From the sequence record MK327932.1: DNA of 64,000 nt, one strand, 5' to 3'. The translations under genes were made by a program, and so were the position numbers. Within the stretch, counting starts at the first letter, position 1. Each line of letters begins with the position of its first letter. Shown here piece after piece: positions 1 through 64,000 of this stretch. This DNA comes from Escherichia phage vB_EcoM_G2248. The notes below the pieces were generated by a model that had not been told where the DNA came from, ran no database searches, and worked only from the letters and a program-made list of their open reading frames with translations.

Positions 1-442
1 CATGCATATCATCGGTGTATGTTAACTCAAGTTCCCCCAATTGTGAACACCAACAACCATAAAAGTTAAAAGTGCACACAATGTTACGTCGTTCGTTGTC
101 CATCATGTGAACTTGAACGGCTTCCGGCATTGAATCCTTCCACGCGGTGGAGTTACCGTTATTGTAGTCTACTATAGAAAGCATCCATGTGTAAAGGTTT
201 AGATAGCTTTCCAAATGCTCATCGACAATAAACCGGACTACCAACGGGTCAAACTCCACATGACTAGACGGATAATCAGCGACCGCCAAACCATATTGAC
301 CAGCAACTTGCTTAGTCGGTGGAATGGTTATAGCCGGAAGTGTAACACCTTGAGCATTTAAAGTAAAGCCTTTTGTTAGTTGTCCATCTGGAATATTGAT
401 CTGCCAGTTGCTGGGGTTAGCATAGTTAAAGAGATTAGACAT
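1..442 (-). CDS. putative gp3-like tail completion / sheath stabilizer protein, partial (C-terminus beyond window edge)
   Basis: ATG at 440-442 (minus) preceded by GAGGA; frame open to position 2 with no stop; lies beside gp2/gp4 as in T4 order 3-2-4-53-5; not in ORF track because truncated. Confidence 0.4.
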   Translation of the reverse strand, partial: MSNLFNYANPSNWQINIPDGQLTKGFTLNAQGVTLPAITIPPTKQVAGQYGLAVADYPSSHVEFDPLVVRFIVDEHLESYLNLYTWMLSIVDYNNGNSTAWKDSMPEAVQVHMMDNERRNIVCTFNFYGCWCSQLGELELTYTDDMH

Positions 443-518
443 TACTGATTCCTCAAATGAAAATATTTATTAACAATTGTCGCTTTGCGACGTGCCGGAG
501 GCACTGACTACTTTTTAA

Positions 519-562
519 CCGAAACAAATTTTTATTATTCTAAAGATCTTTCTTCGTTTTGG
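519..562. repeat. ~44-bp imperfect palindromic intergenic element, copy A (ccgaaacaaa..agatct..cttcgttttgg)
   Basis: arms are near reverse complements around central AGATCT; near-identical copy at 38916-38958 and half copy at 39075-39109. Confidence 0.6.
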
Positions 563-631
563 TTATGTTTTAACCAATAACTATATTTTTATACAGTAAT
601 AAATAAAACGGGTACTATACGAGGACTTCTT

Positions 632-886
632 ATGACAGAAGACATTTTGTTAAAACTCTATGATCGTCTGGATAACGAATTAGCAACATTGCGGGGTGAA
701 GTTCTCTATTTGTCTAAATGCAATACAGATCTGCTTAAGCAGATTGCAGAAAGGGATGACCAAATAAAATCCCTTTCAGGTGCATTACGTGATCGCGACA
801 AAGCATTAGAGATTTTACAGCGTGTTACCAATAAGGAAGAATTAAAAGACTTCTTACATGGTTATGCTCATGCCATCGATCTATAA
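632..886 (+). CDS. hypothetical 84-aa coiled-coil protein (accessory ORF)
   Basis: complete ORF with charged/Leu-rich heptad-like sequence; hairpin terminator immediately downstream; absent from canonical T4 order. Confidence 0.5.
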   Translation: MTEDILLKLYDRLDNELATLRGEVLYLSKCNTDLLKQIAERDDQIKSLSGALRDRDKALEILQRVTNKEELKDFLHGYAHAIDL

Positions 887-887
887 T

Positions 888-918
888 AAAAAAGCCCGTC
901 AATGACGGGCTTAATTTT
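888..918. terminator. bidirectional rho-independent terminator (GCCCGTC-aatg-GACGGGC)
   Basis: perfect 7-bp stem, A-run upstream and T-rich run downstream; between convergent ORFs. Confidence 0.6.
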
Positions 919-1946
919 TAATATGTATCAGCTAATTTAATTATGTTATCAAGTTCCGTTATTGGTAAAGTTTCTGTGTATCCATCTTTCAACATAGATT
1001 TATCAACAACGCCACATTGATAAGTTCTCTTTATTTCCTTTTCAAGTTCCCACGGAATCCAGCCATCAACACTTTGTTTGACGTAAACAAGTTTATGAAC
1101 AAACTTAGATTTCTGCATATGTTGTTTCATTCTGGTTTCCGGTAATTCATTGGTTACACCAAACTTTATAAATTTATCATCTAACGTCTGGATATAAAAA
1201 TATCCTATCTCAGATGGACGATAGCCAGAAGAACTACATTTCGGACACCCTTTAGCATTTCTGCTGAACGTACAATATCTTACGGAAAATTCGGCGTCAT
1301 GTTTTGTACATTTAAGTTTTATCCATGAATTTGCAGTACCTATCCATTCACCATCGACACCTATATATTCATACCCTAACTTTTTACATTTATCTTCTAT
1401 TCTAGATAGTGCATCTTCTACGGGAACGACATATTCCGTCTTAAATTGTTCAGCCGCACATTTCTTACAACCACATGTACCATGATTTTTAAAATCAAAG
1501 AACTTTGTATTCTTCCAAATATGGTCATGTTTCTTGCATCTAAGAATAATCTTAGTAATTTGTGATTTCCAGCCACCAACAAATCCCAAAAATTCATAAT
1601 CAAGATCTTTACATTTTTCTTCAATGAATTTGGTTGCTTCCTCTTCTGTCATAACTCCCCTACATTGAGGACAACCAACAATAACCTTTTTAGCATAGAA
1701 ACTATTACTGGAAACATCATAGACAGATCCATGCTTATTGCATTGGATAACAGATCTAGTCAATTTTCCTTTCCATTCTCCAGAAAATCCTAAGAATGTA
1801 TGGTCGACAAGTTTACACCTTTCAATAACTTTATCCGCAAATTCTCTAGGAGATTTTGTTACTTTGTTTACTCTGTATTCTATTTCTTCCGGTTGACGAA
1901 GATAATAAACGTGGGGATTGCTCCCCACGGAATTAATATTAAGCAT
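918..1946 (-). CDS. accessory protein with three tandem zinc-ribbon repeats and C-terminal GIY-YIG-like (T5orf172-type) domain; candidate freestanding homing-type nuclease
   Basis: three ~47-aa repeats (FLGFxGxW..C.KH..GCPxC); C-terminal GYFYIQ..KFGVTN..R..QH; longest ORF runs to 2048 but overlaps gp2, so ATG at 1944-1946 (AAGGAAGG upstream) preferred. Confidence 0.5.
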   Translation of the reverse strand: MLNINSVGSNPHVYYLRQPEEIEYRVNKVTKSPREFADKVIERCKLVDHTFLGFSGEWKGKLTRSVIQCNKHGSVYDVSSNSFYAKKVIVGCPQCRGVMTEEEATKFIEEKCKDLDYEFLGFVGGWKSQITKIILRCKKHDHIWKNTKFFDFKNHGTCGCKKCAAEQFKTEYVVPVEDALSRIEDKCKKLGYEYIGVDGEWIGTANSWIKLKCTKHDAEFSVRYCTFSRNAKGCPKCSSSGYRPSEIGYFYIQTLDDKFIKFGVTNELPETRMKQHMQKSKFVHKLVYVKQSVDGWIPWELEKEIKRTYQCGVVDKSMLKDGYTETLPITELDNIIKLADTY

Positions 1947-2760
1947 CCTTCCACACCTTCCTTGCATCATAGTTTTTACCTTTAGAAACAAATTTATATG
2001 TGTTAAGGTAGATAATATTGCTCCAGTCTTTCGGGCTAATCTCAACAAGTTTTGTTTTAATGTGTCCCGGTAGATATGCTTTGATCATGTGATCACTTCC
2101 ACGCATACCTTTTACATCGCTCCATTTGATTTTTAAGCGTGTTTTATTGCTCAAGGTAGGAGTAGATGCATATTGCTTTAAAAGTGCCTCTAAAAACTGC
2201 TGACGGGCTTTAGGAGTTACATAGTGTAAGTTAAGACCCAGCATCACAGTATTACCCGCCTTTGTCTTAGAATCACCCAGACAAATGATCAGCGGGAAAA
2301 CATCCCAATATGGCAAAGTGTCTTTATACTTAGCATCATACATAAAGGTATAGATTCGCCCTACTTGCGGTTTTACAATCTGGTGTCCCTTTATTCCAGC
2401 TTTTATTGTTTTAGTAAACCACTCCTGTGATTTTTCTTTAGGACGACTCTTTGATACAGCACGCATAGACGCACGAAAATCATTAATCATCATCATTGCG
2501 CGTTGCTGCTTATTGAGACCCTTTGCGCCTTTCCCTTTTAGTTTTTCAACTTCTATTGCTGTTTTAATTTCGCTGGCATAACGAGACATACTTTTAGTGA
2601 AAGTCGCATAGGCTATTCCCTTAGAATCTGCAAATGCTTTAGCTGTCATGCCTTTGGCTTTTGCTTTCGCAAATTCTACACCCAATTCGACCCACTGTTT
2701 AGACTTTCTTTTTTGGGGAGACGGCTTTTCGTCTTCTGTGATTATTTCAAATACGCTCAT
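1939..2760 (-). CDS. 2: gp2 DNA end-protector protein
   Basis: 273 aa (T4 gp2 ~274 aa), basic protein, position between the gene 3 region and gene 4. Confidence 0.6.
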   Translation of the reverse strand: MSVFEIITEDEKPSPQKRKSKQWVELGVEFAKAKAKGMTAKAFADSKGIAYATFTKSMSRYASEIKTAIEVEKLKGKGAKGLNKQQRAMMMINDFRASMRAVSKSRPKEKSQEWFTKTIKAGIKGHQIVKPQVGRIYTFMYDAKYKDTLPYWDVFPLIICLGDSKTKAGNTVMLGLNLHYVTPKARQQFLEALLKQYASTPTLSNKTRLKIKWSDVKGMRGSDHMIKAYLPGHIKTKLVEISPKDWSNIIYLNTYKFVSKGKNYDARKVWKDA

Positions 2761-2771
2761 AATATTATCCT

Positions 2772-3245
2772 CTATTTGTTAAGCCCTTTAAAGCCAAACA
2801 CTTTCTTTAATGCATGTTCGGTGATGATCTTAAACTCCATGTTATGCTTTTGGCATAATTTCACGGCAGCTAACCATTTTTCAGTATTTTTTGTGTATGT
2901 CCATACTTCATGCATATATCGTTGCTTTGTCTTCGCGGTCATTCTTTTTGGCTTTTCCGGTGGCCTTGTCTCTTTAGCTGGTTTAACTTCCCATAAATGC
3001 TCCTTGCCATCATCAAACTTAACGTAAAAATCCATAAAGTATCTGTGTCTTTTTCCGTCTGTTGATGACTCATAAGGAATTACTACGGTCTCAGATCCCC
3101 ATTTTGCAACTCTAGGATTGCGGTCTAGCCACTGCATGATCCATCTTTCCCAGCTTGAACGGTATGTGATCTTACGTATATCCCCTTTATACTTTTCCTT
3201 ATTCTCAGGAACATACTTGCCCTTATAAGTGTTAGATCCTCCCAT
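2772..3245 (-). CDS. 4: gp4 head completion protein
   Basis: 157 aa, divergent from gp53 as in T4; size and synteny. Confidence 0.6.
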   Translation of the reverse strand: MGGSNTYKGKYVPENKEKYKGDIRKITYRSSWERWIMQWLDRNPRVAKWGSETVVIPYESSTDGKRHRYFMDFYVKFDDGKEHLWEVKPAKETRPPEKPKRMTAKTKQRYMHEVWTYTKNTEKWLAAVKLCQKHNMEFKIITEHALKKVFGFKGLNK

Positions 3246-3260
3246 TTTAGCACCCTTTAT

Positions 3261-3268
3261 TATAAATA
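3261..3268 (+). promoter_or_regulatory. T4-type late promoter box TATAAATA upstream of gp53
   Basis: exact TATAAATA ~33 nt upstream of ATG 3301, inside a 12-bp inverted repeat (3245-3256 / 3289-3300). Confidence 0.6.
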
Positions 3269-3300
3269 CATAATACTATTTATCAATTGAGGGTGCTAAA

Positions 3301-3855
3301 ATGCTCTTTTCTTTCTTCCCTGCCATTGAATACAACGGCAAGATGATTACTGACATTGTGCGCAATTACCGCGCATATTTCAACGCAATAATTTCTGATT
3401 ATAACATACAAACATATTACATTCAAGGTAGTCCACGACCGGAACAAGTTGCATATGAAGTATACGGAAACCAACAACTTTATTGGATCTTGCTGATGCT
3501 TAATGACGTATACGATCCGTTCCATGACTGGATCACCGATCAAGAGACAGCATATGAATCAGCCGAACAACGATATGCAAACGTAGGAGGAAATCAAGTA
3601 TTATACCACGTTGATATTGACGGAAACAAGTATTGGAATCTTACCGAATATCCGAAAGGATCAAGCAATTGGTATGATAAAGGGGATATTCATCACCGTT
3701 ATTTGCAGTTTCAGGGTGCATTATCGGCAGTAGACACACTGGAAGATGCGATCCTCCGTAATGAGGAACGACGCAAGATCAAGATCATAGATCCTACACA
3801 AATTAAACAATTTATTAACGCATTCATTCGAGAAATGGAAAAGGCTGATGTGTAA
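3301..3855 (+). CDS. 53: gp53 baseplate wedge protein
   Basis: 184 aa directly upstream of gp5; synteny and size (T4 gp53 196 aa). Confidence 0.6.
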   Translation: MLFSFFPAIEYNGKMITDIVRNYRAYFNAIISDYNIQTYYIQGSPRPEQVAYEVYGNQQLYWILLMLNDVYDPFHDWITDQETAYESAEQRYANVGGNQVLYHVDIDGNKYWNLTEYPKGSSNWYDKGDIHHRYLQFQGALSAVDTLEDAILRNEERRKIKIIDPTQIKQFINAFIREMEKADV

Positions 3856-3866
3856 GGTGATTAATT

Positions 3867-5666
3867 ATGCTAATGTTTAATAACTCCGTTAAATGGTTTA
3901 CCGGAATTGTAGAAAACAGGGAAGACCCATTAATGCTGGGGCGTGTTCAGGTTAGGATTCATGGTATACATCCCTCGCTATCCGCGCACGGTGACATTCA
4001 AGGTCTTCCAACCGAAGATCTATTATGGATTACGCCAGTACAAGATATTACAAGCGCGGCGATCTCCGGTATAGGTCAAAGCCCTACTGGTATTGTTGAA
4101 GGTTCAATGGTATTTGGTTTGGCTTTAGATGAACGTTATTTAAACTGCGTTATTCTGGGTACTATTGCCGGACAATATACAGAGAAACCACTCACTACAG
4201 AAGGTTTTTGCGACCCTTCTGGTGCATATCCTCGTTATATTGGTAATGATGTTAATATTCTTGCTCGTGGCGGTATTAACCCAGAAACCGGACAAACAAC
4301 AAAACCTGATAGTGTCTATATTCGAGATGAAAACACTGGAGTTGCAGTAAATCCAGACGACGAGCCATTAGACCAAATTCCGGTTGATGATAATCCTGAT
4401 TTTACAATAGAAAAAATGCTGCGGGGCGATGAGGGGTATCGCGAGAAATGGTATCTTGATTCAGAAGGATATCCGACAATAGGCATCGGGCATTTGATCA
4501 TTTATAAGAAAACCAGTGATCTTGGTATTATCAATAATGAACTTTCTAAGCTGGTAGGGCGTGAAGTTACAAACGGAAGACTTACCGCCGAAGAAGTTAG
4601 TAAAGTATTTGCTGACGATATAGAAAAGACTCGTCGTGATATGCGCAAACATCCACGAATTGCACCTGTCTATAATAAATGTAATGCCTCACGTCGTATG
4701 GCATTAGAAAATATGGCGTTTCAAATGGGTGTTGGTGGATTGGGTAAATTTAAGAATAGTCTTGCTGCGATGTTAGCGGAAGAATGGAAACAAGCCTATG
4801 ATGGATTACGTCAATCGGTATGGGCTAACCAAACTCCAGGACGCTCCAGCCGTGTTTCTAAAATTATTTTAACTGGTAACTTAGAATCATATGGCGTAAT
4901 TGCTCCAAAGAAAGAGGAATCAATTTCTGATGATCCGCGAGCACGTTTGAGAAATGCCCGTATTGCTGCCTATAAGACGCAGAGAGCAGAAGAAGACCCA
5001 GAAGCACCGTTTACCCCACAAGACACACGAATCATGTTTAAAGAGCCTAAGAGTTCGTATTCTGCTAGGTATCCTTATAACCATGTGTACGAGTCAGAGA
5101 GCGGTCATATTATCGAGATTGATGATACTCCTTCTCATGAGCGATATCATCGTAAACATCCTTCGGGTACATTTGAAGAAACCAGACCGGACGGAACGAG
5201 GGTAGAAAAGATTGAAGGCGATGATTATCTGATCGTTAAACAAGGCCGGAAAGTAAACGTTAAGGGTAATTTGCAAGTTGTTGTTGAAGGTGACGCGCAA
5301 GTTTATTATATGGGTAATGTGATGCAAACCGTTGATGGCAACGTCACTGAATTTATTCGTGGCAATGTTAATCAGACCGTTGAAGGTACTGCTAACATGC
5401 ATGTTGTTGGTGATGTTATCGCACAGCTTGACGCTAATTTGACGGCTAACGTCAAGGGTAATGCTGAATTAATGATCGAGGGTAACACTACCGAAACAAT
5501 TAAAGGTAACTATGATTTAACCGTTGAGGGTAATTTTAATATGACCGTCAATGGCACTAAATCAGATCAGGTTAATGGTGACTGGTCCCGTAATTGTGGT
5601 GCAAGCGTTAAAGATATTGCATCTGGTACAGTTCAAATTGATGGTAGCCGTATTGATTTTGGGTGA
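3867..5666 (+). CDS. 5: gp5 baseplate hub / tail-associated lysozyme (cell-puncturing device)
   Basis: N-terminal OB-like region; T4-lysozyme-like core EKMLRGDEGYREKWYLDSEGYPTIGIGHL; C-terminal VxGN beta-helix repeats. Confidence 0.9.
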   Translation: MLMFNNSVKWFTGIVENREDPLMLGRVQVRIHGIHPSLSAHGDIQGLPTEDLLWITPVQDITSAAISGIGQSPTGIVEGSMVFGLALDERYLNCVILGTIAGQYTEKPLTTEGFCDPSGAYPRYIGNDVNILARGGINPETGQTTKPDSVYIRDENTGVAVNPDDEPLDQIPVDDNPDFTIEKMLRGDEGYREKWYLDSEGYPTIGIGHLIIYKKTSDLGIINNELSKLVGREVTNGRLTAEEVSKVFADDIEKTRRDMRKHPRIAPVYNKCNASRRMALENMAFQMGVGGLGKFKNSLAAMLAEEWKQAYDGLRQSVWANQTPGRSSRVSKIILTGNLESYGVIAPKKEESISDDPRARLRNARIAAYKTQRAEEDPEAPFTPQDTRIMFKEPKSSYSARYPYNHVYESESGHIIEIDDTPSHERYHRKHPSGTFEETRPDGTRVEKIEGDDYLIVKQGRKVNVKGNLQVVVEGDAQVYYMGNVMQTVDGNVTEFIRGNVNQTVEGTANMHVVGDVIAQLDANLTANVKGNAELMIEGNTTETIKGNYDLTVEGNFNMTVNGTKSDQVNGDWSRNCGASVKDIASGTVQIDGSRIDFG

Positions 5667-5674
5667 GGTAACTA

Positions 5675-6241
5675 ATGGTTGAAATTCTTCCGATGAGTTC
5701 AAAATTGGAGGATATCAGCGAGCGAGAAATCTTTGAGGTGGTGTTCTCTTATAAAGCAACGCCACCGGATGCAAATACCACATACACGATTAAAGAGTTT
5801 AAGATCAGCGAGTATCGCCCTAATAAGGGCGTTACCGTTGAAGAAACTAAAATATCTGGTGAGTATAGGGATAGTTTTTCGCTTGGCGCGGATTCTCTTA
5901 AATATATAACGAAAGATCGAATTAAAAAATCTGCCGGAAGTTTTGATGATTTACCAGATCCAACTACCGCAGATCTATATTATTTTAACGCTCCTACACG
6001 TCTACAGGAGGTTTATACTTATAAAGTAACCCTAACCTATATCCAATCTGTTTCAGAGTCTCCTGGTGGTTCTGGTGAAGGAAATAGTGGTGGTTCCAAT
6101 AGCCGAGAGGGTGCTGGTGAAACTAATCCGCCTCCGGTAGTAACCGAGCACACAATAGAGAAAGTTTATACTCAAACCGTTTTTGGAAATTGGGATGTGT
6201 GGGCGCAGCAACTAAGAGATTATGTACATAGGGGTGTTTAA
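5675..6241 (+). CDS. hypothetical protein in the gp5.1 position
   Basis: 188 aa between gp5 and the PAAR-like gene; positional only. Confidence 0.4.
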
Positions 6242-6534
6242 TGGCTGGATTATCCTACGATAAAGCTAAAACTACAGGGCACGGAAACTACCCACCTACT
6301 GTAATTAATGCAACTCAATCGAAGGTATTTGTTGAGGGTATCCCTGTATTAGTAGAAGGAGACCCAATTACACCACACACAAAAACAACAAAGCCTTATG
6401 ATACACACGGGGGAACTACGGTCGCCAGTACCCCGAAAGTCTTTGTTACCGGAAAGAAAGCAATTCAAATGGCAGATCGTATTAGCTGTGGCGATACCGT
6501 CGCTATGGCATCACCGAAGGTTTATATCAAATGA
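6241..6534 (+). CDS. 5.4: gp5.4-like PAAR-repeat spike tip protein
   Basis: 97 aa, small Gly/Pro/Thr-rich protein with conserved Cys/His near C-terminus, immediately upstream of gp6. Confidence 0.7.
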
Positions 6535-8435
6535 CAAAGCAAAAGATTACACAAATTCCTGATATTTTTAATGCTGCTACATTCGATGAAATTAAAAGCG
6601 CATTAACAGACTGGATGAGAAACCAGGAAGAATTTAAAGATTTTGATTTTAATGGTGCTGGTATTAACGTATTGATGGACTTGCTCGCATATAATACCCT
6701 TTATATTCAGCAATTTGCCAACGCCGCGCTATATGAATCTTTTATCAGAACGGCAATTAAGCGTAGTTCAGTTGTTCAAGCCGCGCAAGATTTAGGATAT
6801 TTGCCAGCAAGTAAAACTAGTGCATCAACTACAATTATGTTGCATGTATCACATCCACGAAATCCGGCAAGTATTCGAATCCCACGAGGAACTAAATTTA
6901 TTGCAAGTGTGGATCGCCAGACTTCTTACCCATTTGTGACTACAGAAGACGTTGTGAGCGTTTTAGGTTCAAATGGTTTATATACGCCTATGCTTAAAGT
7001 CGCACAAGGTCGTATTGTTCGTACAGAAATGTTATTTGATCCGAAGAAACAAATTCTGATCCGCGACCCTGATATTGACCGCGCTCAGGTTAAGTTGTGG
7101 GTAGATGGTGCTGAATGGAAAGACTGGACACGAGAAAGCATTGTTAACGCAACTGGCGCTAGTAATATTTTCTATATGCGTGAAACCGTAGACGGTCATA
7201 CAGAAATCTTCTTTGGTGAAGGTGAATCAACTTTATCTGCTGCTGGCGGGGCGCTGGAAGCAAATTATATTGGTGGACTTAAGCCGTCAACTGGTGCTAA
7301 TATTGTTATCGAATATATTAGCACTAAAGGCGCGGAAGCAAACGGTTCAGTTAATTTTACATATGCGGATACCCTTGCATCTATCTCTATTGTTAAAATT
7401 ATTGAGAATCCGACAAATGATCGTGATTATGTCGGTGCAGATGGTGGTGGTGATCCTGAATCAATCGAACGTATCCGTGAACTTGCTCCGGTAATGCGTG
7501 AATCTCAGCGTCGTTGTGTTACTGCTTCTGACTATGAGGCTTTTGTATCTAGCCGTTTTGGTAGTATTGTTCAGGCGGTACAATGTTTCACCGACCGAGA
7601 AAAACCGGGTTATGCTTTTGTTGCGGTTAAGCCTAAATCTGGCTTGCGCTTGACAACTGTTCAAAAAGAAGATATGCGGGATTATCTGGCAAAATATAAT
7701 CTTGCCCCTATCACGCCGAGCATCATTGACCCTAACTATCTGTATATTAAACAGAATATTAAAGTTTCCTATTCAATCAATGACTTGTCAGAATCAGAGC
7801 AGTGGTTGCGAGGTGCGGTTATTGATCAGATAGATGCATATTATACCGACGAAGTGGAAATTTTTAACCAGACCTTTAGTAAGTCTAAAATGCTTGCTCG
7901 TATTGACAAGGCTGACGTGTCTGTGATAGGTTCTAGTGCAGAAATAGAGATGGTACGAGAGATCGACAACTTCTATAAAGCACCTATGGCTGGAATCAAG
8001 TTCTTAAACCAATATAAGAGCGGAATCAAGTCTAGTTCGTTCAACTTCGAAAAGGACGGTAAACAATACCCGATCCATTATGTAAGTACAGAAATGAACA
8101 AAGAATCAGGTTTAGCTAAATTGCTGGTTGGACCTTTCCCTGTTGGTTCTACAATCGCTTTACCGCACTATTCCGGCACTGATTTTGATAAAGAGGTTAT
8201 CGACGGTGCGGACCTATACTTTGAGGTTGGAGAGGTTCAGCATTATGAAGACCTTATTTCATGGGATCTGGGTAAACTGAATATCAATAGCGATCGCTTT
8301 ACTGGTTCATATATTGAGTTGACAGCTAAACCGATTGCTGATAACATTTTTACTAAAGACGGTTCTTTGATCGTGTTTGAAAACGATCTCCGTCCTCAGT
8401 ACACAACTATTAGTCTGGAGGCAATTGCTCAATGA
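6531..8435 (+). CDS. 6: gp6 baseplate wedge protein
   Basis: 634 aa (T4 660 aa), synteny. Confidence 0.75.
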
Positions 8436-11400
8436 TTAAAGCGCCTAGTGTAACTAGCTTGACAATAGAAAAATTGTCTGCTAATCAGGCGTATATCACA
8501 TGGGATGACGTAGGCGAAAACTTCTTTTATTTTGTGGAGTTAGCCGAAACCAGAACACGAGACGGGGAGATCATCCCCGTCGATGAGTTAAGCTGGGTAA
8601 ACCTGGGATATACTGCCGACCAAAACTGGTTTGAGGACAAAAACCTTTTTCCAGAATATTATTACAAGTTTCGTGTAGCAGTAGCCGCAGAAGGATTTGA
8701 ACAAAGTAAATGGATTGAAACCGAAGAATTTCAGACATTTAAAACAAACGCATATAATTTTTCTATGATGCGAGAGTTCAACCTTGCAAACGAGTTTGTT
8801 AAGCAAAAGTTTACATATGATAATCGTGATTATATTAAATTCAATACTGATTTAATTCAAGCATCATTGATGCAGGAAGATTTTGTTTTCAGTCCTGAAT
8901 ATGCAAACATCACAAATATTTCTAACAAAATTATTGTTGATGAAAACTTTCATGAAATACAGGATCACATAGAAAAAGTTTGTATTGATATAAACCGCAC
9001 TATGTTAGCGGAAATGAACGGTGTTTTGTACCTTTTCGAACGGTTCCAGCCGATCGTGAAAGTGTCAAATGATAAAGGTCAATCATGGAAAGCATATAAA
9101 GCGTTTAACGACCGTGTAGGCAATCCGGTTTCCCGTACATGCGTTTATCAGTCTAAAACCACTACTTACGTTTTAGGATATGACCGAATCTTTTACGGAC
9201 GACAAGCTAGAGATACTCGATGGAGCGCGGACGATGTTCGATTTAGTGATGATACGATCACTTTTGCAAAGGTTGGTGACGAGAACGATTTAGGCTTTGA
9301 CGTTGAGGTCTTTGGTGTATTTTCCAGATTAACAGGGGACACCACAAAATACGCCGAAGCTATGGCATGTAGTGATGACTATTTGTGGGTTGGTGCTAAG
9401 GATGTTATTCGCCGGATTCGTCTTAAGAATACTCCTGTTGATACCGTACAGGGTTCGCCTACGTTTGGAGAAAAAATATTCGATCCTGATGTTATCCGAG
9501 TAACAGGAAATGATAAAGCTGTCATTCAGAAAATGGATGTGATCGACGGTAAATTGCTTGTATTTGTTACTGGTGAAGTTAAACAGCGTTATCAAGATCC
9601 GACTAAACCTGAAAACGTTGTCCCGTCAGACGATGCGGGTGTATACTTAATTGGGAGTGATGGTCTGTCTTTTCAGAGAGTATTTGGCAACACTCCGCAG
9701 GAAAGGGAATATATTCATCATGGGTTCAGTAATATGTCAACCAATGGTGATGAGGTGTTCATAAGCCATTATAATCATCATTTCGAAAGCATTTTACCTG
9801 ATCCAGAAACTGCCGCGAAATATGAATTAAGCGAAGCTGTAAAATATTCTCAGGAGCCAACTTATCTAACTGATAAGAAAATACATCAAACTACTTTCAG
9901 AGCAAGTTATGATGATTTGCGTATTTGGGAATTAGGACCGCAAGCGTATTATAATGAGGCTGATTATACATGGATGCGTCGAAACGGTGTTCGTGTATGG
10001 ATCACAAATGATAATCGCCCGTTGGTTGTTTATCCAGAAGTTGTCTATACGCAGGAAGTTGATACTTCCGGCATTCTTGATAAAAACAGAATTAACCGTG
10101 AAGTTTATGATAAAGGGACCGTGACCTGTTATCTTAACAATGTTAAATTTGAAGGATTCAAACAATATGCATCCGGTGTAATGTTCCATAAAAACACGGG
10201 GGAGATCATTGGGTTCTATCAATTTAACTATCGCGTTCGTGATCAGGTTGGTGTATATTGGAAACCTACAAATGTAGCATTTGTTGCTGAATTGCAAAAT
10301 CAGGTTCGGGAGGTTCCCTGGGTTCCGGTTCACTACGATCGAGAGCAAGATCCAGATTTGCGACCTTTACTGAATAAGATGACACCGGATAGCTTTTTAC
10401 TTGAGAACGAAAATTTCAGAAAATTCTCTGAATATTATCTGCAATTCTTAAGTGATGGTTCAGGAACATATTATAATAAACTAAAAAATCTGATTAAAAA
10501 CAAATATCCACGCGAGCAAGATGCATATGAGTATCTTTGGTCAGAGATGAACAAACGAAACATCTATGCAGATAAAAACAAGCGAGATGCGGTCGTAAGA
10601 TTCTTTGAATCCCGCAAATCAGATTTTTATTCCACTAAGGGCGTGGAGGCTTCTTACAAGTTCTTGTTTAAGTTACTTTATAATGAAGATGTGGAAATTG
10701 AGGTTGAATCACAAGCCGGACTAGAGTATGATATTGTTGTTAGTTCAACGAACATTGACGAGGATATCGTAGGTCGCACGATTTATACTCCAACCGGACG
10801 GGCTAACGTGACGTATCTTGAAAGGGAATATGAAGGTGGACGTCTACGCTGGCGAGTAACCATTCATAACCTGATCGGGCGGTTTGAAGAAGGTCAAGTG
10901 ATCAAATCAGAGAAAACAGCGTTTGAGGGGATGATCCTTGTTGGTGTACGTGGTAAAGAGTTGTTGAGTAGTTCAATCGACTATATCAACCGCTCACGAA
11001 GCCAATACACCATGAAGATTAAAAGTGCATTGCCAGTTTCGCGCTATGCAAATGATGTAATGCGATTCGTTCATCCTGTCGGCTTTGGGTTTATCGGTGT
11101 TACCCTGCTTACGATGTTCATTAACAGCGGGTTAAGTATGAGACACGTAGAAACTATAATTCAATCTCTGAAAAATTATAAGTTTGACAGCGGATTGCCT
11201 AGCGTGTATCCTGATCGTGTTGCTGATCTTGATGTTGATGGAAATATTAAGATTGACCCACTAACAGGGAAACCATTATACTTAACGTCACCGACAATTG
11301 GCGAAGAGTTCCCTGTTCCTCCTGAATATGATCAGGAGAACAGCGAATTGTTCCACGGACTTAAAGCAAGCGAACGAAGATTTGCAATGAGTCCACTGTT

Positions 11401-11518
11401 TGACCAGTCGGCGGTAACATTCTCTATGTTCCGTGAACTTGTAGATAAACGGTTGAAGGATAATATAGGAAATCCACGAGACCCGAAGAATCCGACACAG
11501 AGGAAAATTAATGGCTAA
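8432..11518 (+). CDS. 7: gp7 baseplate wedge protein
   Basis: 1028 aa (T4 1032 aa), synteny. Confidence 0.75.
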   Translation: MIKAPSVTSLTIEKLSANQAYITWDDVGENFFYFVELAETRTRDGEIIPVDELSWVNLGYTADQNWFEDKNLFPEYYYKFRVAVAAEGFEQSKWIETEEFQTFKTNAYNFSMMREFNLANEFVKQKFTYDNRDYIKFNTDLIQASLMQEDFVFSPEYANITNISNKIIVDENFHEIQDHIEKVCIDINRTMLAEMNGVLYLFERFQPIVKVSNDKGQSWKAYKAFNDRVGNPVSRTCVYQSKTTTYVLGYDRIFYGRQARDTRWSADDVRFSDDTITFAKVGDENDLGFDVEVFGVFSRLTGDTTKYAEAMACSDDYLWVGAKDVIRRIRLKNTPVDTVQGSPTFGEKIFDPDVIRVTGNDKAVIQKMDVIDGKLLVFVTGEVKQRYQDPTKPENVVPSDDAGVYLIGSDGLSFQRVFGNTPQEREYIHHGFSNMSTNGDEVFISHYNHHFESILPDPETAAKYELSEAVKYSQEPTYLTDKKIHQTTFRASYDDLRIWELGPQAYYNEADYTWMRRNGVRVWITNDNRPLVVYPEVVYTQEVDTSGILDKNRINREVYDKGTVTCYLNNVKFEGFKQYASGVMFHKNTGEIIGFYQFNYRVRDQVGVYWKPTNVAFVAELQNQVREVPWVPVHYDREQDPDLRPLLNKMTPDSFLLENENFRKFSEYYLQFLSDGSGTYYNKLKNLIKNKYPREQDAYEYLWSEMNKRNIYADKNKRDAVVRFFESRKSDFYSTKGVEASYKFLFKLLYNEDVEIEVESQAGLEYDIVVSSTNIDEDIVGRTIYTPTGRANVTYLEREYEGGRLRWRVTIHNLIGRFEEGQVIKSEKTAFEGMILVGVRGKELLSSSIDYINRSRSQYTMKIKSALPVSRYANDVMRFVHPVGFGFIGVTLLTMFINSGLSMRHVETIIQSLKNYKFDSGLPSVYPDRVADLDVDGNIKIDPLTGKPLYLTSPTIGEEFPVPPEYDQENSELFHGLKASERRFAMSPLFDQSAVTFSMFRELVDKRLKDNIGNPRDPKNPTQRKING

Positions 11519-12506
11519 TGAAAATAGTGTGATCTATCGCTCAATCATTACTAGCAAATTCAGAACAGAAAAACTTCTGAACTTCTATAATTCTGTAGGC
11601 GATGGAGCAAATCAAATTACAATTTATGGAACGTTTGGACGTTCGGAGCCGTGGTCAGAAAACGAAAAAGAGGTGGGCTTTGCCCCACCTTATCCGACCG
11701 ATTCAACGGCTGGTGTTGTTGACGTGTGGACCCATATGATGGGGGCGGTTAAGATTAACAAATCACTTCTTGATGCGGTTATCCCTCGTAAAGATTGGGG
11801 TGATACCGGACAGGATAACCCGCGCACGTTCTTTATCAATGACATTGTTGTCGTAAACTCAGCACCATATAACCGAACTGATGTTGGTAGCGGCTGGATG
11901 GTGTATCGCGTAACCGATGTTCCTGATCGCGGTTACTGCTCGATTTCAAGCATTGACGCTAAAGTAGAGTGTTTGAAGTTGGGCGGAAAGTGGACCCCCA
12001 CTCATGAATCAATTGCGCCACCTGTAGGAAAGGGCGATTCTATTGATATGGGTGATGGGTATCGTTGGGAATATCTGTACACAATTCCACCTGATGCGGC
12101 GATCAACCGTTGCACCAATGAACATATTGTTGTACCGTTCCCCGATGAACTGCGACAAGATCCGGCGCGTTGGGGCTATGACAATGTGATCACCTGGTAT
12201 AATGACTATAATCTGCTTTATCGGCTGAAAGTAGTAACTTTGCGTTTTCAGGCTTATATGGACTCTGCGCAATTCCCAACTACCGCGTTAGTGGGTAATA
12301 CTGGTTTCCGTCAGTTAAGCATTATCCTTAACCCATTGGAAAAGAAAGCACGCCCTAGCGATCCAGACGTTAAAGCGGTCAAAGATAAGTACCGACCGCA
12401 AGACTTAGAGCCACACTCAGGCGAAATGATCTACATGGAAAACCGACAACCTATCGTTCGGTCATTAGATCAAACAGAACTTGTTTCTGTATTGTTTGAG
12501 TTCTAA
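11511..12506 (+). CDS. 8: gp8 baseplate wedge protein
   Basis: 331 aa (T4 334 aa), synteny. Confidence 0.75.
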   Translation: MANENSVIYRSIITSKFRTEKLLNFYNSVGDGANQITIYGTFGRSEPWSENEKEVGFAPPYPTDSTAGVVDVWTHMMGAVKINKSLLDAVIPRKDWGDTGQDNPRTFFINDIVVVNSAPYNRTDVGSGWMVYRVTDVPDRGYCSISSIDAKVECLKLGGKWTPTHESIAPPVGKGDSIDMGDGYRWEYLYTIPPDAAINRCTNEHIVVPFPDELRQDPARWGYDNVITWYNDYNLLYRLKVVTLRFQAYMDSAQFPTTALVGNTGFRQLSIILNPLEKKARPSDPDVKAVKDKYRPQDLEPHSGEMIYMENRQPIVRSLDQTELVSVLFEF

Positions 12507-12518
12507 GTGTATGATTTT

Positions 12519-12548
12519 AAAAGCCAATTCGAGAGAGTTGGCTTTTTC
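12519..12548 (+). terminator. rho-independent terminator after gp8 (GCCAA..TTGGC + T5)
   Basis: hairpin 12523-12542 followed by TTTTT. Confidence 0.6.
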
Positions 12549-12559
12549 CATTTTTGGTG

Positions 12560-12587
12560 TTGACAATCTTATTTGGTAAGGTATAAT
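12560..12587 (+). promoter_or_regulatory. consensus sigma70-type (early) promoter TTGACA-N16-TATAAT driving the inserted cassette
   Basis: TTGACA 12560-12565, TATAAT 12582-12587, then leader with GGAGG RBS and ATG 12617. Confidence 0.7.
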
Positions 12588-12616
12588 ACACACATCTAAA
12601 CAACGGAGGATAAATT

Positions 12617-12874
12617 ATGGCACGTCGTAAATTTACAGATAATTGTGAAGCAATTCAGGTATCCCCTTGCGGTTGGGATGTGATCGCGAACGGTGAAAAG
12701 ATTGGAGAGATCATCGATCATACTCATTCATCACTAGCCGATTACACCGATGAACTATGGGAGGGTATCAACTTCATGAATGACACTAAACGATTCAAGA
12801 CTATCGACGAAGCTATCTATTTTGTGTATAATCCAACTTTCGGTATGTGGGGAACTAGAAAATGGCACGCGTAA
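12617..12874 (+). CDS. hypothetical 85-aa protein (cassette gene 1)
   Basis: ORF behind early promoter with GGAGG RBS; starts MAR-; no recognisable domain. Confidence 0.5.
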   Translation: MARRKFTDNCEAIQVSPCGWDVIANGEKIGEIIDHTHSSLADYTDELWEGINFMNDTKRFKTIDEAIYFVYNPTFGMWGTRKWHA

Positions 12875-13188
12875 ATATTAAACTGCATTATACAATGGGT
12901 AAACCAAAACATCCAATGCATAAAGTGTTTTGGGGCTTGCATCTTCAAGAAAAATGGCATGATAACTATTGGTTTTGTGACCATGATAAGAAGTGGCATT
13001 CTCAAGATGAAGTTAATGCGATGATGGAACAGGGTATCAAATTTAATTACTCTAATTATGACCATAGCATTACTTGTATTCGAAAATTGAAACGGTTTAT
13101 TCGAAAGAATCCGCAATTTAAAAACTTTGTGTTCTTTATGTCTCATGTTTATTTGGGGCATAGCGTTACCGTAACAGCAAAAGGTTAA
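12862..13188 (+). CDS. hypothetical 108-aa His/Trp/Cys-rich protein (cassette gene 2)
   Basis: overlaps upstream ORF by 13 nt (translational coupling); starts MAR-. Confidence 0.5.
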   Translation: MARVNIKLHYTMGKPKHPMHKVFWGLHLQEKWHDNYWFCDHDKKWHSQDEVNAMMEQGIKFNYSNYDHSITCIRKLKRFIRKNPQFKNFVFFMSHVYLGHSVTVTAKG

Positions 13189-13191
13189 ATA

Positions 13192-14031
13192 ATGGCACGA
13201 CTTTCTAAACAAGAGCAAAAATTACACGATCGGGCGATGGAGTTGATTAATTCAGATCGTCCATTGACATTTGAAGAAAAAGAATTTTGCTATAACAACT
13301 ATCATGGCGATGGACTAGGTGGTTCCGGTGCATTCTTTACCCCAGAATGGCTTGCCTGGGATTTTACCATTGATGCATATTGCACCGGAAAAGTATTAGA
13401 TCTTTGTGCGGGGATCGGTCGCTTATCTTTTTGTATGTTACATCGTTGTAAGCCAGAAAAGATCGTATGCGTCGAACTCAATCCAGAATTTGCGCGGATC
13501 GGCAAGCGACTATTACCGGAGGCAGAATGGATCACCAGCGATGTATTCGAATTTGAGTCAAACGAGAAATTCGATGTTGTAATTAGCAATCCACCTTTCG
13601 GGAAAATCAATACTACCAACACAAAGGATGTATTTGAATATACTGGCGGTGAGTTTGAATTTAAAGTTATGACGTTAGGCCAGAAGTTTGCCGATGTAGG
13701 TTACTTTATTGTTCCTTCTAGTTCCGCTGGTTTTGCATATTCCGGCAGACCTTATTATGATGAATCAGTGAAGTCTAATAAATATCTAAAATGGAGCAAA
13801 CAAACTGGTTTGGTGACTTATGCCGGATGTGGGATCGATACATCAGTCTATCGCGATGAATGGCATAATACCAACGTTTTAACAGAAGTGGTTGAGGTTC
13901 GGTATTACGAGAAAGAAGCCGTAGAAGCGCCTAAATCGCGTCCTAACGAACAGATAGAAGAAAGTAAGGAGATTACCTTACCGGAACAAGAAACAGCGTC
14001 TGGGACGCTCTCAGACTTGTTTGACATTTAA
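13192..14031 (+). CDS. SAM-dependent amino-methyltransferase, gamma-class motif order (probable DNA N6-adenine MTase)
   Basis: motif X GAFFTP, motif I VLDLCAGIGRL, motif IV VISNPPFGK in that order; 279 aa; starts MAR-. Confidence 0.6.
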   Translation: MARLSKQEQKLHDRAMELINSDRPLTFEEKEFCYNNYHGDGLGGSGAFFTPEWLAWDFTIDAYCTGKVLDLCAGIGRLSFCMLHRCKPEKIVCVELNPEFARIGKRLLPEAEWITSDVFEFESNEKFDVVISNPPFGKINTTNTKDVFEYTGGEFEFKVMTLGQKFADVGYFIVPSSSAGFAYSGRPYYDESVKSNKYLKWSKQTGLVTYAGCGIDTSVYRDEWHNTNVLTEVVEVRYYEKEAVEAPKSRPNEQIEESKEITLPEQETASGTLSDLFDI

Positions 14032-14035
14032 TTAT

Positions 14036-14062
14036 AATCCGTCCTCGTGGGCGGCTTTTTTG
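14036..14062 (+). terminator. probable terminator after methyltransferase (imperfect GC hairpin + T6)
   Basis: ccgtcctcgtgggcgg followed by TTTTTT; stem imperfect. Confidence 0.4.
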
Positions 14063-14071
14063 TATGTATTT

Positions 14072-14079
14072 TATAAATA
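14072..14079 (+). promoter_or_regulatory. late promoter box TATAAATA upstream of gp9
   Basis: exact TATAAATA ~27 nt upstream of ATG 14107. Confidence 0.6.
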
Positions 14080-14106
14080 ATACATCATAACACGAGGAAT
14101 TAAACA

Positions 14107-14961
14107 ATGGCACAAGTTCCAAAGAAAAGAATAGACACAGGTACGGTCGGCAATCCATCGACTGGCGATATATTATATGATGGCGGTAATAAAATTAACG
14201 ATAACTTTGATTCAATATATGACGCATTTGCTGATCAACGTCTAAAAGAGATTGATCATGGTGCTGGTCGAATGGTTATTCATGCCACTGGATACTATCA
14301 GAAACACCCACGACAAAGCTATGCAGGATCGGCGGTAGAGATTGGTAGTCTGCATGATATTGACACAACTCAAGGCGCATTAATAGCAATTCTTCCTAAA
14401 GCTAAAGTTGGTGAGGGTGTTGTGTTCATAAATAGTAACGGTAGCTTTTCGGCAACAACACCACTAAACATTAGAACTCAAGCAGGAGATTCTATTAGCG
14501 GGTATTCAGGTGACGCGGTAATAACTCAACCTTTCTCAAAAGTCACCGTCTGGTGTACTGCCGTCGAAGGTAGTAGAGTTACCTGGCGGCTGGGCATCGA
14601 AAGTATGTTTGCCGACACAACCACACCACTAGATAGGACCGTTAATGTAACTGGAGTTGCAACCAACGTTGCTATTGCAGCAAAAACAGAATATGTATCA
14701 ATTAAACTATTAACAACCGCTAGCAATACGACGGGTTCAAAAATGCGCTCAAGCGAAACTCTATTGATGATTGATGCCAGAGCCGGAAAAGTTTACGCGA
14801 CAGAATATGCGGTTTTACAGAAAACAGAAGACGAATTATACACGGTTCGTTATTTCATTGGTTCCGGCGATAAAGTATATGCAGAGTATAAGGCTACTGG
14901 CGAAAATATTCGTTTAGCAGTTAAAGCCACAGACACTATTAAAATCGGGGTTGCTACATGA
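14107..14961 (+). CDS. 9: gp9 baseplate wedge / long tail fibre connector
   Basis: 284 aa (T4 288 aa); N-terminal GxxxxGDxLxxGGxKINDNF motif shared with gp10. Confidence 0.75.
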   Translation: MAQVPKKRIDTGTVGNPSTGDILYDGGNKINDNFDSIYDAFADQRLKEIDHGAGRMVIHATGYYQKHPRQSYAGSAVEIGSLHDIDTTQGALIAILPKAKVGEGVVFINSNGSFSATTPLNIRTQAGDSISGYSGDAVITQPFSKVTVWCTAVEGSRVTWRLGIESMFADTTTPLDRTVNVTGVATNVAIAAKTEYVSIKLLTTASNTTGSKMRSSETLLMIDARAGKVYATEYAVLQKTEDELYTVRYFIGSGDKVYAEYKATGENIRLAVKATDTIKIGVAT

Positions 14962-16760
14962 AACAATTAATTAATATCGGTAACGTTGTAGATGACGGTA
15001 CTGGTGATTATCTAAGAAAAGGCGGTCAAAAGATCAACGACAACTTTTCTGAACTTTATACTAAGCTGGGGGACGGCGATACCCCCCACGCATCCGGCGC
15101 ATGGAAAACGCATACAGCGCCATTATTAAAGCCTAATTTTGGTGATGCGTGGGCCATCAATACAACAAACAACGCGGTGTCGGTAGAGCTTCCTAAAGGT
15201 GGAGTTGGTGATTATAACAAGACAATTAAACTTCGTGATGTTTGGCGCTCGTGGGCGTCTCATAACGTAACACTTAAGCCAGCACAAGGCGATACAATTA
15301 AAGGATCACCAATTGACCGAGAATTGTATAAAGATTTTATGGATGTTGAACTGGTTTATTGTGCGCCTGGACGCTGGGAATATATCGAAAACAAGCGAGT
15401 TGACACGATCACCACGTCTGACCTAAGCACAGTAGCTAAGGAAGTTTATATTGCCACAGAAGGGCAAACAGATTTCCCTAATGTATTTGGTTCTAACACA
15501 TATAACACTCGAAATGTTGAAGTATATTATCGAGGAAACCTTTTATATTATGGCAAGTCTTTTAGTAATGACTCTAACTACGGTTCAATTGGTGAGGATG
15601 GATCACTTGTTGAACTTGATGGCAAAAGCATAAAACTTCGTTTTCCTTGTTCTGCTGGGGACACCGTTCAAATTATTACATATATGGACGGAATTGCGTC
15701 TTTCCGTTCTAGTTATATCACGCACACAATTAGAGTGTATGATACCGGAATGACAGCACTAGAAACTATTCCGGGTGAAGTATGGGTTGGTGATTTGTCT
15801 AAGAAAAAAGAATTTACTAATGCTGATTTGGGCGTTAGTAAACGTGATATAATTAACCCAAATTCATTTGAGTTATTAATAAATGGTACTCAAATGATTA
15901 AAGCTGGTGATGCTGATCTTCCTTCGTTTGTCTGTGAAGGTGCTGACGGAGAAACCGAAGAGAGTTGCGCACTTGCTGGCGGTCAGTGGGTACAGTCTGG
16001 AGAAGATTATTCACTGGTATTTGATGAGAATAGCATTGTAACAGGGATTAAATTAGCTAAAGCGTTGGACAATAGAGATACTATAACAATTCGTTGGTTT
16101 AATAACGATATCGGAACTCTATTAGAATGGGATGGTGTCGGCGGAATTAAAGAAAAAGCAGACAAGATTTATCTCAATAACGAAGACGAAGTTAATTTAA
16201 CAAAACAAATTGAATATACAGACTTCCAGAATCCTAGCCAGAAAAACACTCGTCCGGCGGAAGAGTATTCAGGTCGAATTATGGATATATATTCACTGTT
16301 TGATATTTTCCATCCGGTCGGCACGATATACGAAAACGCACATAACCCAGCTAACCCAGCGACCTATATGGGGTTTGGTATCTGGGTTCGGTATGCGGAA
16401 GGAGAATTTCTTGCTGGTTGGTCTTCCGATGCCAGCGACCAGAATTTTGCATTAAACAATAACGATCTTGATATTCATGGACAACCTACACACACCGCTG
16501 GTGGTACTGGTGGTGAAGTTGCCTATCAAATCAAGAAAGATATGATTCCTGAATTACAATCCAGCGATCGTGTTTTGGTGAAAGACGATACAGGGTCAAT
16601 TATCATTGGTGGCTGTCAAGTTGATCCTGATGCGGCAGGTCCAGCGTTTACGAAATATAGAGAGGATATCGTAAAAGTTAATTCTGGAAATGCTGATCCA
16701 TCAATGATGGGTATTCTTCCTCCATATCGCACCGTTCATCGCTGGTTAAGGGTAGGTTAA
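14958..16760 (+). CDS. 10: gp10 baseplate wedge protein
   Basis: 600 aa (T4 602 aa); N-terminal motif shared with gp9. Confidence 0.75.
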   Translation: MKQLINIGNVVDDGTGDYLRKGGQKINDNFSELYTKLGDGDTPHASGAWKTHTAPLLKPNFGDAWAINTTNNAVSVELPKGGVGDYNKTIKLRDVWRSWASHNVTLKPAQGDTIKGSPIDRELYKDFMDVELVYCAPGRWEYIENKRVDTITTSDLSTVAKEVYIATEGQTDFPNVFGSNTYNTRNVEVYYRGNLLYYGKSFSNDSNYGSIGEDGSLVELDGKSIKLRFPCSAGDTVQIITYMDGIASFRSSYITHTIRVYDTGMTALETIPGEVWVGDLSKKKEFTNADLGVSKRDIINPNSFELLINGTQMIKAGDADLPSFVCEGADGETEESCALAGGQWVQSGEDYSLVFDENSIVTGIKLAKALDNRDTITIRWFNNDIGTLLEWDGVGGIKEKADKIYLNNEDEVNLTKQIEYTDFQNPSQKNTRPAEEYSGRIMDIYSLFDIFHPVGTIYENAHNPANPATYMGFGIWVRYAEGEFLAGWSSDASDQNFALNNNDLDIHGQPTHTAGGTGGEVAYQIKKDMIPELQSSDRVLVKDDTGSIIIGGCQVDPDAAGPAFTKYREDIVKVNSGNADPSMMGILPPYRTVHRWLRVG

Positions 16761-16761
16761 T

Positions 16762-17406
16762 ATGATTTCTAAAACACGTTCTAAAGCAAGCGTATTTTCT
16801 AGTGACGCAGCATTCATTTCATACGATCCGGGGTTGAAAGACCCCGTTATTGGCAACATTCGCCCAATTGGTGGATTAAACGTAGACCAATCTCGCAAAG
16901 GTTCTTTTATTAACAACGTGCAGTCGGCAATTGATGACCTGTATAGCATTTCTATGCTTAATGTTGGTGATGTATTGGTAACTACAAATTCAACTCCACC
17001 GGAAGCGGCAGGACAAATAGAAACTCTTTCTTTCACTGGAACGGTAACAAATAAACACGATCCAGCCGCGCAAAAAGTTGTAATTGAAGTTTTGGGCTAT
17101 CCATTTGTTGTTAATGTTGGAACATCGAATGTTGCATTGTGCGAGACAGTTGCAGAAAAATTTACTGAATTGAAAGACAAAAGCATCCTGTTCTCTAAAG
17201 TTCAGAGGAAAGGCACTGGCAACGATCAAATAGAGATTCAGTATATTGATTCAAACGCACACGAAGCAACGGTCGTAGAAAAATATGGTATTAGCGTTCG
17301 TGGGGAAATAAATTCCCCTGCTCGTTATGGTTATGGTGCATGGTCCAAATTGGGAACGGAAGAAAAATTTGATACAACACTATTTTATTTTAAGCGTATT
17401 GCGTAA
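16762..17406 (+). CDS. 11: gp11 baseplate wedge / short tail fibre attachment protein
   Basis: 214 aa (T4 219 aa), synteny. Confidence 0.7.
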   Translation: MISKTRSKASVFSSDAAFISYDPGLKDPVIGNIRPIGGLNVDQSRKGSFINNVQSAIDDLYSISMLNVGDVLVTTNSTPPEAAGQIETLSFTGTVTNKHDPAAQKVVIEVLGYPFVVNVGTSNVALCETVAEKFTELKDKSILFSKVQRKGTGNDQIEIQYIDSNAHEATVVEKYGISVRGEINSPARYGYGAWSKLGTEEKFDTTLFYFKRIA

Positions 17407-17416
17407 GGTGTAAATT

Positions 17417-18820
17417 ATGAATAACACTATTAATCACGTAAAAGACGATGCACAGTATGTTAAGTTTGACCCTACCGGAAATTGGCCTAGCAATATAAAA
17501 AACGTACAAGCGGCATTAGCCGCTATTCAGGGGTTTGCTATTGCAGGTCTTCCAACGGCAACCGAAGAAACAGCGGGTATTGCTGAAATTGCTACTCAAA
17601 AAGAAGTAGATGATGGGTTGGATGGAACTAAAATTGTTACCCCAAAAACATTGGCTGTTAAGCTGTCAAGACCGGACGCAACAAAATTTGTTAAAGGGAT
17701 CACTCGCTATGCTAATAACGACGAAGCTATGGGCGATACTCCAAATATTGCAATTGGTCCTGATACATTAACCCATGTATTCGAGAAGAAGAAAGCAACG
17801 GAAACCGTACAGGGTACAATTAAAATTTGTTCTATGGATGCAGCAAAAATAGGTAGCGATGACACTATGGCGGTTACGCCTAAAAAGATGCACGCTGCTA
17901 TTGCTCAGATTGTTCCTGGGTTGATTCCAGAACAAAACACGGCGACCGAGTCCCGTGAGGGTTTAGTTAGACTGGCGACAAGCCAACAAACGCTTGCTGG
18001 TACTATCAGAGAAGGATTTGCCGTTAGTCCATATGCATTTTCCAACGCAAGAGCAAATGAAAATCAGGCGGGTACGGTTAAAATTGCCTCATCCCAACAA
18101 ATGATTGACGGTAATGACAACACAGTAGTAGTATCAGCACAAAAATTTGCGAACACTAAAGCAACCACTGGACAATTCGGTGTTGTTAAGCTAACAGATA
18201 ATCCCGGTTCCGGTGAAGCAAATGCTGCGTTATCTGCAAATGCTCGTGTATTGCCTCTAAGCGGTGGTGTCGTTACTGGTGATGTGTATCGTCATAGCGG
18301 AGGCGACGGAAACCAGTTTACCACTAAAAACGAAATGGATGCATGGTGTATGCCAATTGGTGCAATTATTCTAACTGCATTCAATAGCAATGATCATGGC
18401 GCATTTAAAATTTGTAACGGGCAATGGTTGAATAAACACCAATATCCTACGCTATTTGCTCGCATCGGATTTACATATGGTGGTGACGGTGGAGACCATT
18501 TCGCTGTTCCAGATATGCGCGGTCTTGTTGCTCGTGGGTGCGATTGGGGAAGAGGTTTAGACCCAGGTCGTGGATTTGGTACTTATCAAGACGACACCAT
18601 GCAACATATGACAGGTAACTTCCCTGTAGCTAACCGCTATCGCGGTTGGACTGGTGGTGCATTTACCATCACAGGTGGTCAATGGAGCACGAACTATAAA
18701 AACGGTGGCGGCGATGATTGGGGTAGTATTGTTAACTTTGACAGCGCAAGACAGGTTAGAACGTCTGGCGAAACTCGCGTTAAAAGCCTTGCATTAAACT
18801 ACGTTATAAGGGTACAATAA
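17417..18820 (+). CDS. 12: gp12 short tail fibre
   Basis: 467 aa, Gly/Thr/Ala-rich fibrous sequence, synteny. Confidence 0.7.
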   Translation: MNNTINHVKDDAQYVKFDPTGNWPSNIKNVQAALAAIQGFAIAGLPTATEETAGIAEIATQKEVDDGLDGTKIVTPKTLAVKLSRPDATKFVKGITRYANNDEAMGDTPNIAIGPDTLTHVFEKKKATETVQGTIKICSMDAAKIGSDDTMAVTPKKMHAAIAQIVPGLIPEQNTATESREGLVRLATSQQTLAGTIREGFAVSPYAFSNARANENQAGTVKIASSQQMIDGNDNTVVVSAQKFANTKATTGQFGVVKLTDNPGSGEANAALSANARVLPLSGGVVTGDVYRHSGGDGNQFTTKNEMDAWCMPIGAIILTAFNSNDHGAFKICNGQWLNKHQYPTLFARIGFTYGGDGGDHFAVPDMRGLVARGCDWGRGLDPGRGFGTYQDDTMQHMTGNFPVANRYRGWTGGAFTITGGQWSTNYKNGGGDDWGSIVNFDSARQVRTSGETRVKSLALNYVIRVQ

Positions 18821-20589
18821 TGATCGAACAATTAAACATTCGAAAGATCCCTAACGTCGATGGTGTCCCCGGAGAGGGACAACATTCTATTAGCTGGATT
18901 AAAAATGGTGAATGTCTAAGCGCAGCAACCACAGAAACAGGACACGAGGGGACGCTTAACCGCGCCCCTTATGCGATTCAAGAAAATATTGTTCGTCTGG
19001 ATGAAAATTCTAAGACAACGGTAACAAAAGTTAACGAAGTTGTTACAGCAGTTAATGATATTAAAACTACTTTAGGCGCGGTTGCTGATGGTAGTATTAT
19101 TGATATTGTCAATCAAACTATTGCAAAGGTTGAGTCTGTAGAAGAAAATTTAGGAGAAACTTCAAGGACATTACAAACCACAGTAGATGAACTGGCGGAG
19201 ACAGGAAAGAAAATTGGTGTTCGTCCGGCAGCAGATCCGAGTACACGAACAATATATGATGATATTTCTTTCATCAAACAAGAATTGGGTGCTTTCCCTA
19301 ACTTCAACATCAACGGTTATCCAGATCCAGGTAGTTCCGGTTCCGGTATCAAATATCGAGTTATCCAGAATACGGAAGCATTAAACAACCACGGTCAGCG
19401 AATCCGCCAACTAGAAAACGACTGGCAAGATTCTGACGTTGGAGAGCTAACAAAACAAGTTAACAAAATGCGAAGCGAGCTAGGCGACCCATCACTAGCA
19501 ACACAGGACAATGTTTATCTTCGTCTTCGTACCAACACTCGCAATATCGCTAGTATATCAAACGAAGTTCAGGAAGTAAAGAAAGCGATTCTATTTGAAT
19601 CAATTCCTGATATCGGTACTAAAGTAACCAAGCTACAATCTGATTATACACAGCTTAATGATGAAGTCAACGGCGTTGACGCTGGTATCCGTCCTCGTTT
19701 AACTCGTCTGGAAAATAAGATTGGCAATCCTCAATCCGCTGGAAGTATTGATTATCGATTGACTAATCAAGAACGGGAATTTGTAGATCTTAAATCTATT
19801 GTCGGTGTCAGTGGTGCTGATGGCCTACGTGGTGAGGTTGCACGAATCACTAACACCGTCGGCACGGATAACGAGCGTCACACAATCGCTGGTCGACTGA
19901 AAATCGTCGAAAACACGCAAGGGCGTTTAGAAGCAAACGTGCAGGATATCGAGCAAATGATCGGCAATCGAGATTCCGGTCTAATCGCTGGGGTTATTAA
20001 GCTGTCAAGCGACATGTACGGCAATCCAGAAGGAAGCACGCAGTTTGAACAAGATGGGATCGTGAAAACTGTTAAGGCATTGAGCACGTCAAATGAAAGC
20101 AAGATAACAGACGTTCCTGATGATGGGTTCCACTATCTCCGCAAACACGGAGAATGGGTCCAAGTTGCGTGGGCTGCTGGTGCATTTAAAAACACCACTC
20201 AGATTGATCTTACGCTAGACGAACAAGACCAATACAAAGGAATCCCGCTTACTGACATGACCGCAGAAGTTCCAGTGCGTGGATTGGTTAAGAGCGAATC
20301 TCTTGTTACGGTTAACGACAAAGGCTTATTCCGTTGTGTTTTCCGTTGTTCTGTACACGCGGCACATAACGCTACTTTCGTAGTCGGTATTGCTAAAAAT
20401 GGTCAGATTGTACATGAGGTACGAAATGGTCATTATGGAACTGATGAATTAATTAGCTATTCTACCAGTGCTTTCCTAAATATTGAAAAGGGCGACCGGA
20501 TCGATATTCGTATTAAGGGTGTATCCGTAGAAGCATTAGCGCAACCGCTACAAATTAAAGAGTTCCTCTTTGGAATTTCTCCGGTATAA
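18820..20589 (+). CDS. wac: fibritin (whisker / neck fibre) with extended C-terminal globular domain
   Basis: long coiled-coil-like central region, position between gp12 and gp13; 589 aa vs ~487 aa in T4. Confidence 0.6.
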   Translation: MIEQLNIRKIPNVDGVPGEGQHSISWIKNGECLSAATTETGHEGTLNRAPYAIQENIVRLDENSKTTVTKVNEVVTAVNDIKTTLGAVADGSIIDIVNQTIAKVESVEENLGETSRTLQTTVDELAETGKKIGVRPAADPSTRTIYDDISFIKQELGAFPNFNINGYPDPGSSGSGIKYRVIQNTEALNNHGQRIRQLENDWQDSDVGELTKQVNKMRSELGDPSLATQDNVYLRLRTNTRNIASISNEVQEVKKAILFESIPDIGTKVTKLQSDYTQLNDEVNGVDAGIRPRLTRLENKIGNPQSAGSIDYRLTNQEREFVDLKSIVGVSGADGLRGEVARITNTVGTDNERHTIAGRLKIVENTQGRLEANVQDIEQMIGNRDSGLIAGVIKLSSDMYGNPEGSTQFEQDGIVKTVKALSTSNESKITDVPDDGFHYLRKHGEWVQVAWAAGAFKNTTQIDLTLDEQDQYKGIPLTDMTAEVPVRGLVKSESLVTVNDKGLFRCVFRCSVHAAHNATFVVGIAKNGQIVHEVRNGHYGTDELISYSTSAFLNIEKGDRIDIRIKGVSVEALAQPLQIKEFLFGISPV

Positions 20590-20595
20590 GAAATT

Positions 20596-20619
20596 AAAGG
20601 GGCGTTAAGCCCCTTTTTC
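20596..20619 (+). terminator. rho-independent terminator after wac (GGGGC-gttaa-GCCCC + T5)
   Basis: hairpin 20599-20614 then TTTTT. Confidence 0.65.
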
Positions 20620-20635
20620 GTTTATAGGTGATATT

Positions 20636-21568
20636 ATGTCAGGATATGTAACCAATAACCCAAGAGAATTAAAAGACGCTATTCTGCGTCGTTTAGGCGC
20701 ACCAGTAATTAACGTAGAAGTCACAGAAGACCAGATTTACGATTGTATTCAGAGAGCACTAGAACTCTATGGGGAATATCATTTCGATGGTGTGAATAAA
20801 GGATATAAAGTATTTCGTGTTAGTGCAGAGCAAGCGCAACACGGGGTATTTGATTTAAGCGATTCTGGAGTATTCGCAGTAACTAAAATAATTCGAACAA
20901 ACGTAGGTAGCGCGGCTACGATGGATGGTACTGCCGTTTATCCGTGGTTTACTGACTTTCTGTTGGGTTTAGCGGGTGTAAATGGCGGTTTAGGATCTGG
21001 CTGTAGTAAATTTTATGGTCCAAATGCAATGGGCGGTGATCTGGGATATTTCGAACAGCTTATGAGCTATCGCGCAACTATGCAAAACATGCTTAATCCT
21101 CTTCCCGATTACTGGTATAACAGCGCAAACGGACAACTTAAGATTACAGGAAATTTTCGAGAAGGTGATCTCATTGTTGTTGAATTATATGTTAAAAGCT
21201 ATGTAGATGTTCCTGATATGATCGGCGCGGTTGCTGGCTATGCCCATGCAGGAGGATGTTCTACCGCTGGCGGGATTAGTGCCGTTTATGATAACCCAAC
21301 CGCAGGATTGAGCGGTATTTCGGCAGGAATGGGACCAATTAGAGAAAACAAACAGGGCGCATATAATAACCGTTGGGTGAAAGATATGGCTACCGCTTTC
21401 ACTAAGGAGGTGTGGGGGTCCATCATGGCTAAACATCAAGGTCTGCAATTACCTGGCGGTGTCACTGTTGATGGTATCCGAATCATTGAAGAAGCACGCG
21501 CCGATATTGAGAAATTGCGACAAGAACTAGAATTATTAGATCCTCCGTTCGGCATCCTCATGATTTGA
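20636..21568 (+). CDS. 13: gp13 neck protein
   Basis: 310 aa (T4 309 aa), synteny. Confidence 0.75.
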
Positions 21569-21604
21569 TTTATTGGGGGAGTATTCCCCCATTTGGAGTA
21601 ACAT

Positions 21605-22345
21605 ATGTTTAACAACACTCTTTTTGCTCGCCTTGAATCGCAAAAGGATTATGAGAATACACGACAAACAGAGATTCTTAATCCTTATGTGAACTTTCAC
21701 AAATATACAAATACTCAGACGTTAGCCGACGTTATGGTCGCCGAAGCTATTCAGATGCGAGGTGTAGAATTATATTACATCCCTCGTGAATTTGTCAAAC
21801 CAGATATGATATTTGGTGAGGATGTTCAAAGCAAATTTACTAAAGCATGGAAATTTGCGGCTTATATTAACTCATTTGATGGGTATGAAGGAGCGGGTAA
21901 CTTCTTCTCTAGTTTCGGTTATCAAGCCAATGATGAACTAACTTTTACGGTTAACCCCAACCTATTCAAGCATCAAGTAGATGATCAAGAGCCAAAATCA
22001 GGTGACTTGATTTATATTCCAATGAGTAATGATTTATTTGAAATCTCATATGTAGAGCCATATCAGCCGTTTTTTCAGGCTGGCAAAAATGCCATGCGTA
22101 AAATTATTGCAGAGAAATTCGTGTATAGCGGCGAGGAATTGCGACCAGAATTACAACGCAATGAGGGAATTAATGTTGATGAGTTTGCGGATCTGGACCT
22201 TGCACCGATCACTAATCTGGACGGATTAACAGATATCAACTTAGAACAGTACAAAGAAGATAAGCAATTCAGAAGCGAAGGACAAGATTTTATTGACCCG
22301 TTTGATCCTATTAATGGCAAGGGTTCACCTTTTGCTAATTTTTGA
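21605..22345 (+). CDS. 14: gp14 neck protein
   Basis: 246 aa (T4 256 aa), synteny. Confidence 0.75.
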
Positions 22346-22371
22346 TAAATACTCATAAACAAGGGGGTCAA

Positions 22372-23205
22372 ATGTTCGGTTGGCACTATAATTCGTCAAT
22401 TAGACGGTATATTGTATTGCTGGGTAATTTATTCTCCGGCGTACAAATTAAAAGGGTGCGTAGTGACGGTGAGCGGTTTATTAAAGTTCCTATCACCTAC
22501 GCAAAGAAAGAAAAATTCATGATGACTCTGGACAAATATAACAATATCTCAAGTGAGGAAGACGTAGCAAAGGTAGAAACTATTTTACCGCGCATGTGTC
22601 TTTCTTTGATTGATATGACATACGCCCAGAACTTTAAAACCAATATTGCAAATAAGACAGTACCAAAATATACAGCGGATGGAATCAGGAGCGTAACACA
22701 ATATAATCCTGTACCATATAAGTTTACTTTCGAGTTAGGGATTTATACGCGTAACGAAGATGATATGTTTCAGATAATTGAACAGATTCTTCCTTACTTC
22801 CAGCCTCATTTTAACTGTAAGATTAAAGAACTACACGGTAATGATGTATGGATTGATCGAGATATTCAGGTCACAATTAGTTCTATTACTCCAGATGAAC
22901 AGGTAGGCGAAGATAAGTTTTCTCGTCGTCGTCTTGAGTGGACCATTATGTTTGAGTTCATCGGGTTTATCTATCCTCCAGCTACTGACGTTAAGGGGGA
23001 AATCAGAACGATTTATCTTGATTTTCATGCTAATTCTCGTGAATTAAATCCTAGCGGTAATTTTGAATCTGTGGATCACGAGGTCGTTAAACGTGATGTT
23101 GAGCAAGAAGAATGGGATGGAACAATCAAAGAATCATATTCTAGTGATATTCCAATACCAGTTGCACCGACTCCACCGGGTCCACGTATTGTAAGAGAAT
23201 TTTAA
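22372..23205 (+). CDS. 15: gp15 tail sheath stabilizer / tail terminator
   Basis: start at ATG 22372 (AAGGGGG RBS); N-terminus MFGWHYNSSIRRY resembles T4 gp15; ORF track starts 30 nt upstream at 22342. Confidence 0.75.
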   Translation: MFGWHYNSSIRRYIVLLGNLFSGVQIKRVRSDGERFIKVPITYAKKEKFMMTLDKYNNISSEEDVAKVETILPRMCLSLIDMTYAQNFKTNIANKTVPKYTADGIRSVTQYNPVPYKFTFELGIYTRNEDDMFQIIEQILPYFQPHFNCKIKELHGNDVWIDRDIQVTISSITPDEQVGEDKFSRRRLEWTIMFEFIGFIYPPATDVKGEIRTIYLDFHANSRELNPSGNFESVDHEVVKRDVEQEEWDGTIKESYSSDIPIPVAPTPPGPRIVREF

Positions 23206-23218
23206 GAGGTATTTTATT

Positions 23219-25539
<2,321 letters not shown>

Positions 25540-25570
25540 CGATAATGCATAAAAAGATGAGGAAATTCTA

Positions 25571-27568
25571 ATGACTCTATTATCACCGGGTTTCGAAACG
25601 AAAGAAACTACTCTCTCCACTACCATTGTGCAATCTGCGACTGGTCGCGCGGCGCTGGTAGGTAAATTCCAATGGGGTCCAGCTTTCCAGATTGTTCAAG
25701 TAACTAATGAAGTTGAATTAGTTAATAAATTTGGTCAGCCGGATAATAACACCGCAGACTATTTCATGAGCGGGGCTAACTTCCTCCAGTACGGTAATGA
25801 CCTGCGTGTTGTTCGTGTCCTGAATAAAGCAAAAGCGAAAAACGCAACTGCACTGGCGGGTAACGTAGAATTTAATATTACCAACGAAGGTTCTAACTAC
25901 AAAGTAGGCGATACTATTAAAGTAAAATATAAAAACACCGATGTTGAGACTGGCGGTAAAGTTACTAAAATCAGCACAGAAGGTAAAATTAAGGGTATTT
26001 TTATCCCAACCAGGAAAATCATTTCTCTGGCTAAGTCTATTGGTGTTTACCCTAATCTGGATGGATTTACCGTAGAAATCACTTCCAGCACTGGTAACTC
26101 AACTGCGGCGATCACCATTTCCAAAATTGTTACCGATTCCGGTCTTCTCTTAACGGATCTGGAAACTTCCCGCGCCAATATCACCAATCAAGAATTTTTG
26201 ACTAAGCTCAAAAAGTATGATATGCCAGCGGTAAGTGCAATCTATGCGGGTGAGATCGGGGACTCTCTGGAAGTTGAAATTCTGGCACGTAGTGCGTTTA
26301 AGAACACCGCACCGGAACTGACAATGTATCCTTACGGCGGTACTCGCACCGCAGCACGCAACCTGATTCCATATGCACCGCAGAATGATAACCAGTATGC
26401 GTTTATTGTTCGTCGAGATGGTGTTGTGGTAGAATCCTATGTACTGTCTACTCTGAAAGGTGATAAAGACGTTTACGGAAATTCTATCTATATGGACGAC
26501 TTCTTCGCTCGTGGTGCTAGTCAGTACATCTATGCAACCGCTCAGGGTTGGGTAGATGGTTTCAGTGGCATTATCTCTCTTGCTGGTGGTGTTTCTGCGA
26601 ACGAAGCCAGCACGAGCGATCGCGAAAATGACCCGTTCATTGGTGCGATGATGCAAGGTTGGGATCTGTTCGCTGAACGCGAATCTATTCACGTAAACCT
26701 GCTGATTGCTGGTGCATGTGCTGGTGAGAGTGACGCATTCTCTACTGTACAGAAACATGCTGTTTCCATCGGTGATGAGCGTCAGGATTGCTTAGTGATG
26801 GTTTCTCCGCCGCGTAGCACCGTTGTTAATATTCCGGTGACTACCGCAATTGATAACCTGATTGCATGGCGCGAAGGAAAGAGCAATTACTCAGACAACA
26901 ACATGAACATTAATACCACTTACGCGGTTATTGATGGTAACTACAAATATCAGTATGACAAATACAACGACGTAAACCGTTGGGTTCCGTTGGCTGCTGA
27001 TATTGCTGGCTTGTGTGCTCGTACTGATGTTGTATCCCAGCCGTGGATGAGTCCGGCAGGTTATAACCGTGGTCAGATCATGAACGTGGTTAAGTTGGCT
27101 ATTGAGCCTCGCAAGGCGCACCGTGATCGTCTGTATCAGGCCGCAATTAACCCGGTAATCGGTGCTGGTGGTGAAGGGTTTATCCTGATGGGTGATAAAA
27201 CCGCTACGACTGTCCCTAGCCCGTTTGACCGCATTAACGTTCGTCGTCTGTTTAACATGCTGAAAAAGAATATCGGCGATTCAAGCAAATACAAACTGTT
27301 TGAAAACAACGATAACTTTACTCGCGCTTCCTTCCGTATGGAGGTTTCGCAATATCTCAGCACGATTCGCTCTCTGGGTGGCATTTATGACTTCCGAGTA
27401 CAGTGCGACACCACAAACAACACGCCGGATGTAATTGATCGTAACGAATTTGTTGCTAGTATGTTCATCAAACCAGCAAAATCGATCAACTATATCATGC
27501 TCAATTTCACTGCTGTTGCAACTGGTGCTGATTTTGACGAAATTATCGGTCCAGCTAACCAGGCATAA
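25571..27568 (+). CDS. 18: gp18 contractile tail sheath protein
   Basis: 665 aa (T4 659 aa), followed by tail tube gene. Confidence 0.9.
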   Translation: MTLLSPGFETKETTLSTTIVQSATGRAALVGKFQWGPAFQIVQVTNEVELVNKFGQPDNNTADYFMSGANFLQYGNDLRVVRVLNKAKAKNATALAGNVEFNITNEGSNYKVGDTIKVKYKNTDVETGGKVTKISTEGKIKGIFIPTRKIISLAKSIGVYPNLDGFTVEITSSTGNSTAAITISKIVTDSGLLLTDLETSRANITNQEFLTKLKKYDMPAVSAIYAGEIGDSLEVEILARSAFKNTAPELTMYPYGGTRTAARNLIPYAPQNDNQYAFIVRRDGVVVESYVLSTLKGDKDVYGNSIYMDDFFARGASQYIYATAQGWVDGFSGIISLAGGVSANEASTSDRENDPFIGAMMQGWDLFAERESIHVNLLIAGACAGESDAFSTVQKHAVSIGDERQDCLVMVSPPRSTVVNIPVTTAIDNLIAWREGKSNYSDNNMNINTTYAVIDGNYKYQYDKYNDVNRWVPLAADIAGLCARTDVVSQPWMSPAGYNRGQIMNVVKLAIEPRKAHRDRLYQAAINPVIGAGGEGFILMGDKTATTVPSPFDRINVRRLFNMLKKNIGDSSKYKLFENNDNFTRASFRMEVSQYLSTIRSLGGIYDFRVQCDTTNNTPDVIDRNEFVASMFIKPAKSINYIMLNFTAVATGADFDEIIGPANQA

Positions 27569-27603
27569 TCAGTAAATTAGCATAGATTAAAGGTTAAAAT
27601 CAA

Positions 27604-27627
27604 GCGGGGAGAAATCCCCGCTCTATT
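27604..27627 (+). terminator. stem-loop / attenuator after gp18 (GCGGGGAG-aaat-CCCCGC)
   Basis: perfect hairpin 27604-27621; near-identical hairpin after gp19. Confidence 0.5.
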
Positions 27628-27641
27628 AAGGAATATCAATT

Positions 27642-28136
27642 ATGGCACTCGATTTGAATGATATTACACGCGGTTTCGAGTCTGGCGATTTTGCTCGTCC
27701 TAACCTGTTTGAAGTTGAGATCCCGTATCTGGGGCAAAACTTTAAGCTGATGTGTAAAGCGGCAACTGTCCCGGCCGCAACCGTAGAAAAAATCGCTATC
27801 GGTTATCAAAACCGTAAAATTAACATCGCTGGCGACCGTGTATATGACGACTGGACCATCACTGTATTCAACGATGACGCACACAAGATCCGTGACGCTA
27901 TCGTTGCATGGAGCGATCAGACACATGGCACTGGATCGGCGATCACTGGTGCAACTCCTGCACAGTATAAGAAACAAGCTATTGTTCGTCAACTTAACCG
28001 TAACACCGAATCAACTAGCGAAAAAACATTGTACGGTATTTTCCCGACTAATGTCGGTGAAGTAACCCTCGATTGGGAACAAAACAACGAAGTTGAAACG
28101 TTTGAAGTTACTTTTGCTATCGATTGGGTAGAATAA
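27642..28136 (+). CDS. 19: gp19 tail tube protein
   Basis: 164 aa (T4 163 aa), between sheath and portal. Confidence 0.85.
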   Translation: MALDLNDITRGFESGDFARPNLFEVEIPYLGQNFKLMCKAATVPAATVEKIAIGYQNRKINIAGDRVYDDWTITVFNDDAHKIRDAIVAWSDQTHGTGSAITGATPAQYKKQAIVRQLNRNTESTSEKTLYGIFPTNVGEVTLDWEQNNEVETFEVTFAIDWVE

Positions 28137-28148
28137 ATATATTATCAT

Positions 28149-28176
28149 GCGGGGAGAAGTTCCCCGCTTAATTTCT
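28149..28176 (+). terminator. stem-loop / attenuator after gp19 (GCGGGGAG-aagtt-CCCCGC)
   Basis: perfect hairpin 28149-28167 followed by TTAATTT. Confidence 0.5.
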
Positions 28177-28194
28177 CCCAATTCGAGGTGAATA

Positions 28195-29760
28195 ATGTTT
28201 AGTAGATTAAAAATGCTTGCGCGTTGGGCTGATTTTGACAACGACAAATACGAAGAACAAATTAAAGATAAAGCAGAGTCTATAGCCGCACCTAAAAACA
28301 ATGATGGTGCTACGGAAGTAGAAATTAATGATAATTCACCTGCTAGCGCGTGGAACTCTCTTACCCAGCAATTTTACAGCACCGACCAGAAAATCAGTAC
28401 AACTAAGCAATTAGTTAACACATATCGCGGTTTGATGAATAACCATGAAGTCGAAAACGCTGTACAGAATATCGTTAACGATGCGATTGTATTTGAAGAC
28501 GGTCATGACGTTGTTTCATTAAATCTTGAGGCGACTGGCTTTAGTGAATCTGTAAAAGAGCGCATTCATGAAGAATTTAAAGATCTTTTAAACACTATCC
28601 AGTTTGATAGGCGCGGTCAGGATATGTTCCGTCGCTGGTATGTCGATTCGCGTATTTTCTTCCATAAGATCATCGGTAAAAACCCAAAAGATGGTATCGT
28701 AGAATTACGCCAGCTTGATCCACGTAATCTTGAATATGTTCGCGAGATCATTACAGAAGACACACCGGAAGGTAAAATTTATAAAGCAACGAAAGAATAT
28801 TTCATTTACACTGTAGTCAATAGCTCTTATTGCGCAGGTGGTCAAGTATTCTCTCCTAATAGTCGCGTTAAAATCCCGCGTAGTGCCATTACATACGCTC
28901 ATAGCGGCTTGATGGATTGCGATGATAAATATATCATTGGTTATTTGCATCGGGCTGTTAAGCCAGCAAACCAACTTAAACTGTTGGAAGACGCAATGGT
29001 CGTTTATCGTATCACGCGTGCACCTGAACGCCGAGTGTTCTTTATTGATACCGGAAACATGAACAACCGCAAGGCTGCACAGCACATGAACTCAGTGGCA
29101 CAGTCTTTTAAAAACCGCGTTGTTTATGATGCATCGACTGGTAAACTTAAAAACCAGCAAGCAAACCTATCAATGACAGAGGACTACTGGTTACAGCGTC
29201 GAGATGGTAAAGCAATCACCGATGTTACTACTTTACCCGGTGCATCTGGTATGAGTGATATCGATGATATTCGCTACTTTAACCGTAAATTGTATGAAGC
29301 GTTGCGTGTACCATTGTCCCGTAGTAATCTCTCTGATGCTAATATGGTTATTGGTGGTGATGGTTCAGAAATTACGCGCGATGAGTTGGAATTTTCGAAA
29401 TTCATTAGAACTCTGCAAACACAGTTTTCGGAAGTATTGCGCGATCCACTTAAATATAATCTGATCCTTAAAAATGTAATTACGGAAGACGATTGGGATC
29501 GTGAAATAAATAATATCAAGGTGGTTTTCCATCGGGACTCTTATTATACAGAAGTTAAAGACGCGGAAATTTTAGAACGTCGAATCGGTCTAATCGAACG
29601 TATCGCCCCTTACATTGGTAAGTATTTCTCTAACCAGACAGTGATGCGTGACATTCTGAAATATACCGATGACCAGATGGACACCGAGAAGAAACAGATC
29701 GAAGAAGAAGCGAACGATCCGCGCTTTAAACAAACTCCCGATGAAATAGAGGATTTTTAA
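28195..29760 (+). CDS. 20: gp20 portal vertex protein
   Basis: 521 aa (T4 524 aa), synteny. Confidence 0.85.
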   Translation: MFSRLKMLARWADFDNDKYEEQIKDKAESIAAPKNNDGATEVEINDNSPASAWNSLTQQFYSTDQKISTTKQLVNTYRGLMNNHEVENAVQNIVNDAIVFEDGHDVVSLNLEATGFSESVKERIHEEFKDLLNTIQFDRRGQDMFRRWYVDSRIFFHKIIGKNPKDGIVELRQLDPRNLEYVREIITEDTPEGKIYKATKEYFIYTVVNSSYCAGGQVFSPNSRVKIPRSAITYAHSGLMDCDDKYIIGYLHRAVKPANQLKLLEDAMVVYRITRAPERRVFFIDTGNMNNRKAAQHMNSVAQSFKNRVVYDASTGKLKNQQANLSMTEDYWLQRRDGKAITDVTTLPGASGMSDIDDIRYFNRKLYEALRVPLSRSNLSDANMVIGGDGSEITRDELEFSKFIRTLQTQFSEVLRDPLKYNLILKNVITEDDWDREINNIKVVFHRDSYYTEVKDAEILERRIGLIERIAPYIGKYFSNQTVMRDILKYTDDQMDTEKKQIEEEANDPRFKQTPDEIEDF

Positions 29761-29982
29761 ATGAAACAATTTATCGAAGCAATTAAAACTCGCGATCTAA
29801 CGCTGATCGAAAAAGAATTTGATAAGATCATGGAGGCTAAAAAAGCCCAGATCATCGAATCCCAGCGTGTCGAAATCGCATCCAGCGTCATGATCGAAGG
29901 TGAAGAAGAAAAAGACCTCGATGATGAGGACGACGAAGACGAAGATCGCAAAGACGATAAAAAAGACAAAGACGACGAATAA
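29761..29982 (+). CDS. 67: gp67 prohead core protein
   Basis: 73 aa with highly acidic C-terminal tail, after portal. Confidence 0.6.
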   Translation: MKQFIEAIKTRDLTLIEKEFDKIMEAKKAQIIESQRVEIASSVMIEGEEEKDLDDEDDEDEDRKDDKKDKDDE

Positions 29983-29994
29983 TAGGAAGCCAAC

Positions 29995-30402
29995 ATGATT
30001 AAAGATTTTACTCCTAAAGCTGACTTGGAAACTTTTCTGCCGGAAGCACAGGAAAAATTGGACATGTTGGCTATGTTTGAGTCAGAAGAACTATTGAAAA
30101 TCGTTGAAGGTATCGCCGAAGATGAGCCGGAATTGGCTGTAGCAATGCTGTCTATCATCGACGGAATCACTGTAAACGAGGCAATGGTTAAACATGTAAA
30201 CGCACGCGGGGAAGTTGCACGCAAGAAAGATCGCAAAACCCGTGAGCGCAATGCTTACATGACTACTGGCCTAAGCAAAGCTAAACGCCGTCAAATTGCC
30301 CGTCGTGCTGCAAAAACCAAACGTGCAAATCCATCTATCGAACGTCATGCGGAACGTAAGCGCAAAAAAGCAATGCGTAAACGTAAGGCGTTAGGATTAT
30401 AA
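29995..30402 (+). CDS. 68: gp68 prohead core protein
   Basis: 135 aa with basic C-terminus, synteny. Confidence 0.6.
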   Translation: MIKDFTPKADLETFLPEAQEKLDMLAMFESEELLKIVEGIAEDEPELAVAMLSIIDGITVNEAMVKHVNARGEVARKKDRKTRERNAYMTTGLSKAKRRQIARRAAKTKRANPSIERHAERKRKKAMRKRKALGL

Positions 30403-30413
30403 CAGGAAACAAC

Positions 30414-31109
30414 ATGGAAAAGAACGAATTACTGATCGAACAATGGGGCGTTCCTTGTGCTCGCGGTAGTTCGTCATTGCTTGAATCATTTGATGATAAG
30501 GCTACAGGAAATCTCTATATTCAAGGGATTTTCCTGCAAGCCGAAACAGTAAACCGTAATAAACGCTGGTATCCTCGCAGTGTTCTAGAAAATGCGGTTA
30601 CTAAATACATACATGAACAAGTTGAGACACATCAAGCTCTAGGCGAACTTAATCACCCAGCAAGAGCAATGCCAGATCCATCTAATGCTTGCATCATAAT
30701 TGAAAAATTGTGGTGGGAAGGTAATAACGTGATGGGTAAAGCCCGTGTCATTGAAGGGGATAAAGGCGCAGGTGATAAACTTGCTGCGCTGATTCGCGCT
30801 GGCTGGATTCCTGGCGTTTCCTCCCGTGGATTGGGTCGGTTGAAAGACTCTGGTCGCGGATACAATATTGTACAGGAAGGTTTTGTGTTGACGGTTGGTG
30901 TTGATGTTGTGTGGGGTCCGAGCGCACCAGATGCGTGGGTAACTCCGGTGGTTGAGTCAACGGATAGCGATTCTAGCGCGTCAGACGCACCAGAAAGCGA
31001 TAAAACCGAAAAAGTGACTAACCCTACAGCCTCACAACAAAACATCGTAGAATCGAATAATAGCGCGTTTATGGCGCTCGCGGAAGCGTTATCTAAACGC
31101 TATAAATAA
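30414..31109 (+). CDS. 21: gp21 prohead core protease
   Basis: 231 aa, synteny between 68 and 22. Confidence 0.75.
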   Translation: MEKNELLIEQWGVPCARGSSSLLESFDDKATGNLYIQGIFLQAETVNRNKRWYPRSVLENAVTKYIHEQVETHQALGELNHPARAMPDPSNACIIIEKLWWEGNNVMGKARVIEGDKGAGDKLAALIRAGWIPGVSSRGLGRLKDSGRGYNIVQEGFVLTVGVDVVWGPSAPDAWVTPVVESTDSDSSASDAPESDKTEKVTNPTASQQNIVESNNSAFMALAEALSKRYK

Positions 31110-31140
31110 TAACGTCGTTATCAACAAGAAGGTTATAACC

Positions 31141-31935
31141 ATGCTTAAAGAAATGCTGCTCGAAGAAGCAAAACAGATCACCGTAGACGTTGCTCTCGAT
31201 GACCTGTTTGAATCCGTCGAACTGTCGCCGGAAGTAAAAGAAAATTTTGGTACTATCTACGCTCAAGCGGTAAAAGCTAATGCCGTTGCACTGGCAGAAA
31301 GCCACATTGAAAAAATCGCCGCTAAAGCCGATGAACTGGTAGAATCAAAGGTCGAAGAAGCACGCACCGAGATTGAAACCAAACTGTACGAAGATGCAGA
31401 TAAATTCCTGAATCACTTAGGCGCTAAATGGCTGGCAGAAAATAAAGAAGCCGTTACCCGTAATATTAAAGCGGATCTGTGCGAATCCCTGATTGGTTCT
31501 CTGAAAGATGTTTTCGTTACTCACAATGTTGTAGTACCGGAAGAATCTGTGGACGTTGTTGCTGAACTGGACGAAGCACTCAAAGAAGAAAAAGAAAAAA
31601 CCTCTGAACTCTTTGATGCCAAACTGCAACTCGAAAGCGAAATTCGCGGCATGAAGCGTGAACAAGCGATCAATGAAAGCACTCGTGATCTTTCCGATAC
31701 CCAGAAAGAAAAAGTAACCGCGCTGATTGAAGGTCTGGAATATAGCGAAACTTTCGATAAGAAATTAACTGCAATTGTCGAAATGGTTGCTAAGAAAGAA
31801 GACAAACCAGCGAAGATTGAAGAATCACTAAATACTGATGCCGACAAGCTGAATGTTATTGCAGAAAATGTCGAAAAATCAGATAAAAAGGCAACTGTAG
31901 ATTCCGGCGTATCCCGCTACCTGAATTTCATCTAA
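31141..31935 (+). CDS. 22: gp22 prohead core scaffold protein
   Basis: 264 aa, highly charged E/K-rich helical sequence. Confidence 0.75.
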   Translation: MLKEMLLEEAKQITVDVALDDLFESVELSPEVKENFGTIYAQAVKANAVALAESHIEKIAAKADELVESKVEEARTEIETKLYEDADKFLNHLGAKWLAENKEAVTRNIKADLCESLIGSLKDVFVTHNVVVPEESVDVVAELDEALKEEKEKTSELFDAKLQLESEIRGMKREQAINESTRDLSDTQKEKVTALIEGLEYSETFDKKLTAIVEMVAKKEDKPAKIEESLNTDADKLNVIAENVEKSDKKATVDSGVSRYLNFI

Positions 31936-31953
31936 TGTAATTCAAATCTACTT

Positions 31954-31961
31954 TATAAATA
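31954..31961 (+). promoter_or_regulatory. late promoter box TATAAATA upstream of gp23
   Basis: exact TATAAATA ~34 nt upstream of ATG 31995. Confidence 0.65.
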
Positions 31962-31994
31962 CTTTAGGTTAACAACAAACAAGGTTTAAAGAAC

Positions 31995-33581
31995 ATGAAA
32001 ACTACCAAAGAACTGATGGAAAAATGGTCCCCGCTGCTGGAAAACGAAAAACTGCCGGAAATCGCAACTGCGTCTAAGCAGAAACTGGTTGCTAAAATTC
32101 TGGAATCTCAGGAAGCGGATTTTGCTGTAGACCCGATCTATAAAGATGAAAAAGTTGTTGAAGCATTTGGCGGCTTTATCACCGAAGCAGAAGTTGCTGG
32201 CGACCACGGCTATGATGCATCCAAAATCGCCGCAGGTCAGACTACTGGTGCAATCACCAACGTAGGTCCGGCTGTTATCGGTATGGTTCGCCGTGCTATC
32301 CCTAACCTGATCGCATTTGATATTTGTGGCGTTCAGCCGATGAGCACCCCGACTAGCCAGATCTTTGCAATCCGTTCTGTATACGGTGCTGATCCGCTTG
32401 CTGTTGGTGCTAAAGAAGCATTCCATCCGATGTACTCTCCGAATGCATTCCATAGCTCTCTGGCTGCTAAAGGTGCAACTGTAGGTTCTCCGCTGGGTAC
32501 GGCATTCCAGAAACTGGCTATGCAAAGTGCAATTCAGGCTGGCGATATCGTTCATCACACCTTCGCAGAAACTGGCATTGCATATCTGCAAAACGTTACC
32601 GCAGAAGCAGTAACTCCGCAGAAAGCAGGGCAGGAAAGCGAAGATGAAGTAGTAATGAAACTGATGGAAGAATGTAAACTGGTCGAAATCGCTTTCGGTA
32701 TGGCAACTTCCATCGCGGAAATTCAGGAAGGCTTTAACGGTTCTCAGAATAACCCGTGGGCTGAAATGTCAATGCGTATTGACAAACAGGTTGTTGAAGC
32801 GAAATCTCGCCAACTGAAAGCCCGTTACTCTATCGAAGTTGCACAGGATCTGCGTGCTGTACACGGTATGGACGCTGACGCCGAACTGAATGCTATTCTG
32901 GCTAACGAAGTTCTGCTTGAAATCAACCGTGAAATCGTTGATGTAATCAACTTTACCGCTCAGGTTGGTAAAACTGGTATGACTCAGACCGTTGGTTCTA
33001 AAGCTGGTGTATTTGACCTGCAAGACCCGATCGATACTCGCGGTGCTCGTTGGGCTGGTGAATCCTTCAAATCTCTGATCTACCAGATCGACAAAGAAGC
33101 TGCTGAAATCGCTCGTCAGACTGGTCGCGGTGCGGGTAACTTTGTTATCGCTTCCCGTAACGTTGTAAACATTCTGGCGTCTGCTGATCAGGGTATCAGT
33201 CTTGCTATGCAGGGTGCTGCAAAAGGTCTGAATACCGACACCACTAAAGCTGTTTTCGCTGGTGTTCTGGCTGGTAAGTACAAAGTATTCATCGACCAGT
33301 ATGCTCGTCAGGACTACTTCACCGTAGGTTACAAAGGCGACAACGAAATGGATGCTGGTATCTACTATGCTCCGTATGTTGCTCTGACTCCGCTGCGTGC
33401 AACTGACCCGCAGTCTTTCCATCCGGTTCTGGGCTTCAAGACTCGCTATGGCATCGGCATCAACCCGTTTGCTGACAGCAAATCCCAGGCGCCGTCCGCT
33501 CGCATCACCTCCGGTATGTTGAGCAAAGAAAGCGTAGGTAAAAACGCATACTTCCGCCGTGTATGGGTTAAAGGTTGCTAA
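31995..33581 (+). CDS. 23: gp23 major capsid protein
   Basis: 528 aa; N-terminus MKTTKELMEKWSPLLENEKLPEIA resembles T4 gp23 precursor. Confidence 0.95.
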   Translation: MKTTKELMEKWSPLLENEKLPEIATASKQKLVAKILESQEADFAVDPIYKDEKVVEAFGGFITEAEVAGDHGYDASKIAAGQTTGAITNVGPAVIGMVRRAIPNLIAFDICGVQPMSTPTSQIFAIRSVYGADPLAVGAKEAFHPMYSPNAFHSSLAAKGATVGSPLGTAFQKLAMQSAIQAGDIVHHTFAETGIAYLQNVTAEAVTPQKAGQESEDEVVMKLMEECKLVEIAFGMATSIAEIQEGFNGSQNNPWAEMSMRIDKQVVEAKSRQLKARYSIEVAQDLRAVHGMDADAELNAILANEVLLEINREIVDVINFTAQVGKTGMTQTVGSKAGVFDLQDPIDTRGARWAGESFKSLIYQIDKEAAEIARQTGRGAGNFVIASRNVVNILASADQGISLAMQGAAKGLNTDTTKAVFAGVLAGKYKVFIDQYARQDYFTVGYKGDNEMDAGIYYAPYVALTPLRATDPQSFHPVLGFKTRYGIGINPFADSKSQAPSARITSGMLSKESVGKNAYFRRVWVKGC

Positions 33582-33589
33582 TTAAACTC

Positions 33590-33616
33590 CGGTCGGGTGC
33601 AATGCCCGACTTTATC
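33590..33616 (+). terminator. terminator hairpin 1 after gp23 (GTCGGG-tgcaatg-CCCGAC)
   Basis: 6-bp perfect stem followed by TTTAT. Confidence 0.5.
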
Positions 33617-33649
33617 ATAAACCTTATGACAGTGTAAAGTGTTAATTCC

Positions 33650-33682
33650 AAAGGGAAGACTCGAAAGGGTCTTCCCTTTTTG
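33650..33682 (+). terminator. terminator hairpin 2 after gp23 (GGGAAGAC-tcgaaagg-GTCTTCCC + T5)
   Basis: 8-bp perfect stem and T5 run. Confidence 0.7.
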
Positions 33683-33697
33683 CGTATTATATCCCGT

Positions 33698-33705
33698 TAT
33701 AAATA
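33698..33705 (+). promoter_or_regulatory. late promoter box TATAAATA driving the inserted late module
   Basis: exact TATAAATA ~38 nt upstream of ATG 33744. Confidence 0.6.
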
Positions 33706-33743
33706 AGGTTGCAAGCCTATATTCTAAGGGGAGCGAAAATTAG

Positions 33744-34052
33744 ATGCACACACTCATAAAGACCAAAACTCCAGCCGTTTCCGCACCCGTAAACTGTATT
33801 CATAGTTCTCACATGACCGTGCAAATGTCAGTTGAAGGGGTAAGGGAAGGGCAAAAAGTCATTGCGGAAGCCTTGTTAGAAGGTTCTCTAGATGGTAAAG
33901 GTTGGTTCACTATTTCAGAATTGAAAGCTGATGGTAATGAATATGCAACTGATGGTGGAGCGTTTGAAACATTATGGTCGTTTATTAGGGCAAATGTAAA
34001 ATCAGTATCTAATGATTCTACTGTAACGGTGTATCTTGCTAAACGGGGGTAA
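33744..34052 (+). CDS. hypothetical 102-aa protein (late accessory module gene 1)
   Basis: AAGGGGA RBS; no recognisable motif. Confidence 0.5.
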   Translation: MHTLIKTKTPAVSAPVNCIHSSHMTVQMSVEGVREGQKVIAEALLEGSLDGKGWFTISELKADGNEYATDGGAFETLWSFIRANVKSVSNDSTVTVYLAKRG

Positions 34053-34056
34053 TTAT

Positions 34057-35769
34057 ATGAAGCTAAATCCACAAGCTATCATTAGTGCTGGTTCCGTGAG
34101 TGGTGGTTGTTCTGGTGGTATTCAGATCGGGACTAACGTACCTAGCGGAATTAAAAATACCCATCGTTTCGAAAATGAAGAAGCGAGGGATACATATTTT
34201 ACCGAACATTTTCCAGAATTAGATAGACTAAAAACAATTATTGTTTGCGGTGCTAAACTTCAATTATGGACTGGTAATACAGCACAATCCCCGTATGATA
34301 ATTCTAAATGGGTCGATATGACCTGGGTGATTCAGGGCGAACAAGGTATTACTGGAGAGAAAGGCGAAAATGGACGTGGAATTGCTAGAATCGCAGCACA
34401 ATTATCTGACGATGATCGAAACTGGACTCTAGAAATTACATATACAGACTCAACGCAAGAATCTTTAGTATTTCCTGTTCCAGATGTATTAGCAAACTTC
34501 GTACAGCGTTTAAACGCAATCGAAGTAAAATGGACAACAACCAATCCAATCAACAATCTCGGGGTCGCTATATCACCCGGACGCTATCCGGTAGGTGATG
34601 CAACTTATGGAAAACCTCCAATGATGGCGAATAAGGGGTCCGCAGATGTATATGTCGTTGATGGTAGCGTTATTCAGGTGGTCCGTTCTGTTGATGGTGG
34701 CGTTTACACTCGTATCCGACACAATGGAGAATGGAGTGAATGGAACTCTCAAAACGATGGTGGAATTGGTGGCGGTGGTTTAACTGGTGATCAGGAAGCT
34801 ATGCTAACAAGTCTAAGCACTCGTTTACCGGAGACGTCACCAGAAATACTGGATTTAAACACTCTGACTAAACAAGGTCGCTTTTGTTATTTTGAAGGGA
34901 CCGCAAACCGTCCGAATGGAGCACAAGCACACGGTTCAGTAGACGTACATTCGTGTAAAAACTATGTGTTACAGATTGCAACCAGTGTAGAAGGGGTAAT
35001 GTATCATCGCTCATACACAAAGAAAACTGATTCATGGTCCGAATGGACACAGATCAGCGATCATACTGGAGGGGCGACAATATATGAGTTCCCTCGTGTG
35101 TCTAGTGTGTTCACGACCGCACAAAGTTTAATCGAGGCAACAACACCGGGTACTGGAGGCGGGGCATTTTATATTCCGTGGAAATATGTCATTCATGATA
35201 ACTATGGGTGTACACCACGGATATCAGAGCCAGTTAGACAGAACGATGCCGATCATTGGTGGGTGTGTCCGAAATATGGAAGTTATGACATGGAATTGAT
35301 TTTTGATGTTGGTTTTATTAAAACACCACAAACAATTCCTCCTATCTTTACAATCACGGTATGGCATCGATTAACCGACGGTCGAGAACAACAAGCAGCA
35401 CGTTATCAGATTGGATTAGATGTATCACAAAAAAACCAAACATCAAAATCGCTAAAATTGAGAATGACTCACATTACATCGGGAGAGATGTTCCGGTGGC
35501 ATGTTTCATTTAATGGTGGTAGTTGGTCGGCAAGCGATAACCCAGATGTTTCCCTTGTACCATTCCGAACATTGCTGATGGTCGATGAAGTGGAACACGA
35601 TTCAGCAAAACGAATTGGTTCGTTAGCATACAACACATGGGCGAATTTTCAAGCTAGAAAAGGTCTGGCGGCGACTGTAAGTGAAGACGAATTAAAAAAA
35701 GCTCGTCTTAATGCCGTTAAATGGAGCGCATCAATCGAAAGTGTTGATGCATCTCAGGACGACCAATAA
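34057..35769 (+). CDS. hypothetical 570-aa fibre-like protein with short collagen-like Gly-X-Y stretch
   Basis: start at ATG 34057 (GGGGG RBS; ORF track starts at 34036); GEQGITGEKGENGRG collagen-like triplets and GGIGGGG linker. Confidence 0.55.
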   Translation: MKLNPQAIISAGSVSGGCSGGIQIGTNVPSGIKNTHRFENEEARDTYFTEHFPELDRLKTIIVCGAKLQLWTGNTAQSPYDNSKWVDMTWVIQGEQGITGEKGENGRGIARIAAQLSDDDRNWTLEITYTDSTQESLVFPVPDVLANFVQRLNAIEVKWTTTNPINNLGVAISPGRYPVGDATYGKPPMMANKGSADVYVVDGSVIQVVRSVDGGVYTRIRHNGEWSEWNSQNDGGIGGGGLTGDQEAMLTSLSTRLPETSPEILDLNTLTKQGRFCYFEGTANRPNGAQAHGSVDVHSCKNYVLQIATSVEGVMYHRSYTKKTDSWSEWTQISDHTGGATIYEFPRVSSVFTTAQSLIEATTPGTGGGAFYIPWKYVIHDNYGCTPRISEPVRQNDADHWWVCPKYGSYDMELIFDVGFIKTPQTIPPIFTITVWHRLTDGREQQAARYQIGLDVSQKNQTSKSLKLRMTHITSGEMFRWHVSFNGGSWSASDNPDVSLVPFRTLLMVDEVEHDSAKRIGSLAYNTWANFQARKGLAATVSEDELKKARLNAVKWSASIESVDASQDDQ

Positions 35770-35783
35770 TTAGCGGGGGGTGA

Positions 35784-36716
35784 TTGATGACTGACATTAA
35801 GGCAAAAATTAGCCAGTTGCAAACTGATTTTGTTCAAGGCGAGATCACACATTTCACCGGAAACGAATCAAATGCTCTAATGGAAAGTGATGTTGAAAGA
35901 ATTTCAAATTCAATCAACACTCAATTAATTGATCCTGTAATTGATTTTGTTATTGCTTGTGATGAAGTAATAGCAGAAACAGCAAGCGAGGCACATCAAG
36001 CGGCAGAAGTAGCAAAAAATACTGCTGACGTGGCAGACCGAACGGCAGGTCAATCCATGAGTATGGCAACTGATGCAATTGCTAAAGCTACTACCGCTGA
36101 ATCAGAAGCAACACGAGCACACACCCGATTAGATGAACTGAATATTCCAACAATGCCTAATCTTGATAACCAGACATGGAACTGGCTATCAAGATCTTTT
36201 GATAGTGTCAGTATTAGAGTTGGTAATGGTGTAACATTAGCTGACTCTAATACTAAACCACATATCACATGGACACCAATTCGCCAAAACTTTGAAACAG
36301 GTAGCTATTACGTTGAAGGACGTTTTGAAGCTCGTTTTAAAGTAATGGTTCGAGATTGGATTCAGGGCGAAGGTGGTAATATTGTTTATCTGGCAGGAAT
36401 TGATAGTTTAGCGTCATTTAACGGTTGGATTTATCTGGATGGTTTATCATCTACGGATACGATGAAAACAACCAATATTCAGATTAACGCATACACACAA
36501 AAAGACTCGCAAGTAGTATTTGGCGCTAGTGCTGTTGCGTCTATGTCAGATTCAACAAAAGTTAAAATGGCGTTATTCGTAAACGTAGGAACAGATAGAT
36601 TTGATCAATATACAGATCCGGTCTATGTCGACCTTGTTATGACATTCCAGCGTGACGCTAGCGGTAATTTTGGTTTTGGTACGTTGTTCCCAGAATTAAC
36701 CCCATCTTCTTCATAA
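35784..36716 (+). CDS. hypothetical 310-aa protein, N-terminal helical / C-terminal beta-rich (possible fibre tip or adhesin)
   Basis: complete ORF, tightly linked downstream of the fibre-like gene. Confidence 0.5.
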   Translation: MMTDIKAKISQLQTDFVQGEITHFTGNESNALMESDVERISNSINTQLIDPVIDFVIACDEVIAETASEAHQAAEVAKNTADVADRTAGQSMSMATDAIAKATTAESEATRAHTRLDELNIPTMPNLDNQTWNWLSRSFDSVSIRVGNGVTLADSNTKPHITWTPIRQNFETGSYYVEGRFEARFKVMVRDWIQGEGGNIVYLAGIDSLASFNGWIYLDGLSSTDTMKTTNIQINAYTQKDSQVVFGASAVASMSDSTKVKMALFVNVGTDRFDQYTDPVYVDLVMTFQRDASGNFGFGTLFPELTPSSS

Positions 36717-36725
36717 GGAGGAAGG

Positions 36726-36878
36726 CATGAGTAAGAAAGAAAACGGCTATGTTATGACTCGTAAGGAATACGACGAATTGATGTTAGCATTAGCGTATGC
36801 GATTATTCGTTCTGATCATGCAATTAATCTGGTGCACAAAGTCAATCGTAGTGTTGATAATGTTGCTAGGAAGAAGTA
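36726..36878 (+). CDS. small hypothetical protein (50 aa)
   Basis: ATG preceded by strong RBS TAAGGAGGAAGG; below ORF-track size cutoff. Confidence 0.4.
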
Positions 36879-36885
36879 ATTTTAT

Positions 36886-36918
36886 TTTGGGAATCCTTCG
36901 GGATTCCCTTTTCTTTTT
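36886..36918 (+). terminator. rho-independent terminator (GGGAATCC-ttcg-GGATTCCC + T-run)
   Basis: perfect 8-bp stem with tetraloop followed by TTTTCTTTTT. Confidence 0.7.
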
Positions 36919-36919
36919 G

Positions 36920-36927
36920 TATAAATA
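36920..36927 (+). promoter_or_regulatory. late promoter box TATAAATA upstream of gp24
   Basis: exact TATAAATA ~38 nt upstream of ATG 36965. Confidence 0.6.
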
Positions 36928-36964
36928 TGATATATCCATTAAGGCAAATACAGGATTCATAAAC

Positions 36965-38206
36965 ATGACTCATATTTTTACTGAACTGTTGCGGGAATCT
37001 ACTTCCTCAGTAGCTAACCAGACAGCGCGACCGCAACTATTATCACTGACTCGCGCGGTAAACAACCTGATTTTCTCTGATCTGGTGGCAATCCAACCAA
37101 CCGATCAACCAGTATCTGCATTGTACGGCCTACGTTATCTTAATCATGATGGTCAGATGACGTTCCGGACCGCTGCAACCTATGGCGGTGCTGTTGGTGA
37201 TCGTTCTGATATTGAAGAATTTTCACAAGAAAAATCCTATGATGTAGGAGCAAAATTTAAATCAGGCGATGTTGTATACGAAGTTGTAACCGCTGGTACA
37301 GTAGGTGCAGATGCAGCCACGCCCGAAGCCGCAATTTTTAAAGGTGTGATGACAAATCAGATTCGCTTCTATAGCGACTGTGCACCTGTAGAATACTTTG
37401 AAGATAAAAACACAGAGATCTCATCAACGTCAATGCAGTTTGATAAGTGGCAGGTTAATGTAGGTTCTCGTAAATTGAAAACCTCGTTCACCACTGAATT
37501 AATGCAGGATCTTGAAGCAAGCCAAATCAACTCTGAAAACTCTGTAATTGATCTTCTGGCTACTGTCGCTTCCGAAGAGATCAACAAAGATATTATACAG
37601 AAGTTGATCACTGTATCAACTCGCTATAAAATTAAAGGGATCACCCCTGATGGCGTACTTTCTCTAGTTAGCGTTCAGGACGCACCAAAACAAGCTCGCG
37701 AACTTTACCGCTATGCTTGCGAAATGAGCAATCAAATGTTGCGTACTTCCTCCTTTGCTGGCACATACGTTTTGGCGTCTTCTCGCGTGGTTGGTCTCCT
37801 GCAATCTACCGGATGGATGGAAGAAACCGACAATGCTCTAAGCGAAGGCCGTCTACGCTGTGGTCTGGAAGTGTACGCAGATACGGTAACTCCGTTTGAT
37901 TATATGGTCGTTGGCTGTAAACACATGATCGGTGATATGGAGAGTGTAGGTTCTCTTTTCTACTCCCCATACACAGAAGCCGATGGCGCTGGCGCATATA
38001 AGAGCGTAATCGATCCTAACAGCTTCCAACACCATGTAGCTATTATGAATCGTTATTCACTCTCTGTCAACCCATACACAGCAAAAGTTGACCAAGAAGA
38101 ACACCAGGTCATCAAGGGTGACGAGTGGGCTAAACTTGCTGGACGTTCAGAAATGTCCTACATTTTAGGTATCGAACTGCCACCGCTTGAGATTGACAAC
38201 TCTTAA
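36965..38206 (+). CDS. 24: gp24 capsid vertex protein
   Basis: start at internal ATG 36965; N-terminus MTHIFTELLRESTSSVANQTARPQLLSLTRA resembles T4 gp24 and is gp23-paralogous. Confidence 0.85.
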   Translation: MTHIFTELLRESTSSVANQTARPQLLSLTRAVNNLIFSDLVAIQPTDQPVSALYGLRYLNHDGQMTFRTAATYGGAVGDRSDIEEFSQEKSYDVGAKFKSGDVVYEVVTAGTVGADAATPEAAIFKGVMTNQIRFYSDCAPVEYFEDKNTEISSTSMQFDKWQVNVGSRKLKTSFTTELMQDLEASQINSENSVIDLLATVASEEINKDIIQKLITVSTRYKIKGITPDGVLSLVSVQDAPKQARELYRYACEMSNQMLRTSSFAGTYVLASSRVVGLLQSTGWMEETDNALSEGRLRCGLEVYADTVTPFDYMVVGCKHMIGDMESVGSLFYSPYTEADGAGAYKSVIDPNSFQHHVAIMNRYSLSVNPYTAKVDQEEHQVIKGDEWAKLAGRSEMSYILGIELPPLEIDNS

Positions 38207-38794
38207 CTAAATATCTAACCAAGACAAGTCAGATCCGCCCAAGATTTTTTCGACGGCGGATCTATTTTCTTGATGATATAAGTTAAAACATGGTATCCCA
38301 TGTCTACGGGCAACATAAACAGCAATTCGAGTTCCGCCCGAAACAATACCATTAACTTCTTTCGCCCAAAATAACACACAATCTACAGGATCATCAAGTG
38401 TCTCACCTAAGACTTGAGCAACATTTCTAGAAAACAGATTTTGCATGTATAGCGGTATAGAACGAGGATTATCATAAACGTGTTCTAATTCATCCATCGC
38501 CAGATTCTTTTGCTCTAGAGTCTGCCACGCAATCACATCACGACCATTATGCTTATGATCGTAAAACTTCCAATTTGGAATGAAAATTTTTCTATAATCT
38601 GGGTCGTAATACTTCATGAAAGCATTGTCCATACCGTAAGCCCCTCCAGAATGCGCTACAACGCGATTTTCTGACAATACCCTCCCAATGGCACTAGCCA
38701 TTATCAAAATGTCGTTAGGCGCTTTTCTAGAGCCTATAAGAGCACATCTACGAAGTGGTTTTACTCCAAATAGATCTTGTAACTGGTCAAACAT
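38207..38794 (-). CDS. DprA/Smf-like Rossmann-fold protein (SLOG superfamily)
   Basis: ALIGSRKAPNDILIMASAIGRVL..VVAHSGGAYGMDNAF and later EVNGIVSGGTRIAVYVARRHGIPCF match DprA core signatures; start at ATG 38792-38794 behind GGAGGAA RBS. Confidence 0.55.
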   Translation of the reverse strand: MFDQLQDLFGVKPLRRCALIGSRKAPNDILIMASAIGRVLSENRVVAHSGGAYGMDNAFMKYYDPDYRKIFIPNWKFYDHKHNGRDVIAWQTLEQKNLAMDELEHVYDNPRSIPLYMQNLFSRNVAQVLGETLDDPVDCVLFWAKEVNGIVSGGTRIAVYVARRHGIPCFNLYHQENRSAVEKILGGSDLSWLDI

Positions 38795-38915
38795 AATATT
38801 TTCCTCCATAGAAAGCAGTATCATATTACAAGTTAATAACAAATACAAGTATCCGCGTAGCGGAAGCGAGCACAGCGAGCATTAAAACACTTCCAGTAAC
38901 TGATTAATAAATGTT

Positions 38916-38958
38916 CGAAACAAATTTTTATTATTCTATAAGATAAGTCTTCGTTTTG
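38916..38958. repeat. ~44-bp imperfect palindromic intergenic element, copy B
   Basis: cgaaacaaatttttattattctataagataagtcttcgttttg; near-identical to copy A (519-562). Confidence 0.6.
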
Positions 38959-39074
38959 TTCATAATTTAATCATACATGTAAAAACTACACAAAAAGGAT
39001 ATCGCTTCGCGAACTCCTACGGAGTATAACATTTGTGTTACAATATGTAGTGATTAATAATTAACCAAAGATAC

Positions 39075-39109
39075 ATTTTCTATGTTCTAAAGATCTTTCT
39101 TCGTTTTGG
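39075..39109. repeat. palindromic element copy C (right half conserved: ttctaaagatctttcttcgttttgg)
   Basis: matches right arm plus ~20 nt of flanking sequence of copies A and B. Confidence 0.5.
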
Positions 39110-39175
39110 TCACAATTTAATCAAACAGTATTAATATTGTCCACATGTAAACTAAATCATGATGATTTGTGGATA

Positions 39176-39205
39176 CAAAAAAGCCGCCCCGAAGGACGGC
39201 TAATG
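39176..39205 (-). terminator. rho-independent terminator (minus strand) after the 145-aa gene
   Basis: reverse complement reads agccgtccttcggggcggc followed by TTTTTT. Confidence 0.65.
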
Positions 39206-39209
39206 TTAA

Positions 39210-39647
39210 TTATTTGTTGATAACGATCTGATTTCGGCGAATGGTAACATTGCTCTTAGAGATGATCAGATCATCCGGCACTACGTTCGTTTTGTATGGC
39301 TGGAAGCGAACAAGCATCTGATTGCGTTTAGAACCTTCCTTAATCTTGATTTCCATCTGGATATTGTTGCCTACGTGAGCAATAGCAATTTGACCTTTGT
39401 TCTCATAGACCCACTTGCTGGTAACGTCGCCAGCGAAAGCCTTAATAACTTGCAATGCTTCGTCGTATGCAGTAGAGCTATGAACGTTCAGAAGACCAGC
39501 CGTCGCCAGACGTGAGCAAGTGATCGCTGGAGATTGCCAAACATCAACATTGATTTGCTCAATCAGAGCAACACCGCCATGATCAACTGCTTTGAATGCT
39601 TCAAACATTGCTTTTTTCATTGCTACGTGGTTTTTACGGAATTTCAT
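39210..39647 (-). CDS. hypothetical 145-aa protein
   Basis: complete ORF with own terminator; no recognisable motif. Confidence 0.5.
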   Translation of the reverse strand: MKFRKNHVAMKKAMFEAFKAVDHGGVALIEQINVDVWQSPAITCSRLATAGLLNVHSSTAYDEALQVIKAFAGDVTSKWVYENKGQIAIAHVGNNIQMEIKIKEGSKRNQMLVRFQPYKTNVVPDDLIISKSNVTIRRNQIVINK

Positions 39648-39693
39648 AATTAGTCACCTCTATTGATTAGTTATTCAGAATATTAATTACAAA

Positions 39694-39972
39694 TCAGGAC
39701 ATTGCCCGTTTGAATGCGTCCATTATAACAGTGTTTTTCGGCTTGTCAACACGTTTTTGAACTTTATTTTTAATTTTTTTGTTGATGTGGTGTTTACGAT
39801 AAACAACCTTTTCACGGTTGGCGTAAGCCTCGCGTGCATCTTTCACCATCAACCATGCCTTAGCCGCATCTTGTCCGCTGATCCCGCCAATCTTCTTAGC
39901 AATATCAACAAAATTAAGACCGTGGTCTTCTCGTAGCATGTAAACCATTAACGCTGTTTTCCTGTCCATCAC
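39694..39972 (-). CDS. hypothetical 92-aa protein with possible helix-turn-helix
   Basis: segment LNFVDIAKKIGGISGQDAAKAW resembles an HTH; basic C-terminus. Confidence 0.4.
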   Translation of the reverse strand: MMDRKTALMVYMLREDHGLNFVDIAKKIGGISGQDAAKAWLMVKDAREAYANREKVVYRKHHINKKIKNKVQKRVDKPKNTVIMDAFKRAMS

Positions 39973-40166
39973 TTCGCCTCATTGACGATTAACAGGATAG
40001 TGATCAGTACCGGAAACTGGATCATGACAGTACCAAAAAACCGGATAAACGCATTTTCTGACTTCCACACATTACATGCTGCTAGCTGATAGCACAATGT
40101 TGCAACCAGAGCAAGAATATACACAGAAAGTGGTGTAACTTCGATCAGTCGGGAAATCTCATTCAT
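39969..40166 (-). CDS. small hydrophobic (membrane) protein, 65 aa
   Basis: two predicted hydrophobic helices; overlaps downstream gene by 4 nt. Confidence 0.4.
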   Translation of the reverse strand: MNEISRLIEVTPLSVYILALVATLCYQLAACNVWKSENAFIRFFGTVMIQFPVLITILLIVNEAK

Positions 40167-40332
40167 ACTTCACCTCATACATTCATAAACACAACAACGA
40201 ATAGAACAGTAACAGTTATTAAAGCCATTTTCAACCCCATATTCATAATATTTTCTTCGCCTCACTATGACAGTAGCATGTCGATGCGTGCCATTATAGG
40301 CATCTAAATCGCTCTGTCAAGCGCAAAAAAAC

Positions 40333-40360
40333 AAAAAAGCCACCCCGAAGGATGGCTTAA
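40333..40360 (-). terminator. rho-independent terminator (minus strand) after hoc-like gene 1
   Basis: reverse complement: GC hairpin with ttcg loop followed by TTTTTTGTTTTTTT. Confidence 0.6.
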
Positions 40361-40363
40361 TGG

Positions 40364-41593
40364 TTAAAGTGGCGGAGCTTCGCGTATACGAAGAACTCTT
40401 TCTAGTGTCTCTCGATCTAAGTGATGGAATTTGCTTGCATTGTAGCTATAACCATTTCTGGATTCCATACAAATACAATCGCCGTATTTTTCCTCTGCTG
40501 CCGCGATCGTCTCCAGGTCTTTGGCATATCGACTACGGGAATATACTTCTCTGTGTCTCCATTCTAAGTTTAACTCATTGAATTTAACAATCTCGTCAAA
40601 TACCCACCAGCCAATATAGATAAACGACGTTCTACGCCACGGAAGCGGATGGACATAACGGAACATAGTATGAAGAGACTCGACTATGTTCATCTGGCAT
40701 TTGGTACTGATTACAAATCCTACCTCAACACGAGTTCCGTCAATGGTTTGAAAGAGTTTAGCTATACACCAGAAAGTAGCATGATCGTCCTGTGTCGCTC
40801 TTTCTTTGTATAGTGTGCCGTTAGGTAAAATTGAAAATCCCTCTGATATCTCTCCTATGGTGTTTCCTAATAATACCTTATCTTGTCCTTCTCGTTGTAG
40901 ATACCAGTTGTATTGGATGGATAGCGGTGGCATATCGCTATTATCGCCTACAATGTCCTCTGACACAAAATACTGCAATATGATTGGATAACCTATTGCT
41001 ACGGTGTTATCTGCGTTCACATCGCGATCTACGCTCATTTTAGCGAGCATTACCTTAGAAGATGTTTTGTCGATTGAGTTTTCCGATTCACCCCAGACCG
41101 AGACAGTATACACCCCGTTATCGTCATCGCTAAATTCGTGTATTGTTAATGTGTCGCTTGTGTTGTCTAATACTCGACCGTCTTTCTCCCAGCGATAATG
41201 GAGAGTATATGTGTCTGACGGTGATTTTCCTGTGGAGTAACTAACCGTTGTTCGTAGGTCAACATCGGTTTTTGTCTGTACATAGAAATGAGTAGGTTCT
41301 GTTATTTTTACAACTAGTTCGGCCTCATCCATCCGCACCGCGTTACTGGTTGCTTCGTCTCCTGTGTCGGTATCGCGCACGGTTACTTTGTAAGACCCTG
41401 CATTTTCACTTGTTGCGTCAGAAATAGTTAACGTGTTAGTGTCGCCTTCTTGCGATTTATCGTCTTTTGTCCATGTATATGTTAGATTGCTTGGTGCAGG
41501 GTCATCCCCAGAATCCAAAGTCACCGTTAATGTGAACGTGTCACCAGCGAGAAAACATCTTTTATCCGATTTTAATTTAACGGTAAATGCCAT
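40364..41593 (-). CDS. hoc: Hoc-like capsid decoration protein, ~3 Ig-like domains
   Basis: Ig-type periodicity (YxWxKDG.., GxYxCxV); C-terminal YVHPLPWRRTSFIYIGWWVFDEI segment shared with neighbouring paralog. Confidence 0.7.
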   Translation of the reverse strand: MAFTVKLKSDKRCFLAGDTFTLTVTLDSGDDPAPSNLTYTWTKDDKSQEGDTNTLTISDATSENAGSYKVTVRDTDTGDEATSNAVRMDEAELVVKITEPTHFYVQTKTDVDLRTTVSYSTGKSPSDTYTLHYRWEKDGRVLDNTSDTLTIHEFSDDDNGVYTVSVWGESENSIDKTSSKVMLAKMSVDRDVNADNTVAIGYPIILQYFVSEDIVGDNSDMPPLSIQYNWYLQREGQDKVLLGNTIGEISEGFSILPNGTLYKERATQDDHATFWCIAKLFQTIDGTRVEVGFVISTKCQMNIVESLHTMFRYVHPLPWRRTSFIYIGWWVFDEIVKFNELNLEWRHREVYSRSRYAKDLETIAAAEEKYGDCICMESRNGYSYNASKFHHLDRETLERVLRIREAPPL

Positions 41594-41611
41594 ATAATAC
41601 TACTCCATATA

Positions 41612-41642
41612 ACAAAGACCGACCCGAAGGCCGGTCTAACTA
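41612..41642 (-). terminator. rho-independent terminator (minus strand) after large hoc-like gene
   Basis: reverse complement: AGACCG-gccttcgggt-CGGTCT then TTGTT. Confidence 0.5.
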
Positions 41643-41644
41643 TT

Positions 41645-44185
41645 TTAAAATAACTGTGTTCCGTCAACCAGATAACCGTTACGAGATTCAAGTACATGCG
41701 TATTGCTGTAATGATGCAGCGATGCCGCGATAGTCTCGATCTCATCTGGATATTTGGTATGCTCAAAATCTTCCAGCCAGTTTAATCCAGATTTAAGGCA
41801 TCGTTCGATCTCATCCATGACCCAATACCCTTGATATTGGAACGAGGTACGACGCCACGGGATGGGATGCACATAACGTTTAAGTGTCGCTTTAGTAAAC
41901 ACAATGCGAACTTTTTCTGTGTGTGCAACATGGCCTTCGTCGTCCTTGACGACCGCGTAATATGTTGCTTCATGGTTCTCTTTAGTCAACTCACCATGAG
42001 GGATAGTCAAAACTTTTTGAGTTGCCCCAGGAATTGTTTTGTCTATGCCTCCTTTGACTTTATGCCACTGCCAACTAACTACTTTATCATCATCGACGTG
42101 TTCAGCGTGCGCTTCCAGCTTAACGTCTTGCTCTTGACCTTCTTTTGCCACAACATCAACCGGATGTTTGATAATGTTGATGTTTTGATGTGGAGCCATA
42201 GTGATTTCTGCCGGATTAGTTTCTACAGTTGTTTCTGCGGCTGTAATAACGGCAGTATAACGACCTACGTCAGAAGGTTTAACATGCTCGATGATAAGAG
42301 TTTCCGAGTTTTCCCCTGGAATAATAACACCATCTTTTTTCCACTGATAAGTTGGTTTTATGCCAATCGTATTAGTGGCTTGAGCGTGTAAAATAACTCT
42401 CTGGTTGAGGTTGACGTGAGCATCTTGCGGATGTATTGTAATTCGAGTATCGTTTTCAACAATCGACGGATCGTCGGTAATGATAACCCTTGCCGGATTG
42501 GTCATTTGCGATACACGATGTTCACCAAAACCCGCTGATACACGGCAGGTGTATACACCAGATGACGTTATCTGAGCGTGATCTTCACCATAAGAATTTC
42601 GTTGTTCGACACCAGCCGGGAAAAGATCTTTACCGTCTTTAAACCAGCGATAACGAACAGGTAGCGCATCATTCGAGGTTGCCTCAACTGAGATGGTCCA
42701 TACTCCACCAGAACGAACACTAATAGCGTGTGGCTGTTTAGTGATGTTCATAGTGGATTTGGTGGCGTCTACAGAAACCTGAACTTCATTGGAATCTTTA
42801 ACGATGCGATGATTCGAGATACCCATAGAAACCACGCATTTATAACGACCCTCGTCGGCTTTAGTGATAGCAGAAAAATGTAATGAATCCGAAGTTTTAT
42901 TTGGGATCAACTCATTATCCTTATACCACTGATAATCTAATTTGAAATGTTCATAATTAGACGTTGCTCGACAAGTAAGAGTTTGAGATGAACTCACACG
43001 AACGTTATTGATCGGCTGTGGTTGTTGGGTGATCGTGATCACCGGAGATGACCCGACCAGAAGTGTTGCTACCTCTGATTCGGTGATCTGATTATTTCCA
43101 TATGTAATTCGAGCTTTGAATTTAGCCTCATTAACATCATTGGTCGCCGGAATGATTTTTAACTCTTTTTCCGTTTCTCCAACGATAGGAGTAAATTCAC
43201 CTTCTTCTTTTTTCTGGCGTAGCCACTGTATTTTAACATTGGTGTAATTTGTTACATAATCAACACTTAGTACCGCTGGCGTTAATGCCGGAACATTAGT
43301 GTTTAATGGCTGTCGGGAAATTCGGAAATATGAACGTCCAGACACAACAACATTACAATCTTTAGAATAAACTACAGTACCCCCTTGACGAACTTCGAGA
43401 CGCCAGATCCCAGCATCGGCTTGTGTTACATACGGGATGATCATTGCTGTACCGTCTTGATCGATGATCTTTTTCCCGTTATGAATCCATGTGTACTCAA
43501 TATCACGAGTTGCATCATCGGACCTTACCGTAACTTCTAAATCCAAACGAGCATCTTCTAATACGGTGACAGTATCAGAATAATGTTCTTCGATGTGAAT
43601 TACTGGCGGTTTATCGTTTTCTTCCACAACAACCGGACTAATACGGTAATATGCTCGTGCGTCCTGGATAACAAATACTTTACAAGTATAATTGCCGAAG
43701 TCTTCACGAGATACCCTATCAACGTGTACGTTTTTAGCTTGTACTTTGTTGGGGTCAATCATAACATGATCTTTATACCAGATTGTATCAAATTGATAAC
43801 CGTCTTCGACAATCGGAGTGGCAAAAACATCAAGTGCTTCGCCAATTCGTTTGTAGATGTAAGTCGGAGATTGGTCTTGTGGTGCGATAAATGGAATACG
43901 CTCAACCAAAATCGGATCAATATCCACATAATCCAGTGGATTCTCTTTCAATTTGACACGCGCGGTATATGTGCCAAATTGTTCTTGAGTCAATTCGGCA
44001 ATGTACAGAGATTGGTCTGGTTCTGCAACTTGATCCGCTGGCACACTCTGACCGTTTAGCTTCCATTCTACGATATAGTCTTTAAAATCTGATGTACTTA
44101 CTACCAATTTAAGAACAAGTTCATGTCCCACTGATGCGTGGACAGGACCAGTAGTTTGATGTAAAATATTGATTTTATCAGACAT
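41645..44185 (-). CDS. giant Hoc-like protein with ~8 tandem Ig-like domains
   Basis: repeated YxW(F/K)KDG.. and G.YTC.V motifs across 846 aa; C-terminal YVHPIPWRRTSFQYQGYWVMDEI matches the paralog. Confidence 0.7.
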   Translation of the reverse strand: MSDKINILHQTTGPVHASVGHELVLKLVVSTSDFKDYIVEWKLNGQSVPADQVAEPDQSLYIAELTQEQFGTYTARVKLKENPLDYVDIDPILVERIPFIAPQDQSPTYIYKRIGEALDVFATPIVEDGYQFDTIWYKDHVMIDPNKVQAKNVHVDRVSREDFGNYTCKVFVIQDARAYYRISPVVVEENDKPPVIHIEEHYSDTVTVLEDARLDLEVTVRSDDATRDIEYTWIHNGKKIIDQDGTAMIIPYVTQADAGIWRLEVRQGGTVVYSKDCNVVVSGRSYFRISRQPLNTNVPALTPAVLSVDYVTNYTNVKIQWLRQKKEEGEFTPIVGETEKELKIIPATNDVNEAKFKARITYGNNQITESEVATLLVGSSPVITITQQPQPINNVRVSSSQTLTCRATSNYEHFKLDYQWYKDNELIPNKTSDSLHFSAITKADEGRYKCVVSMGISNHRIVKDSNEVQVSVDATKSTMNITKQPHAISVRSGGVWTISVEATSNDALPVRYRWFKDGKDLFPAGVEQRNSYGEDHAQITSSGVYTCRVSAGFGEHRVSQMTNPARVIITDDPSIVENDTRITIHPQDAHVNLNQRVILHAQATNTIGIKPTYQWKKDGVIIPGENSETLIIEHVKPSDVGRYTAVITAAETTVETNPAEITMAPHQNINIIKHPVDVVAKEGQEQDVKLEAHAEHVDDDKVVSWQWHKVKGGIDKTIPGATQKVLTIPHGELTKENHEATYYAVVKDDEGHVAHTEKVRIVFTKATLKRYVHPIPWRRTSFQYQGYWVMDEIERCLKSGLNWLEDFEHTKYPDEIETIAASLHHYSNTHVLESRNGYLVDGTQLF

Positions 44186-44264
44186 GTTATATCCTCTTTT
44201 TAATTGTATAACGGAACTACAATTAAAATCATAACAAATATTTCACAACTTTCATCACCCAAAA

Positions 44265-44993
44265 TTACTTGAGTGTGTGAAATTGGCTATGTTTGGTTTC
44301 CCGTACCTTGACAGACCCATCACGTTTGATATAATAGATCAGTGACTTGAGGGTGTCGTGTACATACGCGTGAGGGAAACGCTCTGGATACTTCTTCCAA
44401 TCTGGAGTATTAACGATCCAGTCGAAAATCCACCACGGGCATGAGTAGTAACCACGACCGCCACCGATCAAACAAATGGTTGGACGGAAACCAGTAAGAT
44501 CGCAAAATGAATCAGTATCATGTGCAGGAGAACGATGCTCTGCTTCGTCAGAGAAAATGTTTGCTACCGGAGATTCCACTTTAACTTCCGGTACAACCAC
44601 AATTTCAACTGGTACTGTGTGTGGTTCGGCTTCTTCTACAACTGTAACTGTAATTGTAATTGGTTCTTCTTTTTGTTCTGGTTCTTTCATTGCTTCAACC
44701 AGAGACGGATCAACTTCGTCGAATACCACTTTATCATCTGCGGTATCTGCTGCCAGAATAAGGTCGTTAATGCTGGTTCCCTCTTCCTGGGTTTCTTCTT
44801 CCATTTCGGATGCCAGTTTAGTTAATTCTGTTTCTACGAACTCGATCATGTTCTCTAGTGATAGCGTCTTTTTGACCTTGATGTCAAATTGTTTTGCGTA
44901 GTCCGCTAATTCTGTTTTAGCGGCTTTCTGTGCTTCTTTGTCGTCGGACGCCGCAATAGCGCGGAGTTCTTCGAAATATTCTTTATCAAACAT
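44265..44993 (-). CDS. hypothetical acidic protein in the inh position (possible prohead protease inhibitor)
   Basis: 242 aa, acidic N-terminal half, next to hoc-like genes and divergent from uvsW; positional only. Confidence 0.3.
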   Translation of the reverse strand: MFDKEYFEELRAIAASDDKEAQKAAKTELADYAKQFDIKVKKTLSLENMIEFVETELTKLASEMEEETQEEGTSINDLILAADTADDKVVFDEVDPSLVEAMKEPEQKEEPITITVTVVEEAEPHTVPVEIVVVPEVKVESPVANIFSDEAEHRSPAHDTDSFCDLTGFRPTICLIGGGRGYYSCPWWIFDWIVNTPDWKKYPERFPHAYVHDTLKSLIYYIKRDGSVKVRETKHSQFHTLK

Positions 44994-45020
44994 GTTATTC
45001 TCCTGATTGGGGGTGTTTGT

Positions 45021-45028
45021 ATAAATAT
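45021..45028 (+). promoter_or_regulatory. late promoter box TATAAATA upstream of uvsW
   Basis: exact TATAAATA ~35 nt upstream of ATG 45064. Confidence 0.55.
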
Positions 45029-45063
45029 TTGTATACTGTATTTATTGAGTGAGGCTATTCGCT

Positions 45064-46566
45064 ATGCAAGATATTAAAATTCACTTTCTGAACTACTCCC
45101 ATGTTCAAATTGAATGTAGTGATTCAATTTTATTAGAAATGCGAGATTATTTTAGTTTTGAAGTCGAGGGAGCGCGGTTTCAAAAAAGATTTAAGTATGG
45201 CGGTTGGGATGGGCGTATTCGTCTTTTAGACTACAACGGAAAGTTGCCTATCGGCCTAACTAAAACCGTTGGTATCTTCGCTAAAAATATGGGTTATTCT
45301 GTATGGGTAGATCCTCGCTTATTCGAAAAAGAACAGGTTACAGAAGAAGAGATCACAAAATGGTGTAACGACTTAGAATTATATTCCGGTGCTAACAGGA
45401 TCACCCCGCACTGGTATCAATCAAAGGCTGTCTTTGAAGGTATTCATCATAAACGCCGTATGTTAGTTTTGCCTACGTCCGCTGGTAAATCTGCGATTGC
45501 TTGTATGTTGTCTCGTTGGTACTTAGAGAACTACGAAGGGAAAGTGCTGATCATCGTTCCTACCACGTCGCTAGTGCTGCAAATGCGTGATGATTTTGTT
45601 GATTATCGCCAGTTTCCGTATGAAGCAATTCATACTATCATGAGCGGTACTAGTAAACACGTAGGTGATCGCCTGATCGTTGTTAGTACGTGGCAATCAG
45701 CATGTAAACAGCCGAGTGAATGGTTCCAGCAATTTGGGATGGTTATTGTTGATGAATGTCACAAGGCCACTGCTAAAAACCTGCTAAACATCGTTACTGA
45801 TATGGATCATTGCCAGTTTAAGATCGGTATGACTGGTTCCCCTCGTGACGGGAAAGCTAACATGATGCAGTATGTCGGTCTTTTCGGTGATATTTCTAAG
45901 ATCGTGAGTATTGACCGCCTGATGGAAGAAGGTCAAGTGACGAAACTGAAAATCAACTGTCTTTTCCTTCGTTATACCGATGAGGAATGTAGCGCGGTTA
46001 AGGGTAGAGAATATGCGGAAGAGATCAAGTATATTACGTCTAACCCACGACGTAATAAGTTTGCTTGTAATTTGGCGCTAAAACTCGCTAAGAAGGGCGA
46101 AAACGTATTCCTGATGTTCCGCAATACTAAGCACGGAAAACTTATGTATGACGCGTTACAGAAGGTACACGACAAGGTTTATTATATTGACGGTGGAGTT
46201 AAGACAGAAGAACGTGATGAATTTAAGAAATTAGCGGAAGGGGAAACAGGGATCATTTGTGTTGCTTCCTATGGTGTTTTCTCTACTGGTGTTTCAATTA
46301 AGAATTTGCACCATGTTATTTTCGGTCATCCCGTGAAGGAATCAACTATCGTTCGTCAGAGTATCGGTCGTGCATTGCGTAAACATGGTTCGAAAGACAT
46401 TGCAACGGTCTGGGATCTTATCGATCATTTGGCAGTTAAGACAAAGAGCAAGAATGCTAAGAAACAGTTTAGTCACCTTAATTATGCTCTTAAACATGCC
46501 CTGGAAAGAATAAAAATTTACAACACAGATCGATTCGAATATGTAACGAAAACTATAGAGATTTAA
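45064..46566 (+). CDS. uvsW: UvsW RNA-DNA / DNA helicase
   Basis: N-terminus MQDIKIHFLNYSHVQIECSDS..WDGRIRLLDY resembles T4 UvsW; Walker A PTSAGKS, DECH box; start at ATG 45064. Confidence 0.85.
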   Translation: MQDIKIHFLNYSHVQIECSDSILLEMRDYFSFEVEGARFQKRFKYGGWDGRIRLLDYNGKLPIGLTKTVGIFAKNMGYSVWVDPRLFEKEQVTEEEITKWCNDLELYSGANRITPHWYQSKAVFEGIHHKRRMLVLPTSAGKSAIACMLSRWYLENYEGKVLIIVPTTSLVLQMRDDFVDYRQFPYEAIHTIMSGTSKHVGDRLIVVSTWQSACKQPSEWFQQFGMVIVDECHKATAKNLLNIVTDMDHCQFKIGMTGSPRDGKANMMQYVGLFGDISKIVSIDRLMEEGQVTKLKINCLFLRYTDEECSAVKGREYAEEIKYITSNPRRNKFACNLALKLAKKGENVFLMFRNTKHGKLMYDALQKVHDKVYYIDGGVKTEERDEFKKLAEGETGIICVASYGVFSTGVSIKNLHHVIFGHPVKESTIVRQSIGRALRKHGSKDIATVWDLIDHLAVKTKSKNAKKQFSHLNYALKHALERIKIYNTDRFEYVTKTIEI

Positions 46567-46570
46567 TAAA

Positions 46571-46596
46571 TAGGGGCTTTAATGCCCCTTTATTCT
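46571..46596 (+). terminator. rho-independent terminator after uvsW (AGGGGC-tttaat-GCCCCT + T-rich)
   Basis: perfect 6-bp stem followed by TTATTCT. Confidence 0.55.
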
Positions 46597-46609
46597 ACGG
46601 AGATTAAAA

Positions 46610-46846
46610 ATGATTAGCTTTAAACGTTTTTTGGTTGAGGCCGTTATTGACGGTTTTATGAGTAAGATTTATTCTTGTAATACTATCGAGGGATTAAATG
46701 AACTTGAGGCATATTATGAGAAGCGCAAGAAAGAAACAGAATTGAAACCTGCTGATGATATTTCGATCCGTGATGCCATCGCTGGACGCCGTAAGCAACT
46801 GGAAGCGGACAACGAGCCGGAAGAGGAGCCGGAAGAGGATTTTTAA
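46610..46846 (+). CDS. uvsW.1: UvsW.1-like small protein
   Basis: 78 aa immediately downstream of uvsW, acidic C-terminus. Confidence 0.55.
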   Translation: MISFKRFLVEAVIDGFMSKIYSCNTIEGLNELEAYYEKRKKETELKPADDISIRDAIAGRRKQLEADNEPEEEPEEDF

Positions 46847-46852
46847 GATATA

Positions 46853-46880
46853 AAAAAAGCCCCATCATTGATGGGGCAAA
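46853..46880 (-). terminator. terminator hairpin (GCCCCATC-a-TTGATGGGGC), mainly minus-strand
   Basis: 9-bp stem; T-run follows on the minus strand (A7 upstream on plus). Confidence 0.6.
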
Positions 46881-46910
46881 ATAAACCAATTAAAATCGGT
46901 TATCAACAAA

Positions 46911-47087
46911 TTACATTAACAGCATTGTTTGCTCTACGAGTTGTTCTTGTTCTTCGCCGTTCGCATCTTCACTAATCGAACGTTCTGTTACTAGCTGTAA
47001 GCAGTAGCCAGTGTGAACAACGCCGTTTTCTGTCTGAACGGATAACGCATCCTCGACAGGTTGTTTACAACAAATACAGATTTTCAT
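46911..47087 (-). CDS. small Cys-rich protein in the uvsY.-2 position
   Basis: start at ATG 47085-47087 behind AGGAGGAA; CxxC..H..C pattern. Confidence 0.4.
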   Translation of the reverse strand: MKICICCKQPVEDALSVQTENGVVHTGYCLQLVTERSISEDANGEEQEQLVEQTMLLM

Positions 47088-47109
47088 AAAAAATTCCTCC
47101 TGCATGTAT

Positions 47110-47517
47110 TTAGCGACCAGATTCCAGCATACGCAATTCTATAGCATTCTTGATCGCAAAGCCACGAGATTTAACGATATCAAGTGCGCGACCAGCAAAA
47201 TCCATTACCATCTGGTAATATGCAATTTTTGTATCAAGCGGTAAGATCTCGTCGTCTGCTGCCATGACAACTTTCAATTCTGATTTCTCATATTCAGCAC
47301 GACACCAGTCATCACTACGGTTAGTGTAAAAGTCAAGACGATTTTTCATAGCCTTTTTCTTTTTAGCCTCAAGAGCAATCGTCTCTCTTTTCGCCTCGCT
47401 GTAAATCCTTAACCACTTTGAGTATACTACCGGATTATTCAGCGCCTCCCATTGCAACTTAGTCGCATCGATCTTCATGTCAGCTTCTAATTGTTCTTTC
47501 AAATCGTTTAGGTCCAT
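47110..47517 (-). CDS. uvsY: UvsY recombination mediator protein
   Basis: 135 aa; LQWEALNNPVVYSKWL and KSRGFAIKNAIELR resemble T4 UvsY. Confidence 0.85.
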   Translation of the reverse strand: MDLNDLKEQLEADMKIDATKLQWEALNNPVVYSKWLRIYSEAKRETIALEAKKKKAMKNRLDFYTNRSDDWCRAEYEKSELKVVMAADDEILPLDTKIAYYQMVMDFAGRALDIVKSRGFAIKNAIELRMLESGR

Positions 47518-47564
47518 AATATCCCCTTATTCACACTAAGACCTATATCATATCACACACAAAA

Positions 47565-47951
47565 TCACTTTGCAAGTCTTATGCGTAGTTGTTCAAGATC
47601 ATCTGGGTTGTCTATTACTGAAAAGTAGATTGATACTATGATTGAGTTATCGTCGTACTGCGGAGTTACTTCTACTGTCAGGTTTCGGACCCGTGGTTCA
47701 TAGTTTCGGATCGCCTCATTGATGTTTTTTGATAAGGTATCCACTGTCAGTGGGTTCATGTTCTCAAACAAAGATTTATTGAGATCGCATCCAAACAGTG
47801 GATCAAATGGACGAGATCCCTTGCGAGTAGTAACGATCAGTAGAATAGAATCCTTAACCGCTTTAATCCCTATGTTCTTTTTAACGTCGTTATTCCACGA
47901 TCTGGATATATTGAGATCCAAATCAGTATACATCTGATTAATAGTTGCCAT
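47565..47951 (-). CDS. 25: gp25 baseplate wedge protein
   Basis: TTRKGSRPFDPLFGCDL and FSVIDNPDDLEQ resemble T4 gp25; start at ATG 47949-47951 (GAGGT RBS). Confidence 0.8.
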   Translation of the reverse strand: MATINQMYTDLDLNISRSWNNDVKKNIGIKAVKDSILLIVTTRKGSRPFDPLFGCDLNKSLFENMNPLTVDTLSKNINEAIRNYEPRVRNLTVEVTPQYDDNSIIVSIYFSVIDNPDDLEQLRIRLAK

Positions 47952-47959
47952 GTTATACC

Positions 47960-48589
47960 TCAAAGAATTTTAAGGAAACTGGATAGACCTGATAATGAAT
48001 ATACACCAGATTCCCCGCATTCGCACTTGATCGGTACTGCCAGCGTGATTTGATTTCTTGTTAGCTCGTCGATCACTTCTTCCACTTTATCCGTGGTAAG
48101 CATATCCAGCAAGCGGTCAAAGTCCTGTGCGTTCAGGTCGTCTATATTGAATTGCTGATCGCCGATCACGATATATTCGATACATGCAATTACCATCTGC
48201 ATAATATCAACATCTTCTGTAAACTTAGGTTGACGAAACTTGATTTTTACTTGTCCTAAGTCTAAAATATATGGTTCAACTTCTGGTATCTGTGTGCGTG
48301 AAACATCAAGAGAGTATACTTTCTCTTTATTGCATACACCACACACCCAAGTAGCATCAATTTTCATCTTATTGAGGCTGTGACACCATAAGAGAAGAAA
48401 AATATATTCTGCTTCGCATTTCTCTAGCTCTAATGCATTGATCCCCGTACATTCATGTATGATCTCTATAACAACCTCTGACAGCTTGCCAGTCTCTTTT
48501 GCTGCTACCAGTTTTTGAAATTCGCCGAAGGTGAAAGCACGGGCGTGTATCAACTTTTCGCCTAATTGGATCTTGAAAAAGTATTGCAT
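47960..48589 (-). CDS. 26: gp26 baseplate hub subunit
   Basis: 209 aa (T4 208 aa), between gp25 and divergent gp51. Confidence 0.7.
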   Translation of the reverse strand: MQYFFKIQLGEKLIHARAFTFGEFQKLVAAKETGKLSEVVIEIIHECTGINALELEKCEAEYIFLLLWCHSLNKMKIDATWVCGVCNKEKVYSLDVSRTQIPEVEPYILDLGQVKIKFRQPKFTEDVDIMQMVIACIEYIVIGDQQFNIDDLNAQDFDRLLDMLTTDKVEEVIDELTRNQITLAVPIKCECGESGVYSLSGLSSFLKIL

Positions 48590-48631
48590 AATAAAACACC
48601 CTTTATAAACACATAGAATTATTTAGTATTT

Positions 48632-48639
48632 TATAAATA
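48632..48639 (+). promoter_or_regulatory. late promoter box TATAAATA upstream of gp51
   Basis: exact TATAAATA ~20 nt upstream of ATG 48660. Confidence 0.55.
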
Positions 48640-48659
48640 CCCGAAAGGGGGATTATACC

Positions 48660-49430
48660 ATGAATATTATCCGAATAAAACTGCCGGAAGGTGTGCAGAG
48701 ATTTAAACCATTCACGGTAAAAGATTATAGAGATTTCCTTCTGGTGTCAACTGAAATTAAGATGAATCCAGAAGAAGAACAAACGATTCTTGATGAGCTA
48801 TTAGAAGAAATATATCCAGACGTAGACCCGGCATTTCGTGAATATATTTTCCTGAATGTCTTTACTAGTTCAATTGGTAAAACTAAGATACCGCTTTGTT
48901 TTACTTGCCCGACTTGCAACAAAGAAAGAAAAATGTTGCTTAACTTACAGGTTGAAGCACTAAAACCAATCGTTCTAGAGGCCGCAGGGCTTAAAATAAC
49001 TTTCCGGTATGTTAAACCATCAACCGACTATGCAAAAACGTTTCTGGATGCGATAGAGCGTGTATCTGATGGTATTAATGATTATCTATGGACTGAATTA
49101 CCGGAAGAAGTTAGAGAACAGGTTATCGATTCAATCTCATTTGCTGAATTTGAAGAAGTTGTTAAGCAGATGCACACAATCAAGATCGAACAAAAGATAT
49201 CTTGTTGTGAAAGTCATGACCTGAAATACATAGGTCTTCTTCCATTATTCAAATTGTTGTTGAATCCAGATGAGTTATTCATCTTTTATCGAATAAACCA
49301 TCTATTGGCAAAATCAAATTATTCTATCAGTGATCTTATGGATATGTTACCGATTGAGAGAAACATTGCACTGACACTGGTCGAGAAAGACGTAAAAGAG
49401 GCAAATAATGCAAAGAACGGGGTTTCCTAA
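48660..49430 (+). CDS. 51: gp51 baseplate hub assembly catalyst
   Basis: 256 aa (T4 249 aa), synteny. Confidence 0.65.
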   Translation: MNIIRIKLPEGVQRFKPFTVKDYRDFLLVSTEIKMNPEEEQTILDELLEEIYPDVDPAFREYIFLNVFTSSIGKTKIPLCFTCPTCNKERKMLLNLQVEALKPIVLEAAGLKITFRYVKPSTDYAKTFLDAIERVSDGINDYLWTELPEEVREQVIDSISFAEFEEVVKQMHTIKIEQKISCCESHDLKYIGLLPLFKLLLNPDELFIFYRINHLLAKSNYSISDLMDMLPIERNIALTLVEKDVKEANNAKNGVS

Positions 49431-50517
49431 TGTCTCAATAAAACTTTATCAGGATTATGAGGCATTTCTAAATCATCGCTTTATAGAGTTGGGTGCTACC
49501 TTTGTTACAATGACTCTGCGTGATTCGATTCGTGGGGTGAATGAAGGATTGTTGCAATTCTATGATAATAAGGCGATGCATACAAAATTAAACGGGAGAG
49601 AGATCATTCAGATTTCGCTATCCACTGCTAATACAGATGAAGTGTTTAACCGAATCTATGGGATCTCTCATAGTAATGTAACAATTGACCAAAAATCCGA
49701 CAATATTTTAACATTCCAGTTAAAGAGCTATCACGAAACATTAAACCTTAAATTTTCTCGCTCATTGACAAATAACGCGGTTAATAACGTAACTAGCATG
49801 ATTGATGCCATCTATAAGGAAGTTCCTTTATGGAAACCTACTATAAAGGGTGATAACGTTGTTATTCCTCGTTGTCCGTGGGTTAGTACCATAAATGACT
49901 ATATGGATTTTGTTAGGGCATACGGGCAAAGCGTAGAAACCGAGTCTTTCGTGTATTGCTGGGAAGATTTTGATGGTATAACGATTGCTGGATACGATAC
50001 AATATTAAAAAATGAGCCAATACCAGCTATAATCTGTGAGCCTAGACTCATGGGGCAATTTATTGATATGTCGCCTAATCTGATGGTTTTTAATTTCGAG
50101 TGGCAGACTAAGAGCAATGCTAAAGTTAAAAATTCATTTAGCAATGTGACATACACAACTATTGATTTTGTTACTAAGCAGTATAATAAAATTGTTGTTG
50201 GTAATGGGGATAATATTGCACACTTTGCTCATGGTGGCGCTTATGGTAATTTAACTTATAAGAATGCGTTTTTGGAAGGTTCTAAACTTGCCACAATAGA
50301 ACAATATGATTCATATGCTACCGCCGTGTGTCACGGTAATTTTTCGTTGCGCCCCGGCATGGTTATTCGATTCTTTGATGAGAAGCAACAAGCACGCAAT
50401 GATTTTATTGTTGACGAAGTGGTGCATGAAATTAGCCGAGAGCAATCATTAACTCACCTGTATATGATCGGTAACAGCGAAGAATTACAGGAAGTCAAAT
50501 TTGAAGGTAAGATATAA
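49408..50517 (+). CDS. 27: gp27 baseplate hub subunit
   Basis: 369 aa (T4 391 aa), synteny. Confidence 0.75.
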   Translation: MQRTGFPNVSIKLYQDYEAFLNHRFIELGATFVTMTLRDSIRGVNEGLLQFYDNKAMHTKLNGREIIQISLSTANTDEVFNRIYGISHSNVTIDQKSDNILTFQLKSYHETLNLKFSRSLTNNAVNNVTSMIDAIYKEVPLWKPTIKGDNVVIPRCPWVSTINDYMDFVRAYGQSVETESFVYCWEDFDGITIAGYDTILKNEPIPAIICEPRLMGQFIDMSPNLMVFNFEWQTKSNAKVKNSFSNVTYTTIDFVTKQYNKIVVGNGDNIAHFAHGGAYGNLTYKNAFLEGSKLATIEQYDSYATAVCHGNFSLRPGMVIRFFDEKQQARNDFIVDEVVHEISREQSLTHLYMIGNSEELQEVKFEGKI

Positions 50518-51035
50518 TGACAGAAACTAAACCTATGTTAAAATTTGTTGTTCCTGTAAAAAAATTAGAGATAAACGGGAAACATATTAAGATCCCAAAA
50601 ATGGGGATTAAGCAACATCGATTATTAAAAGATGTTCGTAGCTGTGATGAAACATTAAAGATTCTTCTTGATTCAATCTGTCCTGGGTTAAACGCTGCCG
50701 AGTCTGAATTGGTTATGCTTAACCTTTGTGCGTTTAATGGTAAGTGTCTGGAAGAAAAAGATGGTCTTAAGCTGTCTGATGTGTATATTTGTACAGAGAC
50801 TGAATTTACTTTAAATGGTAAAGTCTTTAAATTTAAAAATCCAATGTATACTTCTGACCCCATTATCGATGACGCTGATTTCTTGAGTCATCATTATCAC
50901 GATCCTAGCGTAGACTTCCATGATTTCCCAGCTTTTATTATGGATTGGGCTACAGGATTAAGAAAAACTATTGCACTGGATACACCGGAAGGTACTATCT
51001 ATGGTGGAATTAACATATTGGATCGCCTATCATGA
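50517..51035 (+). CDS. 28: gp28 baseplate hub distal subunit
   Basis: 172 aa (T4 177 aa), synteny. Confidence 0.65.
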   Translation: MTETKPMLKFVVPVKKLEINGKHIKIPKMGIKQHRLLKDVRSCDETLKILLDSICPGLNAAESELVMLNLCAFNGKCLEEKDGLKLSDVYICTETEFTLNGKVFKFKNPMYTSDPIIDDADFLSHHYHDPSVDFHDFPAFIMDWATGLRKTIALDTPEGTIYGGINILDRLS

Positions 51036-52765
51036 ATGACGCATTAACATCATTTCGCGGGATGCGCAAGGAAGCGGAAGAAAACCCGATTGATAAACTT
51101 AACAAATTAGATAAACTTGATTCTATTGATAATTTGCAAGCCGCTACCGAATTGGTGGCAGAGACAGTAGAACAAAAATCTAATGAAGTTGTTGGTGCGG
51201 TCGAGGATAACACCGCAGCCAATGAATTGACGGCAGAAAATACACAATCTACCGCTGGCAATACACAAAAAACTTATGAAGAATTGCAAAAACTCAATAA
51301 TTTCTCTTCTCAGATGAATGAGAAATTACGTGGTTTTGGTGTTATGATGGAACGTAGATTTGGTGTTGTCAGTAAAATGGCTAGCGGTATTGGTGCGATT
51401 GAAGAAGCATTGAAAAAACCGGAACAACCGCAAACAATGCCATCACCTCAGCCAGTTTTGCCTACTGTACCGGAACAGCCTAACAATGACAACTATCAAG
51501 GTCTTCCAAAGAAAAAACCAGATGTTGAGGAACGGAAGAAAAAGAACGCCGCAGATAAGCGTAATGCTGATTCTATGGAAAATCTTCTTAAAGTTGTTCG
51601 TGGAGGATTTAAAGAAACCATAGGTATCTCTAATAAGGTCTTAGGGATGTTATTTAAGATCACTTTGACCGCTATGGCAGAAGCCGCAAAATGGGGTGCT
51701 ATTTTGATGGGTATTGTTTTTGTCATTGATACCCTGATGGTTCATTTCAGATATTGGAGTGATTTATTCGAAACAAAATTCAAGGAATTTATGGATAAGG
51801 CCGGAGGATGGGCTGGTCCTATTAGCGATATTTTAACTACTGTTCGTCAGGTTCGAGATTATTGGTCTAAAGGAGAATATAAAGAATTAATTAAATCGCT
51901 GGTTATGGGTATTGGTGATGCGTTCTATAAAACCTTTATCCAACTTGATCGAATTATCACTACTGGTATTGCTAAAATTCTTCGCATGATCCCTGGTATG
52001 GGTGATTATGCCGATAATTTAGAATACGGTGCTTTAAAATCTGCTGTTGCTAAAGGCTATAAGCCAAATGAAAGAGAACTCGAATTAATGGATAAGGTCG
52101 AGTCTGAACACGAAGAAGACAAATATGGAGAGCGCACAGGATGGACAGGAAAAGCCCGTGATATTGGCGAGGCCATAGGCGAATCTATTAAAGATAAATT
52201 TAATGAAGGTCTTGTTAGTCTGGGCTGGAGAGATCAAAAGGATGTTGACGCAGAGAAACGACAAGAAGAATTAAAACGCGGGGAATACAAGTCTGTTTCT
52301 GCTGAACAACGATCTGCTAGTCGTAAACTTAAAATTAAAAGCGAGGGAGCGATCAATAATATTAATGAAGTTATGGAGAATTTGAGCGGTGACTATGACA
52401 AAGAAAGAATGGAAGAGTTGAAAAAGGATATTGATGTTTACCGTGAGCAAGTTCAAGATCCTACATTAGTTGAAAGTGACCGTTCTCAGTTAGAGCGTCT
52501 TATTGAAAAATTTGATGAGATGTATGCTGATAAAACTAAGGGTGTGGTTCCAACTAATCCTGTTCCTGCAACTGAAACGGAAACAGCAAAACAAGCGGAA
52601 CGTACTGAACAAATGCAGAAACAAGCTGCAATCCAGCAACAAACGACAAATCAGACCTCAAACGTAAATAATACACAAATTGTAACAAACAATAGAACTA
52701 TTAAACAGGGTGCACCAACAACTAGAATTGATGCCCCAGGTACAATTAATATGGGGAACTTTTAA
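51032..52765 (+). CDS. 29: gp29 baseplate hub / tail length determinator
   Basis: 577 aa (T4 590 aa), synteny. Confidence 0.7.
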   Translation: MNDALTSFRGMRKEAEENPIDKLNKLDKLDSIDNLQAATELVAETVEQKSNEVVGAVEDNTAANELTAENTQSTAGNTQKTYEELQKLNNFSSQMNEKLRGFGVMMERRFGVVSKMASGIGAIEEALKKPEQPQTMPSPQPVLPTVPEQPNNDNYQGLPKKKPDVEERKKKNAADKRNADSMENLLKVVRGGFKETIGISNKVLGMLFKITLTAMAEAAKWGAILMGIVFVIDTLMVHFRYWSDLFETKFKEFMDKAGGWAGPISDILTTVRQVRDYWSKGEYKELIKSLVMGIGDAFYKTFIQLDRIITTGIAKILRMIPGMGDYADNLEYGALKSAVAKGYKPNERELELMDKVESEHEEDKYGERTGWTGKARDIGEAIGESIKDKFNEGLVSLGWRDQKDVDAEKRQEELKRGEYKSVSAEQRSASRKLKIKSEGAINNINEVMENLSGDYDKERMEELKKDIDVYREQVQDPTLVESDRSQLERLIEKFDEMYADKTKGVVPTNPVPATETETAKQAERTEQMQKQAAIQQQTTNQTSNVNNTQIVTNNRTIKQGAPTTRIDAPGTINMGNF

Positions 52766-53823
52766 TGAAAATTAGTGTTATCAATGATGCCGTTGATAGC
52801 TTTAAAGCGGGGGTTAAAACCTCCGCTGGTTTTACCTCAAAAAATAAAGGGAAAACATTAACCGCTCAATTCCCCGCTGAACGTGCTAGCGGTAATGATT
52901 CTAGCGGTTATTATATCAACGACTTATATAATAATGGTCTGTTATTCACTGCATACGATTACACATCTCGTACTACTGGATCGTTGCGTGATTTCAGGAA
53001 AAAGAAAAATGTTGCTAGCGGTTTTGGCGGTAGCGTTAATATCGCTGGTTTTGATTTAAATTTGGGTGGGAGAAATGCTGCATTTGACCGAGAGGCAATT
53101 GCTAATATTCTTCTTCCTCGTAGTCAATCTGACGTTGACGCTGCCAGCCATAAGTTTAATGATGTTGGTGAATCTGTTATTTCTCGCGGCGGTGGTACTT
53201 TAGGCGGTGCTCTTTCTAATATGGCATCTACTGCCGTTTTTGGTGGTATCGAAAGTATTACTGGTGGATACCTTGCCGATCACGGTGAACAGATTTATAA
53301 TACGGCGCGAAGCATGTATGCGGGTGCTGACGCACGAACGAAAAACTACGTATGGCATCTAACCCCACGTAGTATTGAAGACCTTCGCAATATTCTGATC
53401 ATATACGAAACGTTTTTAGAGTTGTCTTATGGTTCTAGTGGTATTTCCAGCACCGCAAAAGAATTAAAAGCGGAAGTTGATGCGTGGTATAAAAATACAC
53501 TATTGAGCAAATCCACTCCAGCCGAGGCAAAGAGAAATGATACGCTGTTTGAAGGGATCACCGATTTTCTATCAAACGTAATTACTGTATCTAACCCGAC
53601 AATATGGATGATCTCTAACTTCGGCAAGCGTACATCGTTTGAAGGGCGTAGCGATGCATTTGGTCCCGCTCAGATCTCAAGTGTACGTCTGGACAAGTCG
53701 CCTGATGGTAAGTTTAATGGCCTTGCTATTTCTCCTAACTTGCCGAGTACCTTTGTTCTGGAAGTATCATTTAGAGAGATCTTGACACTTTCCCGTGGTA
53801 CTATATTTGGGAGTGCGGCATAA
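52765..53823 (+). CDS. 48: gp48 baseplate tail tube cap
   Basis: 352 aa (T4 364 aa), synteny. Confidence 0.7.
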   Translation: MKISVINDAVDSFKAGVKTSAGFTSKNKGKTLTAQFPAERASGNDSSGYYINDLYNNGLLFTAYDYTSRTTGSLRDFRKKKNVASGFGGSVNIAGFDLNLGGRNAAFDREAIANILLPRSQSDVDAASHKFNDVGESVISRGGGTLGGALSNMASTAVFGGIESITGGYLADHGEQIYNTARSMYAGADARTKNYVWHLTPRSIEDLRNILIIYETFLELSYGSSGISSTAKELKAEVDAWYKNTLLSKSTPAEAKRNDTLFEGITDFLSNVITVSNPTIWMISNFGKRTSFEGRSDAFGPAQISSVRLDKSPDGKFNGLAISPNLPSTFVLEVSFREILTLSRGTIFGSAA

Positions 53824-54755
53824 TGTTTGATTTAAATGATTTTAACGAACAAGCCGCTAACCTTGACTTTCAGCGATCTAACTTATTCAGCGTGGCATTT
53901 GCCACCACTCCAAGTAATAAGACACAAGCGATCCTAGAAAGTATGGGTGGTGCGGTATATGATATTATACCAAATGCATTAAATGACTATTTCGGGATTA
54001 CTCGTGGTGATTATACTGACGCATTAACAAATCTTGCTGTACAGGGTGTTAGGCGTGCTGTTGATTCATCTGGTGTCAAAAAGTATCTTTTAGGTGCAAT
54101 GTCATCCCGCGTAGTTCAATCTCTTCTGGGGCAATTTGATGTTGGTACATATGCGCTTGACTGGTTCAATATGGCATATAAGACAAACGGTCTTCTGGTG
54201 TATGCTGTTAAGGTTCCAGAAAACAGATTGAATTATGAAATGGACCGTAACCACAATGCGCCAAACATTCGAATTACCGGACGTGATTTTGATCCGCTTG
54301 TATTGAGCTTTAGAATGGACTCTAGCGCATCAAACTATAGAGCAATGCAGGATTGGGTTAACTCAGTAGAAGACCCCGTTACAGGGCTTCGTGCGCTTCC
54401 TGTTGACGTTGAAGCAGATATTCAGGTCAACTTACATAACCGAATGGGAGTTCCTCACACGATCATGATGTTTAATGGTTGTGTTCCTGTTGGTGTGAGT
54501 GCACCGGAATTAAACTATGAAAACAACAACGAAATCACAACATTCGATGTTACTTTCGCATATCGTTCTATGCAAACTGGTGCTGTAGGAGAGCAAGCCG
54601 CGCGAGAATGGATTGAGGATAAGGCAATAAACGCAATAACAAACACTTTCGGCAATAATTTACTTGATAGTGGGTTATCTGCTGCTGGTAATGCTTTATC
54701 GCGTCTAAATGGCGTTGGTGGGCGTGTGGTGAATACTGTCACTAACTGGTTCTGA
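53823..54755 (+). CDS. 54: gp54 baseplate tail tube initiator
   Basis: 310 aa (T4 320 aa), synteny. Confidence 0.7.
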   Translation: MFDLNDFNEQAANLDFQRSNLFSVAFATTPSNKTQAILESMGGAVYDIIPNALNDYFGITRGDYTDALTNLAVQGVRRAVDSSGVKKYLLGAMSSRVVQSLLGQFDVGTYALDWFNMAYKTNGLLVYAVKVPENRLNYEMDRNHNAPNIRITGRDFDPLVLSFRMDSSASNYRAMQDWVNSVEDPVTGLRALPVDVEADIQVNLHNRMGVPHTIMMFNGCVPVGVSAPELNYENNNEITTFDVTFAYRSMQTGAVGEQAAREWIEDKAINAITNTFGNNLLDSGLSAAGNALSRLNGVGGRVVNTVTNWF

Positions 54756-54761
54756 TAAGCG

Positions 54762-54792
54762 AAAGGCGGGGATTATCCCCGCCTTTTTATTT
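54762..54792. terminator. terminator after gp54 (AGGCGGGGAT-t-ATCCCCGCCT + T-run)
   Basis: 10-bp perfect stem followed by TTTTTATTTT. Confidence 0.7.
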
Positions 54793-55272
54793 TGCTAAAT
54801 CATTGCAGTATTTTAGTGCCTTAGTTTGAAATTCTGCGCTGTTAAGTTCTTCATAACGGTCATAATCACCGTTTAATGCTGCCTTTCTTGCTTCTTGCTC
54901 TATCTGCATGTCAGACATGATAATACAGCGATCCCGTGCTTTCAGCTTCTCAAGTTGTATAGACTCTTCTTTCTGTTTGCGCAATTCTTCTTGACGCTTC
55001 TTTTCTTCTCGTGCTTTCTCTTCCCGCGCTTCTTTGATTGCATCCTTGAACATCTGCGTTTGTGGTGCTAAACCAACTTTAACGCGATCCACGTCTCGAC
55101 GTTCCATTTTAGAAATAAAGCATGATTCGATCTGATCATCACTTGCATATGCTGCTTTACATTCACGAAGCAAGAAAACCGGATCTGATTTAGCATTCAT
55201 CATAGCTTCCATGTTGGCACAACCAGTAAGCATGAATGCAGCCGCAAGACCAATCAGTTTAATCATTTTCAT
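54787..55272 (-). CDS. putative lipoprotein with coiled-coil region
   Basis: signal peptide plus lipobox LTGC near N-terminus; E/K-rich helical segment. Confidence 0.55.
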   Translation of the reverse strand: MKMIKLIGLAAAFMLTGCANMEAMMNAKSDPVFLLRECKAAYASDDQIESCFISKMERRDVDRVKVGLAPQTQMFKDAIKEAREEKAREEKKRQEELRKQKEESIQLEKLKARDRCIIMSDMQIEQEARKAALNGDYDRYEELNSAEFQTKALKYCNDLAK

Positions 55273-56093
55273 TTAGTCACCTCACCGAAAATTGTAAATT
55301 GTCTACGATTCTCATCGCCGAAAGATTCTACTACGTCGTTTACCTTGACGCAAGTCCCGCGCGGTAAAATTACTTCACATTCGCAAGGATTCCATGCAAT
55401 TGACCCAACAACAAAACCTTTATGATCTTTTACGTCAATTACCCATGATACATTACAAGAATGTTGCATCTTTCCGGTCATTGATTCATATCGATTCTCA
55501 CAATAAAGGCTAGTGCTGTTTGATAGCCATCCTCCAAAGATGATCGGTGTCATGCTGGTCGATACAAAGTTTTTAAAGGTAAACTCCTTATCTTCAATGA
55601 TGCGCTCTATTGTCTGAATGTCAAGATGTTGACCGCGATAAAGAGTACCGTTTAACTTTTCGGTTTTATCCATGACACAATCCATCAAATCAACAATCTC
55701 TGATATCTCATCGGTCATGTCTTCTTCCCCTAAGAGAGCACCATTTACCCATTCGTATTGTTCAGATACATAATCACAGATTGCATTATATTCTGCTGGG
55801 GTTATGTTGTTATGTTTGTAATGTTTGAATACATTATCTCCAAAGTCTTCGGAGTGTACTTCATACATCACATTAATGATTTTCTTGACAAATCCATAAT
55901 CTTGTGTCTCGCGCTCAAGGAAGCGGATAACCTTCACATAATCATCAAAGTTAATCTGATCGCTGATCATCTCAGTGATCATGTAACCATTAATACCCTC
56001 AATGTCATATGTTTCGATGTAATTATCCATACGTTCCATCATTGATTCGCGTGATTCTTCTGAAAGACGAAAATCCTGTAATTTCTTGAACAT
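55269..56093 (-). CDS. ADP-ribosyltransferase paralog (Alt/Mod-like catalytic domain)
   Basis: R-STS-ExE signature: LYRGQ, FVSTSMT, NPCECEVILPRG. Confidence 0.65.
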   Translation of the reverse strand: MFKKLQDFRLSEESRESMMERMDNYIETYDIEGINGYMITEMISDQINFDDYVKVIRFLERETQDYGFVKKIINVMYEVHSEDFGDNVFKHYKHNNITPAEYNAICDYVSEQYEWVNGALLGEEDMTDEISEIVDLMDCVMDKTEKLNGTLYRGQHLDIQTIERIIEDKEFTFKNFVSTSMTPIIFGGWLSNSTSLYCENRYESMTGKMQHSCNVSWVIDVKDHKGFVVGSIAWNPCECEVILPRGTCVKVNDVVESFGDENRRQFTIFGEVTK

Positions 56094-56171
56094 TTTAAAC
56101 CTCCCATATAACAGAAAACGGGGCTAGTATAAAACTAGTCCCCGTTTGAGTCAACCATTATTTCTTAAAAA

Positions 56172-58223
56172 TTACATTTTAAATTTATCTGGCATTGCGT
56201 CTACAGATACCAGATCAGCGATAAGCTGACGTAGAGTTGCCTTATCTGCTTTCTTACGTTCGGTTTTAGCTTCGCTAATGAAGCTGGAGAAAGACAGGTC
56301 AGAAGCAGGTTTAACAACACCTTCACGGATGAATGCATCACCGTCCGCGATCATCTCGCCAGATTCTTGTAATGCTGCCAGTTCATTTTTGTTCATAATA
56401 TGTGCCTCAATGTAATAAGTTTCTTGTGAATCCGTCGATGCCGTAGCACGAGTTACCGTATCAAAGGATAACACAACACCGCGAGGAAGTAAAATCTCGC
56501 ATTCTTTGTAAGCAAATGCTTTGTTACCTACTGGCAAGACAGGGATGTTTTCCGCGCCAGCAATGGAGAAAGCAACATTAGCGCCACCTTCACCGCGAGA
56601 GCCAGCCATAGAATCAACACCAGCAACGGCACTAGCCACGTTTGCATTCCAGCCGCCAAAAATGTTAGGTGCAAGGGAAGTGCTCACATAGTTTTTAAAG
56701 TAAAACGCTTTTTGCTTACGTGCAGTTTCCCACATTTGCGACCGGAAGTCCATACCACGATACAGAATAGTACCCGGATCAAGTTTAACGCCATAGTTGG
56801 AGAAGGCATTATCCAGTGCATCGCACATCTTGACCAATTCTTCTGGATCTGAGATGCCTTCAAACTCTTCCAGCTTACGATCAGTTAGGAAGTTGTTCAT
56901 ATTGATGTATGCTGCATCGGCATATTCGCTCAACACAAAACCTTCCGCGCCTGGCAGATCAAGATCAATATCTGCCATCATTTCACCCATGTTACTAGCA
57001 ATTGCTTCAAACATACCGGAAGCAACATTACGCAGGGCATCGGTTTTAATCTGGGTGATATGACTACGCAGCATTTCAGCTTTTACATCTGCTGGCATAG
57101 ACTGGTCTACTCGATCCATTGCCAGGGCGGTGATCTTGTTTTCGAATACTTCCTCGCTCATGATTTCTTTTAAGCGTTTGATTGATGCTGCGATAACTTC
57201 CGCAGACAACGGATCATATTGATCCTGAACTTTTACCAGTTCGCTTACTGCGTATTTTGCATCGGCTTCGCTTTCAAAAATAGTACGCATGAAACCATAG
57301 CGAGTGATAATATCACTTGTCCAGTCATTCAGAGAACGGGCGGTTGAACGTTCTAAGGCTTGACGATCAATCAGAGTATTAAACTGTTTCTTAGGTTCGG
57401 CTTCGGTGATATCTTCTTCCGGTTTAAGATTAATTTTTTCTGGATGATTCACATAGTCGCTGTTATAGGTCGCTTGAGTTTTCAGCATTTCTTCTTTAGT
57501 CAAACGAGATTTAGCCGCTACGCGTTGTTCCGCTTCCGCGTTTCGTTCTTCTTCTGACACCAGACTAGCCGCATACGCCTCATCTTTAGTCAGAGATTCA
57601 CCAGTAGCCTTAGATACCCAGCGATCACCTAAATCACTTTCTACTTTAGTGAACAAGGAATCATCAAGTTTAATCCCTTTAATCTTATCAATCGCCATAC
57701 CGCGACGCTTGACAACAACTAAAGCGATCTTTTTGCTGGTCATTACTTCCTGCTGGAATACTTCAAACTTCGGTGTACGACGCACCAAACGCTCTATAAC
57801 GCGCTTAACCAGTTCGGTCTTACCTTTCATGCGGGATACGTTAAAACGGAACATAACAGCGTCTAATTGCGCTTTACGGGCTGTTTCCATAACCACATCA
57901 AAAGCACTTGCCATAACTGCAATCGGGTTATCGCCTAGACCATTTTTAAGCTGTACAATACGACCGCTTTTGTTCATTTCGCACAGTACAACATGTGCGG
58001 TCTTGTCACCCATACGAATGATTTTAGGTGTTTTGTTGGTGAAGTTACAAAGACGGACAATCACATCTTTATCGCGTGTCTGTACTGCAAAAAGCTGTTT
58101 AGGATTCTGCTTAGGCTTTAAGCACTGTACCGGAGCAATACTGCCAAAGTTTTCTTCCTCTTCCGTCAACAGCCATTTCTCGAAAGATTCAATCATTAGA
58201 TCGTCGATTTCTAAGTTAAACAT
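56172..58223 (-). CDS. alt: Alt-like ADP-ribosyltransferase (packaged internal head protein)
   Basis: 683 aa (T4 Alt 682 aa); ILYRGM, YVSTSLAP, AYKECEILLPRG. Confidence 0.8.
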   Translation of the reverse strand: MFNLEIDDLMIESFEKWLLTEEEENFGSIAPVQCLKPKQNPKQLFAVQTRDKDVIVRLCNFTNKTPKIIRMGDKTAHVVLCEMNKSGRIVQLKNGLGDNPIAVMASAFDVVMETARKAQLDAVMFRFNVSRMKGKTELVKRVIERLVRRTPKFEVFQQEVMTSKKIALVVVKRRGMAIDKIKGIKLDDSLFTKVESDLGDRWVSKATGESLTKDEAYAASLVSEEERNAEAEQRVAAKSRLTKEEMLKTQATYNSDYVNHPEKINLKPEEDITEAEPKKQFNTLIDRQALERSTARSLNDWTSDIITRYGFMRTIFESEADAKYAVSELVKVQDQYDPLSAEVIAASIKRLKEIMSEEVFENKITALAMDRVDQSMPADVKAEMLRSHITQIKTDALRNVASGMFEAIASNMGEMMADIDLDLPGAEGFVLSEYADAAYINMNNFLTDRKLEEFEGISDPEELVKMCDALDNAFSNYGVKLDPGTILYRGMDFRSQMWETARKQKAFYFKNYVSTSLAPNIFGGWNANVASAVAGVDSMAGSRGEGGANVAFSIAGAENIPVLPVGNKAFAYKECEILLPRGVVLSFDTVTRATASTDSQETYYIEAHIMNKNELAALQESGEMIADGDAFIREGVVKPASDLSFSSFISEAKTERKKADKATLRQLIADLVSVDAMPDKFKM

Positions 58224-58261
58224 TTTATATCCTCTAGTTGATAACCTATAAACCTATATTT

Positions 58262-58290
58262 ATGAAAACGGGGCTTAACGCCCCCTTTTA
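58262..58290. terminator. terminator hairpin (GGGGC-ttaac-GCCCC) flanked by A/T runs
   Basis: serves minus-strand gene 58291-58503; T-runs on both strands. Confidence 0.6.
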
Positions 58291-58503
58291 TTATAATGCA
58301 CCAGCAAGCAATTGCTCTAAGGTGTATCCTGAATAGTCTTTTTCAATCAGGGTATATTTTCCTACTCGTTTAATCCAGCCACGCATTTCAACGTATTCTG
58401 CGTAGTTGATGGTACGAGTTGTTCCATCTTCTAGCAAAGCAGTACCGATTTCGTTAATGCGGTCATAAGTTACGTCGGTAATGATGATTTCGATGTTAGC
58501 CAT
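58291..58503 (-). CDS. hypothetical 70-aa early protein
   Basis: behind early promoter cassette; starts MANIE- like gene 60385-60636. Confidence 0.5.
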   Translation of the reverse strand: MANIEIIITDVTYDRINEIGTALLEDGTTRTINYAEYVEMRGWIKRVGKYTLIEKDYSGYTLEQLLAGAL

Positions 58504-58539
58504 TTGATACTCCTTAGTAGTTCGTTTCGGTATGGGTGT

Positions 58540-58568
58540 ATTATGATATACACCCTCTGTTATGTCAA
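58540..58568 (-). promoter_or_regulatory. sigma70-type early promoter (TTGACA-N17-CATAAT, minus strand)
   Basis: plus strand shows attatg..tgtcaa; conserved leader cataccgaaacgaa and RBS follow. Confidence 0.6.
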
Positions 58569-58581
58569 CAACTTTTAGAAC

Positions 58582-58755
58582 ATTTTTGAAATTAATTCTG
58601 CTTTGATTTCGCAGAGAACATCTAAAGATTTCTCGTCACCCGCTTTTGCTGCTTCTGCTTGCATTTTTGAAATGGCTTCAATCTCAGTGCAATTATAAGC
58701 CGCTTGAACTTTAGCGATTGCGATGATTGCCGATTCGATGGTTAAGTGTTTCATG
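58582..58755 (-). CDS. small hypothetical early protein (57 aa)
   Basis: ATG behind conserved leader and GGAGAA RBS; below ORF-track cutoff. Confidence 0.4.
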
Positions 58756-58786
58756 TTTGATTCTCCTTTCGTTTCGGTATGTGTGC

Positions 58787-58815
58787 ATTATAGGGGATCG
58801 GTGACCCCCTGTCAA
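58787..58815 (-). promoter_or_regulatory. sigma70-type early promoter (TTGACA-N17-TATAAT, minus strand)
   Basis: perfect consensus hexamers; palindromic GC-rich spacer. Confidence 0.65.
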
Positions 58816-58822
58816 CAACTTT

Positions 58823-59341
58823 TTAGTTATTTTTTAATTGTTCATCTTGCAATAATGCAATCACATGCTGGCGATGTTCTTCCGATTGAGGCACACCGAA
58901 AAAGTTTGTTTTGTAGAAATACTCTAATCGGTCTTCTCGTGTGCTCTCTTCCATCATGATCGCGGGTAGTCCGAGATTTCGGAAACGTCGCTTTTCTGCT
59001 GGCGTAAAATCACTGTAATACAACATAGAATCATCATTACCAGCAATGCTAAACTCATCATTCATGAAGGAGAATATTGCGTTTAAACGCTGTTTACCGT
59101 CCACGATTTCGATCTCATAGCGAGAGCCATCATCAATCTTAGCCATTGCGATAGCACCAACCGGAAAATCATTAATCAGGTTTTCGATAAACATACGTTT
59201 GTTTTCGGTGTCCCATACCAAAGGACGCTGATAATCTGGGTTCATGTTGATATATCCATCTTCTAACCACGCCTCATAAACAGAGATGACAAAGTTTTTA
59301 GTATTGGTATAGTAACGGCGTTTAGGCGTTAAACGGTTCAT
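58823..59341 (-). CDS. stand-alone DUF262 (ParB/Srx-like) domain protein
   Basis: PDYQRPLVWD, FIENLINDFPVGAI and EIVDGKQRLNAI match the DUF262 signature (YQR..W / DGQQRL); start at ATG ~59341 preferred. Confidence 0.6.
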   Translation of the reverse strand: MNRLTPKRRYYTNTKNFVISVYEAWLEDGYINMNPDYQRPLVWDTENKRMFIENLINDFPVGAIAMAKIDDGSRYEIEIVDGKQRLNAIFSFMNDEFSIAGNDDSMLYYSDFTPAEKRRFRNLGLPAIMMEESTREDRLEYFYKTNFFGVPQSEEHRQHVIALLQDEQLKNN

Positions 59342-59342
59342 G

Positions 59343-59675
59343 TTATAGTCTCCTGAATGGATCATCACGTAAATCAATATCTTTTAAGAACTCATCCCAT
59401 GAATGGCGGATATTGTTCTTAATTCTCCAGATAAGCGCAGGGATTGAACGCTCTCCCATCTGGAAGTATGGATCATATGATCCGTATGCCCAATATGCTA
59501 CTACAATTCCACAATCAGCGCAATAGTATTCTATTTCACTTGCTGGCGACCAAAGTCCATCAATATGATCGGTGATCTTGCTTTCGATGTTATGGCTATG
59601 ACAATCAGGGCAACGGATGCAATGACCTTGTTTATCGTAATTTGACGTTAGCGAATACTTAAACAATCTCATCAT
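59343..59675 (-). CDS. zinc-finger-like small protein (110 aa)
   Basis: CIRCPDCHSH ... CADCG Cys pairs; overlaps neighbours by 4 nt. Confidence 0.5.
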   Translation of the reverse strand: MMRLFKYSLTSNYDKQGHCIRCPDCHSHNIESKITDHIDGLWSPASEIEYYCADCGIVVAYWAYGSYDPYFQMGERSIPALIWRIKNNIRHSWDEFLKDIDLRDDPFRRL

Positions 59676-60388
59676 AGATCCTTATTTGCTTCAAATACTG
59701 CCTTTGCGAATCCTCGCGGGGTAAGTGACCTGATAGTCTTTGTTTTCGTTCCTTTCCCGCCTAGCTTAGAATGCTGTTTACTGTACCCTTTATTAATCTG
59801 CAAAGGTTTCTTTTCTGGCATTATAAAGCCTTGTCCGGTCCATAAGCAAGTCTTTTTCGGGTACATATCACGGGCGGCAATATACTCAGGAAAAGTAGGA
59901 TGTTTATCATCTTCCGGCAAATAACCGCCATATTCCCACGGATGGAACATATAATCAGGCTTACGCCACATGCTAGAGATAACGCTTACAGGATTCTCTA
60001 TCATGTAGGGAACTCCTAGCCATTCACCCAAATAAGCGGTTATTTTAGCTGCCCTTACATCATGAACTTGAATCAATGGTCCTTGCTCTCGTTTCTTTCG
60101 TTCAAAGTGTGCAGCGCCACTAACAGCTAAATTGGTGCACGGTGGGAATGCAAAGATAATATCCGGTTTCCCCCATTCAAGGTCCATTGCTCTTTCCAGC
60201 CAGTTCAAATCAATCCATGTGTTTACATAGGTAATGTTTGGATGTTCAAATCGGGTATTATACTTTTTGTATGTACCGTGGTCGCCATCGTCAGCATTAA
60301 AGCAGATCACCTTATGACCTGCTTTAGCCCATTCTAACCCCATTATCCCCGATCCGTCAAAGTTGCAGAATATTAATTTTTGTTTCAC
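59672..60388 (-). CDS. minimal C5-methyltransferase-like protein (238 aa; motifs I, IV, VI, no obvious target-recognition domain)
   Basis: FCNFDGSGIMGLEWAKAG (FxGxG), IIFAFPPCTNLAVSG (PC catalytic Cys), YMIENPVSV (ENV-like); GTG start overlapping upstream stop. Confidence 0.5.
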   Translation of the reverse strand: MKQKLIFCNFDGSGIMGLEWAKAGHKVICFNADDGDHGTYKKYNTRFEHPNITYVNTWIDLNWLERAMDLEWGKPDIIFAFPPCTNLAVSGAAHFERKKREQGPLIQVHDVRAAKITAYLGEWLGVPYMIENPVSVISSMWRKPDYMFHPWEYGGYLPEDDKHPTFPEYIAARDMYPKKTCLWTGQGFIMPEKKPLQINKGYSKQHSKLGGKGTKTKTIRSLTPRGFAKAVFEANKDL

Positions 60389-60636
60389 GCTGCCCCCATT
60401 GGTTTGATAGTAACAGAATCTAAAAGACCTTTGTTAGCCAGTTCGCGGCAAGTTTTCAGATCCGCAACTTCCCAGCCAGCCGCAATCAGGTTGTCAATGA
60501 GGCTGTTAGCAACTTCTTCGCTCATGAAAGAGCACTGTTTGCCGATGGTGTAGCGTACACGCTGTAATTTCAGTTTACGGAAGCCTTTAACGTTCAGGTC
60601 TTTAGCGATTTTCTTTGCGGTTTCGATGTTAGCCAT
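60385..60636 (-). CDS. hypothetical 83-aa early protein
   Basis: first gene after promoter 60677-60705; starts MANIE-. Confidence 0.5.
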   Translation of the reverse strand: MANIETAKKIAKDLNVKGFRKLKLQRVRYTIGKQCSFMSEEVANSLIDNLIAAGWEVADLKTCRELANKGLLDSVTIKPMGAA

Positions 60637-60676
60637 TGTTTGATTCTCCTAAGTGGTATCTCGTCTTGATGGTTGC

Positions 60677-60705
60677 ATTGTAGGGGAGTTATCCTCCCCT
60701 GTCAA
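60677..60705 (-). promoter_or_regulatory. sigma70-type early promoter (TTGACA-N17-TACAAT, minus strand)
   Basis: palindromic spacer ggggaggataactcccc; conserved leader. Confidence 0.6.
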
Positions 60706-60712
60706 CACTTTT

Positions 60713-60886
60713 TATAAAATTATTTGTTAATTTCTGGTGCGTTGCTAGGATAGTAACCTTCTTTAACTCCGAGGTATTTCGCAACCATCCCTACAATCTT
60801 CTGTGCTACTACAATGTCAAATTTCAGATAATCTTCGCCGTGGGTTTCAATGATATATGCTTCACATGCTGCTTTAGTCTCGAACA
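60713..60886 (-). CDS. small hypothetical early protein (57 aa)
   Basis: ATG behind conserved leader/RBS; below ORF-track cutoff. Confidence 0.4.
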
Positions 60887-60920
60887 TTTTGATTCTCCTA
60901 TTTCGTTTCGGTATGTGTGT

Positions 60921-60949
60921 AGTATAGGGGATCTCCCGATCCCCGTCAA
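60921..60949 (-). promoter_or_regulatory. sigma70-type early promoter (TTGACG-N17-TATACT, minus strand)
   Basis: same cassette architecture and leader as the other copies. Confidence 0.5.
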
Positions 60950-60963
60950 CAACTTTTTTAAAA

Positions 60964-61245
60964 TTATTCGTGATTAGTTTCGATGTTGTGCATTTTGCAC
61001 CAGTTCAGCCAATCACCCAGATCCTGATAGTTAATGCTTTTATCTGCTGCCATCGTTTTTGTCTTGATACCCATATGTGCGTTATGAGTAAGCATTTTTA
61101 CAGTGAACTCGATTTTATCGCCTTTAGCTTTAACATCAACCAGTTTGGTCCACTGGCTACCAGCGCCGCGAATGTTCATGCCAACGATGTTTCCGATGTA
61201 TGCTTCTTTGTTTTTCATGATTTCGGTTGCTTTGATGAATTTCAT
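60964..61245 (-). CDS. hypothetical 93-aa early protein
   Basis: ORF behind promoter cassette. Confidence 0.5.
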   Translation of the reverse strand: MKFIKATEIMKNKEAYIGNIVGMNIRGAGSQWTKLVDVKAKGDKIEFTVKMLTHNAHMGIKTKTMAADKSINYQDLGDWLNWCKMHNIETNHE

Positions 61246-61278
61246 TTTTGATTCTCCAATTCGTTTCGGTATGGGTGT

Positions 61279-61307
61279 ATTATGCTATGTTCTTACTTTG
61301 GTGTCAA
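61279..61307 (-). promoter_or_regulatory. sigma70-type early promoter (TTGACA-N17-CATAAT, minus strand)
   Basis: plus strand attatg..tgtcaa; conserved leader. Confidence 0.6.
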
Positions 61308-61314
61308 CAACTTT

Positions 61315-61584
61315 TTAGATATTTTCAGAAATAAATTTTAAAACTTGACGTAAATGTTTCTCATCTTTGATAGTCGCCGGAAGTTCTTCTTTTACTTCTT
61401 GTGCAAGATAGATATTTCCGTTCCAAGTGAAAGATCCGTCTTCGTTTACGCGATAGCTGAACATCCACTCGCAATCATTTTCGATTTCATATACACACAG
61501 AAGGGTGTAATCGTTAAAGCTATTGATTTCAAGGTCGAAGCCGTGACGTTTTGCAAAGTTGGTAGTGGTTTTAGTCAGTACCAT
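61315..61584 (-). CDS. hypothetical 89-aa early protein
   Basis: ORF behind promoter cassette. Confidence 0.5.
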   Translation of the reverse strand: MVLTKTTTNFAKRHGFDLEINSFNDYTLLCVYEIENDCEWMFSYRVNEDGSFTWNGNIYLAQEVKEELPATIKDEKHLRQVLKFISENI

Positions 61585-61624
61585 TGTTTGATTCTCCTAA
61601 GTGGTATCTCGTTTCGATGGTTGT

Positions 61625-61653
61625 ATTATGCTATACACAGGATCTGGTGTCAA
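61625..61653 (-). promoter_or_regulatory. sigma70-type early promoter (TTGACA-N17-CATAAT, minus strand)
   Basis: plus strand attatg..tgtcaa; conserved leader. Confidence 0.6.
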
Positions 61654-61678
61654 TACCTTTTTTAAAAATTTTGGCAAT

Positions 61679-61708
61679 AAAAAAGCCGACACTAAGGTCG
61701 GCTAATAA
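61679..61708 (-). terminator. rho-independent terminator (minus strand) after gene 61711-62019
   Basis: reverse complement agccgaccttagtgtcggc followed by TTTTTTATT. Confidence 0.65.
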
Positions 61709-61710
61709 AA

Positions 61711-62019
61711 TCAACGAGATAGATAATCGTTTTGCGCGATCTGGTCGGCGTATGCTGGTGTTACGTCAATCGCCAGCACTTTAACGCGTGCTTTCTTGCG
61801 ACCTGGGTTTTCTCGTAACCAGTGCTCATGACCGTGAACATTTTTATACTGCGATGCTTCTTCGAAGGTACGGATCGGACCTGGGTAATCAGCGTAAAGG
61901 ATCTCTAGATCTTCGGTGATGTAAAAATATACATCGTAATTGCTGTTCTCTAGCTTAAGCAGAGACTTTCGGAACATTGGGAGATTTTCGCGGGTAAATT
62001 CAAAGATATTATCTTTCAT
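61711..62019 (-). CDS. small early protein, HxHW-family paralog 1
   Basis: HGHEHW and VLAIDVT motifs shared with three downstream paralogs. Confidence 0.5.
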   Translation of the reverse strand: MKDNIFEFTRENLPMFRKSLLKLENSNYDVYFYITEDLEILYADYPGPIRTFEEASQYKNVHGHEHWLRENPGRKKARVKVLAIDVTPAYADQIAQNDYLSR

Positions 62020-62045
62020 AGTATTATCCTCAATAGTTGGATGAA

Positions 62046-62072
62046 AAGGGGGGGGGGGGCTTAATGCCCCGT
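62046..62072 (-). terminator. terminator hairpin containing a 12-nt G/C homopolymer tract
   Basis: minus strand reads ggggcattaagcccc + C-run + TTTT; G12 at 62048-62059 on plus. Confidence 0.45.
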
Positions 62073-62075
62073 ATA

Positions 62076-62363
62076 TTAAAACAGTCCTTCCTGTACACCG
62101 TAGTAGAGTTCATCGCTGATAATTTCATTAATGCGACGGTGTGCATATTCCTGATTTGCGAAGTTGTCAGCAAGTTCTACTTTAGTTTCGCCGTCATGAG
62201 TCCATTTAGTGATAACTTTACCATCTGCAAATTTGAAGTTGAACTCTTTAGCTACCGCATCGCGTACCAGACGTGCAAACTTATTGTTGCGGATTGCATT
62301 GTCGGTTTCGTGTGCAGCGTGAGCGAATTTGTTAACTTTCAGAGTGATAGTAATGTATGCCAT
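62076..62363 (-). CDS. hypothetical 95-aa early protein
   Basis: ORF behind promoter cassette 62410-62438. Confidence 0.5.
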   Translation of the reverse strand: MAYITITLKVNKFAHAAHETDNAIRNNKFARLVRDAVAKEFNFKFADGKVITKWTHDGETKVELADNFANQEYAHRRINEIISDELYYGVQEGLF

Positions 62364-62409
62364 AATTTGATTCTCCTAGTTAGAAAGTGTATCTCGTTTC
62401 GATGGGGAT

Positions 62410-62438
62410 ATTATGCTATATCCCCGATCCGGTGTCAA
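62410..62438 (-). promoter_or_regulatory. sigma70-type early promoter (TTGACA-N17-CATAAT, minus strand)
   Basis: plus strand attatg..tgtcaa; conserved leader. Confidence 0.6.
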
Positions 62439-62444
62439 CACTTT

Positions 62445-62723
62445 TTATAAAATAATTTTTTGATATTTTTCTATGATGTTCGTGTAAGTCACATCAACCG
62501 CTAGCACCGTTGCTTCGAATCCACCGTTTAGCCAATGGCTATGATCATGATCGTGAAAGAAACCTAGACCAGTACGAAGACCTTCTTTATATTCTGCGCG
62601 TACATTCAGTTTGTCGTCGATAAACAGATAAAACCATGAATTTTTACTAGGATTGATGATACAACCTTTCAGATTAGGGAGAATATCACGACTAAGAATA
62701 AACTTATCACCTACTTTGAACAT
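62445..62723 (-). CDS. small early protein, HxHW-family paralog 2
   Basis: start at ATG ~62723 (GAGGA RBS); HDHSHW, VLAVDVT. Confidence 0.5.
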   Translation of the reverse strand: MFKVGDKFILSRDILPNLKGCIINPSKNSWFYLFIDDKLNVRAEYKEGLRTGLGFFHDHDHSHWLNGGFEATVLAVDVTYTNIIEKYQKIIL

Positions 62724-62737
62724 AATATTTTCCTCAC

Positions 62738-63046
62738 TTATAAAGTTTGACCGTTGTTTTTCGCGTAATGCTGAATGCGTGCTTGATCTGCTTCCGCTGG
62801 TGATAGATTCCATGCGATCACTACAACTTCTGGCGCATCATGATCATTATCACTTACCCAATGATTATGATTCATACAATTGTTTGCTATCGCGTGAGCA
62901 AATGATCTCATTACCGGAGACGTATAATCATAGTAACGGATTTTCAGATTTTCATCAACGTACAAGTAGATCGTATACGGCTTATATTCAGTAACCAGTA
63001 ACAGACAGTTACGCAATTCTGGGAAAATCTTTTTAGTTAATTTCAT
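62738..63046 (-). CDS. small early protein, HxHW-family paralog 3
   Basis: start at ATG ~63046 (GAGGA RBS); NHNHW, VVIAWNL. Confidence 0.5.
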   Translation of the reverse strand: MKLTKKIFPELRNCLLLVTEYKPYTIYLYVDENLKIRYYDYTSPVMRSFAHAIANNCMNHNHWVSDNDHDAPEVVVIAWNLSPAEADQARIQHYAKNNGQTL

Positions 63047-63047
63047 T

Positions 63048-63266
63048 TTATAATCCTCGGTCGCGGCTATAGTACACGGTACGCCATACAATTTCATGTT
63101 TCGTGTCGCTCCAGCACACGATCTCATTTACTCTTAAATCTTTGTTATCAACAAAAGATGAACATTGTGACGCTTCTTTCATCATTTTATCTGCTGTTTT
63201 CTCATCAAATACAGCACAGATTTCTTTATACACTCGATAATCTTTGAATTGACTCTGGATACCCAT
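63048..63266 (-). CDS. small early protein, FKDY-family paralog 1
   Basis: FKDYRVYKEI..KMMKEASQCSSF; in-frame ATG at 63266 preferred over GTG at 63278. Confidence 0.45.
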   Translation of the reverse strand: MGIQSQFKDYRVYKEICAVFDEKTADKMMKEASQCSSFVDNKDLRVNEIVCWSDTKHEIVWRTVYYSRDRGL

Positions 63267-63268
63267 AA

Positions 63269-63478
63269 TTAACACCACTCAAGAGTTTTTGAAAACACAT
63301 CTATCCATTGTTGAGTATATGCGGTTTCTTTCCATGAGACAATACCAGTAGAATAATGGTTTTTGTTTCCAGAAAAGGACGGGCATTTTGATGCATCTTC
63401 CATCATCTTTTCGGCGAACTCTGGTTCGTATACTCGCAAGATCTGTTGATATGCTTTATAATCTTTAAATTTGCTCAT
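63269..63478 (-). CDS. small early protein, FKDY-family paralog 2
   Basis: FKDYKAYQQI..KMMEDASKCPSF aligns with neighbouring paralog. Confidence 0.45.
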   Translation of the reverse strand: MSKFKDYKAYQQILRVYEPEFAEKMMEDASKCPSFSGNKNHYSTGIVSWKETAYTQQWIDVFSKTLEWC

Positions 63479-63743
63479 AATCGTTAACTACCTTATCAGC
63501 TTCTTTTATTGTTTTTACATCAACTGCGATAACCCGTAAAGGTTCGTCATGGTTCCACCAATGATCGTGAATATCGGCTTGTGATTTATCACCAAAGGAA
63601 TCACGAATATCATTTTTACATTTATAGCTAATGTGACCGTCATAGTCAACATAAAGGTAATTATCGAAAATCGGCGTTTTTAAGATCATACCGAAAAATC
63701 TTTCTTTGTGTGTCTTATCCAGCGTTGCAGTAATTCGCATCAT
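63465..63743 (-). CDS. small early protein, HxHW-family paralog 4
   Basis: IHDHWW, VIAVDVKT. Confidence 0.5.
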   Translation of the reverse strand: MMRITATLDKTHKERFFGMILKTPIFDNYLYVDYDGHISYKCKNDIRDSFGDKSQADIHDHWWNHDEPLRVIAVDVKTIKEADKVVNDYEQI

Positions 63744-63754
63744 AATATATTCCT

Positions 63755-63934
63755 CTTAGAAAGGGATGGTCATTTCTTGAGCTTGTACATTCTCGTTAGG
63801 ATTAAACTTCATCCAACCGATATTGTCTACCAGCATATGTACATTTTTATCATATCCTACTTGAGTAGTCAACACTAAATGTGCTTTACCTTCAACGATG
63901 ATTTCCATGTACTTCTGAACTTCGATAGCTTTCA
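63755..63934 (-). CDS. small hypothetical early protein (59 aa)
   Basis: ATG behind conserved leader/RBS at 63935-63950; below ORF-track cutoff. Confidence 0.4.
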
Positions 63935-63967
63935 TTTTGATTCTCCGTTTGTTGTCTTGATGGGAGT

Positions 63968-63996
63968 ATCTTACTACTCCCTTTAATCATTGTCAA
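63968..63996 (-). promoter_or_regulatory. probable early promoter (TTGACA with weak -10 TAAGAT, minus strand) at window edge
   Basis: tgtcaa at 63991-63996; -10 is a poor match. Confidence 0.35.
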
Positions 63997-64000
63997 CGAT

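What the first reader, a model, noticed from the sequence alone, without database searches (positions are those of the whole stretch)
58504..64000. Recurrent early promoter / leader / start-codon cassettes driving single small genes
At least eight minus-strand copies of the same architecture occur in 5.5 kb: optional terminator hairpin, A/T-rich upstream region, TTGACA, a 17-nt spacer that is often GC-rich and palindromic, (T/C)ATAAT, a conserved leader (cataccgaaacgaa or atcgaaacgagatac), GGAGA RBS and ATG. Some copies share even the first codons (MANIE- in genes 58291-58503 and 60385-60636). The same promoter-leader design drives the gp8-gp9 insert on the plus strand. This resembles the promoter-early-stem-loop (PeSL) type mobile regulatory cassettes described in some T4-type phages as mediators of modular gene shuffling.
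Basis: partly seen in the sequence, partly recalled or inferred. Interest (0 to 1): 0.6.

Follow-up and report, generated by a model that had tools for sequence, protein, structure and literature searches.

The report
Known PeSL promoter cassettes in RB49-like phage
The repeated promoter-leader-start cassettes are real, but they are the already published "PeSL" early promoter/stem-loop cassettes of RB49/phi1-type T4-like coliphages, and this window covers the same hyperplastic region in which they were first described, so the finding is correct but not new.

Summary
Eight minus-strand cassettes have -35 boxes at 58568, 58815, 60705, 60949, 61307, 61653, 62438 and 63996. All share an AT-rich upstream block (AAAAAGTTG), TTGAC(A/G), a 17-nt spacer, a -10 box, a conserved leader and GGAG(A/T)ATCAAA before ATG. 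The similarity goes well beyond the sigma-70 hexamers and beyond chance.

The window is a Krischvirus (RB49/phi1 group, 95-97% identical to many isolates). Region 58000-64000 is the stretch between alt and DNA ligase, homologous to phi1 ORF185-204. PeSLs were defined in exactly this stretch (Arbiol et al. 2010: "eight PeSLs in an ~5-kb area" around ORFan192).

Comparison with RB49, phi1, GEC-3S and UPWr_E1 shows three of four large indels with breakpoints inside the cassettes. Two of them left chimeric cassettes, with the crossover between the -10 box and the leader, as published for PeSL mini-circles.

Novelty: already known. Two points are not stated in the PeSL paper I searched: there are two leader subtypes, and the invariant 11-mer at the ribosome-binding site matches the RegB/S1 cleavage consensus at 10 of 11 positions. 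Interest is low.

The parts
58504..58590 (-). PeSL 186|185. -35 TTGACA 58568-58563, 17-nt spacer, -10 CATAAT, 8-bp stem GGGTGTAT/ATACACCC over the -10 box, leader CATACCGAAACGAA, GGAGTATCAA, ATG of ORF185 homologue (58291-58503).
   Evidence: 98/98 identical to RB49 186|185.
58755..58840 (-). PeSL 187|186. TTGACA-17-TATAAT (12/12 consensus), spacer palindrome GGGGGTCACCGATCCCC, leader CATACCGAAACGAA, GGAGAATCAAA, ATG of ORF186 homologue (58575-58754).
60637..60735 (-). PeSL 191|190. TTGACA-17-TACAAT, spacer palindrome GGGGAGGATAACTCCCC (fold z = -4.6), leader CATCAAGACGAGATACCACTT, GGAGAATCAAA, ATG of ORF190 homologue (60385-60636, MANIE...). It supplies the 3' half of the chimeric PeSL in phage UPWr_E1.
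60888..60975 (-). PeSL 193|191. TTGACG-17-TATACT, spacer palindrome GGGGATCGGGAGATCCCC, leader CATACCGAAACGAA, GGAGAATCAAA, ATG of ORF191 homologue (60720-60887). RB49 carries the extra ORFan192 module (537 bp) at this site. It supplies the 5' half of the UPWr_E1 chimera.
   Evidence: Literature.
61246..61330 (-). PeSL-like promoter 194|193. TTGACA-17-CATAAT, leader CATACCGAAACGAA, GGAGAATCAAA, ATG of ORF193 homologue (60964-61245). No stem-loop (fold -2 kcal/mol, z = 0.1).
61585..61710 (-). PeSL 197|194. Canonical terminator AGCCGACCTTAGTGTCGGCT + T6 (61703-61684), AT-rich tract, TTGACA-17-CATAAT, leader CATCGAAACGAGATACCACTT, GGAGAATCAAA, ATG of ORF194 homologue (61315-61584). It is a chimera of the two PeSLs that flank the ORF195/196 module in RB49 and UPWr_E1.
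62364..62460 (-). PeSL 199|198. TTGACA-17-CATAAT, 8-bp stem GGGGATAT/ATATCCCC over the -10 box, leader CATCGAAACGAGATAC, GGAGAATCAAA, ATG of ORF198 homologue (62076-62363).
   Evidence: 108/108 identical to RB49.
63936..64000 (-). PeSL 205|204 (upstream part cut by the window end). TTGACA-17-TAAGAT, 7-bp stem GGGAGTA/TACTCCC over the -10 box (z = -4.5), leader CATCAAGACAACAAAC, GGAGAATCAAA, ATG of ORF204 homologue (63756-63935). It heads a six-gene operon running to 62445.
56094..56171 (-). Related promoter/terminator composite upstream of the short Alt-like ADP-ribosyltransferase (55269-56093). TTGACT-17-TATACT, with a 12-bp hairpin over the -10 box followed by TTTTCTGTT. It does not have the conserved leader or the 11-mer.
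   Evidence: (fold -20.6 kcal/mol, z = -4.6).
12507..12616 (+). Plus-strand PeSL-like cassette after gene 8. Terminator hairpin + T-run, TTGACA-17-TATAAT, leader ACACACATCTAAACAAC, GGAGGATAAAT, ATG of an 85-aa ORF. It precedes two ORFs of unknown function and a DNA methyltransferase. It is present in all 58 matching phage records.
62044..62075 (-). Stand-alone terminator between the ORF198 and ORF197 homologues (GGGGC-ATTAA-GCCCC, then a C-run and TTTT). No promoter follows it.
58270..58284 (-). Stand-alone terminator (GGGGCGTTAAGCCCC + GTTTTC) that closes the cassette array before alt.

Best explanation
These are PeSLs (promoter-early stem-loops) of a Krischvirus (RB49/phi1-like T4-type coliphage), in the hyperplastic region between alt and DNA ligase.

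**Expression.** Each cassette is a near-consensus sigma-70 early promoter with an AT-rich UP-like tract. Unmodified host RNA polymerase reads it immediately after infection. It drives one unrelated small gene of unknown function, or a short operon, through a short, largely G-poor leader and a fixed GGAGAATCAAA ribosome-binding site.

**Insulation.** The G(n)-loop-C(n) hairpin lies upstream of the expected transcription start, so it would be transcribed only by polymerases arriving from the cassette upstream. It would then attenuate or terminate that read-through and insulate each module.

**Shuffling.** The roughly 100-bp similarity between copies gives the phage's general recombination machinery substrates. 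Crossovers between copies delete, insert and duplicate the flanked gene modules, each of which keeps its own expression signals.

**Shown here:** the sequence architecture, its non-random conservation, its orthology to the published PeSLs, and breakpoints and chimeric cassettes at three natural indels.

**Taken from the literature on orthologues:** promoter activity, hairpin terminator activity and mini-circle formation.

**Inferred:** transcription start positions, and insulation in this particular phage.
For: **Identity of the phage and locus.** The window is 95-97% identical to Krischvirus genomes. The region is collinear with phi1 ORF185-204 and RB49 ORF185-204. The cassettes are identical or nearly identical to the RB49/phi1 intergenic sequences.

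**Architecture and statistics.** The spacer is not conserved in sequence (0.34) yet is palindromic in 6 of 8 copies, with different stem sequences and positions. That points to selection on structure.

**Unrelated cargo.** The eight promoter-proximal genes are not homologous to one another. They fall in eight different PHROG families of unknown function and have no Pfam domain.

**Recombination footprints.**
- RB49 ORF192 (537 bp) is inserted at the AT-rich edge of the 60949 cassette.
- The ORF195/196 module (504 bp) in RB49 and UPWr_E1 is flanked by two direct copies of terminator + promoter + leader, about 100 bp each. The window's single copy is a chimera of the two, with the crossover in the -10/leader block.
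- UPWr_E1 lacks ORF191, and its single cassette is the 5' half of the window's 60949 cassette joined to the 3' half of 60705.
- ORF191 plus its cassette is 85% identical to ORF205 plus its cassette about 3 kb away.

**Polymorphism across the genus.** The ORF195/196 module is present in 17 records and the full RB49-type ORF192 only in the 2 RB49 records, against 63 records that match the region.

**Literature.** The PeSL definition, the lacZ promoter and terminator assays (the hairpin tested, from 211|210, is GGGGATCACGTATCCCC, the same spacer class as here), and mini-circles with crossovers between the -10 box and SD/ATG in this very locus. The RB49 early promoter consensus agrees with 5'-end mapping.
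Against: - No transcript or termination data exist for this isolate.
- Most hairpins are not followed by a U-run, so they are not canonical intrinsic terminators. Only 61703-61684 and the 56154 hairpin are.
- The 61307 cassette has no hairpin at all.
- One of the four large indels (ORF189.1, 246 bp) is not at a cassette. It lies between 16-17-nt repeats at two gene starts.
- Enrichment of breakpoints in cassettes is confounded by viability, because nearly all intergenic DNA here is cassette.
- The 'mobility' needs no dedicated machinery and may be no more than ordinary homologous recombination between repeats.
- The published mini-circle evidence is inverse PCR.
Confidence: 0.9

Rival explanations
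1. The copies are simply strong early promoters with an optimised 5' UTR, kept similar by selection for expression. Recombination between them is an incidental consequence of repeat homology, with no adaptive 'mobile cassette' role, and the hairpins act only in transcription or RNA stability.
For: The conserved blocks coincide with functional promoter and translation elements (UP-like tract, -35, -10, ribosome-binding site), while the spacer sequence is free. One indel uses short non-cassette homology, so any repeat will do. No recombinase or other mobility gene lies within the array. The exact leader + 11-mer combination occurs in only 2 IMG/VR contigs, one of them 164,706 bases long, the length of the Krischvirus ECD7 record. 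I therefore saw no sign of spread beyond this lineage.
Against: This does not conflict with the sequence facts. It differs only in whether shuffling is selected for. Three of four indels, two chimeric cassettes and a duplicated ORF + cassette module show that the recombination is frequent enough to shape the genus.
Confidence: 0.08
2. The GC-rich palindromes between or over the hexamers are operators for a dimeric phage or host DNA-binding protein that shuts off early transcription. They are not RNA hairpins.
For: Palindromes centred in a promoter spacer are a typical repressor position. Three copies share GGGG...CCCC arms.
Against: The palindromes differ in sequence, arm length, loop and position: spacer, over the -10 box, upstream, or absent. 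That fits conserved structure rather than a conserved binding sequence. The isolated 211|210 hairpin reduced expression of a downstream reporter when placed between a promoter and lacZ.
Confidence: 0.03
3. The array is the remnant of serial tandem duplication of one ancestral promoter + gene unit. Cassette similarity would then be shared descent of whole units, not exchange of cassettes between unrelated genes.
For: Paralogous gene families do exist in the region: ORF197/199/200/203 homologues and ORF201/202 homologues. ORF191/205 are duplicated together with their cassettes.
Against: The eight genes directly behind the cassettes share no detectable similarity and belong to eight different PHROGs. 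Most of the paralogues lie inside an operon without cassettes of their own.
Confidence: 0.02

Closest known systems
PeSLs (promoter-early stem-loops) of coliphages RB49 and phi1, HPR3 cluster around ORFan192 (Arbiol et al. 2010, Genome Biol Evol 2:140, PMC2839356)
   Same: Same genus and same locus, with orthologous and near-identical sequences. Same layout: stop codon in an AT-rich tract, TTGACA-N17-TATAAT-like promoter, G(n)-loop-C(n) stem in the spacer or over the -10 box, Shine-Dalgarno sequence and ATG. Same density (eight in about 5 kb). Same association with indels, and the same crossover zone between the -10 box and SD/ATG.
   Different: Nothing essential. This isolate has the phi1-like topology at ORF192, lacks ORF195/196 and ORF189.1, and keeps ORF191. 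Two details are not spelled out in the paper (no hit for 'leader' or 'RegB'): the two leader subtypes and the invariant GGAGAATCAAA.
PeSLs of other T4-like phages (T4/PST and KVP40/nt-1 pairs; Comeau et al. 2014, PMC4122927)
   Same: Composite early promoter + stem-loop motifs concentrated in hyperplastic regions and flanking genes that differ between close relatives.
   Different: Their consensus sequences differ: TTTACW-N17-TAYWAT or TTGYVH-N17-TAWWAT, with AGNA-loop-TCNT or A3-4G3-loop-C3T3-4 stems. The window has the RB49/phi1 type: near-perfect sigma-70 boxes and G(n)/C(n) stems.
RegB/S1 endoribonuclease target sites in T4 early mRNAs (consensus GGAGRAYARAA; Durand et al. 2006, PMC1702504)
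   Same: An 11-nt single-stranded site beginning with GGAG at the Shine-Dalgarno sequence of early genes. GGAGAATCAAA matches 10 of 11 positions. RB49 encodes a RegB homologue.
   Different: Position 8 is C here, where A is strongly preferred in T4. Cleavage at these sites was not tested, and RB49 RegB is divergent.
Integron gene cassettes (comparison from general knowledge; not tested here)
   Same: Arrays of small, unrelated, individually exchangeable genes separated by a repeated recombination-prone element. Excision as small circles has been proposed.
   Different: Integron cassettes are usually promoterless, carry attC sites and need a dedicated integrase. Here each unit carries its own promoter, I found no recombinase or other mobility gene in the array, and exchange appears to be general homologous recombination.

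Membership tests
PeSL (RB49/phi1 type) | Near-consensus sigma-70 promoter, TTGACA-N17-TATAAT | tested here: met
   All eight copies have a 17-nt spacer and match 10-12 of 12 hexamer positions. 7 hits to the strict pattern lie in this region, against 1.8 expected in the whole window.
PeSL (RB49/phi1 type) | [quoted passage not shown] | tested here: met
   TAA + AAAAAGTTG/AAAAAGTG directly upstream of the -35 box in 7 of 7 complete copies. The eighth copy is cut by the window end.
PeSL (RB49/phi1 type) | Stable stem-loop (G(n)-loop-C(n)) in one of the described positions: spacer, over the -35 or -10 box, upstream AT region, or downstream of the -10 box | tested here: met
   3 in the spacer, 3 over the -10 box and 1 upstream canonical terminator. 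Fold z-scores range from -2.0 to -4.6. The 61307 copy has none (z = 0.1), so 7 of 8 meet the feature.
PeSL (RB49/phi1 type) | Shine-Dalgarno sequence and start codon of the downstream gene at the 3' end; conservation spread over about 100 bp | tested here: met
   GGAG(A/T)ATCAA(A) then ATG in 8 of 8 copies. Conserved blocks run from about -45 to the ATG.
PeSL (RB49/phi1 type) | Located in a hyperplastic region, immediately upstream of genes of unknown function | tested here: met
   The region lies between alt and DNA ligase. All eight downstream genes lack a Pfam domain and fall in PHROGs of unknown function.
PeSL (RB49/phi1 type) | Orthology to the published RB49/phi1 PeSLs | tested here: met
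   Local alignment score/length is 0.94-1.0 against RB49 or phi1 for 7 of the 8 copies. The chimeric 197|194 copy reaches only 0.80 over its full length, although each of its halves matches its parent cassette. Gene order is collinear.
PeSL (RB49/phi1 type) | Indels between close relatives have their breakpoints in or next to PeSLs | tested here: met
   3 of 4 indels larger than 200 bp do, and two left chimeric cassettes. The ORF189.1 indel does not.
PeSL (RB49/phi1 type) | Promoter activity, hairpin terminator activity and mini-circle formation | not testable with these tools
   Published for the orthologous or near-identical RB49/phi1 elements 193|192, 206|205 and 211|210, and for ORF192 mini-circles. 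Not measured for this isolate.
RegB/S1 cleavage site | 11-nt single-stranded GGAGRAYARAA at the Shine-Dalgarno sequence of an early mRNA | tested here: inconclusive
   GGAGAATCAAA matches 10 of 11 positions, with C at the strongly A-preferring position 8. Cleavage cannot be tested here.
Canonical intrinsic terminator | GC-rich hairpin immediately followed by a U-run | tested here: not met
   Met only by 61703-61684 (and by the 56154, 58284-58270 and 62070 hairpins outside the promoters). The six intra-promoter hairpins are followed by TATAAT-like sequence, not a T-run.

The most novel reading that the evidence does not exclude
The conserved part downstream of the promoter may be more than recombination homology. 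The invariant GGAGAATCAAA, and perhaps the CGAAACGA leader, could be a built-in RegB/S1 (or other RNase) target. Any gene captured by a cassette would then receive a complete early programme: strong start, insulation from upstream read-through, and timed mRNA inactivation. In the array, this 11-mer occurs only at the eight promoter-proximal genes and at none of the internal operon genes.
Probability: 0.3. Interest if true: 0.3.

Novelty: already known. Interest (0 to 1): 0.12.

Why it matters
PeSLs are one of the few concrete mechanisms proposed for how T4-like phages gain, lose and reshuffle accessory genes of unknown function without disturbing their expression. This window adds another natural isolate in which the predicted recombination products can be read directly from the sequence: chimeric cassettes, and a module flanked by about 100-bp direct repeats in relatives. 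That is useful corroboration and a good annotation. It opens no new question, because the phenomenon, the locus and the mechanism were published in 2010 and 2014.

Tried and rejected
- **T5 early promoters.** My first impression was T5-type early promoters. I dropped this when BLAST placed the window in Krischvirus.
- **Tandem-duplication origin.** Rejected, because the eight promoter-proximal proteins are unrelated.
- **Operator reading of the palindromes.** Judged unlikely from their variable sequence and position.
- **Spread of the cassette outside the lineage.** An exact scan of IMG/VR for leader + 11-mer found only two contigs, of 164,706 and 150,344 bases. The first has the length of the Krischvirus ECD7 record. 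I did not examine either contig further.
- **The generic scans.** The promoter scan (33 found against 25 expected) and the terminator scan (9 against 6.5) are not informative by count. Only the top-scoring promoter hits are the cassettes.
- **Desplats et al. 2002 (RB49 5'-end mapping).** This paper could not be read. I rely on the statement in PMC1524935.
- **Technical problem.** Loci fetched in parallel did not all reach the Python sandbox. RB49 and UPWr_E1 were re-fetched and reached it. G2494 and Brandy, although re-fetched, never did, so they were used only through their annotation tables and in one small alignment.

Full report
**What is in the sequence**

Reading 58000-64000 on the minus strand shows eight copies of one design. 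Their -35 boxes start at 58568, 58815, 60705, 60949, 61307, 61653, 62438 and 63996. Aligned (alignment A1) and dissected, each copy has:

- the stop codon of the upstream gene inside an AT-rich tract ending in AAAAAGTTG or AAAAAGTG;
- TTGACA (once TTGACG);
- a spacer of exactly 17 nt;
- a -10 box (CATAAT x4, and TATAAT, TACAAT, TATACT and TAAGAT once each);
- (A/G)CA(C/A)(C/A)CAT followed by one of two leader types, ACCGAAACGAA (4 copies) or CGAAACGAGATAC / CAAGACGAGATAC (3 copies), plus one degenerate CAAGACAACAAAC;
- GGAGAATCAAA (7 copies; GGAGTATCAA in one), then ATG 0-3 nt later.

The 63996 copy is cut by the window end just upstream of its -35 box.

**Is it more than chance or a generic promoter consensus?**

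Yes.

- The -35/-10 pattern occurs 12 times in the window against 1.8 expected, and 7 of these hits are cassettes.
- CGAAACGA occurs 8 times against 2.6 expected, 6 of them in the cassettes and in register.
- GGAGAATCAAA (up to 1 mismatch) occurs 9 times against 1.9 expected, and 8 are the cassettes.
- AAAARKTRTTGAC occurs 10 times against 1.6 expected, and 7 are the cassettes.

Mean pairwise identity between copies is 0.69 for the 20 nt upstream of the -35 box, 0.96 for the -35 box, 0.74 for the -10 box and 0.63 for the first 16 nt after the -10 box. It is essentially 1.0 for the 11-mer and only 0.34 for the spacer.

**The stem-loops**

The spacer is not conserved in sequence, yet it is palindromic:

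- G-run/C-run stems of 7-8 bp lie within the spacer at 58815, 60705 and 60949.
- Stems of 7-8 bp overlap the -10 box at 58568, 62438 and 63996. Fold z-scores for these six range from -2.0 to -4.6.
- The 61653 copy instead has a canonical terminator upstream (AGCCGACCTTAGTGTCGGCT + T6, 61703-61684).
- The 61307 copy has no stem (z = 0.1).

All the stems lie upstream of the expected transcription start. They would therefore be transcribed only by polymerases coming from the cassette upstream. Six of them lack a U-run, so they are not canonical terminators.

**What the genome is**

The region is 95-97% identical over its full length to many Krischvirus genomes, including LF73P4, FL15, E26, phi1, GEC-3S and ECD7. 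It lies between alt (56172-58223) and DNA ligase and is collinear with phi1 ORF185-204 and RB49 ORF185-204. GEC-3S already annotates promoters and terminators at these positions.

The eight genes directly behind the cassettes are unrelated to one another. They have no Pfam domain and fall into eight different PHROG families of unknown function.

**What is already published**

Arbiol et al. 2010 (PMC2839356) defined PeSLs in phi1 and RB49. [quoted passage not shown] Each motif ends in the Shine-Dalgarno sequence and start codon of a gene of unknown function.

They describe 'eight PeSLs in an ~5-kb area' around ORFan192 in HPR3, which is this locus. They also describe mini-circles whose crossovers lie between the -10 box and the SD/ATG, and propose deletion and insertion of ORF192 by recombination between flanking PeSLs.

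The elements they tested are near-identical in type to those here. Promoters 193|192 and 206|205 were tested in lacZ fusions. The 211|210 hairpin GGGGATCACGTATCCCC was tested as a terminator.

Comeau et al. 2014 (PMC4122927) give the RB49/phi1 signature as TTGACA-N17-TATAAT with G(n)-loop-C(n) stems. Nolan et al. 2006 (PMC1524935) note T or C at -12 and C-rich -3 to -1 in RB49 early promoters, in agreement with mapped 5' ends. Both features are visible here.

BLAST and MAFFT comparison against RB49, phi1, GEC-3S and UPWr_E1 finds four indels larger than 200 bp.

1. **ORF192.** RB49 has ORF192 (537 bp) inserted at window ~60964-60968, the AT-rich edge of the 60949 cassette. The window has the phi1 topology.
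2. **ORF195/196.** RB49 and UPWr_E1 carry an ORF195/196 module (504 bp) flanked by two direct copies of terminator + AT tract + promoter + leader, about 100 bp each. The window has one copy. Its 5' part, through the spacer CCAGATCCTGTGTATAG, matches the 197|196 copy. Its 3' part, from GAGATACCACTT onward, matches the 195|194 copy. The crossover is in the shared ATAGCATAATACA.CCATCGAAACGAGAT block.
3. **ORF191.** UPWr_E1 lacks ORF191, and so does Brandy by annotation. UPWr_E1's single cassette joins the 5' half of the window's 60949 cassette to the 3' half of 60705, with the crossover between the -10 box and the leader.
4. **ORF189.1.** This gene (246 bp) is absent from the window. The deletion is not at a cassette. 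It lies between 16-17-nt repeats (GTGAAA..AAAATTAAT) at two gene starts.

ORF191 with its cassette is also 85% identical to ORF205 with its cassette about 3 kb away, so this is a duplicated module.

Across the phage collection, the ORF195/196 module is present in 17 records. The full RB49-type ORF192 is present only in the 2 RB49 records, and 5 further records hold a version that is 78% identical over about half its length. For comparison, 63 records match the region as a whole.

**How it most likely works**

The cassettes are early promoters read by host RNA polymerase. The hairpins attenuate read-through from the previous module. The roughly 100-bp similarity makes the cassettes preferred crossover points for the phage's general recombination system. 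Whole gene + signal modules are thereby deleted, inserted or duplicated.

- Shown here: the architecture, its conservation, its orthology to the published PeSLs, and the recombination footprints.
- Taken from the literature on orthologues: promoter and terminator activity, and mini-circles.
- Inferred: the transcription start positions.

Caveats:

- One cassette has no hairpin.
- Most hairpins are non-canonical as terminators.
- Breakpoint enrichment is confounded by the fact that nearly all intergenic DNA here is cassette.
- 'Mobility' may be nothing more than recombination between repeats.

**A small addition**

The PeSL paper does not mention a leader or RegB. GGAGAATCAAA matches the T4 RegB/S1 consensus GGAGRAYARAA at 10 of 11 positions, with C at position 8. 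RB49 encodes a divergent RegB.

In the array the 11-mer occurs only at the eight promoter-proximal genes. It could therefore be a built-in mRNA-inactivation site. It could equally be nothing more than an efficient ribosome-binding site carried along by cassette homology. This is untested.

**Verdict**

The feature is already known, in this phage group and at this locus. Interest is low.

Noticed in passing
window 62048-62059 (minus-strand C12 in the terminator between the ORF198 and ORF197 homologues): This is the only homopolymer of 9-10 nt or more in the 64-kb window. The terminator reads GGGGC-ATTAA-GCCCC followed by extra Cs before TTTT. Six relatives have only 4-6 Cs at this position. It is either a real expansion that pushes the U-run away from the stem, or a sequencing or assembly artefact.
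   Followed up: partly
window 60372-60388: ORF189.1 (246 bp in RB49, phi1 and GEC-3S) is missing. The deletion lies between 16-17-nt repeats at the starts of ORF189.1 and the methyltransferase gene. As a result the methyltransferase (59672-60388) now starts with GTG, overlapping the stop of the MANIE gene. This is a deletion that did not use a cassette.
   Followed up: yes
window 58291-58503 and 60385-60636 (minus strand): Two otherwise unrelated proteins share their first five codons (ATGGCTAACATCGAAA, MANIE). The shared stretch contains CATCGAAAC, the same string as the type-B leader. This suggests that cassette homology, or an old crossover, extends into the coding sequence.
   Followed up: partly
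window 61711-62019, 62445-62723, 62738-63046, 63465-63743; and 63048-63266, 63269-63478 (minus strand): There are two families of small paralogous proteins in the region. The ORF197/199/200/203 homologues share an H-x-H-W ... V-x-A-x-D-V pattern. The ORF201/202 homologues are 41% identical. Most lie inside the six-gene operon behind the 63996 cassette.
   Followed up: partly
window 58823-60388 (minus strand): One cassette (60705) appears to drive a four-gene operon downstream of the MANIE gene: a DNA methyltransferase (PHROG 757, no Pfam hit), a zinc-ribbon protein (weak TFIIB-type match) and a 172-aa protein consisting only of a GmrSD_N/DUF262 domain (E = 4e-20). A phage pairing a stand-alone DUF262 domain with a methyltransferase might bear on DNA modification or counter-defence.
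   Followed up: no
window 55269-56093 and 56172-58223 (minus strand); 56094-56171: There are two adjacent Alt-like ADP-ribosyltransferase genes (683 aa and 274 aa). A promoter separates them, and its -10 box is buried in a 12-bp hairpin followed by a T-run. This is a fully overlapping terminator/promoter that lacks the conserved leader.
   Followed up: partly
window 12507-14031 (plus strand): The cassette after gene 8 drives two ORFs of unknown function (85 and 108 aa) and a 279-aa DNA methyltransferase (PHROG 3820), all inside the baseplate gene block. The insert is present in all 58 matching phage records, so it is fixed in the genus rather than variable.
   Followed up: partly
L007 (RB49) 4001-4065 compared with window 63936-64000: The RB49 193|192 cassette (TTGAAA ... 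TAAGAT, stem GGGAGT/ACTCCC) resembles the window's 63996 cassette more than its own neighbours. There may be a second, more degenerate PeSL subtype.
   Followed up: no

What the first reader, a model, noticed from the sequence alone, without database searches (positions are those of the whole stretch)
58823..60705. Early four-gene operon: DUF262 (ParB/Srx-like) protein + zinc-finger protein + minimal C5-methyltransferase-like protein
Behind one early promoter (60677-60705) four minus-strand ORFs overlap by about 4 nt each, implying translational coupling: an 83-aa protein, a 238-aa protein with C5-MTase motifs I (FxGxG), IV (PC catalytic Cys) and VI (ENP) but no room for a target-recognition domain, a 110-aa Cys-pair zinc-finger protein, and a ~173-aa stand-alone DUF262 domain (DYQR..VW, DGKQRL). 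DUF262 is normally the N-terminal NTPase module of GmrSD-type modification-dependent nucleases; here it lacks any nuclease partner and is coupled to a truncated methyltransferase-like fold. This combination is not a standard restriction-modification or T4 gene set and could be a novel nucleic-acid modification or anti-defence module.
Basis: partly seen in the sequence, partly recalled or inferred. Interest (0 to 1): 0.8.

Follow-up and report, generated by a model that had tools for sequence, protein, structure and literature searches.

The report
RB49-type phage early accessory gene cassette
This is an early-expressed cassette of four unrelated accessory genes in an RB49-like coliphage; one is a compact cytosine DNA methylase of a phage family already shown to be active, and the four genes are not a conserved system.

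Summary
Four minus-strand ORFs (83, 238, 110 and 172 aa) lie between two consensus early promoters, at 60677-60705 and 58787-58815. Two junctions overlap by 4 nt and the third has a 1-nt gap.

The window is a Krischvirus, 98.8% identical to RB49 genes p190-p187. The promoters are the published PeSL promoter/stem-loop cassettes.

The 172-aa protein is a real compact stand-alone DUF262. It is also a widespread phage family (301 phage genomes). The 110-aa protein is a four-Cys zinc ribbon. The 83-aa protein is restricted to Krischvirus.

The genes are not linked outside Krischvirus. Only 2 of 55 DUF262 loci and 2 of 80 methylase loci carry the partner genes. A diverged metagenomic cassette keeps the other genes but lacks the methylase.

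Verdict: new member of known kinds. The role of the DUF262 protein remains open.

The parts
60677..60705 (-). PeSL early promoter (TTGACA-17-TACAAT) with a G/C stem-loop in the spacer (about 60682-60700); drives the four-gene unit
   Evidence: PeSL elements described in PMC2839356
60385..60636 (-). 83-aa ORFan (RB49p190 homologue, phrog_14908), function unknown, restricted to Krischvirus among sequenced phages
   Evidence: weak PADLOC match to the C-terminal part of RT_UG35 (E 2.6e-5)
59672..60388 (-). 238-aa compact Dcm-like C5-cytosine DNA methyltransferase (RB49p189 homologue, phrog_757); GTG start overlaps the upstream stop (GTGA)
   Evidence: experimental data on the K42 orthologue of the KarlJaspers gene, 10.1101/2023.08.16.553469
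59343..59675 (-). 110-aa four-Cys zinc-ribbon protein (RB49p188 homologue, phrog_2993); ATGA overlap with the methylase stop
58823..59341 (-). 172-aa compact stand-alone DUF262 (ParB/Srx-like, GmrSD_N) protein (RB49p187 homologue, phrog_1583 N-terminal half)
58787..58815 (-). Next PeSL (TTGACA-17-TATAAT plus stem-loop). Its stem-loop is the likely terminator of the unit and its promoter starts the next cassette
   Evidence: terminator activity of PeSL stem-loops reported in PMC2839356

Best explanation
The region is one PeSL-bounded early transcription unit in the hyperplastic (variable) region next to alt in an RB49-like Krischvirus. Host sigma-70 RNA polymerase starts at the PeSL promoter at 60705-60677. 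It reads four tightly packed, probably translationally coupled genes and stops at the stem-loop of the next PeSL.

The four genes are independent accessory genes that ended up next to each other. They are not a dedicated multi-protein machine.

Gene 2 is a functional compact Dcm-like C5-cytosine DNA methyltransferase. It has motif I FxGSG for SAM binding, the catalytic Cys84 in PPC, Glu131 in ENP and Lys178/179. It most likely methylates phage DNA, and host DNA incidentally, soon after infection. The probable site is CCWGG-like, but this is not demonstrated. The gain is protection against 5mC-sensitive type II restriction. The cost is exposure to 5mC-dependent sensors such as retron Ec86 and type IV enzymes.

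Gene 4 is a compact NTP-binding ParB/Srx-like DUF262 protein that acts without a fused nuclease. Gene 3 is a zinc ribbon and gene 1 is an ORFan. Their roles are unknown. My best guess is that they are separate early host-takeover or counter-defence factors.

Shown here: the anatomy, family membership, fold, homology to the KarlJaspers Dcm gene (whose K42 orthologue is a tested enzyme), and the lack of conserved linkage. Inferred: methylase activity and specificity in this phage, termination at the downstream PeSL, and any function of genes 1, 3 and 4.
For: Identity with RB49 p190-p187 is 98.8%. PeSL promoter/terminator cassettes flanking ORFans in RB49/phi1 hyperplastic regions are published, with reporter assays, and both flanking elements match them.

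Independence of the genes. The methylase occurs in 1,521 phage records (Drexlerviridae, Webervirus, rV5-like and others). The DUF262 occurs in 301 (RB43, Slopekvirus, ST64B and others). The Zn ribbon occurs in 292 (Nonagvirus, FelixO1-like). The 83-aa protein occurs only in 56 Krischvirus records. Neighbourhood tests gave 2/55 and 2/80. L007 lacks the methylase. ORF insertions and deletions occur inside the unit. Only the methylase gene has DNA-level similarity outside Krischvirus. Neighbours of DUF262 homologues differ by lineage.
Against: All 56 sequenced Krischvirus genomes keep the four genes together. Their coupled translation would suit a complex, but these genomes are at least 95% identical, so this carries little weight.

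ParB-fold/DNA-methyltransferase fusions are common in phages (PMC12704722). A functional ParB-like/methylase link is therefore not far-fetched.

The target sequence of this methylase family has not been rigorously mapped. In the K42 study, CCWGG was assumed from E. coli Dcm and supported only by msDNA motif mutants.

HPLC/MS of Krischvirus TB34 DNA found no non-canonical nucleoside. Any 5mC is therefore sparse, or the enzyme may be inactive in that setting.

CCWGG is depleted in the window: 33 observed against 65-85 expected. That is not what full self-protection would predict.

Genome-wide co-occurrence, as opposed to adjacency, was checked in only two genomes, one of them (KarlJaspers) over its first 50 kb only.
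Confidence: 0.72

Rival explanations
1. The four proteins form one novel nucleic-acid modification machine. A TRD-less C5-methyltransferase-like catalytic core would be targeted or regulated by the NTP-dependent DUF262 protein and the zinc ribbon. It would install a non-standard or sequence-independent modification on DNA, RNA or nucleotides.
Against: There is no conserved linkage outside Krischvirus. L007 keeps the Zn and DUF262 genes without the methylase. The methylase family works alone: the K42 Dcm, expressed by itself from a plasmid, makes 5mC. TB34 and SAP have base-identical operons, yet TB34 DNA is unmodified. Unrelated small ORFs interrupt the unit in other isolates.
Confidence: 0.06
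2. The compact DUF262 protein, possibly with the zinc ribbon, is a counter-defence factor co-expressed with the methylase. It would shield 5mC-marked phage DNA from host DUF262-based sensors (GmrSD/BrxU-type type IV enzymes, Menshen NsnA). It could do this by competing for modified DNA or by forming inactive hetero-oligomers through the shared ParB/Srx domain.
For: The DUF262 is the modified-DNA-sensing, NTP-binding module of GmrSD, BrxU, SspE and NsnA. The phage protein's best defence-library match is NsnA (E 6e-21) and it also matches PD-T4-2_A. It keeps the YQR and DGxQR motifs but has no effector domain. It is expressed early from the same transcript as a 5mC-producing enzyme. It sits in early or accessory regions in other phages, for example next to Ea22-like genes in ST64B.
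Against: There are no experimental data. 53 of 55 homologue loci have no nearby Dcm-like gene, and ST64B has none in its genome. No model of the protein was obtained (pLDDT 53.5). No literature on phage stand-alone DUF262 function was found.
Confidence: 0.12
3. The DUF262 and zinc-ribbon genes are a split GmrS/GmrD-like type IV nuclease. The phage would use it against competing phages with modified DNA (for example T-even phages), with the zinc ribbon acting as a degenerate HNH nuclease.
For: Two-gene GmrS + GmrD(-like) systems exist. The Zn protein has CxxC...DH...CxxC spacing reminiscent of HNH fingers. The two genes stay together in Krischvirus and in L007.
Against: There is no Pfam, NCBIfam or PADLOC HNH or DUF1524 match even at E <= 1. 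The Asp-His pair is not conserved: it is DQ in JenK1 and absent in FelixO1. Zn homologues occur without DUF262, and DUF262 homologues occur without the Zn protein.
Confidence: 0.04

Closest known systems
Dcm-like C5 cytosine methyltransferase of Drexlerviridae phage K42 / KarlJaspers (Bas06, bas06_0055), the trigger of retron Ec86
   Same: 55% identity over the full length, E 1e-91. The size is the same (236 vs 238 aa). The catalytic Cys, the ENP Glu and the Lys-Lys pair align. The predicted fold is DNMT3-like in both. Both belong to phrog_757.
   Different: The genomic setting differs: a T4-type myovirus PeSL cassette versus a siphovirus early region. Activity and target site are untested for the Krischvirus protein. 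K42 itself was not compared; KarlJaspers, 95.4% identical at genome level, was used in its place.
DNMT3A/DNMT3B catalytic domain and bacterial type II C5 methylases (M.HhaI, M.HaeIII; Pfam PF00145)
   Different: Only about 87 residues lie between ENP and the C-terminal RSLTPRG motif, so there is no HhaI-size target-recognition domain. Sequence similarity to PF00145 is below the curated cut-off (14.4 vs 22 bits). There is no sequence match to any PDB chain.
GmrSD / BrxU / SspE / NsnA DUF262 (ParB/Srx-like NTPase) domains of anti-phage systems
   Same: Pfam GmrSD_N at E 4.4e-20. A profile of the family matches DUF262 chains 9jfl, 20yv and 7p9k. The YQR..W and DGxQR motifs are present.
   Different: There is no DUF1524/HNH nuclease, no ParBDB domain and no ABC-ATPase partner. 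The protein is a 172-aa compact domain with its own invariant C-terminal N-x2-GVPQSEEH motif. It is encoded by phages rather than by defence islands.
Short single-domain ParB-CTPase-fold proteins and ParB-methyltransferase fusions of phages (PNAS 2025, PMC12704722)
   Same: It is a phage-encoded, effector-less ParB-fold protein sitting beside a DNA methyltransferase.
   Different: That survey was built on PF02195, not DUF262. The methylases fused there are N6/N4 types, not C5. Here the two are separate genes and not co-inherited.
PeSL (promoter-early stem-loop) ORFan cassettes of RB49/phi1 (Arbiol et al. 2010; Comeau et al. 2014)
   Same: A sigma-70 consensus promoter with a G/C stem-loop, an AT-rich upstream tract, a downstream Shine-Dalgarno, and flanking non-essential genes that vary between isolates.
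   Different: None of substance. This is one such cassette, carrying four genes instead of one.

Membership tests
C5-cytosine DNA methyltransferase (PF00145-type; phage Dcm-like family phrog_757) | Motif I (FxGxG) SAM-binding loop | tested here: met
   F10, G12, S13 and G14 are invariant in 28 homologues. This also supports the GTG start rather than the internal ATG at codon 16.
C5-cytosine DNA methyltransferase (PF00145-type; phage Dcm-like family phrog_757) | Motif IV Pro-Cys with the catalytic nucleophile, and motif VI ENx glutamate | tested here: met
   P82, P83, C84 and E131, N132, P133 are invariant. They align with C82/E128 of the mutated K42 enzyme.
C5-cytosine DNA methyltransferase (PF00145-type; phage Dcm-like family phrog_757) | Pfam PF00145 score above the gathering threshold | tested here: not met
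   14.4 bits against a 22-bit cut-off, E 0.027, N-terminal 90 residues only. There is no NCBIfam match. The PHROG family match is strong (E 2e-90).
C5-cytosine DNA methyltransferase (PF00145-type; phage Dcm-like family phrog_757) | C5-methyltransferase three-dimensional fold | tested here: met
C5-cytosine DNA methyltransferase (PF00145-type; phage Dcm-like family phrog_757) | Target-recognition domain between motifs VIII and IX | tested here: inconclusive
   About 87 well-conserved residues lie between ENP and RSLTPRG. This is far shorter than in M.HhaI, but the whole active family shares it and DNMT3 is the closest fold. No DNA-bound model was made.
C5-cytosine DNA methyltransferase (PF00145-type; phage Dcm-like family phrog_757) | Demonstrated 5mC formation and a defined target sequence | not testable with these tools
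   This is shown only for the K42 orthologue of the KarlJaspers gene, to which the window protein is 55% identical (LC-MS, catalytic mutant). The target site was not rigorously mapped. TB34 bulk HPLC shows no abundant modification.
GmrSD-type type IV restriction enzyme | N-terminal DUF262 (GmrSD_N) domain with YQR and DGxQR motifs | tested here: met
   PF03235 at E 4.4e-20, 73 bits against a 33.2 cut-off. The motifs are invariant. The family profile matches DUF262 chains in the PDB.
GmrSD-type type IV restriction enzyme | DUF1524/HNH His-Me nuclease domain, fused or encoded by an adjacent gene | tested here: not met
   The protein ends at 172 aa. No nuclease family match was found for any of the four products at E <= 1. 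The zinc ribbon lacks a conserved catalytic His.
ParB/Srx-fold NTP-binding proteins | ParB/Srx fold and NTP binding | tested here: inconclusive
   The assignment rests on sequence-family membership only. The AF2 model was poor (pLDDT 53.5, 9-sequence alignment), so no fold search was run. NTP binding cannot be tested here.
Type II restriction-modification system | A cognate restriction endonuclease next to the methylase | tested here: not met
   No REase-like product lies in or beside the unit. The family is an orphan methylase in 1,521 phage genomes.
PeSL regulatory cassette (RB49/phi1) | A sigma-70 consensus promoter plus a stable G/C stem-loop between or over the hexamers, in an intergenic position with a downstream Shine-Dalgarno | tested here: met
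   matched against the published description.
Conserved multi-gene functional module (operon-level system) | Gene neighbourhood conserved across unrelated lineages | tested here: not met
   2/55 and 2/80 loci, all Krischvirus. L007 lacks the methylase. ST64B and KarlJaspers (first 50 kb of 51.5 kb) each carry one family only.

The most novel reading that the evidence does not exclude
The compact, effector-less DUF262 protein, perhaps together with the adjacent zinc-ribbon protein, could be a new class of phage counter-defence factor. It would neutralise host DUF262-based sensors of modified DNA (GmrSD/BrxU-type type IV enzymes, Menshen). It could work as a decoy on 5mC DNA or as a dominant-negative partner. 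That would let a phage carry a Dcm-like methylase without paying the type IV penalty.
Probability: 0.1. Interest if true: 0.7.

Novelty: new member of a known kind. Interest (0 to 1): 0.27.

Why it matters
The practical value is in annotation and phage-host prediction. RB49-like therapeutic phages carry a probably active Dcm-like methylase. That predicts resistance to some 5mC-sensitive type II enzymes. It also predicts sensitivity to 5mC-dependent sensors such as retron Ec86 and some type IV enzymes.

The one open biological question is what a nuclease-less compact DUF262 does for a phage. The family is sizeable: 301 phage genomes and 457 clusters at 50% identity. It has its own invariant motif (GVPQSEEH) and no assigned function. 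If it turned out to be an inhibitor of DUF262-based immunity, that would be a new anti-defence principle.

As it stands, the four-gene unit is an ordinary mosaic accessory cassette of a well-described type.

Tried and rejected

(2) AF2 of the DUF262 protein with the 9 available homologues gave pLDDT 53.5.

(3) I looked for a universal partner gene of compact DUF262 by clustering the +/-3 neighbours in 55 loci. Only lineage-specific neighbours appeared: Ea22-like genes in ST64B-like prophages, and a 109-aa membrane protein plus a roughly 300-aa protein in RB43/Slopekvirus.

(4) I considered the zinc ribbon as a hidden HNH nuclease. This was rejected because no profile matched and the DH pair is not conserved.

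(5) I considered whether the operon explains the reported difference between Krischvirus SAP (modified DNA) and TB34 (unmodified DNA). It does not, because the operon is identical in both.

(6) The word-index homology search for the Zn protein found only its own cluster. tblastn against phage genomes was needed to find its relatives.

(7) CCWGG counts were taken as a hint to methylase specificity. The site is depleted, but so is CCSGG, so the result is uninformative.

(8) Literature searches for a function of phage stand-alone DUF262 found none.
Full report
WHAT IS THERE

Four minus-strand ORFs fill 58823-60636. The 83-aa ORF is 60385-60636. The 238-aa ORF is 59672-60388 and starts at GTG. The 110-aa ORF is 59343-59675. 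The 172-aa ORF is 58823-59341.

The first two junctions are 4-nt overlaps (GTGA, ATGA). The third is a 1-nt spacer (TAAcATG) preceded by AGGAGA.

A TTGACA-17-TACAAT promoter sits exactly at 60705-60677. A perfect-consensus copy sits at 58815-58787, just after the last stop. Both have a G/C hairpin in the spacer, with folding z-scores of -5.05 and -3.46.

WHERE IT COMES FROM

The stretch is 98.8% identical to Escherichia phage RB49 (genes RB49p190, p189, p188 and p187). It is 95-99% identical to 55 Krischvirus genomes, with one more at 90-95%. It lies next to alt in a hyperplastic region.

The promoter/stem-loop elements are the PeSLs described for RB49 and phi1. These are strong sigma-70 promoters combined with stem-loops that terminate transcription. 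They flank non-essential ORFans and mediate modular shuffling (PMC2839356, PMC4122927).

The unit varies as that model predicts. RB49 and most relatives carry an extra 81-aa ORF (p189.1) between the 83-aa gene and the methylase. That ORF is absent here and in JSE. Phage kaaroe carries an extra 59-aa ORF between the Zn and DUF262 genes.

THE METHYLASE-LIKE PROTEIN

Pfam sees it only weakly (PF00145, 14.4 bits, below the cut-off). NCBIfam and PDB sequence searches find nothing.

It matches PHROG 757 'DNA methyltransferase' at E 2e-90. It has 7,310 homologues in the large protein collection, and all of those listed are 219-259 aa. In a 28-sequence alignment, F10-x-G12-S13-G14, P82-P83-C84-T85, E131-N132-P133, K178 and the C-terminal I-R-S-L-x-x-R-G are invariant. 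The short length is therefore the family norm, not a truncation.

The decisive link is to an experiment. A preprint on retron Ec86 (10.1101/2023.08.16.553469) isolated escape mutants of Drexlerviridae phage K42. K42 is 95.4% identical at genome level to KarlJaspers/Bas06. All escape mutations fell in a 711-bp dcm gene. Expression of that Dcm raised 5mC in msDNA by LC-MS, and a C82A/E128A/K175A/K176A mutant did not. The authors also noted a DNMT3A-like predicted fold.

I fetched KarlJaspers. Its 711-bp 'Dcm-like C5 cytosine methyltransferase' is 55% identical to the window protein over the full length (E 1e-91). The four mutated residues align with C84, E131, K178 and K179.

The family is present in 1,521 phage records: Drexlerviridae, Klebsiella Webervirus, rV5-like, phiKO2, Campylobacter phages and others. 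It is the only part of the region with DNA-level similarity outside Krischvirus. Several public records already label it DNA methyltransferase or Dcm.

Three things remain unproven here: activity in this phage, the target sequence, and the biological pay-off. In the K42 work, CCWGG was assumed from E. coli Dcm and supported only by msDNA motif mutants.

THE DUF262 PROTEIN

It matches Pfam GmrSD_N at E 4.4e-20, and PADLOC NsnA (E 6e-21) and PD-T4-2_A. A family profile reaches the solved DUF262 proteins 9jfl, 20yv and 7p9k.

It has no nuclease. It is a compact version of the whole domain: in related proteins the Pfam match spans profile positions 12-197 within about 130 residues. The close family keeps Y37-Q38-R39, V42-W43, D81-G82-K83-Q84-R85 and a distinctive N146-x2-G-V-P-Q-S-E-E-H156.

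An exhaustive HMMER scan found 457 cluster representatives at E <= 1e-10. Most are either 150-190 aa, or 255-290 aa with an uncharacterised N-terminal extension. tblastn finds the protein in 301 phage genomes, including RB43/RB16, Slopekvirus (KP27, Matisse), the temperate phage ST64B, jumbo phages and Moraxella phages. The structure prediction failed (pLDDT 53.5).

THE ZINC RIBBON AND THE 83-AA PROTEIN

The 110-aa protein (phrog_2993) has homologues in Nonagvirus JenK1, Proteus and Hafnia phages, and FelixO1-like phages. C22, C25, C52 and C55 are invariant. An HNH-like Asp-His between the Cys pairs is not conserved, and no nuclease profile matches.

The 83-aa protein (phrog_14908) is found only in Krischvirus among sequenced phages. 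A 72%-identical copy occurs in one metagenomic contig.

IS IT A MODULE?

I tested linkage from both sides in IMG/VR. Of 55 loci encoding a compact DUF262 relative, only the two Krischvirus contigs have the methylase, Zn or 83-aa genes within 6 kb. Of the 80 best methylase loci, only the same two have a DUF262, by family HMM on six-frame translations.

The contexts of DUF262 relatives in RB43, KP27, Morganella phage Mm5, ST64B and three metagenomic contigs lack both partners, and they differ from each other. The complete ST64B genome has the DUF262 but no Dcm-like gene. The first 50 kb of the 51.5-kb KarlJaspers genome has the Dcm but no DUF262.

Most telling is a diverged metagenomic cassette, L007. 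Its proteins are 57-72% identical to those of the window. It reads 83-aa gene, p189.1 homologue, Zn ribbon, kaaroe_252 homologue, DUF262, with no methylase. The methylase is therefore an independently gained or lost insert in a cassette whose other members also vary.

The universal co-occurrence within the 56 Krischvirus genomes reflects their near-identity, not selection for a complex.

RELATION TO A CURRENT PUZZLE

A 2026 paper (PMC13390438) reports that Krischvirus SAP DNA carries hmC and glucosyl-hmC, although Krischvirus lacks the known pathway genes. The 99.96%-identical TB34 has only canonical bases and is immune to the GmrSD-family enzyme BrxU.

I compared the two across this locus and the operon is identical. 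It cannot explain the difference. TB34 also shows that the operon does not produce bulk modification.

I did find that SAP has a 79-bp tandem duplication of the PeSL immediately downstream of the DUF262 gene. SNP-based comparison can miss this kind of variant. I have no evidence that it matters.

MECHANISM I COMMIT TO

Host RNA polymerase transcribes the unit early from the PeSL promoter. The downstream PeSL hairpin probably terminates it (inferred from published reporter data).

The Dcm-like enzyme methylates cytosine C5 in duplex DNA using SAM through the Cys84 nucleophile. This is inferred from its homology to the KarlJaspers gene, whose K42 orthologue is the tested enzyme. Methylation would give partial protection from 5mC-sensitive restriction, while creating a signal that retron Ec86 and type IV enzymes can sense.

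The DUF262 protein most likely binds an NTP and DNA as other ParB/Srx-DUF262 domains do. Its role is unknown. The most interesting reading still allowed is that it blunts host DUF262-based sensors of modified DNA, and I give that roughly 10%. A dedicated four-protein modification machine is unlikely, at about 6%.

VERDICT

The 'minimal methyltransferase' belongs to a phage Dcm family in which a member has already been characterised. The promoters are known PeSLs. The four-gene combination is a lineage-specific juxtaposition. It is a new member of known kinds, with one open question: the function of compact phage DUF262 proteins.

Noticed in passing
L016 (phage SAP, OZ034687) vs L015 (TB34, OX001802); equivalent to window ~58755-58835: SAP carries a 79-bp tandem duplication of the PeSL immediately downstream of the DUF262 gene, while TB34 has one copy. 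The four/five-gene operon itself is base-identical in the two. SAP is reported to have hmC/glc-hmC DNA and TB34 unmodified DNA, with no SNP lead (PMC13390438). A structural variant like this could escape SNP calling. Relevance is unknown.
   Followed up: partly
window, whole 64 kb: CCWGG is under-represented: 33 observed against about 65 expected from base composition and about 85 from a Markov model. CCSGG is also low (18 vs about 43). This could reflect avoidance of EcoRII/Dcm-type sites, or a general CCNGG bias.
   Followed up: partly
window 60385-60636 (-): The Krischvirus-only 83-aa protein gives a modest PADLOC match (E 2.6e-5) to positions 722-785 of the 938-residue RT_UG35 (DRT) model. 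This may indicate a shared small domain of unknown role.
   Followed up: no
window 58823-59341 (-) and homologues P0122-P0278: Compact DUF262 proteins share an invariant C-terminal motif, N-x2-G-V-P-Q-S-E-E-H. They come in two size classes: about 150-190 aa, and about 255-290 aa with an unannotated N-terminal extension of about 120 aa (no Pfam match).
   Followed up: partly
L018 (FelixO1) 1983-2243; L017 (JenK1) ~2001-2270: The zinc-ribbon homologue in FelixO1 (ORF82) lies directly upstream of, and overlaps, frd (dihydrofolate reductase), which is followed by td (thymidylate synthase). In JenK1 it lies about 1.2 kb upstream of the dUTPase gene, with three small ORFs between. This recurring proximity to nucleotide-metabolism genes was not examined further.
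   Followed up: no
L007 (metagenome contig ERZ27254724 k141_110561) 20-1528: A diverged relative of the cassette (57-72% protein identity) contains homologues of RB49p190, p189.1, p188, kaaroe_252 and p187 in that order, but no methylase. The Zn-ribbon gene there was not called by the source's gene finder.
   Followed up: yes
L011 (KP27) 3004-3918; L009 (Morganella phage Mm5) 2982-3872; L023 +1: In RB43/Slopekvirus-type and Morganella T4-like phages, the compact DUF262 gene is followed, with overlapping stop and start, by a roughly 300-aa protein of unknown function (clustered in 10 of 55 loci). In the Klebsiella/RB43 group it is preceded by a 107-112-aa protein with a C-terminal hydrophobic helix. 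These could be lineage-specific partners.
   Followed up: partly
window 59672-60388 (-), codon 16: Some records (for example kaaroe, 672-nt CDS) annotate the methylase from the internal ATG at codon 16. That start removes the invariant SAM-binding FxGSG motif, so the GTG start used in RB49 is the better call.
   Followed up: yes

Follow-up and report, generated by a model that had tools for sequence, protein, structure and literature searches.

A six-member family of small paralogous proteins with a conserved F...HxHW insertion in RB49-like bacteriophages

The stretch of Escherichia phage vB_EcoM_G2248 DNA analyzed here (64,000 nucleotides of sequence record MK327932.1; hereafter, the window) shares 94-97% identity with Krischvirus genomes. 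It includes four genes for small proteins, located in the accessory, hyperplastic region that separates the alt gene region from the gene for DNA ligase (gene 30), all on the minus strand and at the positions given in the original prediction: A (61711..62019, 102 aa), B (62445..62723, 92 aa), C (62738..63046, 102 aa) and D (63465..63743, 92 aa). Judging from the list of open reading frames and from synteny with the ORF190-211 block of phage RB49, these are the orthologs of RB49 ORF197, ORF199, ORF200 and ORF203 (RB49p197, p199, p200 and p203), respectively, and each is preceded by a GAGGA-type ribosome-binding site located 7-8 nt 5' of the ATG codon. Co-transcribed genes from outside the family are interspersed with them on the same strand, namely, ORF198 of RB49 (62076..62363, 95 aa, phrog_7474), which lies between B and A and is not matched by the family profile, and ORF201 and ORF202 (63048..63478), which lie between C and D, do not belong to the family and are paralogs of one another (phrog_8471). 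The neighborhood also includes two ADP-ribosyltransferase genes, a lone gene for a GmrSD_N domain and a gene annotated in RB49 as a DNA methyltransferase.

The early promoters that had been predicted for these genes were recovered by a promoter scan and by analysis of the local repeat family, as sigma-70-type sequences within repeated PeSL cassettes. A compact series of genes, ORF204 - D - ORF202 - ORF201 - C - B, with overlaps and short spacers between them, is preceded by a sigma-70-type early promoter, TTGACA-17-TAAGAT (63968..63996, minus strand). A PeSL cassette between B and ORF198 (62389..62452, minus strand) combines the promoter TTGACA-17-CATAAT at 62438-62410 with an overlapping GGGGATAT/ATATCCCC stem-loop and is predicted to drive ORF198 and, via read-through, A; the scan detected another TTGACA-17-CATAAT promoter at 61653. 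Altogether, this repeat family consists of seven copies, each 64-75 nt long, located within 58.5-62.5 kb of the window. In the gap between ORF198 and A, the hairpin GGGGC-ATTAA-GCCCC, followed by a C run and TTTT (62044..62070, minus strand), looks like a terminator or an attenuator, and the annotation of phage G37-3 shows a terminator at the corresponding spot. Directly after the stop codon of A, a second hairpin, similar to intrinsic terminators, with a 7 bp stem followed by TTTTTAT (61684..61703, minus strand), was found by a terminator scan and is predicted to close the transcription unit of A; here, too, G37-3 has an annotated terminator at the equivalent place. The hyperplastic PeSL and ORFan cassettes of RB49 and phi1 described previously (PMC2839356, PMC4122927) come from the same region, the HPR with ORF190-211, and involve the same repeats, two other copies of which have been shown experimentally to be promoters (PMC2839356). 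The subject of these studies (Arbiol et al. 2010, PMC2839356; Comeau et al. 2014, PMC4122927) was the regulatory and recombination cassette rather than the proteins. Of the family genes, only some lie directly next to a PeSL; a single upstream promoter serves D, C and B.

The four genes are indeed paralogs, as originally predicted. The similarity between their products exceeds chance expectation in all BLASTP comparisons (A-C, 9e-15; A-B, 4e-6; B-C, 3e-5; B-D, 6e-5; A-D, 4e-4; C-D, 7e-3), and, independently, the profile of phrog_9345, the PHROG to which A and C belong (4e-49 and 5e-50, respectively), is also matched by B (7e-5) and D (3e-3), the best matches of which are to phrog_17255 (2e-65) and phrog_15972 (6e-59). 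The four genes thus share a common ancestor, and the paralogs A-F, with 21-36% identity between them, are old. A census of the complete RB49 genome showed that the family is larger than the four members reported initially: there are six per genome and none besides, the two additional ones being RB49 ORF206 and ORF208, just right of the end of the window. Accordingly, phrog_9345, phrog_17255 and phrog_15972, together with two further RB49 ORFs, constitute a single six-member family. PHROGs splits these proteins among separate families and gives no function for any of the three; the papers on the RB49 and phi1 genomes that we searched refer neither to the common origin, nor to the count of six, nor to the sequence signature described below, and the literature on Krischvirus or RB49 in connection with defense, anti-defense and ORFans yielded no functional information about these ORFs. 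The one sequence cluster found for a family member contains exclusively proteins named 'hypothetical protein'.

The distribution of the family is narrow, being limited to Krischvirus (RB49-like, T4-type) coliphages and a few uncultured relatives. A tblastn search of 50,697 phage genomes with the metagenomic members as queries yielded matches in Krischvirus-type coliphage records only, and a scan of IMG/VR for the A and C types retrieved only two Krischvirus-like contigs. One of the uncultured members (P0055, on L007), known from a single 2.1-kb metagenomic contig, is a natural tandem fusion of two family domains, and a scan of IMG/VR detected no relatives of this two-domain protein. The family proteins are small (about 90-106 aa) and soluble, with few or no cysteines, a pI of 4.2-6.9 and a net charge that ranges from neutral to strongly acidic; neither transmembrane segments nor hydrophobic, signal-like stretches were seen in them.

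A multiple alignment placed the motifs of the four proteins, HGHEHW in A, HDHSHW in B, NHNHW in C and HDHWW in D, in the same columns, so the positional equivalence on which the predicted relationship depends holds, and the aligned paralogs have in common a Y(L/F)(Y/F)(I/V)(D/T)(E/D) strand. The motif itself has to be redefined. The H-x-H-W core of the proposed H-x-H-x-H-W motif aligns throughout (residues 64-67 of A, nt 61819-61830; 61-64 of B, nt 62532-62543; 60-63 of C, nt 62858-62869; 59-62 of D, nt 63558-63569; all on the minus strand), whereas the first histidine is missing in C and D and is replaced by tyrosine in protein A of phage phiS. The conserved core, then, comprises H-x-H-W and a phenylalanine located approximately 12 residues upstream: among 28 aligned sequences, only F, H and W are invariant and the second histidine is nearly so, all four residues falling within the insertion between strands beta4 and beta5, and the remainder of the sequence is variable. 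RB49 ORF206, in which this site reads SNHW, has lost the first histidine of H-x-H and nevertheless continues to evolve under purifying selection. The second block, predicted as V(L/I)A(I/V)DV, is present in A, B and D (aligned sequences VLAIDV, VLAVDV and VIAVDV) as against VIAWNL in C, and its aspartate is not a general feature, with asparagine or glycine in this position in several members. A search for the core motif beyond the window showed how specific it is to the family: in the six-frame ORFs of RB49 of at least 40 aa (n=1,567), H.HW occurs five times, each time in a family member.

Structural modeling supports the unity of the family. The AF2 models of A (pLDDT 81.6, pTM 0.77) and B (pLDDT 85.0, pTM 0.79) are compact and have the same order of secondary structure elements, beta-alpha-beta-beta-beta-alpha-alpha-beta-alpha, so that the unrelated folds that would have spoken against common descent were not observed. 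The BFVD model of the ortholog of C from phage PHB13 superimposes on the model of A with a TM score of 0.77, and the public BFVD models of the other paralogs match the latter with a Foldseek probability of 1.0. The beta4-beta5 insertion that bears F...H-x-H-W is the most conserved part of the protein; in the models, HxHW opens a short helix and adjoins the loop that is modeled with the least confidence (pLDDT <50 in A). A Foldseek search of BFVD with the model of A retrieved only Krischvirus paralogs, along with a Pseudoalteromonas phage protein at an E-value of 0.16.

Scans of all members against Pfam, NCBIfam and PHROGs matched no functional family, and profile and fold searches gave no significant match to metal-binding, anti-defense, sponge or inhibitor families. 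The PROCT domain was matched by the B orthologs only, below threshold (E-value 0.0017; 18.7 bits versus a cutoff of 23.6). The JAB/MPN (JAMM) metalloproteases and PROCT share with the family an H-x-H, an acidic residue upstream and an aspartate downstream; however, the E...H-x-H-x7-S-x2-D pattern of the JAMM proteases with all ligands conserved and the MPN fold are not found in the phage proteins, and neither are the H-phi-H-phi-H-phi-phi motif (where phi is a hydrophobic residue) and the alpha+beta fold of HIT proteins. A match to T4_Y03C (E-value 0.1) is not collinear and was dismissed as spurious.

Our preferred, if tentative, reading is that these proteins are stoichiometric early binders or modulators, not enzymes, in which F...HxHW contributes to a metal or ligand site that is completed across a dimer. 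The conserved insertion would be the common functional site, with a divalent metal or a small ligand as its most likely binding partner. Family-wide conservation of candidate metal ligands extends only to the two histidines of H-x-H, so that the sequence gives no clear sign of a complete metal site inside a monomer, and because each chain supplies just these two residues, a homo- or heterodimer is probably needed to complete the site; the tandem fusion P0055 fits the notion of two domains working together. The N- and C-termini and the surfaces, which vary among the paralogs, could provide each with a partner of its own, and the proteins might act on host components in the first minutes of infection, in host takeover or counter-defense. 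A bolder version, which we consider unlikely, is that the six proteins represent a new small fold in which the F...HxHW insertions pair across a dimer into a His4 metal or ligand site, and that the paralogs combine as early effectors, each neutralizing a different host factor or defense system. If true, this would define an unrecognized class of phage counter-defense or host-takeover proteins specific to RB49-like phages, which we take to be unmodified-cytosine phages.

Several observations speak against the preferred reading: only two candidate ligands are conserved, and ORF206 is still under purifying selection in spite of its SNHW; the motif adjoins the least confident loop of the models; the fusion is known from one contig; and no metal-binding, sponge or inhibitor family was matched significantly. 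Conceivably, the role of HxHW could be purely structural, the motif capping a helix while Trp and Phe pack the insertion onto the barrel, and the proteins would be metal-free inhibitors or adaptors with divergent surfaces for different host proteins; we regard this possibility as somewhat unlikely. That the proteins serve as sponges for small molecules, or as minimal hydrolases, to remove bacterial immune signaling nucleotides, in the manner of Tad2, Acb2, Acb1 and Apyc1, with a pocket of His and Trp at an oligomer interface, seems improbable. Among known systems, the fold of DUF2829, which includes the anti-Thoeris sponge Tad2 and the anti-CRISPR protein AcrIIA7, is one of the closest for comparison: the scores of the family against this fold are below any accepted threshold, no member has a sequence-profile or Pfam match to DUF2829 and, to our knowledge, HxHW is not a signature of that family.

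Still more doubtful is the idea of SH3-like (KOW-like) small barrels that bind nucleic acid or the transcription or translation machinery and so retune early host expression. The N-terminus of B carries a KOW-like 'KVGDKFIL...LKGCII' pattern, but the KVGD pattern is missing from the A, C and D types, no member matches Pfam KOW, and the neutral to strongly acidic charge of the proteins is a poor fit for nucleic acid binding. The likeness of the N-terminal part to DUF1541 (YdhK/CopL), a His/Met copper-binding lipoprotein domain of Firmicutes, does not help this case either. In a sequence-profile search of PDB, the whole-family profile had no match and the B/E profile matched YdhK only; in the B and E types, the first 50 residues are similar to both YdhK repeats ('GDxVxL..hMKGMKGA..h....tvYmVDY'; hmmsearch E-values of 0.003-0.004), and the E-values of these types with YdhK in PDB are 0.0026-0.0041, part of the score coming from a His-tag that aligns with HxH. 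When 34 PF07563 proteins were collected and compared with the family using hhalign, the probability was 4.7% for the B/E profile and 0.25% for the whole family, and none of the 28 members matches DUF1541 (PF07563) in Pfam; we therefore rejected this relationship. DUF1541 itself has a conserved C-terminal NHKWV, and on the basis of a structural model, copper-binding sites have been proposed to be formed by its conserved His and Met residues (PMC5947656).

Finally, the view that the ORFs are non-functional or that their similarity is due to chance or composition, prompted by their annotation solely as 'hypothetical protein' and by the frameshift in A of two phages, JSE and kvi, is refuted by BLASTP E-values as low as 9e-15, conserved ribosome-binding sites, confident AF2 models, dN/dS of 0.11-0.21 in every ortholog group and retention of most of the block in 56 Krischvirus records. 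Purifying selection affects all six groups (0.21 for A, 0.11 for B, 0.21 for C and 0.14 for D), each is 85-100% conserved across the genus, and the records that match the 2-kb block cover 61-100% of it in 56 of 56 cases and at least 80% in 53. The paralogs are thus diverged, as the original prediction of a tandem diversified arsenal had it, but, being old, with conserved orthologs and low dN/dS, they do not form a rapidly diversifying one. Given that some phages have deleted, frameshifted or replaced members (E and F are absent from phiS, and JSE and Phi1 carry replacement alleles), each paralog is individually dispensable, yet kept by purifying selection.

In T4-type phages, a large share of the genome is given over to small early ORFans, the functions of which are mostly unassigned; topoisomerase inhibitors, anti-restriction proteins, nucleotide sponges and ADP-ribosyltransferases are among those that have been characterized, and time and again such proteins have brought new aspects of host biology to light. 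With its restriction to one phage genus and a few metagenomic relatives, the family described here amounts, for now, to a useful annotation and a list of candidates rather than a discovery. Its precise F...HxHW signature, its confidently predicted fold without a known relative, the clear purifying selection and the existence of natural knock-outs and allele swaps together offer concrete handles for experiments. Indels and allele swaps between related phages are a feature that this locus shares with the PeSL cassettes of RB49 and phi1.

Four minus-strand open reading frames, A (61711-62019), B (62445-62723), C (62738-63046) and D (63465-63743), each preceded by a GAGGA-type Shine-Dalgarno sequence, are present in the window as originally predicted and, by synteny with phage RB49 (NC_005066), correspond to RB49p197, RB49p199, RB49p200 and RB49p203, respectively. 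The homology of the four proteins that had been proposed from their shared motifs is borne out as well. The three blocks share columns in a MAFFT alignment of A-D; all pairs are connected in BLASTP comparisons (E-values of 9e-15 for A-C, 4e-6 for A-B, 3e-5 for B-C, 6e-5 for B-D, 4e-4 for A-D and 7e-3 for C-D); and, in the independent PHROG profiles, phrog_9345, the A/C family, is also matched by B (7e-5) and D (3e-3). Moreover, the H.HW pattern occurs five times in the RB49 genome (six-frame ORFs of at least 40 aa), and all five occurrences are in family members. Because of the aligned blocks, the E-values, the cross-matches and the motif census, the similarity of the four proteins is, at the sequence level, real and beyond chance.

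The family is larger than the four members initially counted. When the neighboring DNA of phage G37-3 was searched with a profile of the four proteins plus homologs, two further members were detected immediately past the right end of the window, namely, E (100 aa, '...KGHTHWLG...VLAVDV'), the equivalent of RB49 ORF208, and F (96 aa, '...THNHWYEG...'), the equivalent of ORF206, which brings the genome to six paralogs; the two are located on the minus strand of the sequences L001 (9587-9877 and 10111-10413) and L002 (7016-7309 and 7575-7895). Across the complete RB49 genome, a census recovered A-F and no other member, and the same six are found in each of ECD7, JK32, Phi1 and JSE. More than 50 genomes of Krischvirus (Straboviridae), the genus of RB49-like T4-type coliphages, match the final 3 kb of the window with 94-97% identity. 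In an exhaustive HMMER search, 1.84 billion representative proteins yielded 15 clusters at E<1e-3, including a spurious repeat protein; a word-indexed search of 5.8 billion proteins gave 54 matches, and those seen on long contigs were on contigs of ~160-176 kb, close to the Krischvirus genome size. When the most divergent metagenomic members were compared by tblastn with 50,697 phage genomes, only Krischvirus-type coliphage records matched, and IMG/VR contained two related contigs. A more distant uncultured relative, the 2.1-kb metagenomic contig L007 (Logan SRR8048117), encodes five family domains in four adjacent genes, with an ORF204 homolog among them, in the order E', ORF204 homolog, a gene in which two family domains are fused in tandem (823-1434, plus strand; 203 aa), D' and C'; the fusion is known from this single short contig. 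The family is real, genus-restricted and consists of six small proteins.

All six are maintained coding genes, with purifying selection on every member: the median dN/dS values (Nei-Gojobori, 5-8 genomes per ortholog group) are 0.21 for A, 0.11 for B, 0.21 for C, 0.14 for D, 0.17 for E and 0.18 for F. Each member is also individually dispensable. E and F are absent from phiS, and JSE has a split F. Frameshifts in A occur in JSE (L013, 1995-2302), before the HxHW motif, and in kvi (protein P0048), after it, with the same +1 frame read in both downstream of the shift; the JSE frameshift adjoins an A5 run (in the sequence of the window) and may reflect a sequencing error. In JSE, two divergent alleles of the C type occupy the positions of B and C, and the D allele of Phi1 is divergent. 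With ancient paralogs and conserved orthologs, the family gives no support to the rapid diversification implied by the original prediction.

The AlphaFold2 models of A (pLDDT 81.6, pTM 0.77) and B (pLDDT 85.0, pTM 0.79) have the same order of elements, that is, beta1, a short helix, beta2-beta3-beta4, a helix, a short helix that begins at HxHW, beta5 and a C-terminal helix. Confidence is lowest in the loop preceding the motif, where residues 61-63 of A have a pLDDT below 50 and the block average in B is 64. A Foldseek search of BFVD found only Krischvirus proteins, including predicted models of the other paralogs, with a probability of 1.0 for the six best matches and TM up to 0.77. Given these matches to the other paralogs' models, the unrelated folds that would have refuted the original prediction are not what is seen, which speaks in its favor; the family has one common predicted fold without a confident structural relative. 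The recurrent weak matches of both models, to Cif and other papain-like sheets, YopQ, mS34, and AcrIIA7 and Tad2 of the DUF2829 fold, and of B only, to several SH3-like barrels, may serve as leads only. The proteins are soluble and cytoplasmic, with no hydrophobic segments and 0-2 cysteines each; the pI is 5.6-6.9 for A-D, 5.1 for E and 4.2 for F, so that a strongly acidic charge as in DNA mimics is not seen except in F.

No member reaches the Pfam or NCBIfam thresholds. Membership in JAB/MPN was rejected: PROCT alone gives a match, which is sub-threshold and limited to B orthologs, the family does not conserve the E, S and D ligands, and no match to the MPN fold was found. The HIT family was likewise rejected given polar intervening residues, an unconserved first His and the lack of any match to the HIT fold. 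Both YdhK repeats of DUF1541 (YdhK/CopL) are matched by the B/E-type profile (E 0.003-0.004), but the score comes in part from a crystallization His-tag aligned to the HxH of the family, and hhalign against 24 PF07563 sequences gave a probability of 4.7% for this profile and 0.25% for the whole family; DUF1541 was rejected as well.

Across a 28-sequence alignment, only one Phe together with the Trp and the second His of HxHW is invariant, and the first His of HxHW is nearly so (protein F has SNHW in RB49 and ECD7 versus HNHW in other phages). Variation is seen at the additional His of 'HxHxHW', at the acidic position that follows strand 3 and at the 'AxDV' Asp. The resulting signature, F...HxHW, is located in the beta4-beta5 insertion, which would be the functional site. 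Most likely, this site binds a metal or a small ligand, possibly across a dimer because there are only two conserved ligand residues per chain; by Rosetta-stone reasoning, the natural tandem fusion lends weak support to a dimer-spanning site. The variable termini and surfaces would give each paralog its own partner. Tentatively, then, we favor stoichiometric binders with a His-based site, and the metal binding and anti-defense arsenal proposed originally are plausible as putative roles. The motif might instead be purely structural and the proteins metal-free inhibitors, which we consider somewhat unlikely. A Tad2-like sponge or mini-enzyme appears improbable. Equally hard to credit is a KOW-like binder of nucleic acid or of the expression machinery.

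Databases already list the proteins as hypothetical, split over three PHROG families of unknown function, and the hyperplastic region with its PeSL (promoter-early/stem-loop) cassettes is already published. What is new is the unification into a six-member family, its signature, the fold prediction and the profile of selection and plasticity, none of which was found in the RB49/phi1 papers searched. We file the family as an early accessory ORFan family of a T4-type hyperplastic region.

In annotated relatives, the gene block is flanked by the alt gene region on one side and by gene 30, which encodes DNA ligase, on the other, and all its genes are named 'hypothetical protein'. Strong sigma-70-type promoters are found on the minus strand at 63996-63968, 62438-62410 and 61653-61625, the second of these within a 64-75-nt repeat that is present in seven copies between 58.5 and 62.5 kb (58519-58595, 58768-58842, 60656-60719, 60902-60976, 61258-61334, 61604-61680 and 62389-62452), each with an early promoter plus a stem-loop, both in minus-strand orientation. 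The repeats are PeSL cassettes as known from RB49 and phi1, where they have been described as promoter/terminator units and recombination sites; two PeSLs of the same region were confirmed as promoters with lacZ fusions (~13,000 Miller units for the sole wild-type clone obtained), and one stem-loop functioned as a terminator (PMC2839356). The family thus sits behind early-type promoters in an accessory region, and early timing of its genes would be expected from the promoter type. ORF204, D, ORF202, ORF201, C and B follow the 63996 promoter with overlaps or spacers of ~15 nt or less; A is preceded by ORF198 and then by a GC hairpin with a T run (62044-62070), and a terminator lies 3' of A at 61684-61703, with annotated terminators at both equivalent sites in relatives. 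Between ORF198 and A, the GGGGC/GCCCC hairpin is followed by a run of 12 C (62048-62059, minus strand); this long homopolymer could be variable in length and could modulate read-through into A.

Interleaved between C and D is a second paralog pair, the homologs of RB49 ORF201 and ORF202 (63048-63278 and 63269-63478, minus strand; ~70 aa, both phrog_8471), with the common pattern 'KDY.xY..I..V(F/Y)(D/E)....A(D/E)KMM(K/E)(E/D)AS(Q/K)C(S/P)SF'. The surrounding accessory region, on the same strand, also carries two ADP-ribosyltransferase genes, a DNA methyltransferase gene as annotated in RB49 and a stand-alone GmrSD_N-domain gene. The tandem ADP-ribosyltransferase genes, both matching ADPrib_exo_Tox, encode a 683-aa Alt-like protein (56172-58223) and a shorter, 274-aa paralog (55269-56093). 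The 184-aa product of 58823-59377 consists of the GmrSD_N domain alone (DUF262, ParB-like 'DGKQR'; Pfam E 5e-20), without the nuclease C-terminal domain, and could be a type IV restriction decoy or inhibitor, or an NTPase module. The RB49p189 ortholog (59672-60388, 238 aa), annotated 'DNA methyltransferase', has no Pfam match at E up to 0.01, and it overlaps the start of the gene for a 110-aa Zn-ribbon protein (59343-59675) with a weak TFIIB-type match (E 6e-4).

What the first reader, a model, noticed from the sequence alone, without database searches (positions are those of the whole stretch)
63048..63478. Tandem pair of FKDY-motif small early proteins
Adjacent genes 63048-63266 and 63269-63478 encode ~70-aa proteins that align along most of their length (FKDY(R/K)(V/A)Y..I..V.....KMM(K/E)(E/D)AS.C.SF..NK...), indicating a recent tandem duplication distinct from the HxHW family beside it.
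Basis: seen in the sequence. Interest (0 to 1): 0.4.

Follow-up and report, generated by a model that had tools for sequence, protein, structure and literature searches.

The report
Old paralogue pair of early phage ORFans
Two neighbouring genes of an RB49-like (Krischvirus) coliphage encode related ~70-residue helical proteins of unknown function; the pair is real but ancient, not recent, and is a fairly ordinary example of the small early accessory genes that T4-type phages shuffle.

Summary
On the minus strand, gene B (63269-63478, 69 aa) and gene A (63048-63266, 72 aa) are paralogues: 41% identity over 61 residues, E 3e-17. They correspond to RB49 ORF202c/ORF201c, and both match PHROG 8471 (unknown function).

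"Recent duplication" is not supported. Synonymous sites are saturated, and only 38 nt of DNA similarity remains. B is as close to a homologue from another T4-like lineage (46%) as it is to A.

Both genes are under purifying selection (omega 0.03-0.34). The two slots differ:
- B is nearly invariant, at 88-100% amino-acid identity.
- A is a gene-sized allelic cassette. Among 56 Krischvirus records, 31 carry allele A1, 22 carry A2 and 3 lack A. More alleles occur in metagenomes.
- Some metagenomic relatives keep only an A-type copy.

AlphaFold gives a confident four-helix fold (pLDDT 93.5). It has no PDB, Pfam, NCBIfam or PADLOC match, and no T4 homologue was found.

The family is rare and was found only in phage sequences. 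It also sits in the early regions of T7-like Aeromonas phages, close to a SAM-lyase gene.

The most likely role, which is inferred, is a small early host- or defence-binding protein. Interest is low to moderate.

The parts
63269..63478 (-). Gene B: the upstream, conserved paralogue (69 aa). It equals RB49 ORF202c / phi1 ORF202 and belongs to PHROG 8471.
   Evidence: ORF. PHROG match E 6.4e-37. 100% identical to the phi1/GEC-3S protein. Omega 0.03-0.13 across 13 orthologues. AlphaFold2 pLDDT 93.5, four helices.
63048..63266 (-). Gene A: the downstream, polymorphic paralogue (72 aa), allele A1. It equals RB49 ORF201c and belongs to PHROG 8471.
   Evidence: ORF. PHROG match E 2e-33. It is a gene-sized allelic cassette with breakpoints near 63280 and 63040. 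Allele census: A1 in 31 records, A2 in 22, absent in 3. Omega between A1 and A2 is 0.13-0.19.
63439..63476 (-). The 38-nt 5'-coding segment of B, which is the only stretch still similar at DNA level to A (partner copy at 63218-63255).
   Evidence: the repeat finder family D5, 74% identity.
63218..63255 (-). The 38-nt 5'-coding segment of A that matches the 5' end of B.
   Evidence: the repeat finder family D5.
63968..63996 (-). Sigma-70-type early-promoter-like site (TTGACA-17-TAAGAT) at the head of the six-gene unit that contains B and A.
   Evidence: Consensus scan, 10/12 matches. The same kind of element (PeSL) was shown to be a strong promoter in RB49/phi1 (PMC2839356). This particular site has not been tested.
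63756..63935 (-). First gene of the unit (59 aa ORFan, RB49 ORF204c homologue).
   Evidence: No Pfam hit.
63465..63743 (-). HxHW-family gene (92 aa) directly upstream of B, overlapping it by 14 nt.
   Evidence: phrog_15972. Replaced by a 65-76% identical allele in phi1.
62738..63046 (-). HxHW-family gene (102 aa) directly downstream of A.
   Evidence: phrog_9345. AlphaFold2 pLDDT 85.9, alpha/beta fold, no PDB match.
62445..62723 (-). HxHW-family gene (92 aa), the last gene of the unit.
   Evidence: phrog_17255.
62389..62460 (-). PeSL-type cassette (promoter TTGACA-17-CATAAT with a G/C stem-loop) that closes the unit and starts the next one.
   Evidence: Promoter scan, 11/12 matches. Repeat families D1/D2 have copies at 60656, 60913, 61258, 61604 and 62389.

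Best explanation
A and B are two anciently diverged paralogues of a rare family of small phage proteins (62-96 aa, PHROG 8471). The family was found only in phage sequences. The proteins are soluble and fold as a compact four-helix domain that matches no solved structure.

In this Krischvirus (RB49/phi1-like T4-type coliphage) the two genes are co-transcribed as genes 3 and 4 of a six-gene unit. The unit is headed by a sigma-70-type early promoter and lies in the hyperplastic region between DNA ligase (gp30) and the Alt ADP-ribosyltransferase. Both genes are maintained by purifying selection.

The two slots behave differently. B is nearly invariant. A is exchanged between phages as a gene-sized allelic cassette, with at least four alleles and occasional absence.

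What is shown: the paralogy, its age, the selection on both genes, the fold prediction, the distribution, and the early-type context in two unrelated phage groups.

What is inferred: the proteins act stoichiometrically, soon after infection, by binding a host or host-defence protein (host takeover or counter-defence). B would cover a constant target and the A alleles would track a variable one. They are too small, and too poor in conserved polar residues, to be enzymes.

Confidence is about 0.9 for the evolutionary and structural description and about 0.35-0.4 for the binding/counter-defence mechanism. The overall figure of 0.5 blends the two.
For: Identity of the window and genes:
- The window is 93-99% identical to 57 Krischvirus records.
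- The genes equal RB49 ORF201c/202c and phi1 ORF201/202.

Paralogy and age.

Selection: omega is 0.03-0.13 for B and 0.13-0.34 for A.

Asymmetry between the slots:
- B is 88-100% identical at the amino-acid level everywhere.
- A is 72-99% identical at the nucleotide level, with sharp gene-boundary breakpoints.
- Census of 56 records: 31 A1, 22 A2, 3 with no A.
- Further alleles P0016 and P0017 sit behind a conserved B.

Either copy can be dispensed with. JSE and KMB43 lack A. Metagenomic L002/L003 carry only an A-clade gene.

Fold: pLDDT 93.5, four helices. The best BFVD matches below the near-identical top hit are uncharacterised proteins from Aeromonas phage phiAS7 (a sequence homologue) and Yersinia phage fHe-Yen3-01 (structural match only) (TM 0.77-0.82).

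Conserved positions are mainly hydrophobic or aromatic core residues (A22, M25, A29, V47, W49, W58).

Early context:
- Sigma-70-like promoters and PeSL repeats in the window.
- PeSL promoter activity was shown experimentally in RB49/phi1 (PMC2839356).
- In a second T4-like lineage the single copy again lies between ligase and Alt.
- In T7-like Aeromonas phages and related metagenomic contigs, the homologue lies in a run of small genes upstream of primase/helicase. On the metagenomic contigs it sits 2-4 genes upstream of an S-AdoMet lyase gene and next to a pentapeptide-repeat or DUF7267 gene.
- SAM lyase is a known anti-restriction function of T3 (own knowledge).

No homologue was found in 185,579 bacterial and archaeal genomes.
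Against: - There is no direct functional evidence. No similarity was found to any characterised protein in Pfam, NCBIfam, PADLOC, PDB sequences or PDB folds. No paper on these genes was found.
- The genomic-context argument is weak, because almost everything in these regions is an uncharacterised early ORFan.
- Omega between A alleles is well below 1, so there is no direct signal of positive selection. The allelic diversity could reflect cassette shuffling without any arms race.
- The podophage homologues are basic (pI 9.5-9.8, with a K/R-rich N-terminal extension), whereas the T4-like ones are neutral to acidic. That difference would also fit a nucleic-acid-associated role.
- The promoter call is a consensus match only.
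Confidence: 0.5

Rival explanations
1. The pair is a recent in-situ tandem duplication, whose copies are still largely redundant.
For: The genes are adjacent and in the same orientation, separated by 2 nt, and align without gaps over 61 residues. A 38-nt stretch at the two 5' ends is still 74% identical.
Against: pS is 0.80 (saturated) and third-position identity is 41%. B is no closer to A than to P0011 from another lineage. Both clades are present across the whole genus, in 53 of 56 records. The two slots show very different evolutionary behaviour.
Confidence: 0.03
2. The second copy was not made by duplication in place. It was acquired horizontally as a cassette from another phage carrying a diverged homologue, and was inserted next to the resident gene by recombination at short junction sequences.
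For: - A behaves today as a gene-sized exchangeable cassette with breakpoints at its boundaries.
- Mosaic alleles exist: L004 is A2-like at its 5' end and A1-like at its 3' end.
- In JSE the same junction (GTGGTGTTAATTATG, translating to MVLIM) leads into a different gene.
- P0011 groups weakly with the A clade rather than outside A+B (41% bootstrap).
- Cassette shuffling is documented for this region of RB49/phi1 (PMC2839356).
Against: The tree does not resolve the order of events; support is 41-45% at the relevant nodes. An ancient in-place duplication followed by allele exchange explains the same data. No donor lineage was identified.
Confidence: 0.3
3. The proteins are small nucleic-acid-binding regulators of transcription, translation or mRNA stability, acting on phage or host nucleic acids rather than on a host protein.
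For: The family is all-helical and small. Podophage members carry a conserved K/R-rich N-terminal extension (MLKRKRKxNK) and have pI 9.5-9.8. The genes lie in early units with many regulators in T4-type phages (own knowledge).
Against: The copies in this window are neutral (pI 6.55, net charge -0.4), and other T4-like members are acidic (pI 4.5-5.3). Foldseek finds no helix-turn-helix or other DNA-binding fold in the PDB. Pfam shows no DNA-binding domain.
Confidence: 0.15
4. A and B, possibly with the flanking HxHW proteins, work together as subunits of one complex, such as a heterodimer, rather than as independent specialised inhibitors.
For: The genes are tightly packed, with short gaps or overlaps suggesting translational coupling. 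An FKDY-family gene is also followed directly by an HxHW gene in the distant contig L005.
Against: - JSE and KMB43 do without A, and L002/L003 do without B.
- In L006 the single copy is not adjacent to an HxHW gene.
- Podophage homologues are single-copy in the contexts seen, and no HxHW gene was noted beside them, though the neighbours were not screened for the family.
- A alleles are swapped while B stays constant.
Confidence: 0.12

Closest known systems
PHROG 8471 (phage protein family of unknown function) = RB49 ORF201c/ORF202c, phi1 ORF201/ORF202
   Same: Both window proteins match the profile end to end (E 2e-33 and 6e-37). They are 100% identical to the RB49 (A) and phi1 (B) proteins.
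   Different: Nothing differs; this is the family. It has no assigned function, no Pfam model and no solved structure. I found no published description of the internal paralogy or of the A-slot polymorphism.
PeSL-flanked ORFan cassettes of the RB49/phi1 hyperplastic regions (Arbiol, Comeau, Kutateladze, Adamia, Krisch 2010, PMC2839356)
   Same: The phage group, the genome region, the sigma-70-type early promoters with G/C stem-loops, and the gain, loss and replacement of small ORFans between close relatives are all the same.
   Different: A and B are not individually flanked by PeSLs. They sit inside a six-gene block between two such elements. The A-allele breakpoints fall at gene junctions with only 1-2 nt spacers, so exchange here seems to use flanking coding homology or short junction motifs rather than PeSL-PeSL recombination.
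Small early host-takeover and counter-defence proteins of T4 (e.g. AsiA, Arn, Dmd, Alc, Stp)
   Same: They share the size class (26-170 aa), early expression from host-RNAP promoters, location in accessory regions, dispensability in some relatives, and action by stoichiometric binding. This describes the T4 proteins from own knowledge and is only inferred for A and B.
   Different: There is no sequence similarity: hmmsearch of six-frame T4 ORFs from about 132 of 169 kb, including dmd, asiA, arn and alc, gave a best E of 0.78. There is no fold similarity to any PDB entry. The proteins are not acidic DNA mimics like Arn or Ocr (pI 6.55).
Early-region small proteins of T7-like Aeromonas phages (phiAS7 gp15, Atoyac15 gp24) and a structurally matching Yersinia phage fHe-Yen3-01 protein
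   Same: The Aeromonas proteins are true homologues. Profile E is 3e-17 to 3e-20, tblastn E is 8e-4, and Foldseek TM is 0.77 at probability 1.00. They lie in the run of small genes upstream of primase/helicase; on related metagenomic contigs the homologue sits near a SAM-lyase gene.
   Different: They are longer (79-92 aa), with a basic N-terminal extension and basic pI. They appear as single copies. All are uncharacterised, so they add context but no function. The Yersinia protein is a structural match only (TM 0.82, 17% identity) and did not appear in the sequence searches.

Membership tests
PHROG 8471 | Full-length match to the family profile | tested here: met
   A matches at E 2e-33 (residues 3-70 on profile positions 2-69 of 71). 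B matches at E 6.4e-37 (residues 1-69 on positions 3-71 of 71).
Recent tandem duplicate | Low synonymous divergence and high nucleotide identity between the copies | tested here: not met
   55% nucleotide identity, 41% at third positions, pS 0.80 (saturated), dN 0.51. Only 38 nt of detectable DNA repeat.
Recent tandem duplicate | Copies are each other's closest relatives, and the duplication is restricted to a few close genomes | tested here: not met
   B-A identity is 39-45%, against 46% for B-P0011. The A+B(+P0011) node has only 45% support. The pair is present in 53 of 56 Krischvirus records.
Functional (non-pseudogene) protein-coding genes | Intact ORFs with dN/dS well below 1 across orthologues | tested here: met
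   For B, omega is 0.03-0.13 at dS 0.1-1.0. For A, omega is 0.13-0.34. ORFs are intact in all 13 loci inspected.
T4-type early gene | Downstream of a sigma-70-type early promoter, with no intervening terminator, and on the early-transcribed strand | tested here: inconclusive
   A promoter-like site lies at 63996-63968 (10/12), and no terminator-like site lies between it and the pair. The element class was validated in RB49/phi1 (PMC2839356). There are no transcript data for this locus.
PeSL-flanked mobile ORFan cassette (Arbiol et al. 2010) | The gene is individually bracketed by PeSL elements | tested here: not met
   There are no PeSL copies between 62460 and 63968. A and B are separated from their neighbours by 1-2 nt or by overlaps. 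Only the six-gene block is bracketed.
DNA-mimic anti-restriction proteins (Ocr/Arn type) | Strongly acidic protein with a large net negative charge | tested here: not met
   A and B have pI 6.55 and net charge -0.4. There is no fold match in the PDB.
Known T4 small early proteins (Dmd, AsiA, Arn, Alc and others) | Detectable sequence or fold homology | tested here: not met
   hmmsearch of the family profile against T4 six-frame ORFs gave a best E of 0.78. Foldseek against the PDB gave a best E of 7.4.
Any Pfam / NCBIfam / PADLOC family | Score above the curated cut-off | tested here: not met
   Nothing exceeded a cut-off for any of the 13 family members.
Phage counter-defence / host-takeover binder (functional class) | Physical binding to a host or defence protein, with a phenotype on defence-carrying hosts | not testable with these tools
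   Only indirect context is available: early units in two phage groups, proximity to a SAM lyase in podophage-like contigs, and allelic polymorphism of A.

The most novel reading that the evidence does not exclude
PHROG 8471 is a new fold family of early phage counter-defence or host-takeover proteins shared by T4-like and T7-like phages. In Krischvirus it has split into a constant copy (B) and a hypervariable, exchangeable copy (A). The A alleles (A1, A2, the P0016 type, the P0017 type, or none) would determine which variants of a polymorphic E. coli target or defence system the phage can neutralise. The A slot would then act as a host-range or defence-escape switch.
Probability: 0.2. Interest if true: 0.55.

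Novelty: new member of a known kind. Interest (0 to 1): 0.27.

Why it matters
As it stands, this is one more pair of uncharacterised ORFans in the hyperplastic early region of a T4-type phage. That is a common situation, and it was described in general terms for RB49/phi1 in 2010.

Three things make it worth a modest note.
- The family has a confident predicted fold with no solved relative.
- It crosses from Straboviridae to Autographiviridae, always in early gene clusters.
- The pair offers a clean natural experiment. One slot is frozen. The other segregates as two common alleles (31 versus 22 of 56 genomes), with natural knock-outs of either copy.

If the A alleles correlate with the ability to grow on particular E. 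coli strains or defence systems, these would be easy genes to assign a function to. Krischvirus phages are also used in phage-therapy collections.

Tried and rejected
Homology and fold searches that found nothing:
- Pfam, NCBIfam and PADLOC scans of 13 family members gave nothing above noise.
- A PDB sequence-profile search gave a best E of 0.05, to an RxLR effector; I treat this as noise.
- Foldseek of the B model against the PDB gave a best E of 7.4. Against BFVD, the only matches at E < 0.01 below the near-identical top hit were the phiAS7 homologue and an uncharacterised Yersinia phage protein.
- Searching for a T4 counterpart in six-frame ORFs of about 132 kb of T4 found none.
- Searching for a third copy in the 64-kb window found none.
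- Testing for a remote relationship to the neighbouring HxHW family with hhalign found none.

Collection scans:
- A pattern scan of bacterial and archaeal genomes found no relatives.
- A pattern scan of JGI metagenomes found no relatives.
- IMG/VR gave only two Krischvirus contigs.
- The broad alignment A2 was too divergent for pattern scanning.

Literature searches on Krischvirus anti-defence, RB49 ORFan toxicity and fHe-Yen3-01 found nothing on these genes.

The structure of the adjacent HxHW protein was predicted as context. It is a confident alpha/beta fold with no PDB match, so it gave no functional lead.

Readings considered and rejected:
- Pseudogene: rejected because omega is far below 1.
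- DNA mimic: rejected because the proteins are not acidic.
- Membrane or secreted protein: rejected because GRAVY is -0.6 to -0.7 and there is no hydrophobic segment.
- Enzyme: rejected because the proteins are 62-96 aa and the conserved positions are mostly hydrophobic core residues.

Full report
**What the window is.** The 2-kb stretch around the finding is 93-99% identical to 57 GenBank phage records. These are Krischvirus-type coliphages and Shigella phages (RB49, phi1, JSE and relatives; Straboviridae). In the closest annotated relative, the genes lie in a run of about 30 small minus-strand "hypothetical protein" genes between DNA ligase (gp30) and the Alt ADP-ribosyltransferase. In T4 only one small gene (alt.1) occupies that interval. 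This is one of the hyperplastic regions of RB49-type phages.

**Checking the observation.** Both ORFs are on the minus strand.
- A is 63048-63266, 72 aa from its ATG, with an alternative GTG start at 63278.
- B is 63269-63478, 69 aa.
- BLASTP gives 25/61 identities (41%), no gaps, E 3e-17.
- A composition-preserving shuffle gives 7.8 +/- 1.3 identities, with a maximum of 15 in 20,000 shuffles.
- Both match PHROG 8471, of unknown function, over their full length.
- They correspond to RB49 ORF201c/ORF202c and phi1 ORF201/ORF202.
- The flanking HxHW genes belong to other PHROGs and are unrelated by profile-profile comparison (probability 0.06%).

**Expression context.**
- A sigma-70-type promoter-like site (TTGACA-17-TAAGAT) lies at 63996-63968.
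- No terminator-like site lies between it and the pair.
- The next strong promoter (TTGACA-17-CATAAT) is at 62438-62410.
- That site sits in one of five copies of a ~60-nt repeat carrying a promoter and a G/C stem-loop.
- These repeats are the PeSL cassettes described for RB49/phi1. There, two such elements (193/192 and 206/205) were shown to be strong promoters and one stem-loop an efficient terminator (PMC2839356).

The transcription unit therefore appears to be: 59-aa ORFan, HxHW-92, B, A, HxHW-102, HxHW-92. The spacers are 1-2 nt, or the genes overlap. Shine-Dalgarno-like sequences precede both B and A. "Early" is thus plausible, but it rests on consensus matches and analogy, not on transcript data.

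**The duplication is not recent.**
- Over 61 aligned codons, nucleotide identity is 55% and third-position identity is 41%.
- pS is 0.80, beyond the correction limit, and dN is 0.51.
- The only DNA-level repeat is 38 nt at 74% at the two 5' ends.
- B is 39-45% identical to the A alleles, but 46% identical to P0011, a homologue from a different T4-like metagenomic lineage.
- A neighbour-joining tree with 300 bootstraps gives a B clade at 100% and an A clade at 94%. The node joining A, B and P0011 is unresolved, at 41-45%.
- tblastn finds the pair in 53 of 56 Krischvirus records.

The split is therefore at least as old as the sampled genus, and possibly older. Whether the second copy arose in place or arrived as a cassette cannot be resolved with about 66 alignment columns.

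**Both genes are functional, but the two slots evolve differently.**
- Nei-Gojobori estimates across 13 loci give omega 0.03-0.13 for B, at dS 0.1-1.0.
- For A, omega is 0.13-0.19 between the two main alleles and 0.2-0.34 for comparisons involving the mosaic allele.
- B is 88-100% identical in protein everywhere it occurs.

A comes in sharply different alleles.
- A1 occurs in this window, RB49, G37-3 and GoldenSnicker.
- A2 occurs in phi1, ECD7, Brandy, ELT3 and SSG23.
- A1 and A2 are 62% identical in protein, with saturated dS.
- A sliding comparison shows that the difference is confined to the gene itself, between about 63280 and 63040. The flanks are 95-100% identical.
- This window combines a phi1-type B (100%) with an RB49-type A (100%).
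- Census of the 56 records: 31 A1, 22 A2, 3 without A.
- In JSE and KMB43 the junction after B leads straight into a different HxHW gene.
- Metagenomic contigs add two more A alleles (P0016, P0017) behind a conserved B.
- L004 carries a mosaic allele, A2-like at its 5' end and A1-like at its 3' end.
- Two contigs that are about 78% identical to the window carry a single gene that falls in the A clade, which means B is missing there.

Either copy can therefore be absent in nature.

**Family and fold.**
- The family is rare: 21 clusters among 5.8 billion and 9 representatives among 1.84 billion.
- Two IMG/VR contigs carry it.
- Pattern scans found none in 185,579 bacterial and archaeal genomes or in JGI metagenomes.
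- Other members occur in another T4-like phage, again between ligase and Alt and as a single copy.
- Members also occur in T7-like Aeromonas phages (Melnykvirinae: phiAS7 gp15, Atoyac) and related metagenomic contigs.
  - There the gene lies in a run of small genes upstream of primase/helicase.
  - On the metagenomic contigs it sits 2-4 genes upstream of an S-AdoMet-lyase gene and beside a pentapeptide-repeat or DUF7267 gene.
- AlphaFold2 on a 9-sequence alignment gives pLDDT 93.5 and pTM 0.80. The helices span residues 8-14, 19-30, 43-46 and 55-68.
- Foldseek finds nothing in the PDB (best E 7.4).
- In BFVD, below the near-identical top hit, the best matches are the phiAS7 homologue and an uncharacterised Yersinia phage protein (TM 0.77-0.82).
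- Pfam, NCBIfam, PADLOC and PDB sequence profiles give nothing.
- A profile search of T4 six-frame ORFs has a best E of 0.78, and there is no third copy in the window.
- Invariant or near-invariant positions are mostly core hydrophobic or aromatic residues (A22, M25, A29, V47, W49, W58), plus an acidic residue at position 28 and T52.
- The window proteins are neutral (pI 6.55), other T4-like members are acidic, and podophage members are basic with a K/R-rich N-terminal extension.

**Interpretation.** The following are shown:
- a real, ancient paralogue pair;
- purifying selection on both genes;
- a conserved slot and a polymorphic slot;
- a confident new-looking helical fold;
- a phage-only distribution in early-type contexts in two unrelated phage groups.

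The mechanism is inferred. The proteins are too small, and too poor in conserved polar residues, for catalysis. They most probably act by binding a host or defence component soon after infection. The A alleles may track a variable target.

This inference rests on analogy with other small early phage proteins and on context. I give it about 0.35-0.4. The alternatives are a nucleic-acid-binding regulator, subunits of a complex, and horizontal acquisition rather than in-place duplication of the second copy. They are scored separately above.

**Verdict.** The genes are already annotated as hypothetical proteins and catalogued as PHROG 8471. I found no paper that describes the paralogy or the allelic behaviour of the A slot. 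This is an ordinary member of the known class of shuffled early ORFans in T4-type hyperplastic regions, with a tidy natural polymorphism that would make functional follow-up easy. Interest is 0.27.

Noticed in passing
window 61711-62019, 62445-62723, 62738-63046, 63465-63743 (all minus strand): There are four paralogues of an 'HxHW' family (92-102 aa; phrog_9345, 15972 and 17255). Their invariant residues are H60, H62 and W63, and they share a C-terminal V.A.DV...EAD-like motif. AlphaFold2 gives a confident alpha/beta fold (pLDDT 85.9) with no PDB match. An HxHW gene also directly follows the FKDY-family gene in the distant metagenomic contig L005 (344-649).
   Followed up: partly
window 60656-60727, 60913-60971, 61258-61321, 61604-61675, 62389-62460: There are five copies of a ~60-nt intergenic repeat that combines a TTGACA-17-CATAAT-type promoter with a G/C-rich stem-loop. 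These are the PeSL mobile regulatory cassettes described for RB49/phi1 (PMC2839356).
   Followed up: partly
window 63461-63760 and 62441-63040, compared with L015 (phi1), L010 (JSE) and L014 (KMB43): Gene-sized allelic replacement is not limited to gene A. In phi1 the upstream HxHW gene is a 65-76% identical allele inside flanks that are at least 97% identical. In JSE and KMB43 the two downstream HxHW genes are replaced by 45-68% identical versions.
   Followed up: partly
L011 1495-1758 (RB49 ORF202c); P0004: In RB49-type genomes, sequence differences near the 3' end of B remove its stop codon. The ORF then reads 16 codons further (85-87 aa) and overlaps the start of A by about 50 nt. The 85-aa form is the commonest cluster in the protein collection, with 97 member sequences. 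The window has the short, phi1-type end.
   Followed up: partly
P0005 (66 aa, on a 123-kb metagenomic contig); corresponds to window 63279-63386: This is a variant of B that switches after residue 39 into the alternative frame seen in the window as the 35-aa ORF 63279-63386. It is either a genuine frameshifted (pseudogenised) B in one phage or an assembly error.
   Followed up: no
L008 4929-5204 (phiAS7 gp15), L009 3902-4180, L020 2823-3113, L022 2778-3026, L024 5001-5252: Podophage members of the family carry a conserved basic N-terminal extension (MLKRKRKxNK...). They lie in a run of small genes upstream of primase/helicase. On the metagenomic contigs they sit a few genes upstream of an S-AdoMet-lyase gene (PF23780) and next to a pentapeptide-repeat protein (L020) or a DUF7267 protein.
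   Followed up: partly
window 59672-60388 (minus strand): This is a 238-aa ORF whose sequence contains FDGSG and FPPC...SGA stretches. By eye these resemble motifs I and IV of C5 DNA methyltransferases, but there was no Pfam hit at E <= 0.01. It is annotated as hypothetical in relatives.
   Followed up: partly
L006 5672-5959 and 6288-6560, compared with window 62076-62363 and 61315-61584: The ORFans that flank the single FKDY-family gene in the distant T4-like contig L006 resemble window genes that lie 0.7-1.7 kb away from the pair (judged by eye from the translations). The same small genes therefore appear reshuffled in order between lineages.
   Followed up: no
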